In this document: piece by piece, positions 1 to 21,247 of the stretch | How the letters are laid out: the number at the start of each line of letters is the position of its first letter | How positions within the stretch are numbered: the stretch's first letter is position 1 | The notes under the pieces: model-generated | The model's input: the letters and a program-made list of their open reading frames with translations, nothing else | What the model was told of the DNA's origin: nothing | Database searches by the model: none | Made by a program: the position numbers and the translations under genes | IMG/VR virus record: IMGVR_UViG_3300038317_000206 | Location: 1 to 21,247 of that record | DNA: 21,247 nucleotides | Direction: 5' to 3' (one strand) | DNA from: a virus

Positions 1-2
1 CT

Positions 3-44
3 CCCATGACTAAAGTCACGGGTATCCTGCTTCGTTTGTCATGA
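3..44 (+). CDS. Probable 3' end of an upstream gene (partial, ...PMTKVTGILLRLS*)
   Basis: Open frame from the window edge ending in TGA that overlaps the next ATG (ATGA at 41-44), as in other gene pairs here. Confidence 0.3.
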   Translation, partial: PMTKVTGILLRLS

Positions 45-451
45 TAGTTAAAAAACAGTGCCCCTACGTGAAACCCAAAATCCATTATATTGATGTTGAT
101 ACCGATTCAGTGTCAATGTTGTGCCCTGTTTGTGGCAGGCCTATAATAGTATCTCAATGCCTTCGAGTGCATAAAAGTAGATCCCGTCGTGCGCATGGGA
201 TTTCGCTGCATATCCCAAGGGGTTATGAGACGGGGACGATTAGGAATAAAATTATTGAATATGTTACCAAGCATCCTGGGAAAAATATAGGTGAGATTGC
301 TAGGGCGGTGGGATTCTCACCGGGGAAAACATGGTATCATATACATAAAATAAAGGGTGTCGTAGTTGAAAAAAGAAGGGGAAGTTGTTGTGTTGAGATA
401 AAAGAGGAGTGTGATATGTTGCATAATGATTCATTGGGGGTTGAAATATGA
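41..451 (+). CDS. Zn-ribbon (CPVCG) + winged-HTH DNA-binding protein
   Basis: CPVCG knuckle; IRNKIIEYVTKHPGKNIGEIARAVGFSPGKTWYHIHK is a typical archaeal wHTH pattern. Confidence 0.7.
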   Translation: MIVKKQCPYVKPKIHYIDVDTDSVSMLCPVCGRPIIVSQCLRVHKSRSRRAHGISLHIPRGYETGTIRNKIIEYVTKHPGKNIGEIARAVGFSPGKTWYHIHKIKGVVVEKRRGSCCVEIKEECDMLHNDSLGVEI

Positions 452-903
452 AAACCCTCCAGATAACAGTCGCTTTTGATAGAGCTGTAAGTCATTACTT
501 AAATAAATACATTGAAGTCCCCGATGACCTCGCTAAAGAACTGCACATCAAAAACGCGAATGTCGGTGTGTTATCTGAGAATGCAAGAGTGTTGAAAATT
601 AGCAGTAGAGGCTCAACCGTTGAACTTCCAAAAGATCTAATACGAGTAGTCCAACTTGATGATGTGTTTGGATGTTGGCCTTCTCTAGTCCCTAATTATC
701 TAGCTGTTTTGAGATGTGCTTCTGGTGAAAAAATTTATATGACCGAGATTGCCGATGTGTTAAGAATGTCTGCGGCTGGGGCGTACGGTGTGGTCAGTTC
801 ATTAGAAAAGAAGGGATTCGTAAATCGGGTGTTTGGTGGGAATCGTCGGTATGTTCAGTTGACAGACGAGGGGAAGAGAATTTTGTTGATGGTGGGGGGA
901 TGA
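448..903 (+). CDS. Regulator with C-terminal MarR-like winged HTH
   Basis: IYMTEIADVLRMSAAGAYGVVSSLEKKGFVNR...RRYVQLTDEG matches the MarR-type wHTH pattern; ATGA overlap with the upstream gene. Confidence 0.75.
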   Translation: MKTLQITVAFDRAVSHYLNKYIEVPDDLAKELHIKNANVGVLSENARVLKISSRGSTVELPKDLIRVVQLDDVFGCWPSLVPNYLAVLRCASGEKIYMTEIADVLRMSAAGAYGVVSSLEKKGFVNRVFGGNRRYVQLTDEGKRILLMVGG

Positions 904-1040
904 TTTCCAAGTAATAGTGTTTGAATTTTGGTTTAAATACTGGAAAAATAAATTGTATAGATTGATGCATGGTTCTAACTTAATATTGAGGAAAAAATAT
1001 TTTTAATTTTTTAGGTGGTTAGTCGATTGAAAAATAGTAA

Positions 1041-1265
1041 TTACTTCAACCTAAAATATTTAGTATTTCCATGTATTTTAGATTCTACTTTCCCATCAGC
1101 TTCAAGTTTAAGAAGTCTCTCTCGTGTTGGTCTGTCTTCTTCTCCAACTTCTTCTGCTATCTCTGCAGCTGGCAGCCAAGGATTAACTGATCGTATTTTG
1201 ATTGCCATAATAAATTCATTGTCAGTGTGTTGGGTTTTCCCTCGATTTCGTTGTTTTGATTTCAT
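1041..1265 (-). CDS. Small winged-HTH regulator
   Basis: AAEIAEEVGEEDRPTRERLLKLEADGKVESKIHGNTKYFRLK is a wHTH with wing; divergent from 1426..2019. Confidence 0.7.
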   Translation of the reverse strand: MKSKQRNRGKTQHTDNEFIMAIKIRSVNPWLPAAEIAEEVGEEDRPTRERLLKLEADGKVESKIHGNTKYFRLK

Positions 1266-1289
1266 AGTATCACAGATGGAAGATATGCA

Positions 1290-1350
1290 TCACATGTATA
1301 TATGCCTTATGTTACTTGTTACCTTTGACGCAATATTTATATATATGCCG
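1290..1350. promoter_or_regulatory. Divergent promoter region between the wHTH gene and the 197-aa gene
   Basis: TATATATGCC repeated at 1297-1306 and 1340-1349; TTTATATATA TATA-like box; GTTACTTGTTACC at 1311-1323. Confidence 0.45.
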
Positions 1351-1425
1351 TCTCATATAACCATATGTGAAAATAAAAACGAGACCGTTTTGCAGGATAA
1401 TAAATGTATAGAAGGAGTGTTCTGA

Positions 1426-2019
1426 TTGAATTGTTTAATAGAAGGACTTACTGTGGACGAACGAATACAGCAATTTACAACGTTATTGGAGTATCCAGAA
1501 GTTCAGGAAGTCCTGAATAAAATAATTGAGCAGTATATTCAAAACCTTGGGATTGTTGCGGCAGTCTCAAAAGCGCATACTCGCCTAGACTTAATAGAAG
1601 AGCATCTAGGATCAGATGACGAATATTGTATAGTTAGAGATCTTGAATATGGAGAGAGGGAGCCGCGTACTAAAGTTACTGAGCAAATAGCTACCCTTGC
1701 AGCTGCCATAAATAATAGTTGCCAGACTACTGAGGTTATGGTTGTTGCGGGGAATGTAACTGAAATACGAGCCCGATTAGTAAAAGAGCACCTCGTCATG
1801 AATATTAAAAAGTTTATGACCTCTCCTGAGATTGCATCTTTCCTGTTAAATGATGTTCCAGATGAATATAAACCTTGCAGCAATGGAGCTGCTAGTAAAG
1901 CAGCATTCGATGTAATAAAGAAAGCCCTTGAAATGTTTCCAGAGGAACTTCGGGAAGCAAAGGCAAAAAAGAGAGGAGCAAAGGTTTTGGAATATATAGA
2001 AAGGAAAGACTACATATGA
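1426..2019 (+). CDS. Hypothetical protein (helical N-terminus, possible C-terminal HTH/wHTH); candidate replication or regulatory protein
   Basis: 197-aa ORF with TTG start and GAAGGAG RBS; immediately followed by the repeat cluster at 2028-2328. Confidence 0.65.
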   Translation: MNCLIEGLTVDERIQQFTTLLEYPEVQEVLNKIIEQYIQNLGIVAAVSKAHTRLDLIEEHLGSDDEYCIVRDLEYGEREPRTKVTEQIATLAAAINNSCQTTEVMVVAGNVTEIRARLVKEHLVMNIKKFMTSPEIASFLLNDVPDEYKPCSNGAASKAAFDVIKKALEMFPEELREAKAKKRGAKVLEYIERKDYI

Positions 2020-2047
2020 TCGAAATAATTACCACGCGGTAATGAAC

Positions 2048-2077
2048 TTCATTACTGCATTACCACTCAGTAATGAA
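2048..2077 (+). repeat. 30-bp inverted repeat, left copy (TTCATTACTG-CATTACCACT-CAGTAATGAA)
   Basis: Exact reverse complement of 2299-2328; internally palindromic with 10-bp arms around an asymmetric core. Confidence 0.95.
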
Positions 2078-2298
2078 GTAAAGATTGAAAATCGAGATAA
2101 AATGAGAAAATGCAATGGATTTGAGCAAAATGTGACAATATAAAAAACTTCCTGAGAAAAGATTGATACGTTTGTCTAAATAAAACGTTCACATCTTGAA
2201 TTATTATAGATATAATAACACGAATAGATTATAATGTGTTACAATTTCATGTTTTAGATTGGTAAGAAATGTAGTTCCTGGTAATTGTTTTACTCCCA

Positions 2299-2328
2299 TT
2301 CATTACTGAGTGGTAATGCAGTAATGAA
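2299..2328 (-). repeat. 30-bp inverted repeat, right copy
   Basis: TTCATTACTGAGTGGTAATGCAGTAATGAA is the exact reverse complement of 2048-2077. Confidence 0.95.
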
Positions 2329-2368
2329 CATACGTAGTCAAATATTCCTTTAAAATTGAGGTAATAGA

Positions 2369-2605
2369 GTGATTGAATTCCTGATTACCCTCCCAAACAT
2401 CCTTGCTCAATTCGCCTGTATGGTGGATCAAGCATTTTATGCGAATCTTATTTACTGTATAGGGTATCCTCCGTTTATATGGAGGAACTATAAACGCGGT
2501 GATAGAGTGCAGTTATATTATTTCTCGTTTTTATGGGTGATGTCAATTTGTGGGGTTATACTTTATTTTACAGGGTGGAGTATTGAGGATTTGATTTTTA
2601 TTTAA
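2369..2605 (+). CDS. Small membrane protein (2-3 hydrophobic segments)
   Basis: GTG start with GAGGT RBS; hydrophobic stretches ANLIYCIGYPPFIW and LYYFSFLWVMSICGVILYF. Confidence 0.6.
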   Translation: MIEFLITLPNILAQFACMVDQAFYANLIYCIGYPPFIWRNYKRGDRVQLYYFSFLWVMSICGVILYFTGWSIEDLIFI

Positions 2606-2656
2606 ATAACACTGTAGCCTATCATATCTAGACAACCCTCGACAATACCAGACACG

Positions 2657-3130
2657 ATGAAAATGGCAGCAGTAAACCGAATCACCAAGTACAATCTTGA
2701 AAATAGGACCAGAGAACTTAATGAATCTGGCACATCATTACGCGACATTGCCGACATTCTGACAAATGAATCTCGACACAAAATAAGCAAGGATTCGGTA
2801 TTCACATTCTTAAAATCTGATGAAAGATATACAGCTGAAATAGTAGAATCAAAAACTCAACTTAAAGCAAAAGTCGCAGAAATTGAGATATCCACAATAG
2901 AACAACGCAAGCAGGTTATAGACGGGCTTCTAGGGCTCGCTCAGAGCGCAGAGAATGAGCATACTAGGGTATTAGCATTCAAAGAGGCAAATAATGCGCT
3001 TGACAGTCTTGATAAGAGGTTGGGGAAATTGACTGGGGACAGAGGAGTTACGATAAATAATATTAATGCTGTCAAGTTGGAAGAAATCTCAACTGAACAA
3101 CTTTTGAGGATGATAAATGCTACAACTTGA
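2657..3130 (+). CDS. terS: Terminase small subunit (putative)
   Basis: N-terminal HTH (SGTSLRDIADILTNE), coiled-coil middle, C-terminal ISTEQLLRMI tail; overlaps the start of TerL. Confidence 0.75.
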   Translation: MKMAAVNRITKYNLENRTRELNESGTSLRDIADILTNESRHKISKDSVFTFLKSDERYTAEIVESKTQLKAKVAEIEISTIEQRKQVIDGLLGLAQSAENEHTRVLAFKEANNALDSLDKRLGKLTGDRGVTINNINAVKLEEISTEQLLRMINATT

Positions 3131-4643
3131 AGAACAATTTTCAAAACGTGAAATTCTTCAAGAGTTGCTTAGACGAAAGAAGGCTACTGAATCTTTAATT
3201 GAATTTACAAAGTTTACCAAGCCCGATTATCAAGTTAACTGGCATCATAAGTTAATCTGTGATGAAATAGACTTACTTCTCAATCGTGAATATGAATTAC
3301 TAATTGTTTCAACTCCTCCAAGGTTCGGGAAAAGTGAAATAGTTTCTCGAAGGCTACCAGCTTATAAATTAGGGAAAGACCCCGATTCCAGTATTATAGC
3401 ATGTTCATATAGTGCAGACCTTTCCAGTCGAATGAATAGAGATACGCAGAGGATCATTGACGATCAGACATATTCCCTCATCTTCCCAGAAACCAGGCTA
3501 AACTCTTCTAATGTTAGGACAACAACACAAGGAACGTATCTCAGAAACAGCGACATTTTTGAAATCGTAGGACACAAGGGGGTTTATAGAAGTTGTGGAG
3601 TCGGAGGGGGAATTACCGGGATGGGATTTTCTGGAATAGGAATTATCGATGACCCGACGAAAAATAGGGAAGATGCTGAAAGCGTAACAATGCGCGACAA
3701 AACCTATGAATGGTATACAGATGTGTTTTTAACTAGACGAGAAAATAACGCACCAATTCTACTAACAGCTACAAGATGGAATGAAGACGACCTGATAGGA
3801 CGAATTATAGACAAGTCAGAGAATGAATTAGGCACTGATAAATGTAAGATAATTACTCTCCCGGCCCTATCTGAAGAAGAGATGCCTGAATATGACCATA
3901 GGAATGTTCCGGGTGAATCTCTCTGGATTAATAAATTTCCTGATACTGTTTTAAACAAGATTAAAGCTACAGTCCCTGTTTATACTTGGCTTTCTCTCTA
4001 TCAACAAAGACCTTCAGCAGCAGCCGGCAATCTAGTCAAAAAAGAACAGTTTAAATATTGTACTCTTTCAAATAATATTCTTAATCTCGGAGATAAAAAG
4101 TATCTATTAAACCAATGTAAAATATTCCAAACATGCGATCCAGCAGCGAGCACCAAGACCTCAGCAGACTATTTCGTCCTAGCAACCTGGGCACAGACCC
4201 CAACAAATGAATTAGCACTCATTGACCTGATAAGAACTCGGCTAGAAACTCCTGATCAAGTACCTCTTTTCAAACAGCAATATATCAGATGGCGTCCAGT
4301 TTTTCAAGCGGTAGAAAAGACGGGGTTAGGCATTTCACTCTATCAAACTTTATTAAGAGAAGGGCTTCCAGTTCAAAAAGTTGATGCAGATACAGATAAG
4401 GTAACTCGTTTTATTCCAGCCGCTACCCGGATAGCCGCAGGAGTCGTTTATTTCCTTGCTAACACTCCTTGGTTGAATGACTATGAAGCGGAGTTGTTAG
4501 GTTTTCCTAATGCGGCACATGACGACTGTGTGGACGTAACAAGTACGGCTTGTGCGATTATAATCAATCAGTCATTCCAACAACAGGCTTATGAAACATC
4601 ATTCGTAGGGACTTCATACAGTTCAGGGAGTATGAGAATTTAA
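3117..4643 (+). CDS. terL: Terminase large subunit
   Basis: Walker A PPRFGKS, Walker B IIDDP, ATRW coupling motif, nuclease motifs CDPA and HDDCVD. Confidence 0.95.
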   Translation: MLQLEEQFSKREILQELLRRKKATESLIEFTKFTKPDYQVNWHHKLICDEIDLLLNREYELLIVSTPPRFGKSEIVSRRLPAYKLGKDPDSSIIACSYSADLSSRMNRDTQRIIDDQTYSLIFPETRLNSSNVRTTTQGTYLRNSDIFEIVGHKGVYRSCGVGGGITGMGFSGIGIIDDPTKNREDAESVTMRDKTYEWYTDVFLTRRENNAPILLTATRWNEDDLIGRIIDKSENELGTDKCKIITLPALSEEEMPEYDHRNVPGESLWINKFPDTVLNKIKATVPVYTWLSLYQQRPSAAAGNLVKKEQFKYCTLSNNILNLGDKKYLLNQCKIFQTCDPAASTKTSADYFVLATWAQTPTNELALIDLIRTRLETPDQVPLFKQQYIRWRPVFQAVEKTGLGISLYQTLLREGLPVQKVDADTDKVTRFIPAATRIAAGVVYFLANTPWLNDYEAELLGFPNAAHDDCVDVTSTACAIIINQSFQQQAYETSFVGTSYSSGSMRI

Positions 4644-4651
4644 TTTTTTTT
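4644..4651 (+). terminator. Oligo-T (T8) archaeal-type terminator after terL
   Basis: Eight T residues directly after the terL stop codon. Confidence 0.45.
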
Positions 4652-4660
4652 CGTACAATT

Positions 4661-4707
4661 AAGCGATAATTATATATAGTTTGAGCGATATATAATATAC
4701 TGCAGTA
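4661..4707 (+). promoter_or_regulatory. Cassette promoter copy 1 (TATA box flanked by two AGCGATA)
   Basis: AAGCGATAATTATATATAGTTTGAGCGATA...TGCAGTA; 40/47 identical to 8085-8131; followed by GGAGATGA and an ATG. Confidence 0.75.
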
Positions 4708-4732
4708 AATTATGCTGCAGGAGATGAGTAAA

Positions 4733-4957
4733 ATGATTATACCACTCGATGAAAATTGCAATTGGAGTATCGATGTCTACACAGACCATGTTGAAATCAG
4801 CCGACATAACCGCTGCGTTTCAATGGAAGAATGTAGCTGGTCTAGCATGACCACTACAGAAAGAGAATCGGTCTGCAACCGGCTTATAAAGGATGCTATG
4901 AAAGAGTACGCGGATGTCCCAGACGTCAGTAAGAGGCCGATTTGTTTTGAGGTATAA
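4733..4957 (+). CDS. Hypothetical protein (first gene of the inserted cassette)
   Basis: ATG at 4733 preceded by a GGAGATG RBS; ORF track gives the frame 4712..4957. Confidence 0.6.
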   Translation: MIIPLDENCNWSIDVYTDHVEISRHNRCVSMEECSWSSMTTTERESVCNRLIKDAMKEYADVPDVSKRPICFEV

Positions 4958-4959
4958 CA

Positions 4960-5616
4960 ATGCCTCAAACTACTATTCGACCTGTTAAACCTGTCACGGA
5001 AACCGTGGCAGACATACTCATTTTGGGCAACTATGTAAAAATAACATTTTTTGAGAAAGATTCTGATTTCAAGGATCTAATAAAATCACATGGTTTCAGA
5101 TGGGGCGGCGAAGGATGGGAACGCAAATGTAATAAATTCACAGGTTCAACACTCGACAGGGCGACTGAAATCGCAATCAAACTATTAAAAGCAAATTATA
5201 TAGTTTGTATTGTGGATGATGTATTAAAAGACAGGATCCTGAAAAAAGAGTACGAACCCGAGCAAAAACGCTGGATCGCTCAGAGAGTAGAAGGTAAATT
5301 CAAAGACTGGTTTTCCATTTCATGGGAATATGGAAATGAAGAAATCTACAAGGCATCCAGGGTGGTTGCAGGAAGCAAATGGTCTAGTCCCAACGTTGTA
5401 ATACCTTCATACCAATACGAGGCGATTCTAGACCTTGTAGATAAGTTTGATTTCAAACTATCCGAAGGAGCAATTGAGCTCATAGCTGAAGCAAAGAAAA
5501 CCAGAGAAGAGGCTCTCGTTGTAGATATGAGCGAAGTAGAATTACCTACATCAGAACAAACAAAGGAAAAGGAAACAGAGGCTGGTATCCATGCAAGCCT
5601 TCGAGACGACTACTGA
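4960..5616 (+). CDS. Hypothetical protein upstream of the SNF2 helicase
   Basis: 218-aa ORF with GAGGT RBS, overlapping the helicase start; Trp-rich motifs (GFRWGGEGWERK, GSKWSSP). Confidence 0.75.
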   Translation: MPQTTIRPVKPVTETVADILILGNYVKITFFEKDSDFKDLIKSHGFRWGGEGWERKCNKFTGSTLDRATEIAIKLLKANYIVCIVDDVLKDRILKKEYEPEQKRWIAQRVEGKFKDWFSISWEYGNEEIYKASRVVAGSKWSSPNVVIPSYQYEAILDLVDKFDFKLSEGAIELIAEAKKTREEALVVDMSEVELPTSEQTKEKETEAGIHASLRDDY

Positions 5617-8062
5617 GTTAATGCCATGGCAGGAGGCAGCAGTCAATAAACTGAAACCTACTAGGGTAGGCGGGCTTTTCATGGAAATGGGATGTGGTAA
5701 AGCGTTGCCCCTTGATGCTAATGTACTTACCCCTAAAGGGTTTGTAAAAATGGGGGATGTTTCTACAGGGGATTATGTTATCGGATCAAATGGAACCCCA
5801 ACTAAAGTAGTTGGGGTATACCCACAGGGCATTAATGAAATATTTGAAATCACGTTTTCGGATGGATGCAAAGCTCAATGTACAGAGGATCATCTATGGA
5901 AAGTGATTACACCTCTTCAAAAATGGAAGGGGAAACCACCCAAAATAATGACATTAAAAGAGATACTCAAATCAGGTATTAAACATGCAAACGGCAATAG
6001 AAAATATAAGATCCCTATAGTCGAACCAATTGAGTTTGAATCTGGTTATATTCCCCCAATCGACCCATACTTATTAGGGGTGTTGTTAGGGGATGGCCAT
6101 TTACCTAAAATAGGGGGGCCGTGTATAACCAATCCAGACGTTGAAATAATACAAGAAATATCCAAGAGGCTCCCTAAATATACAAGCATTTCAAATAATG
6201 GTGGAATCGACTATTATATCAGAGACGAACGAACTGGAAAAAATGCATTACTATCATCCCTTAACGAATTAGGGTTATCGGGTAAAACATCAGATTTGAA
6301 ATTTATTCCCAAAAAATATTTATTTGCTTCAATAGAGGACCGCATTCTTTTATTACAAGGTTTAATGGACACGGACGGTAACCGCGATGAGACTGGCAGC
6401 GAATATGCCACCGTATCAAAACAACTTTCGGAGGATATGCAGTTCCTTGTGTATTCTCTAGGAGGACTCGTTAATGTAGCAATAAAACATCCAATATACA
6501 CATATAAAGGTGAAAAAAAACATGGGAAAACGGCATATAGGTTGCACATTAGATTCCCAAATTCAATTCAGCCGTTTAAACTCCCTAGAAAACAAGTTGA
6601 TAAAAGAACTAAATATCTCCCCACACGATCAATTGAGTCCGTAAAATCTATTGGGTATAAACAAGCTCAGTGTATTAAAGTCGCTGCACCAGATGGGCTT
6701 TTTGTGATGGATAATTTCATTGTAACCCATAACACATTAACTGCTATTGAATTAGTTAAAAAACGGTTACATAAAATAGATAAAGTCGTTTGGTTCTGTC
6801 CTGTTTCCCTCAAATCGACTATTTTTTTAGAAATTTTGAAACATACAGATTCAAAGGATATTTACGTTTTTGATGAAAAAACTACATCCACAACTATGCC
6901 TAATGTCAGGTGGTATATAATAGGCATAGAGTCAATGTCCTCTTCTAATAGGGTTGTATTTGCTGCAAAAGAGCTGATTACTGACAAAACTTTTGTAATC
7001 CTTGATGAATCAAGCTATATAAAAGGGCACAGGGCAAAACGAACCGAGAGAATTACTCTTATTGCCGAAAAAGCAAAGTACCGTTTTGTTTTGACCGGAA
7101 CTCCAATCTCTCAAGGCGTAGAAGACCTCTTTTCTCAAATGAAATTTTTATCTCCTCAGATTCTAGGTTACCGTTCGTGGTATACATTTGCAAATAACCA
7201 CCTTGAATATTCTGAAAAATATCCTGGTATGATTGTGAGAACTCATAATACTGAACAGTTGGCCGCAAAAATTGCCCCTTATGTGTATCAGGTCACAAAA
7301 GAAGAGTGTATGAATCTTCCAGGGAAACATTATAAAACGAAATATTTTAAGCTAACACGAGAACAGAGAGAAGCTTATGAGTGTGCGAAAAATGAGATCC
7401 TTCTGAATATTGATATGATGGATGATTTCAAACCGTACACGATATTCAGGTTATACGGAGTGTTACAACAGATTGCAAGCGGTTTTTGGAATAAAAGAAT
7501 ATGTGTGTATGGATACCTAAGTCCAGATGATTATTACAATTTAATTACTTTCCCAGATAACCGGCTAGATACACTTTCTAACATTATCCGTCAAACCCCT
7601 CAAAACGAAAAAATCATCATATGGGCCAAGTTCCGCTATGATATTGACAGAATCATCTCAGAACTCAAAGAAACATATGGCTCGGATTCCGTAGCTGTTT
7701 TCACAGGTGACACCCCACAGAAAGCAAGGCAAGCCGAAGTGGATAAGTTCCACGACACTACTAGATTTTTTGTGTCTACTCAATCATGCGGAGGGCATGG
7801 CCTAACACTCAATGAGGCCAAGCATGTCATTTTCTATTCTAATTCGTTCAAATATTCTGAGAGGCTGCAAGCTGAGGACAGATGCCACCGGCTCGGACAG
7901 GATCACGAGGTAACTTATTATGATATCATTGGGCCTGGAATTGACAAGAAAATATGGGAAGCTCTATCAAGAAAAGAAAATGTTGTAGATTCTTTCAGAA
8001 AAGAAGTTGATGCAGTGAAGGGGGAGAAGGCAAAGTTGAAAGATCTGATTAAATTGCTTTGA
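5591..8062 (+). CDS. SNF2/SF2-family helicase interrupted by an intein
   Basis: After splicing, motif I reads MEMGCGK/TLTAI; also ILDESS (motif II), LTGTP (III) and QAEDRCHRLGQ (VI). Spliced product is 479 aa. Confidence 0.92.
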   Translation: MQAFETTTELMPWQEAAVNKLKPTRVGGLFMEMGCGKALPLDANVLTPKGFVKMGDVSTGDYVIGSNGTPTKVVGVYPQGINEIFEITFSDGCKAQCTEDHLWKVITPLQKWKGKPPKIMTLKEILKSGIKHANGNRKYKIPIVEPIEFESGYIPPIDPYLLGVLLGDGHLPKIGGPCITNPDVEIIQEISKRLPKYTSISNNGGIDYYIRDERTGKNALLSSLNELGLSGKTSDLKFIPKKYLFASIEDRILLLQGLMDTDGNRDETGSEYATVSKQLSEDMQFLVYSLGGLVNVAIKHPIYTYKGEKKHGKTAYRLHIRFPNSIQPFKLPRKQVDKRTKYLPTRSIESVKSIGYKQAQCIKVAAPDGLFVMDNFIVTHNTLTAIELVKKRLHKIDKVVWFCPVSLKSTIFLEILKHTDSKDIYVFDEKTTSTTMPNVRWYIIGIESMSSSNRVVFAAKELITDKTFVILDESSYIKGHRAKRTERITLIAEKAKYRFVLTGTPISQGVEDLFSQMKFLSPQILGYRSWYTFANNHLEYSEKYPGMIVRTHNTEQLAAKIAPYVYQVTKEECMNLPGKHYKTKYFKLTREQREAYECAKNEILLNIDMMDDFKPYTIFRLYGVLQQIASGFWNKRICVYGYLSPDDYYNLITFPDNRLDTLSNIIRQTPQNEKIIIWAKFRYDIDRIISELKETYGSDSVAVFTGDTPQKARQAEVDKFHDTTRFFVSTQSCGGHGLTLNEAKHVIFYSNSFKYSERLQAEDRCHRLGQDHEVTYYDIIGPGIDKKIWEALSRKENVVDSFRKEVDAVKGEKAKLKDLIKLL
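5702..6733 (+). mobile_element. Class-3-type intein (344 aa) with LAGLIDADG homing endonuclease
   Basis: Begins ALPLDA (Ala1) and ends VTHN/T. WCT triplet present: TEDHLW, AQCIKV, VTHN. LAGLIDADG blocks: YLLGVLLGDG and LLQGLMDTDG. Confidence 0.9.
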
Positions 8063-8084
8063 AAATTTAAACTCGGTTTCGTTC

Positions 8085-8131
8085 AAGCGATAACTATATA
8101 TACTTTCAGCGATATAGTATGTATTGCAGTA
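8085..8131 (+). promoter_or_regulatory. Cassette promoter copy 2
   Basis: AAGCGATAACTATATATACTTTCAGCGATA...TGCAGTA; homologous to 4661-4707, followed by GGAGATGA and an ATG. Confidence 0.75.
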
Positions 8132-8142
8132 CGATATGATAA

Positions 8143-8580
8143 ATGGAGATGAAAACAATGGCACAAATCTTTCTGAACAAAGAAAAGACAAAATACACAA
8201 CTGACGCGCTGAAAGGCAAGATGGAATGTGAAATTATCATCAATGAAAGTGTAGATGATGGGAAAGCAATTGTCTACAAAATTACGGATCTTAGGATCAA
8301 TTCGGTTAGTTATACAGTTAAACATATAACCGATAAAAAGATCGAAACTAAAACTAAATACTATACCGAGTCCGCAGCCAGATCAGCCGTAGACGCACTA
8401 AAAACTGAGGATATATTAGTGTCAATCGATGATTGTATTGACGGAACAATATATCTTAATAGAGTATGCGGGGAATATACACTAAGCGTTATCGGTTTCA
8501 ATGATGAAATCGTTTTCAGAAGGGCATATAAGACACTCAACGGCGCACAGAAGAGGATGAAAGAATTTCAGTATCAGTAA
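8143..8580 (+). CDS. Hypothetical protein (true start may be 8158)
   Basis: 145-aa ORF downstream of promoter copy 2; GGAGATG RBS precedes the ATG at 8158. Confidence 0.65.
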   Translation: MEMKTMAQIFLNKEKTKYTTDALKGKMECEIIINESVDDGKAIVYKITDLRINSVSYTVKHITDKKIETKTKYYTESAARSAVDALKTEDILVSIDDCIDGTIYLNRVCGEYTLSVIGFNDEIVFRRAYKTLNGAQKRMKEFQYQ

Positions 8581-8602
8581 TATAATACAACGTGGTGATT
8601 TC

Positions 8603-8905
8603 ATGAATGAAATTTCCGAGGTTATCAATAATTGGAATCCAGAAACGGATTCAGTAACGGTTTTGAAAGATGCACTTGGTCAAGGTAATCAAGATTGGGT
8701 ATTCAGCGATCTAAAACTCTTATCATCTTTTTGGGCAGACAAATACGCTGAATTCTCATATAGTGCCGTATCAGAGTTTTTCTGTGTAATTGCCGTAGAC
8801 TCAAATGGTTATTGCATTTTCGGTGATTGTGACGAAGTGAGGCATGTTTCGGAGTTAGAGTTAGAACTTAAGGAATCTGAACAGGCGGAGAAACATGAAA
8901 ACTGA
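8603..8905 (+). CDS. Hypothetical acidic protein
   Basis: 100-aa ORF with GTGGTGA RBS, part of an overlapping operon. Confidence 0.65.
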   Translation: MNEISEVINNWNPETDSVTVLKDALGQGNQDWVFSDLKLLSSFWADKYAEFSYSAVSEFFCVIAVDSNGYCIFGDCDEVRHVSELELELKESEQAEKHEN

Positions 8906-9119
8906 AAAACGCAGGGGGCGACCAAGATCTATAGACGTTCGCAGGTATAAGAAGGGCGAAAAGGGAACCAGGATTTTCAAGACGGAGGATCTTGAAGCTG
9001 AAATGGAGTTAAAACTATCCCCTGAACGGCGCGGGAATCTCTACGTAGGCATTGAATTTGAGAACTGCGAATTTGTTGTGTTGGTAAAGAGGCCAAAGGG
9101 TGGTATGAATGAAAATTAA
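8895..9119 (+). CDS. Small basic protein with AT-hook-like RRGRPR motif
   Basis: MKTEKRRGRPRS; overlaps both neighbouring genes. Confidence 0.6.
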   Translation: MKTEKRRGRPRSIDVRRYKKGEKGTRIFKTEDLEAEMELKLSPERRGNLYVGIEFENCEFVVLVKRPKGGMNEN

Positions 9120-9525
9120 AATATTTGAACCCGGATACGACAAAAAAGAATTTTATGGGTATATGGGTGATGCGCTTACAATGCCAGATATCAAGAAAGA
9201 ACTACCATACATAGGAAACACTAAAGATTCCGTTTGGTTCTTGGCGCTCGACGAAGAAAATCTTACTGGATTTATGTCAATAGAAAATACAAAAGGAAAA
9301 GTAGTTTTCAAATCTGGATATGTTTATCCTGAATATAGAGGTAAGGGGATTTTCAGAACAATATTTGAAGCAGGCTACGAGTACACAGCCTCCAAATACC
9401 CAAATCTTCCATATACAACAGCGTGCGCGACTCCGTGTTTAATGAACTTACTAAAAAAATATGGATTTAAAGAAACGAAACGTACTAAAAATTATGTGTT
9501 CATGGGGAGGGAACCAGAAGCGTGA
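9109..9525 (+). CDS. GNAT-family acetyltransferase
   Basis: Acetyl-CoA motif A (YVYPEYRGKGIFRTI) and C-terminal LLKKYGF. Confidence 0.85.
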   Translation: MKIKIFEPGYDKKEFYGYMGDALTMPDIKKELPYIGNTKDSVWFLALDEENLTGFMSIENTKGKVVFKSGYVYPEYRGKGIFRTIFEAGYEYTASKYPNLPYTTACATPCLMNLLKKYGFKETKRTKNYVFMGREPEA

Positions 9526-10814
9526 AACTATACTCCAACGTTGATGTATATACAGCCGCCAGCCTCCGCATGAATTATATATTTGAAAACTTTGAAAAAA
9601 TATGCGTTTCGTTTTCAGGAGGTAAGGATTCTGGAGTAGCACTAATGCTTGCATTACAAGCAGCTAAAAAATATAATAAAAAAATTGGTGTTCTATTCAT
9701 TGATTTGGAGGGGCAATACAAACTTACTATAGATTACATAGAGCGCGTACTCAATGACAATTCCGAATGGATTGATCCATATTGGGTTTGCCTACCCATC
9801 AATCTTAGAAACGCTGTATCAGTATATCAGCCTTTCTGGTGTTGCTGGGAACCAGGGCACGAAGACAAATGGATAAGACAAATGCCATCACATCCTGCAG
9901 TAATCTCTGATCAATCATATTTTCCATTCTGGAAGTATAGAATGGAATTTGAAGAGTTTGTACCTGAGTTTGCTAAATGGTATGCGGACGGAGAAAAAAC
10001 GGCTACAATTGTAGGCATTAGATCAGACGAGAGTCTGAACCGATACAGGACAATAGCATCTAAATCGAAGGAAACTATAGATGGGAATCAATGGACTACC
10101 AGGCTATTTCAAGATCAAGATATTTACAATGTATACCCAATCTATGACTGGAGAACTGAAGATATCTGGACTGCTAATGGAAGATTTGAGTGGGACTATA
10201 ATCGACTATATGACATGTTTTACAAAGCAGGCGTTCCCCTTTCTAATATGAGGATCTGTCAGCCGTACGGCGACGACCAGAGGATTGGGTTAAATCTTTT
10301 CAGAGTAATTGAGCCTGAAACGTGGGCTAAGGTCGTTAACAGGGTATCTGGAGCAAACTTTGGAAACATATACGCAGGAAACAAGATCTTAGGATATCGA
10401 AACGTGAAACTACCACCAAATCATACATGGGAGAGTTATACAAATTTGTTGTTAGCTACACTTCCTAATGAAATGCGTGATAATTATATTAATAAATTTA
10501 AGAAGTTCGTAGCACATTGGAGGGACAAAGGATCCGGTCTCCCTGAGGACATTATTCCATCATTACCAGACTGTGCTGAAGTAAGTGATGAGATTACAAC
10601 AAGGGGTAGCAAGGATAAAAGACTTGTTAGGTTCTATAAAGTTCCAGATACAATGGATCATAAATTAGAGAGTAAACATGCAGGGCCCACCTGGAGAAGG
10701 ATGGCAATATGTATACTCAAAAATGATTATTTATGTAAGGGGCTGAGTTTTGCGCAGACTAAAGACCAATCTGAAAAAATGAGATTGCTTATTGATAAAT
10801 ATAAAAACATCTGA
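9522..10814 (+). CDS. PAPS-reductase-like / DUF3440 protein (YbdN/IbrA-like)
   Basis: PP-loop SFSGGKDS, plus GIRSDESLNR, PIYDW and MRICQPYG motifs; long C-terminal extension ending WRRMAICILKND. Confidence 0.85.
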   Translation: MKLYSNVDVYTAASLRMNYIFENFEKICVSFSGGKDSGVALMLALQAAKKYNKKIGVLFIDLEGQYKLTIDYIERVLNDNSEWIDPYWVCLPINLRNAVSVYQPFWCCWEPGHEDKWIRQMPSHPAVISDQSYFPFWKYRMEFEEFVPEFAKWYADGEKTATIVGIRSDESLNRYRTIASKSKETIDGNQWTTRLFQDQDIYNVYPIYDWRTEDIWTANGRFEWDYNRLYDMFYKAGVPLSNMRICQPYGDDQRIGLNLFRVIEPETWAKVVNRVSGANFGNIYAGNKILGYRNVKLPPNHTWESYTNLLLATLPNEMRDNYINKFKKFVAHWRDKGSGLPEDIIPSLPDCAEVSDEITTRGSKDKRLVRFYKVPDTMDHKLESKHAGPTWRRMAICILKNDYLCKGLSFAQTKDQSEKMRLLIDKYKNI

Positions 10815-10826
10815 GAGGTTGTTAGA

Positions 10827-11360
10827 ATGTCAGAAGATTTTATAAGTCCAGTTTATTCAGTCAAAGCTATATCTATTGAAAAAGTCATTGCAAATGATTA
10901 TAATCCTAACCGGGTTGCCCCCCCAGAGATGAGATTATTAGAATTATCAATATGGGAAGATGGGTATACTCAACCTGTAGTCACATATTATGATGTTGAA
11001 AAGGACCTATATATCGTTGTTGATGGTTTTCATAGATACCAAATCATGAAAACAAGCAAAAGAGTTTTTGAGCGTGAAAAAGGTCTACTCCCGGTAGTTG
11101 TGATTGATAAAGATTTAGGGGAAAGAATTGCATCAACTATAAGACACAACAGGGCTAGGGGCACTCATGATGTAGATTTAATGAGTTCTATAGTAGCAGA
11201 GCTACATTTTATCGGAAAATCAGATTCGTGGATATCTAAAAAACTCGGTATGGACGCCGACGAAGTTCTCAGGCTTAAACAAGTCGGAGGGCTTGCTGAT
11301 TTATTCAGAGATAAAGAGTTTAGCCAGTCGTGGGATGTAGTCGACGACGTGGAGGTATAA
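10827..11360 (+). CDS. ParB/Srx-like N-terminal domain protein (YbdM/IbrB-like)
   Basis: ANDYNPN, IVVDGFHRY and STIRHNRARG motifs; directly follows the DUF3440 gene. Confidence 0.88.
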   Translation: MSEDFISPVYSVKAISIEKVIANDYNPNRVAPPEMRLLELSIWEDGYTQPVVTYYDVEKDLYIVVDGFHRYQIMKTSKRVFEREKGLLPVVVIDKDLGERIASTIRHNRARGTHDVDLMSSIVAELHFIGKSDSWISKKLGMDADEVLRLKQVGGLADLFRDKEFSQSWDVVDDVEV

Positions 11361-12031
11361 TGCAGGCAAAAATACAATCATTCGGCAAACCCCCACTCCC
11401 GAGAGGTTACACCCCAACTCACGTTATCACTAAAAGGAAATGTGGTAATAAATTTTTACTTGCATATATATACAAAGCAAAAGGACGTGAAATACATCAC
11501 CTCGTATTTGGGTCAAACGTTCATGACGATATATCAAAGGGTAATTTCATTTCTGAAGATCCAGAAAAACAAAAATCGTTAGACGTTGCAAGAAACTTCC
11601 TTTTAAAAATGCCCGCAAATCCAATATTTGAAACTGATTATAAAGATAAAAACAATCCAGGTACTTACAAGGGGAAGATTTTCAACGAACCGTTTCTTGC
11701 AATATTTGATACTCATTGGGTAAATGATCGTATAGGAGTGGATTGGAAGAACGGGGTATTCCACGAGGATTATAAAAACGATTACGAAATCAAAGCTTAC
11801 ATTTTAAATGAATTGTTCAATCAGACTCATGGATTTCCATTAAAAGATTTCATATTTGTTTTTTTGAAAGATGGGTATGAATATCATGCGGAATGCATCA
11901 CTGACCAAAAAGCATGGAAACGTAAAGGGAATATGATTAAGAATGCACTCGATAGTATAAAAAGGCTAGAGTTTGAAAAAAAAGTATCATTTTCCTGCCA
12001 ATGGTGTGAGTTTCAGGGGATGTGTATATGA
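11360..12031 (+). CDS. PD-(D/E)XK nuclease, RecB/AddB/Cas4-like, with possible Fe-S cysteine staple
   Basis: KCGNKF, FGSNVH, FDTH...VDWKNG and C-terminal CQWCEFQGMC; start at TAATG overlapping the ParB stop. Confidence 0.7.
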   Translation: MQAKIQSFGKPPLPRGYTPTHVITKRKCGNKFLLAYIYKAKGREIHHLVFGSNVHDDISKGNFISEDPEKQKSLDVARNFLLKMPANPIFETDYKDKNNPGTYKGKIFNEPFLAIFDTHWVNDRIGVDWKNGVFHEDYKNDYEIKAYILNELFNQTHGFPLKDFIFVFLKDGYEYHAECITDQKAWKRKGNMIKNALDSIKRLEFEKKVSFSCQWCEFQGMCI

Positions 12032-12191
12032 CTGAAAATGGACCATGTTTTGTATGCGGAAAACCATCGCTCCATAATGTATTTTCACCCCAATAATATT
12101 TTCCAGATATTCCTTTTGTGTTTTCCATAACCTGTTAGTAGACTCTTGTTTCAATTTTCCTTTAATACTCTTTTTCCACACAGTCTAATAT

Positions 12192-14027
12192 ATGCCAGAT
12201 TCAGATCAACTCTTTTCTACAACTCCAAAAGACCTCCAAGCCTCTCCAGTAGGCGCCGGAGTCGCGGAACCCTCAGATTATCCCTATTTCTCCCATGAAA
12301 AAACCCTAAAATGGATAAATGAAACCAAAGAGAAACTCCCTCGCGCGACTCCAAAAATGAGACAAGAGGCGTTTTTAGCAGATCCATTACTCAAAGGGAC
12401 AATCTACCCATACCTAAAAAATGTCCTCCTCAAGGGGTTTTCAATACAGACTAAAGATAATAAACTGTATTCTGCAGCAATCGAAGAGATAACAGACTAT
12501 CTAGAGTCTCTCGATTTAATGCAGGTTTTCCGCGATGACTATCTAGATTTCGCAATTCTGACCGGAAACTCATACCGCAGGATGGACCCTGACAAAACAG
12601 GAAACATCATAAGACTGGAAAAAATAGAACCTTCCTCAGTTGAAGTCTATAATGACCCCTGGGACTCCTCAGTCGTGGCCTATCATCAACATGCAAGGAT
12701 TCAGAAAACATGGTCAAAATTTGGATCTTATGAGGATGTCGATAGCTGGTTTATTCCGTACACTCTTGCCACTTTTGAAATTCCTATCACCATACATGAT
12801 GTTAATGCTACCTACATTCAGGGGCGTGGGGTTGGTAACAATTTAAAAGTCTATGATCTGTTCGAGACATATAAAAATAAATACAATATATCATCAATCT
12901 CAAATCTTAGAATTGCAGCAGCTGAGCGCGTAATTGCTATGCATAATACACAGGCTACGCAGAAATATAATTATGATGATGACGACGACAGTTACAAGAA
13001 TTATAATCCTGCGCCAATCGATTCCGTAATCTTAGCTATCTGGCTTAAACGTTTACTTCTTGTCACATCTCCGAATCTAATCTATGCTGCTCTCTCCCCG
13101 TTCCTACATTTGATATCTGGAGTTCTAAAAGAGAGCAAGGACAACATGGGCAATCCTGTAATCATTTCATCACTTCCTAAGAAACCGTACCAAGGTTCAA
13201 TGAACTATGAAGCTGAACTGGCTAACTATAATGCGTTTGTAGATTCGATAAACAAAGCTGGAAAGGAAGTTATCAACTCCCTCAAAAACGGCGGAGTCTT
13301 TGTATCAGGTCCAGACATAGCACTTAAACCGGTTGAATCTTCGAGAAATGTGTCATTCCAGCTAATACAAGGACTTATTAACAATCTCAATGAGGAAATA
13401 GGGTTTAATTTTGGTTTTCCAATGTCGCTAGTGCTGGCAACAGGCACTGAACTTGCATCATCCCGCAACATCCTTCAAATATTCAACTCAGTGCACGCGG
13501 GGGAGCGCACGGAATATGAAGCGGTTGCAGATAGGATTATACGGCTTATGTTCGAAGGAAGAACCTGGCAGGGTATAACAACAGACGGAGAAGAAGAAAC
13601 AACTGTAACATATTCTTTTGATGATATAAAAGCGCGGTTTGTTCTGGATATGCCAGATACTAAAGATCTACTCACCGAGGCGCAGACATTCAAAACACGG
13701 GCAGAGACATTAACTCAGATCAAATATATAGGAGCCTGCAGGGAAGATCTGCAAGCCCTTGGAGAGGAATACGGGTTTGGACTGCTGGGGCTTGACAATT
13801 TCAGAGCTGCTACTGAGCCGGATAACCTCATGATTCCACAACAGGATGCAAGCGCGATCAATGCAATATTAAAATCATGTTTGTATCAGGTCCTGCAGGA
13901 GGATGGATTGATTTCTAAGGCAAATCCAACGGCTCCCAGTGGATTTAAAGAAGATAAGATTGTAAAAAAATTACAGGACGCTTATGAGACTGCGCAGGAG
14001 ACAATATTAGAAGTCTTTGACGTATAA
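12192..14027 (+). CDS. Portal protein
   Basis: 611 aa; portal-like patterns DPLLKGTI, DFAILTGNSY and LEKIEPSSVEV; located between terL and the gp7-like gene. Confidence 0.8.
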   Translation: MPDSDQLFSTTPKDLQASPVGAGVAEPSDYPYFSHEKTLKWINETKEKLPRATPKMRQEAFLADPLLKGTIYPYLKNVLLKGFSIQTKDNKLYSAAIEEITDYLESLDLMQVFRDDYLDFAILTGNSYRRMDPDKTGNIIRLEKIEPSSVEVYNDPWDSSVVAYHQHARIQKTWSKFGSYEDVDSWFIPYTLATFEIPITIHDVNATYIQGRGVGNNLKVYDLFETYKNKYNISSISNLRIAAAERVIAMHNTQATQKYNYDDDDDSYKNYNPAPIDSVILAIWLKRLLLVTSPNLIYAALSPFLHLISGVLKESKDNMGNPVIISSLPKKPYQGSMNYEAELANYNAFVDSINKAGKEVINSLKNGGVFVSGPDIALKPVESSRNVSFQLIQGLINNLNEEIGFNFGFPMSLVLATGTELASSRNILQIFNSVHAGERTEYEAVADRIIRLMFEGRTWQGITTDGEEETTVTYSFDDIKARFVLDMPDTKDLLTEAQTFKTRAETLTQIKYIGACREDLQALGEEYGFGLLGLDNFRAATEPDNLMIPQQDASAINAILKSCLYQVLQEDGLISKANPTAPSGFKEDKIVKKLQDAYETAQETILEVFDV

Positions 14028-14148
14028 GGTTGAAGTTTGTATATTTTCTCGTCAGACGGCTCCTCATGAAGCCAACTTTTAAAATTAATTAGATAACTAT
14101 CTTACATTCAATTTTCCTTTTTTATATCAACAACATTCTTTTTAATCG

Positions 14149-14967
14149 ATGACATTTAACCTCACCACCTTCAAGAAATCCATTAAAACTTCTTTTAAAC
14201 AGATAACAAAATCACAAGCTGAAGCTCTGTCCCTTGAAATCGCCGTAAACTACACAGCAGGCAGGACCGCAGCAGCAAAACACCAGTCCACAAAGTCACT
14301 CAGATCTGAAGAACTAGATGATGACGAAGGACTCACGACCGAGGAAAAAGCTGAAATCGCCGTATTAGTAGCACTATTTTTAGGATATATTAATAAATTT
14401 AATGATGTTGCCCAGGATCAGATCATATCTCAAGTCAAAACTATGGTCAAAGATGGAAAAACAGCGGATGAGATCCGAGACTATGTTCAGGCAGTCTTCT
14501 CCGGAGAGGAAACAATCATAATTGACAATGTAGGCAAAACGAAAAAAGAAATTTACGTTGATAAGAACCTCAAATTATCCGAGGTATCTAAGACGATTGA
14601 GAATCCATTTTATGCGTCTGTTCTAGTATATGCGTCTCTTCTAGGGGAGAACGCCGCACACAGAGCTTATGAGGCGGGCAGAACATCACAAAATAAAATA
14701 GACGGCTTCGACAGTTGGGTTTTCGCAGGTCCTGCAGATGAACGAGCGCGTCCTTGGCATATTGCCCTATTAGGTCAGGTCTACAAATATGGTACTGTAC
14801 AATCCGAATACGCTGAGAGCTGTCTGAGAGAACCCAGATGCCGTCACCGAGCGCAGGTCTATTATGGAGATTCCAGGGATGTACCCGCGGAGAGATGGGA
14901 GAAATTAAAAAAGGATGTTGGGTTGCATTGGGATGATGAAAAGATGGAATGGAGCATCGGCATTTAA
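14149..14967 (+). CDS. Minor head/morphogenesis protein (SPP1 gp7 / Mu gpF-like)
   Basis: W...DERARPWHIALLG...PRCRHR resembles the gp7 D-x-R-x-R-x-x-H ... P-x-C-R-C motif; follows portal. Confidence 0.75.
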   Translation: MTFNLTTFKKSIKTSFKQITKSQAEALSLEIAVNYTAGRTAAAKHQSTKSLRSEELDDDEGLTTEEKAEIAVLVALFLGYINKFNDVAQDQIISQVKTMVKDGKTADEIRDYVQAVFSGEETIIIDNVGKTKKEIYVDKNLKLSEVSKTIENPFYASVLVYASLLGENAAHRAYEAGRTSQNKIDGFDSWVFAGPADERARPWHIALLGQVYKYGTVQSEYAESCLREPRCRHRAQVYYGDSRDVPAERWEKLKKDVGLHWDDEKMEWSIGI

Positions 14968-15001
14968 ATATATTTAAGTGTATATTTATAAGAAATATAA
15001 T

Positions 15002-15081
15002 AACAGTGCAGGCAGGGGAAAACGGACATTAACCCCTGATATCCTGCGTTCAGAAGGCGTTAACTTCTGTGGTGCACTGTT
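15002..15081 (-). ncRNA. Candidate structured antisense sRNA (closing stem plus two hairpins)
   Basis: 9-bp closing stem 15002-15010/15073-15081; 6-bp hairpins 15013-18/15033-38 and 15051-56/15064-69. Minus-strand TATA-like box at ~15111-15122; loop regions complementary to 15840-15852 and 15877-15884. Confidence 0.6.
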
Positions 15082-15148
15082 GATGCACTCAAATCATATA
15101 TTGAAAAATCATATATTTATATTTACTTCTCGTTTTAAAAAAAAGAAA

Positions 15149-15406
15149 TTAAAAATTGTTATTTCGTCTCATTTTGTAATCTATTTTTGAGATCGTATTT
15201 CTACCAACTCCTGTAAGAGCCGCGACCTCCCGGACTCCATAATAAAAACCAGTCTCCGGATTGATAGTCCGCAATTTCAGTTTAATATCCTTAATTACAG
15301 ACTCTTCAATTTTGTTGCTCGGTGTTGATCGCACCTGAGCTTCCTCTTGAAACGCTTTCCATCGAGATTCTGGAGTTCCTGAGGTGCAGTATCTCATATT
15401 CCCCAC
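15149..15406 (-). CDS. HTH DNA-binding protein
   Basis: C-terminal YGVREVAALTGVGRNTISKI is an HTH pattern; last gene of the leftward operon. Confidence 0.7.
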   Translation of the reverse strand: MGNMRYCTSGTPESRWKAFQEEAQVRSTPSNKIEESVIKDIKLKLRTINPETGFYYGVREVAALTGVGRNTISKIDYKMRRNNNF

Positions 15407-15570
15407 TCGGAGTCCTCCTCGTATGGATTCCGTACAGTATACAACGAACGGAGCTCGGTATCGTCTTCATCAGGGAAACATTCCGGATGCTCCTCCAAAA
15501 ATGTTGGGAAATCTGGGCTCGATTCTCCAAATGAGTCCGGATGAAGGGAATAATAGGTAGGGGATATCAT
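15394..15570 (-). CDS. Small acidic hypothetical protein
   Basis: MISPTYY... starts at an ATGA overlap (15570) with a GGAGGGGT RBS; very acidic. Confidence 0.55.
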   Translation of the reverse strand: MISPTYYSLHPDSFGESSPDFPTFLEEHPECFPDEDDTELRSLYTVRNPYEEDSEWGI

Positions 15571-15689
15571 AGCGCACCCCTCCAACTCTTTGCATTTGCA
15601 GCCCTCTTAAATCGAGGAAGCTGTTTATCGTGGCGGATTGCTTGAACCCGCCTGCCTGCCATTACAACCGTGAACTGTTTTTCAGTCAT
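15567..15689 (-). CDS. Small basic hypothetical protein (40 aa; not in ORF track)
   Basis: MTEKQFTVVMAGRRVQAIRHDKQLPRFKRAANAKSWRGAL*; ATGA overlaps at both ends; GGAGGT RBS. Confidence 0.55.
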   Translation of the reverse strand: MTEKQFTVVMAGRRVQAIRHDKQLPRFKRAANAKSWRGAL

Positions 15690-15838
15690 GCAGTGACCTC
15701 CGATAGATAGCAGGTTGCTACTGCACACCTGTCTCCATCGTCGAAATGGACTAGGGATTCGTCGTCATTCGACTGTATTACACGACCAGTTGTTTTCTGG
15801 TTTCCAAATCTTACTATTGTACCAAATTTAAAACTCAT
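15686..15838 (-). CDS. Small beta-rich hypothetical protein (50 aa; not in ORF track), first gene of the leftward operon
   Basis: MSFKFGTIVRFGNQKTTGRVIQSNDDESLVHFDDGDRCAVATCYLSEVTA*; AGAAGG upstream; SH3/KOW-like residue pattern. Confidence 0.6.
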   Translation of the reverse strand: MSFKFGTIVRFGNQKTTGRVIQSNDDESLVHFDDGDRCAVATCYLSEVTA

Positions 15839-15839
15839 T

Positions 15840-15897
15840 GTTAACGCCTTCTATATTTTTACACTTGGGCAATGTTTGTCCGTTGGCCCTAGTGCAA
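15840..15897 (-). promoter_or_regulatory. Structured 5' leader of the leftward operon; candidate antisense target
   Basis: Hairpin CACUAGGGCCAA-CGGACAAACA-UUGCCCAAGUG, then AGAAGGCGUUAAC two bases before the AUG. Confidence 0.55.
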
Positions 15898-15916
15898 GTA
15901 AGTATACACATCCAAA

Positions 15917-15969
15917 GTATATATAAGTTACCAATGGTAACAATATTACCTTAGGTAACTTATATATAC
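15917..15969. promoter_or_regulatory. Palindromic divergent promoter/operator
   Basis: Perfect 16-bp inverted repeat GTATATATAAGTTACC / GGTAACTTATATATAC containing back-to-back TATA boxes; inner (G/A)TTACC-N3-GGTAAC sites twice. Confidence 0.85.
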
Positions 15970-15990
15970 AATTAACATGTATCTAGATAT

Positions 15991-16218
15991 ATGGCAAAAG
16001 AACGCACTGGAGATTCCACTCACAAGAGAATCTCGTATAAAAATGTAGATAGAATTATGGATATTGGAAAAATGGGAGACTCATTTGATGATGTAATAAG
16101 CAGAGTATTGGATTACTGGGAAGATGGACATAAGAAAGGGGATGTGTTTTTAAAAGGGAAGGGTTTAACACATGATTTGATTGATTCGGTTCACGATTCT
16201 GTGTTCCCCCCACGTTAA
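15991..16218 (+). CDS. Ribbon-helix-helix (CopG/Arc-like) repressor, putative
   Basis: STHKRISYKNVDRIMDIGKMGDSFDDVISRVLD fits the archaeal RHH-like pattern; starts ~22 bp after the rightward TATA, so probably leaderless. Confidence 0.65.
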   Translation: MAKERTGDSTHKRISYKNVDRIMDIGKMGDSFDDVISRVLDYWEDGHKKGDVFLKGKGLTHDLIDSVHDSVFPPR

Positions 16219-16254
16219 AATTCTTGCAAAGTTTGACTGCAGATTATTATTTTA

Positions 16255-16437
16255 TCATTCATTTTCATAATATTTATCAATTTTATCTTTTTCCTCTTCT
16301 GTTATCTCTTCTAAAAACAATAAATACTCGTCAAGTCCAGCCATCATTATATATATATCAGATTTGTCCTCTGCTTCGAGGACTTTTTTACTTAAGTTAG
16401 AATGTGGATTAACCGAAGTTGATATGAAGTATCTCAT
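16255..16437 (-). CDS. Small hypothetical protein
   Basis: 60-aa ORF with ATGA overlap and AGGAG RBS. Confidence 0.55.
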   Translation of the reverse strand: MRYFISTSVNPHSNLSKKVLEAEDKSDIYIMMAGLDEYLLFLEEITEEEKDKIDKYYENE

Positions 16438-16583
16438 TTTTCACACTCCTTCTCTTCAATAAGTTTTAATCTGGCAAATCCTACATCTTGTGTAAAATTC
16501 GAAGGAAATATCATATTTCCGTACTCATCTTCTGTAACAATTCCTTTATATTTATCATTTACATATAATTCATATTTGTTCAT
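16434..16583 (-). CDS. Small hypothetical protein (49 aa; not in ORF track)
   Basis: MNKYELYVNDKYKGIVTEDEYGNMIFPSNFTQDVGFARLKLIEEKECEK*; GGAGAGG RBS; overlaps the next gene. Confidence 0.55.
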   Translation of the reverse strand: MNKYELYVNDKYKGIVTEDEYGNMIFPSNFTQDVGFARLKLIEEKECEK

Positions 16584-16600
16584 TTATTTCCTCTCCTTTT

Positions 16601-16651
16601 AATATCCCCCATTCCATAAGCCTCTTCTTTATGTCTCGCATTTCGTAATCA
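16601..16651 (-). pseudogene. 3' remnant of a second integrase gene
   Basis: DYEMRDIKKRLMEWGIL versus DYEMRDIEKRLTEWGIL in the intact recombinase (15/17 aa); 16601-16653 matches 19084-19136 at 42/53 nt. Confidence 0.85.
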
Positions 16652-16690
16652 CTGACATACTCCACACGCTAAAGCATGTAGGCTTTCTGC
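16652..16690 (-). mobile_element. IS200/IS605-family (TnpB-type) right-end relic
   Basis: Minus strand GAAAGCCTACATGC-TTTA-GCGTGTGGAGTATGTCA: subterminal hairpin followed by GGAGTATGTCA, typical of IS605/IS1341 right ends. No tnpA or tnpB seen in the window. Confidence 0.65.
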
Positions 16691-16727
16691 CTTCGTACCG
16701 TAAATCCCCAACACCGTTTAGCTCGCA

Positions 16728-16853
16728 TCAAGCGATTACCTCTTCAATCTTCTTGCCAATTCCTGCTGACTTCACATGCTTGCATTTTTCAACAACAATA
16801 CTTAGTACATTTTCAGGATCGAATGTCAGGAACAAGCCCACTAATTTTAGGAG
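16728..16853 (-). pseudogene. C-terminal fragment paralogous to the gene at 21106..>21247
   Basis: DPENVLSIVVEKCKHVKSAGIGKKIEEVIA* versus DPENVLGLLVGRYPKIKGAHIQNKIDEVIA*, 16/30 identical and ungapped; no clean start of its own. Confidence 0.65.
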
Positions 16854-17190
16854 TTACATTCATCTTTAATTCACATCTAAAAGTGATTTTTTTAATAAGT
16901 TCCTTTATCTCAGTGCTCACTTCTATCGGATCAACTGTCAAGCTATCAATATTTTTTTGTAATAAAAAGAAAGCACACCCAATAGCCCCATCTACTACTT
17001 TCCTATCTTTCGGGTCCATATCTTTCCAAATAGCTTGCCAGTTTTGGATTTCGTTTAGTTGTTTCTGAATCTTGTCAACAATCCCCTGGGCATTATTCAT
17101 TTCAGAAGTTTCTGGACACAATTTAATAAGGGATTGCAAACCGCCGTTAATTACAGCTAAATCATGCTCGTCAAAGTCAATTAGTACCAT
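16813..17190 (-). CDS. Hypothetical protein (possibly the frameshifted N-terminal part of the 16728-16853 fragment)
   Basis: 125-aa ORF with GGAGG RBS; its 3' end overlaps the paralog fragment in another frame. Confidence 0.6.
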   Translation of the reverse strand: MVLIDFDEHDLAVINGGLQSLIKLCPETSEMNNAQGIVDKIQKQLNEIQNWQAIWKDMDPKDRKVVDGAIGCAFFLLQKNIDSLTVDPIEVSTEIKELIKKITFRCELKMNVTPKISGLVPDIRS

Positions 17191-17304
17191 TATTTTTCCT
17201 CCATCTTTTCAATATCATTACCTTCGTCATCAACAGCACATCGCACTTTCGTCAGTTACCGGCGCATCGAATTCACACCCACAACTACAAGCCCACAAAG
17301 CCAT
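17190..17304 (-). pseudogene. Tiny Cys-rich ORF, possibly frameshifted
   Basis: MALWACSCGCEFDAPVTDE with a GAGGTGA RBS stops at 17230; the +1 frame continues VRCAVDDEGNDIEKMEEK* to a TAATG overlap at 17190. Confidence 0.35.
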
Positions 17305-17324
17305 ATTGTTTCACCTCATTATAT

Positions 17325-17492
17325 TCAAAATGTTGTACGATTTGCTAACGATACAGCGCAAACATCACAATCAAAATCAATGAATAGGTCATCTCTGAAT
17401 CGCTTATCTCCATCTGGGTATATCGAAACGCTCTGTCTGTAGTCAAAGGAGTCTCCATTTGAAATTAAGTTTTCTCGTATTTGTAGAGTCAT
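17325..17492 (-). CDS. Small hypothetical protein (55 aa; not in ORF track)
   Basis: MTLQIRENLISNGDSFDYRQSVSIYPDGDKRFRDDLFIDFDCDVCAVSLANRTTF*; fills the gap in the operon. Confidence 0.5.
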   Translation of the reverse strand: MTLQIRENLISNGDSFDYRQSVSIYPDGDKRFRDDLFIDFDCDVCAVSLANRTTF

Positions 17493-17498
17493 TTCATT

Positions 17499-17972
17499 TC
17501 ACTCCCATAATCTCATAGGAGCTACCATATATGCACAGTCAGAATACTCAACAATCAACGGAATATCCTTACCACCCTTATATGACAGTGGATCACCAAG
17601 ATTCTCAACAACTTTCAAGGCGTACCACTGAGGATACAAGTATTTCATATCATCAGTATCCATTTCCTCTTTTTCGATCAGTTTGAAAGGCACTCCATCA
17701 ATCATGAACCTCTTATATAAATCCTCAATGCTGTCTACCTTCACTATCGTGTATTGGTCGTTTCTCAGAGTGGGTATTCCGTTTTTGGACCAGTCGATGT
17801 CAGGAACTAGATAATCCACAAGCCCTACATTTTCAAGTTCCTTTTTGTATGCAGACCAAGCAAGATCACATGAACCACATTGAAAACATTTATCACATGT
17901 TTGATGGTTTTCGTCATCTGCCGTGCATCTATCTAATAATGCATATTCGTTGTTTGTTGGGGGGAATATCAT
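17499..17972 (-). CDS. Hypothetical protein with N-terminal Cys cluster
   Basis: CDKCFQCGSC cluster; C-terminal PLIVEYSDCAYMVAPM; AGGAG RBS. Confidence 0.65.
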   Translation of the reverse strand: MIFPPTNNEYALLDRCTADDENHQTCDKCFQCGSCDLAWSAYKKELENVGLVDYLVPDIDWSKNGIPTLRNDQYTIVKVDSIEDLYKRFMIDGVPFKLIEKEEMDTDDMKYLYPQWYALKVVENLGDPLSYKGGKDIPLIVEYSDCAYMVAPMRLWE

Positions 17973-18065
17973 TTTAGATCAACTCCTTGAGCTTATCTCT
18001 CTCATAATTAATTTTATTCGTTCACTAGTTGACTTTTTTAGATGTATTGTAGTATCTGGCGTCAT

Positions 18066-18221
18066 TTATTTAAACTCCTTTTTTTCTTCAATCTTTATAT
18101 TTTTCCGACAGGTTGGGCATGTAATGTACACCCTTATGCCTGCCAAAATCATTCTTAGTTTGTTTCCTCGATAATTCCATTCATACCCACAAGCCGGGCA
18201 TGTAATTTCTTTGTATTCCAT
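18066..18221 (-). CDS. Zn-ribbon microprotein (51 aa; not in ORF track)
   Basis: MEYKEITCPACGYEWNYRGNKLRMILAGIRVYITCPTCRKNIKIEEKKEFK*; two CPxC knuckles. Confidence 0.75.
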   Translation of the reverse strand: MEYKEITCPACGYEWNYRGNKLRMILAGIRVYITCPTCRKNIKIEEKKEFK

Positions 18222-18227
18222 ACATAG

Positions 18228-18262
18228 TAATAGTCTTAATAGTATTAATAGTTATTTAAATA
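18228..18262 (-). promoter_or_regulatory. Promoter with three ACTATTA direct repeats (9-bp period) upstream of the Zn-ribbon gene
   Basis: TAATAGT at 18228, 18237 and 18246 on the plus strand, next to a TTTATTTAAATA TATA-like element on the minus strand. Confidence 0.45.
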
Positions 18263-18615
18263 AAAATAAGAAGTTTAAATACACTACAGTACAACTCTAT
18301 ACACTAATGTAAGAGTTAACGAAACTATCTAAACAAGTCTAAAACAATATCGAAATAATAGGCACCGAGTGCCACATAAAAAATGATATTTAATTTTGCT
18401 ATACGTTTCTCAATGTTTATTTACAAAAAAGTTTGGGTATATCGAAGACATGTTTAATATTCCTATATACTATGTAATTATTGGGAAAACAAACACATAG
18501 GGGAGAAATGAAAAGGTTAAAAGATTAGGTTTGATTAAAAAATAGAAATTAATTTTATAAGGGTTAACGTATGTTAAAAACGTTATTGGTATAACGATGT
18601 ATATACTTATACATT

Positions 18616-18801
18616 TTACTTAATATACGGAGATTTGCCCCTACTTATCCCTATATATTCAACAAAACTATTAAAAATACGATCTATAGCTTCATCTTTG
18701 GTGACTAAATCCTCTTTGTAATCCATCAACGTATTGTGTATAATACTTTTACATAAATTACTATCTAATATCAGAACTATTTTTGCATCATCTTCAGTCA
18801 T
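18616..18801 (-). CDS. Small hypothetical protein
   Basis: 61-aa ORF with ATGA overlap. Confidence 0.55.
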   Translation of the reverse strand: MTEDDAKIVLILDSNLCKSIIHNTLMDYKEDLVTKDEAIDRIFNSFVEYIGISRGKSPYIK

Positions 18802-19067
18802 TGTTTCTCAATCCATTCGACTGTAATTTTAAATTTCCCATTTGGAGTATAATATTCTTGTTCGTATCCGGTTTCGCATTTTTTCATTTTGGAATATAAT
18901 ACCCTTGCAACGATGTTATCCATCTGATCTTTTGATATAGGGTATCTATATTTTTCTTCACATCTTCTAATCCCGTTTTTTTCTTTATACACCCTAGTGC
19001 CGATGTACAACACGTCCTCATCTAGTATATCGGTTATAATTTGAGGCCCTTTTAACAATTCAGCCAT
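18798..19067 (-). CDS. Hypothetical protein
   Basis: 89-aa ORF directly after the recombinase, with RBS. Confidence 0.6.
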   Translation of the reverse strand: MAELLKGPQIITDILDEDVLYIGTRVYKEKNGIRRCEEKYRYPISKDQMDNIVARVLYSKMKKCETGYEQEYYTPNGKFKITVEWIEKQ

Positions 19068-19073
19068 TATTTT

Positions 19074-19661
19074 TCACTTCCTCAATATCCCCCATTCAGT
19101 TAATCTCTTCTCAATATCCCTCATTTCGTAATCAGTAAACGATAAACTCTGATAATGCCTTAAAGATGTTACAGGATCATGCCCCTGTCTCCCATATATT
19201 TCAATCTCAGGTATCCCACATTTCAGCATCCAGCTCTCAATAGTTTTCCTCGGAGTCTTCGGCCCTACTTTCGGCTCGATGCCCGCTTTTGCAGACCATC
19301 TTGATAAGTTCCTATTCCATGAGGTTCTATCAGGCGGTCTAGGAGCTTCCAGGAACGCCTTAAAAAGATAAGGAAATGTAGAAGGCAATTTGTCTATAGT
19401 CCTCTTTACAAGCTTCTGCTTAACCTTCTTCTGTGCGTCAGGCGGTAAGATAATCTGGTTTCTTTCTTTGTGATACCAGCCTGGATTATCATGCAGCCTT
19501 TGAAGCTCAATGTATCGCAGTCCTGTTATTACATTAAGCTCAAACGCCGGTCTATATGTTTTCTGCGGTTGTTTTTTTTCAGGGATAAACTGAATAAATT
19601 TATCATATTCTTGGACGGTTAGGACTTTTGTACCGTCGCCAGTTACTAGGCCGTTATCCAT
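19074..19661 (-). CDS. Short tyrosine recombinase/integrase (catalytic domain only, 195 aa)
   Basis: TGLRYIEL (catalytic R), PKTPRKT (KxxR in place of HxxR), QGH, and SLRHY (nucleophile Tyr). Confidence 0.88.
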   Translation of the reverse strand: MDNGLVTGDGTKVLTVQEYDKFIQFIPEKKQPQKTYRPAFELNVITGLRYIELQRLHDNPGWYHKERNQIILPPDAQKKVKQKLVKRTIDKLPSTFPYLFKAFLEAPRPPDRTSWNRNLSRWSAKAGIEPKVGPKTPRKTIESWMLKCGIPEIEIYGRQGHDPVTSLRHYQSLSFTDYEMRDIEKRLTEWGILRK

Positions 19662-19663
19662 TT

Positions 19664-19903
19664 TTATTTCCTCGCGTTCTTCTCAACTTCCAGCCTTAAA
19701 TTATTCCCACATTCGTGCAGTGTTGCAAACAAAGTGTATATAAACCAAAATCCCCCTGCTATTAAAATTAATATATTTGCGTAATGGATGCCGATGCAAA
19801 TCGCAGAAGCAGCCAAAAAAGGGGATATATCAAGGAAAGTCACTTTCCACATTCTCCGCACTCCCTTTCTCCGCAGATAAAGCATCTGACTATCTTCTGA
19901 CAC
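19664..19903 (-). CDS. Small membrane protein
   Basis: Two hydrophobic segments; the real start may be the downstream MWKV. Confidence 0.5.
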   Translation of the reverse strand: MSEDSQMLYLRRKGVRRMWKVTFLDISPFLAASAICIGIHYANILILIAGGFWFIYTLFATLHECGNNLRLEVEKNARK

Positions 19904-20169
19904 TGTACTTTATTTTTAAAATCGTTTTCCTCTTTCAATAATTGTTGATTCATTTGCTCAGACGTTTTGTTTGCAACTGAATTAAGAAGGGGAATCGCAG
20001 CAGTAAGTATATTGATGCTTTCTTGGTCGTGTAGATAACTAAAAGACTCGTGTATATTCCATGTAGCACTTGTTAATGCCTGTATAACTTTTTCAAAACA
20101 TATCACTTCATCAGATTTTATCATGCGTTTATTCACCTTTAATTTTCTATACACACTATACAGCAACAT
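19840..20169 (-). CDS. Hypothetical protein with C-terminal CxxC-CxxC Zn finger
   Basis: RCFICGERECGECGK at the C-terminus; the start may be the later MIKSD. Confidence 0.55.
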   Translation of the reverse strand: MLLYSVYRKLKVNKRMIKSDEVICFEKVIQALTSATWNIHESFSYLHDQESINILTAAIPLLNSVANKTSEQMNQQLLKEENDFKNKVQCQKIVRCFICGERECGECGK

Positions 20170-20186
20170 AATATAAAAAGGTTGCT
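20162..20186. promoter_or_regulatory. TATA-like element flanked by an AGCAAC/GTTGCT inverted repeat
   Basis: AGCAAC-ATAATATAAAAAG-GTTGCT. Confidence 0.35.
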
Positions 20187-20360
20187 ATTTTTAATTATAA
20201 AAATATGTATATCATCATGTAAGAAAATTTACTTATATACTTAAAAATGTTAATAGGAAAAACAACAACTTATTATCTTAAAAGGTAGTCATTGAGTCCA
20301 TTCTTCACCGTTGTACTCGCTGCAGTACAATAAAGCGACTACAAAAATAAAACCGTAAAT

Positions 20361-20558
20361 TCAACCCTCGGAATAGATATATTTTCCATGTTCTAACTCA
20401 CACATAAGCCCGCAATCGTCACCGTTATCTAATTTGCAATAATATACAGAACGCTCATCGAAACATCCTATTACGCGTTTTGGATTTGGTACTTTTCTAT
20501 CAAGGAAATATCGTTTTAGTAGATTTAATAACGATTGCATTTTAAAGCACCTTATCAC
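20361..20558 (-). CDS. Small Cys-containing hypothetical protein
   Basis: 65-aa ORF overlapping the upstream gene. Confidence 0.45.
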   Translation of the reverse strand: MIRCFKMQSLLNLLKRYFLDRKVPNPKRVIGCFDERSVYYCKLDNGDDCGLMCELEHGKYIYSEG

Positions 20559-20886
20559 TAACTATATGTGCTCCCTGCGGAACGATCAACCCAAGAGAAC
20601 ACCATCCAAATGAATAATACCCTAGAAGCCCGATAAAGCCCCACAATAAAGGATTGTGTAGGGCTCCGCGATGTTTAAACAGCTTATCTATAATCCATCC
20701 CAGTATAAACAGCCTTTTTCTCGAGCGTGAATTAGTATCCAGGTCGCAGGTGATAAACAACGTGCCGATTATCCAGAGTGTGATAAAAACGGAACTCTGT
20801 AAAATATCAAGATGTTGCCAGCCTAAAAAGAAAGTAGCTGGCAGTAACAGGAGAAAGTTTAAGCGTTCATGGTTTTTTCCGTTCAT
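20542..20886 (-). CDS. DUF2227-like membrane metal-binding protein
   Basis: CDLDTNS...HRGALH...HIVSD motifs set among hydrophobic helices. Confidence 0.65.
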   Translation of the reverse strand: MNGKNHERLNFLLLLPATFFLGWQHLDILQSSVFITLWIIGTLFITCDLDTNSRSRKRLFILGWIIDKLFKHRGALHNPLLWGFIGLLGYYSFGWCSLGLIVPQGAHIVSDKVL

Positions 20887-21096
20887 TTATTCCCCAGCAG
20901 CCTCATATGTCATTTTAAAAATATCATCCTGTATAGCCCATCTTTCCCCTTTCGCTCCGGTTGCTATCCAGCCATTTAGAGGGATGTATAGCCGACCTTC
21001 GAGAGTATCGAGATATGGTCCTTTCTCGTCTATTCCATCTTCAAGTCCTGGGCGGTACTGTCCAGCTTCAATTAATGCGGTTTTTCTGTGTTTCAT
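20887..21096 (-). CDS. Conserved small phage protein (TLEG...GE.W...DIF..TYE family)
   Basis: LDTLEGRLYIPLNGWIATGAKGERWAIQDDIFKMTYE; GAGGTGA RBS. Confidence 0.7.
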   Translation of the reverse strand: MKHRKTALIEAGQYRPGLEDGIDEKGPYLDTLEGRLYIPLNGWIATGAKGERWAIQDDIFKMTYEAAGE

Positions 21097-21105
21097 TGCA
21101 TCACC

Positions 21106-21247
21106 TCAAGCTATAACCTCGTCAATCTTATTCTGAATATGAGCCCCCTTTATCTTTGGATACCTTCCAACTAAAAGCCCCAATACATTCTCAGGGTCAG
21201 CATTTACGGCGACATAATGATAATTCCATTTGTTATCGGTGTACTTA
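21106..21247 (-). CDS. Partial hypothetical gene running off the window edge
   Basis: ...KYTDNKWNYHYVAVNADPENVLGLLVGRYPKIKGAHIQNKIDEVIA*; paralog fragment at 16728-16853. Confidence 0.65.
   Translation of the reverse strand, partial: KYTDNKWNYHYVAVNADPENVLGLLVGRYPKIKGAHIQNKIDEVIA

Follow-up and report, generated by a model that had tools for sequence, protein, structure and literature searches.

The stretch of DNA analysed here, 21,247 nucleotides long and referred to as the window, probably comes from a methanogen virus, an archaeal (methanogen) host being plausible. It holds, 35 nt past the stop codon of the MuF gene and between convergent genes, an 80-nt structured element beside a short leftward operon, and the question raised by this locus is what such an element does. 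In a preliminary description it was taken for the gene of a two-loop antisense RNA that silences the operon. Our own analysis leads to a similar reading: we put at roughly 0.55 the probability that the element encodes a trans-acting antisense sRNA, by which the virus would probably shut off its early genes.

The operon is read on the minus strand, and its parts are, from promoter to terminator:

15916-15927, minus strand: leftward TATA box, CTTATATATAC, part of a palindromic bidirectional promoter, which predicts an operon start near 15896
15686-15838, minus strand: ORF1, 50 aa, first gene of the operon
15567-15689, minus strand: ORF2, 40 aa, basic; fused in L008 with ORF3 into a 101-aa ORF
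15394-15570, minus strand: ORF3, 58 aa, acidic, paired with the HTH gene in all relatives
15149-15397, minus strand: ORF4, 82 aa, a probable (winged) helix-turn-helix (HTH) protein
15137-15148, minus strand: T-rich tract, TTTCTTTTTTTT, right after the operon stop codon, likely an archaeal operon terminator

Since ATGA stop/start overlaps connect each of the four ORFs to the next, blocking the first RBS could silence the whole set. The operon had been described as ending in an HTH gene, a claim weakly supported at the level of the fold: the AF2 model of ORF4 has a pLDDT of 83, and its Foldseek matches, themselves weak (E>0.1), are mostly HTH or winged-helix DNA-binding domains; no Pfam match was obtained for ORF4. 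The HTH profile found nothing in 392 genomes of the class to which the Methanolobus host belongs. A T-run comparable to that of the window is present 3′ of the HTH gene in five other loci (L044, L050, L054, L055 and L069).

The features on which the sRNA reading is built are the following:

15091-15122, minus strand: promoter-like region, where a pair of 12-bp direct repeats overlaps a TATA-like box located about 30 nt before the closing stem
15002-15081, minus strand: structured core of the candidate sRNA, made of a closing stem and two hairpins; z of about -3 to -4
15052-15064, minus strand: seed 1, GUUAACGCCUUCU, a 13/13 inverted match to 15840-15852
15021-15028, minus strand: seed 2, UGUCCGUU, within the loop (14 nt) of hairpin 2
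15840-15852, minus strand: target 1, AGAAGGCGUUAAC, a Shine-Dalgarno-like AGAAGG with its spacer, a single base ahead of the AUG
15877-15884, minus strand: target 2, AACGGACA, which is part of the leader-hairpin loop
15859-15897, minus strand: leader hairpin, whose loop-closing pair is C-G in the window, U-A in L005 and C.A in L008, L047 and L049

The 9-bp closing stem (15002-15010 paired with 15073-15081) and the two 6-bp hairpins (CAGGGG/CCCCTG and CAGAAG/CTTCTG) lie exactly where the preliminary description had placed them. When the flanks are included, the minimum free energy fold exchanges the closing stem for a local GUGCA/UGCAC hairpin and a longer GCAGG/CCUGC stem. Because all stems of the element are Watson-Crick, both of its strands fold about equally well, with z values of -3.1 to -4.0 for the minus strand and -3.0 to -3.1 for the plus strand; the leader hairpin contains a G.U pair and thus favours the mRNA strand. 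In three haplotypes, 77 of the 80 nt of the element are invariant and the variation is confined to the 3 nt of the unpaired linker 15070-15072, the flanking genes differing by 2-19% among the same haplotypes. The close relatives are all 94-97% identical over the element, and its stems consequently show no covariation, so that the compensatory changes for which an alignment of relatives had been suggested were absent from these stems and present at one loop/target position in L069 (see below).

Searches for known families returned nothing that would make the element a tRNA, a tmRNA or another known structured RNA. Rfam gave no match at the gathering score in the whole window and nothing relevant at E<=1 over 13460-16630, the only matches at the latter threshold being chance ones to miRNA models, on the palindromic promoter; ARAGORN found no tRNA or tmRNA, and blastn against a phage database gave no match. 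An att site or tRNA fragment, as well as an IS200/IS605 end or guide RNA, were dropped for want of any supporting feature, and a type I toxin-antitoxin pair was dropped as ORF1 is not hydrophobic.

The complementarity to the operon leader is the core of the argument. Seed 1 consists of the loop UUAACGC, predicted to be unpaired with a probability of 0.88-1.0, and of the 3′ arm of hairpin 1; its duplex with target 1 amounts to -19.5 kcal/mol, and the 13-mer is found only at its two sites within the window. Likewise, AACGGACA occurs in the whole window only at 15021-15028 (plus strand) and 15877-15884 (minus strand), and the leader hairpin folds as had been described, with this sequence in its loop. 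The two seeds, one of 13 nt matching the Shine-Dalgarno region and one of 8 nt matching the leader loop, are thus colinear with their targets, being separated by 23 nt within the element while the targets are 24 nt apart in the leader, and in all of this the preliminary description was accurate, except that the 13-mer lies one base, instead of two, from the AUG. Both target sites are 775-850 nt away from the element, whose only antisense overlap would be with a read-through 3′ UTR of the MuF transcript, so that it is not a cis-antisense RNA of its targets. Cofolding with the leader yields a gain of -13.4 kcal/mol, while the plus-strand control yields 0.

The statistical support for this pairing from the window alone is moderate. 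The contig contains 36 inverted 13-mer seed pairs against a shuffle mean of 7.7, a colinear 13+8 two-block match appeared in 38 of 300 dinucleotide shuffles (13%, under loose settings), and in a scan of about 2,100 non-self tiles the gain of -12.6 kcal/mol ties for the best, other tiles also reaching -11 to -12.6 kcal/mol.

Regarding the signals around the element, the TATA-like box overlapped by a 12-bp repeat is indeed present on the minus strand, with the repeats at 15091 and 15106. L008 has AACTTATAAATA in its promoter-like region, which is close to the AACTTATATATA box found in the operon promoter and in the promoter of the L044/L069 RNA. By contrast, the U-rich tract that was said to follow the element does not appear, as there is no run of at least four U, and no clear oligo-T terminator is found 3′ of the element on the minus strand. 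Archaeal termination requires no hairpin. The oligo-dT RNA library provided assembled contigs only, which break at 15100 and 15146 and may derive from DNA.

Additional evidence comes from the close relatives. In L005, L006, L008 and L049, both motifs have a third site, GAGAAGGCGTTAATCATGAAACGGACA, where an unrelated plus-strand gene begins. The spacing between motifs across sites is 27, 24, 16 and 5 nt and their order is inverted at the third site, an arrangement that fits two independent seeds. L047 retains only the RBS motif at the third site and carries one change that breaks a leader-stem pair; in L008, target 1 ends in ...UAAU, which forms a G.U pair with the candidate sRNA. A contig from a landfill joins 14985-15383 to different upstream sequence, without MuF, which indicates that the partner with which the element moves is the HTH gene, not the head gene. 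Beyond this group, exact hairpin and two-motif pattern searches in viral contigs retrieved the same lineage and chance matches only, and a search for the L044 seed pattern found nothing. L034 stops before the element. A covariance model built on the window element (R1) detected no additional copy in 33 loci, nor any in 151 genomes from the order that includes the Methanolobus host; as this genome set has no positive control, its negative result carries little weight.

A divergent lineage (L069) provides a further comparison. On the single contig of L069, a homologous acidic/HTH gene pair is followed by a T-run, a TATA box (AACTTATATATA), a structured RNA and a T6 terminator (CCGTTTTTT), and L044 likewise shows the box, the structured RNA and the T6. 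On sequence grounds, a putative promoter-RNA-terminator layout on the operon strand is supported. The hairpin loop AUGUCUGUUUUC of L069 is complementary over 12 bp to GGAAACAGACAU, at +3 to +14 of a Gp3-like gene. Where the window has UGUCCGUU in the loop and AACGGACA in the target, L069 has UGUCUGUU and, just past the start codon in the same contig, AACAGACA; that is, a C>U change in the loop is accompanied by a G>A change in the target, and the cognate duplexes are the most stable ones. We read this difference as a compensatory change in trans, at a single position and between two lineages. Short, imperfect complementarity to the translation starts of mRNAs, conserved or co-varying among relatives, is what is expected of archaeal trans-acting sRNAs, and it is found here.

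The loop core AAUGUC(C/U)GUUUUC is common to the window element and to the L044/L045/L069 RNAs, where it sits on a different stem; since the covariance model of the window element misses the L044-type, the homology of both RNAs rests on the 13-nt loop and a 6-bp stem. Within the L044/L045/L069 RNAs, the two 3′ hairpins retain pairing through G.U at every one-sided change, and some broken pairs are seen in the variable 5′ domain; the G.U pairs and the T6 terminator exist on the operon strand only. In contigs without the HTH/RNA module (L052, L071 and L072), the Gp3-like genes lack the motif, and the HTH pair is also absent. Co-variation of loop and target would also be expected for a double-stranded DNA or RNA motif shared as a protein-binding site.

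From the observed structure, complementarity, conservation, motif recurrence and single loop/target co-variation, we infer how the candidate sRNA would be transcribed and from which strand, what it would repress and when, and what part it might play in lysogeny. The minus strand from about 15088 to 15000 would encode a small structured RNA, transcribed either from a TATA-type promoter of its own or as the extended 3′ end of the operon transcript, and its two exposed loops would serve as seeds. Loop 1 (UUAACGC, extending into CCUUCU) would pair with the Shine-Dalgarno region of ORF1, and loop 2 would kiss the leader hairpin loop that carries target 2. With this single RBS occluded, translation of ORF1 would stop and, through the ATGA coupling, so would that of all four genes (products of 50 aa, 40 aa, acidic 58 aa and HTH 82 aa). 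The same RNA may, in close relatives, also cover the RBS and codons 2-4 of the rightward gene, and in the divergent lineage a related RNA may cover the start codon of the Gp3-like gene. A tyrosine-integrase gene is present on the contig, so a temperate lifestyle is possible, and one might speculate that the RNA serves in immunity or lysogeny.

The presence of the same motifs at three places in relatives, adjoining genes for DNA-binding proteins, could also be explained if they were sites for a virus protein (e.g., the HTH protein or the neighbouring RHH-like one) on DNA or RNA, the element being a third site, an operator or a decoy. Such a protein, co-evolving with its sites, would account for the parallel change of the motif at both L069 places, and the plus-strand RNA of the element, likely the 3′ UTR of the head operon, has the motifs in the mRNA sense. 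However, order and spacing differ between sites, which is unusual for one protein complex, and the motifs are placed on RBSs and start codons instead of TATA boxes or transcription starts. Moreover, one motif is half buried in a stem of the element, yet single-stranded in the targets, and the L044/L069 element looks like an RNA gene, given its own promoter box, G.U stems and T6 terminator. We consequently consider this explanation unlikely.

It is quite unlikely, too, that the element acts on the plus strand, where it would stabilise the 3′ UTR of the TerL-portal-MuF operon, be its termination region or form a two-way barrier separating convergent units, its similarity to the leader being the relic of an inverted duplication that has no pairing function. 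Its position just behind MuF and between convergent genes and the equally good fold of the plus strand fit this idea, as do its permanence on the MuF side of the recombination joint in L008 and in the X15 contig and the likeness of the plus-strand and leader hairpins (GGGG..AACGGACA..CCCC and GGGC..AACGGACA..GCCC, respectively). Nonetheless, more distant MuF relatives (55-61% identical protein) lack the element and have other sequences downstream, and the landfill contig joins it to the HTH gene without MuF. A hairpin-plus-T-run terminator is missing at the element from both strands, as judged by a bacterial-type promoter/terminator scan that is not applicable to an archaeal host. As for the relic, only the motif blocks are alike, the intervening 23-24 nt being unrelated, which does not agree with neutral decay, and both the third site and the L069 co-variation would be left unexplained.

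The element agrees with the operon in strand and orientation and, in L008, a methyltransferase gene reaches it with no T-run between, so it might instead be the 3′ UTR of the operon's own mRNA, reached by read-through of the T-run, which would pair in cis with the leader, circularise the mRNA and auto-limit its translation. The complementarity would be identical to that of a trans-acting sRNA, but TTTCTTTTTTTT, following the stop codon, should end most archaeal transcription, the window, L008, L044 and L069 all have a suitably spaced TATA-like box, and a third target located on the opposite strand could be reached only by a diffusible RNA; we find this possibility very unlikely. Least credible of all is chance, i.e., an AT-rich intergenic cluster of hairpins that shares two short words with a nearby leader: despite the frequent inverted 13-mers, the shuffles and the competing tiles mentioned above, the position on the RBS, the placement in loops and the comparative data speak against it, since both motifs recur together at the third site (expected count far below 1e-4), the L069 loop and target match each other and the element is invariant although its flanks vary.

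If the element is indeed a trans-acting sRNA, it can be compared with several known systems. The C4 RNA of phages P1 and P7 and the CI RNA of P4 use two loop sequences that pair with two leader sites, one of them on the RBS of the first gene, so that the operon is silenced, and both RNAs are released by cleavage of the 5′ leader of their own target transcript. The candidate sRNA also would direct two loops to two leader sites, one covering the first-gene RBS, but its element is found 3′ of the operon, after the T-rich terminator and behind a promoter-like box, not in a 5′ leader; in addition, the Rho- or terminator-dependent polarity of P1 and P4 has no shown counterpart in archaea, to which the host here would belong. 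As it has no Rfam match and is located 3′ of the operon, the element falls outside the C4/CI family. In the plasmid pairs CopA/CopT and RNAI/RNAII, which are cis-antisense, mirrored hairpins arise automatically; here both partners also present bases in loops, and a 7-nt loop could nucleate pairing and extend into the stem, but the mirrored hairpins are at separate loci. To our knowledge, regulatory RNAs of archaeal viruses are almost unknown, the single classical case being the cis-antisense T_ant of phiH, and only a few sRNA mechanisms have been worked out in methanogens.

That T_ant, encoded by Halobacterium phage phiH, is directed against the 5′ portion of an early transcript, from which it removes RBSs as part of immunity (Stolt & Zillig 1993, as reviewed in PMC4284463), and it is the antisense precedent in an archaeal virus of which the preliminary description was unaware. 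The resemblance lies in an archaeal tailed virus aiming an antisense RNA at the 5′ part of an early transcript; T_ant, however, is cis-encoded and fully complementary, whereas the element lies about 800 nt away and would use two short seeds. RBS-masking sRNAs are also established in Methanosarcina, where the trans-acting, chromosomal sRNA162 and sRNA41 of M. mazei have been experimentally shown (PMC3510493). The candidate sRNA would share with them probably the host class and an intergenic origin, with putative pairing to the RBS region of a transcription-factor mRNA, and sRNA162 likewise works through two distinct domains; in contrast, the element is virus-encoded and predicted, targets the neighbouring operon and would use two hairpin loops, including a loop-loop contact.

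A broader reading, which we regard as possible but doubtful, is that tailed viruses of methanogens carry a family of trans-acting sRNAs with the seed loop AAUGUC(C/U)GUUUUC beside the acidic-protein/HTH pair. These RNAs would clamp the starts of early or replication genes by two independent loops, and the convergent late head transcript, a perfect antisense of the sRNA, would be a sponge lifting the block, making up an RNA-only early/late or lysogeny switch. If true, a two-seed trans-acting sRNA in methanogen viruses would mean that C4/CI-type logic arose independently in Archaea. Seed/target co-variation, together with one RBS in command of four coupled genes, would offer a compact and testable model of post-transcriptional control in methanogens, and the seed loop and HTH gene pair would be a sequence handle with which digester and landfill metagenomes could be searched for further genes of this sort. 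On the plus strand, a mirror-image TATA-like box is found at 14962-14973, about 29 nt upstream of the element.

The element (15002-15081) is most economically, and probably correctly, read as a virus-encoded antisense small RNA (sRNA) on the strand of the neighbouring operon. All of the sequence elements listed in the preliminary description are present in the window. Folded in isolation, the element adopts its 9-bp closing stem with both hairpins on each of the strands (z about -3); with the flanks included, a three-hairpin alternative is slightly better. As all of its pairs are Watson-Crick, the strand in use cannot be read from the window. A 13-nt seed made up of loop 1 and the adjoining stem arm (15052-15064) is complementary to 15840-15852, a block that covers the Shine-Dalgarno sequence and stops one base short of the AUG of the operon's first gene, and 8 nt of loop 2 (15021-15028) are complementary to 15877-15884, with this second block placed in hairpin loops of both the element and the leader. 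The TATA-like box at 15111-15122 (-) would drive transcription of the element. The putative 3' end on this strand has no good T-run, the next one being found ~95 nt on, inside the Mu-F antisense. Additionally, a mirror-image box (92% complementary) is found at 14962-14973 (+), so that the two boxes flank the closing stem 29-30 nt outside either end and, consequently, both strands of the element could be transcribed to give a sense/antisense pair.

The window, a whole IMG/VR contig (linear, 21,247 bp, completeness ~30%), derives from a tailed virus. Its products include a large terminase, an intein-bearing SNF2 helicase, a PAPS-reductase/DUF3440 protein and a 611-aa portal-like protein, together with those of two further genes:

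14149-14967, plus strand: Mu-F-like head protein
19074-19661: tyrosine integrase

A methanogen is the likely host, because homologues of both the Mu-F-like protein (39-43% identity) and the 611-aa protein (47%) sit together on the Methanolobus sp. WCC5 chromosome, Mu-F homologues occur in 10 of the 392 genomes of its class, and the sequence is present in fermentation, landfill, bioreactor and manure metagenomes. The head gene is also found on three short contigs in bacterial bins. The element is placed between convergent units, the Mu-F gene (stop at 14967, plus strand) and the minus-strand operon (stop at 15149), whose four ORFs encode 50, 40 (basic), 58 (acidic) and 82 aa. ATGA stop/start overlaps at all three junctions (15394-15397, 15567-15570 and 15686-15689, minus strand) imply that these small ORFs would be translationally coupled; in one relative, L008, an indel fuses ORF2 and ORF3 into a single 101-aa ORF. 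The 82-aa protein of the last gene (the HTH gene) has no Pfam match, and its model (pLDDT 83) gives weak structural matches, mostly to winged-helix or HTH domains.

On the window alone, the significance of the match between element and leader is moderate. Inverted matches of 13 nt are frequent, a colinear 13+8 match appears under loose gap rules in 38 of 300 dinucleotide shuffles, and pairing with the leader gives a cofold gain of -12.6 kcal/mol, the joint best of ~2,100 non-self tiles without being an outlier. What is unusual is the location, on the Shine-Dalgarno sequence just ahead of the AUG and, for the second block, in the loops of both partners; these criteria are post hoc and, therefore, independent evidence was sought in relatives. 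Elsewhere in the window, exact inverted matches of 13-17 nt join distant parts, seed pairs being ~5x as frequent as in shuffles and not colinear:

2594-2610 and 18251-18267: exact inverted match
2811-2824 and 20107-20120: exact inverted match
2923-2935 and 20620-20632: exact inverted match
9693-9706 and 17374-17387: exact inverted match
12483-12496 and 16298-16311: exact inverted match

The element was found again on contigs of four lineages, in three variants, with Mu-F proteins 94%, 79% and 67% identical to that of the window where listed. Across these close relatives 77 of its 80 positions are invariant and the variation is confined to the unpaired linker 15070-15072 (TGG, GAA or GGG), whereas the flanking genes differ by 2-19%. 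Recombination joints are found on both sides. For instance, in L008 an inserted DNA methyltransferase gene (4517-5095, minus strand; 192 aa, phrog_757) separates the HTH gene from the element and its promoter, the element and its repeats being intact; a landfill contig, at ~5x the depth of neighbouring contigs, joins 14985-15383 to unrelated upstream sequence; and an RNA-library contig departs from the window at 15100. Since these joints bracket it, the element is a discrete module, retained in every recombinant. It can accompany the HTH gene where the head gene is absent, which is evidence against its being no more than the Mu-F 3' UTR. The leader hairpin closes its loop with a C-G pair in the window, with U-A in L005 and with C.A in L008, L047 and L049; 8 nt are missing from L005 between the target blocks, and the L008 target (...UAAU) keeps its pairing with the element through G.U. 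Homology between the window and L002/L006 breaks off sharply near 15905, within the bidirectional promoter; compared with window 15900-15990, L002 (5750-5950) differs in its promoter region and in its rightward gene, which indicates a mosaic joint at this point.

L005, L006, L008 and L049 carry both motifs once more, spanning at most 28 nt (GAGAAGGCGTTAATCATGAAACGGACA), where an unrelated rightward gene begins after an RHH-like gene. Here their order is reversed, the gap is 5 nt and the match to loop 2 extends to 10 nt. L047 has the same promoter and ribosome-binding-site cassette ahead of another gene, in which the second motif is missing. Three co-occurrences of a 12-13-mer with an 8-10-mer in unrelated flanks cannot be due to chance, and the variable order and spacing fit two independent recognition modules. 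The portable cassette (an AT-rich box, then AAAGAGAAGGCGTTAATCATG) stands ahead of different genes in relatives and is absent from the window:

L008:6270-6326, minus strand: portable cassette
L005:12590-12645, minus strand: portable cassette
L047:2060-2110, minus strand: portable cassette

Profile and word searches for relatives of the HTH protein found few. In seven contigs (L044, L045, L050, L051, L054, L055 and L069) the acidic and HTH genes follow a ~400-aa Gp3-like protein (PF18897) instead of ORF1/ORF2, and a T-run comes after the HTH gene in all contigs that reach past it (all but L051). In L044, L045 and L069 the T-run is followed by a AACTTATATATA box, identical to that of the window's bidirectional promoter, and ~26 nt beyond it by a strongly structured RNA of ~150 nt (z -3.5) with the 3' end CCGTTTTTT. 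In the three copies, one-sided changes in the two 3' hairpins all preserve the pair via G.U, and the variable 5' domain has some broken pairs. Several G.U pairs and a strand-specific terminator assign this predicted RNA to the operon strand. The middle hairpin is built on another stem, and its loop, AAUGUCUGUUUUC, is one base off loop 2 of the window (AAUGUCCGUUUUC); the CAGGGG/CCCCUG stem returns in the last hairpin. Within one contig, L069, the structured RNA has its longest complement, GGAAACAGACAU, at positions +3..+14 of the Gp3-like gene. At the seed position the window lineage has C and L069 has U, opposite G and A, respectively, in the targets. The cognate duplexes (-12.4 and -14.2 kcal/mol) are more stable than the cross-combinations (-10.2 and -9.5). 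Where a contig has no such module, its Gp3-like gene lacks the motif.

The feature is real and non-trivial. The sequences themselves establish the structure, the complementarity, its conservation, the recurrence of the motifs and a single co-variation, from which transcription, the 3' end, repression and any biological role are inferred. In the proposed mechanism, the two loops would pair with the regions where translation of early or regulatory genes begins and, in the window, the sRNA would repress the coupled four-gene operon by occluding its sole ribosome-binding site. As a variant of the same idea, the operon's own 3' UTR could pair in cis with its leader. An alternative in which the element is a plus-strand 3' UTR or barrier, and the similarity is the relic of an inverted duplication, would account for the location, but leaves the island-like similarity, the site at the rightward gene and L069 unexplained. 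A shared protein-binding motif would likewise co-vary and is a possible, though less likely, reading; it fits poorly, however, as motif order and spacing differ between sites, the sites fall on ribosome-binding sites and the L069-type anatomy is that of an RNA gene. Returning to the antisense sRNA, the late plus-strand transcript probably reads through the element; it would be perfectly antisense to the sRNA and, speculatively, could titrate it.

The proposed analogy with P1 C4 and P4 CI RNAs stands for the two-loop logic, that is, two loops for two sites, occlusion of a ribosome-binding site and silencing of an operon, here predicted from sequence. By contrast, membership of that family was rejected, as there is no Rfam match and the position and origin of the element differ. 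The nearest mechanistic precedent in archaea is sRNA162 of M. mazei (PMC3510493) and, in virus biology, T_ant of phage phiH, a cis-antisense RNA (PMC4284463). No description of a trans-acting sRNA of an archaeal virus was found in the literature searched, a kind of search that does not prove absence. On sequence analysis, we put the probability that the element represents a new form of base-pairing sRNA control slightly above even, at about 0.55.

Related contigs show further features. The non-coding stretch of the divergent lineage runs on for ~600 nt past the first structured RNA (L044:860-1440, L045:930-1116, L069:2500-2544), with a second TATA-like box (TTTAAATATATAAAC) and hairpin-rich modules, several of which end in ATCCGTTTTT(T) (four copies in L044). 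It has no Rfam or tRNA match and may represent small RNA genes in an array. In the L044-type RNA, the loop and 3' stem arm of the last hairpin (L044:812-827) can pair over 16 nt (12 Watson-Crick, 4 G.U) with L050:1102-1117, the conserved stretch of the Gp3-like gene that codes for CRGDG; this is the best cofold tile (-13.4 kcal/mol), with a chance estimate of ~0.1. Finally, three other Mu-F relatives (L015:3420-3515, L020:3900-3976, L022:3900-3960) share a different conserved non-coding sequence (...AAAAACGCATACGGTAAAAAAGCAATCAAGAGACTTAATTTTGAGTACCTATGTG...) downstream of the head gene, which may be another small RNA or site.
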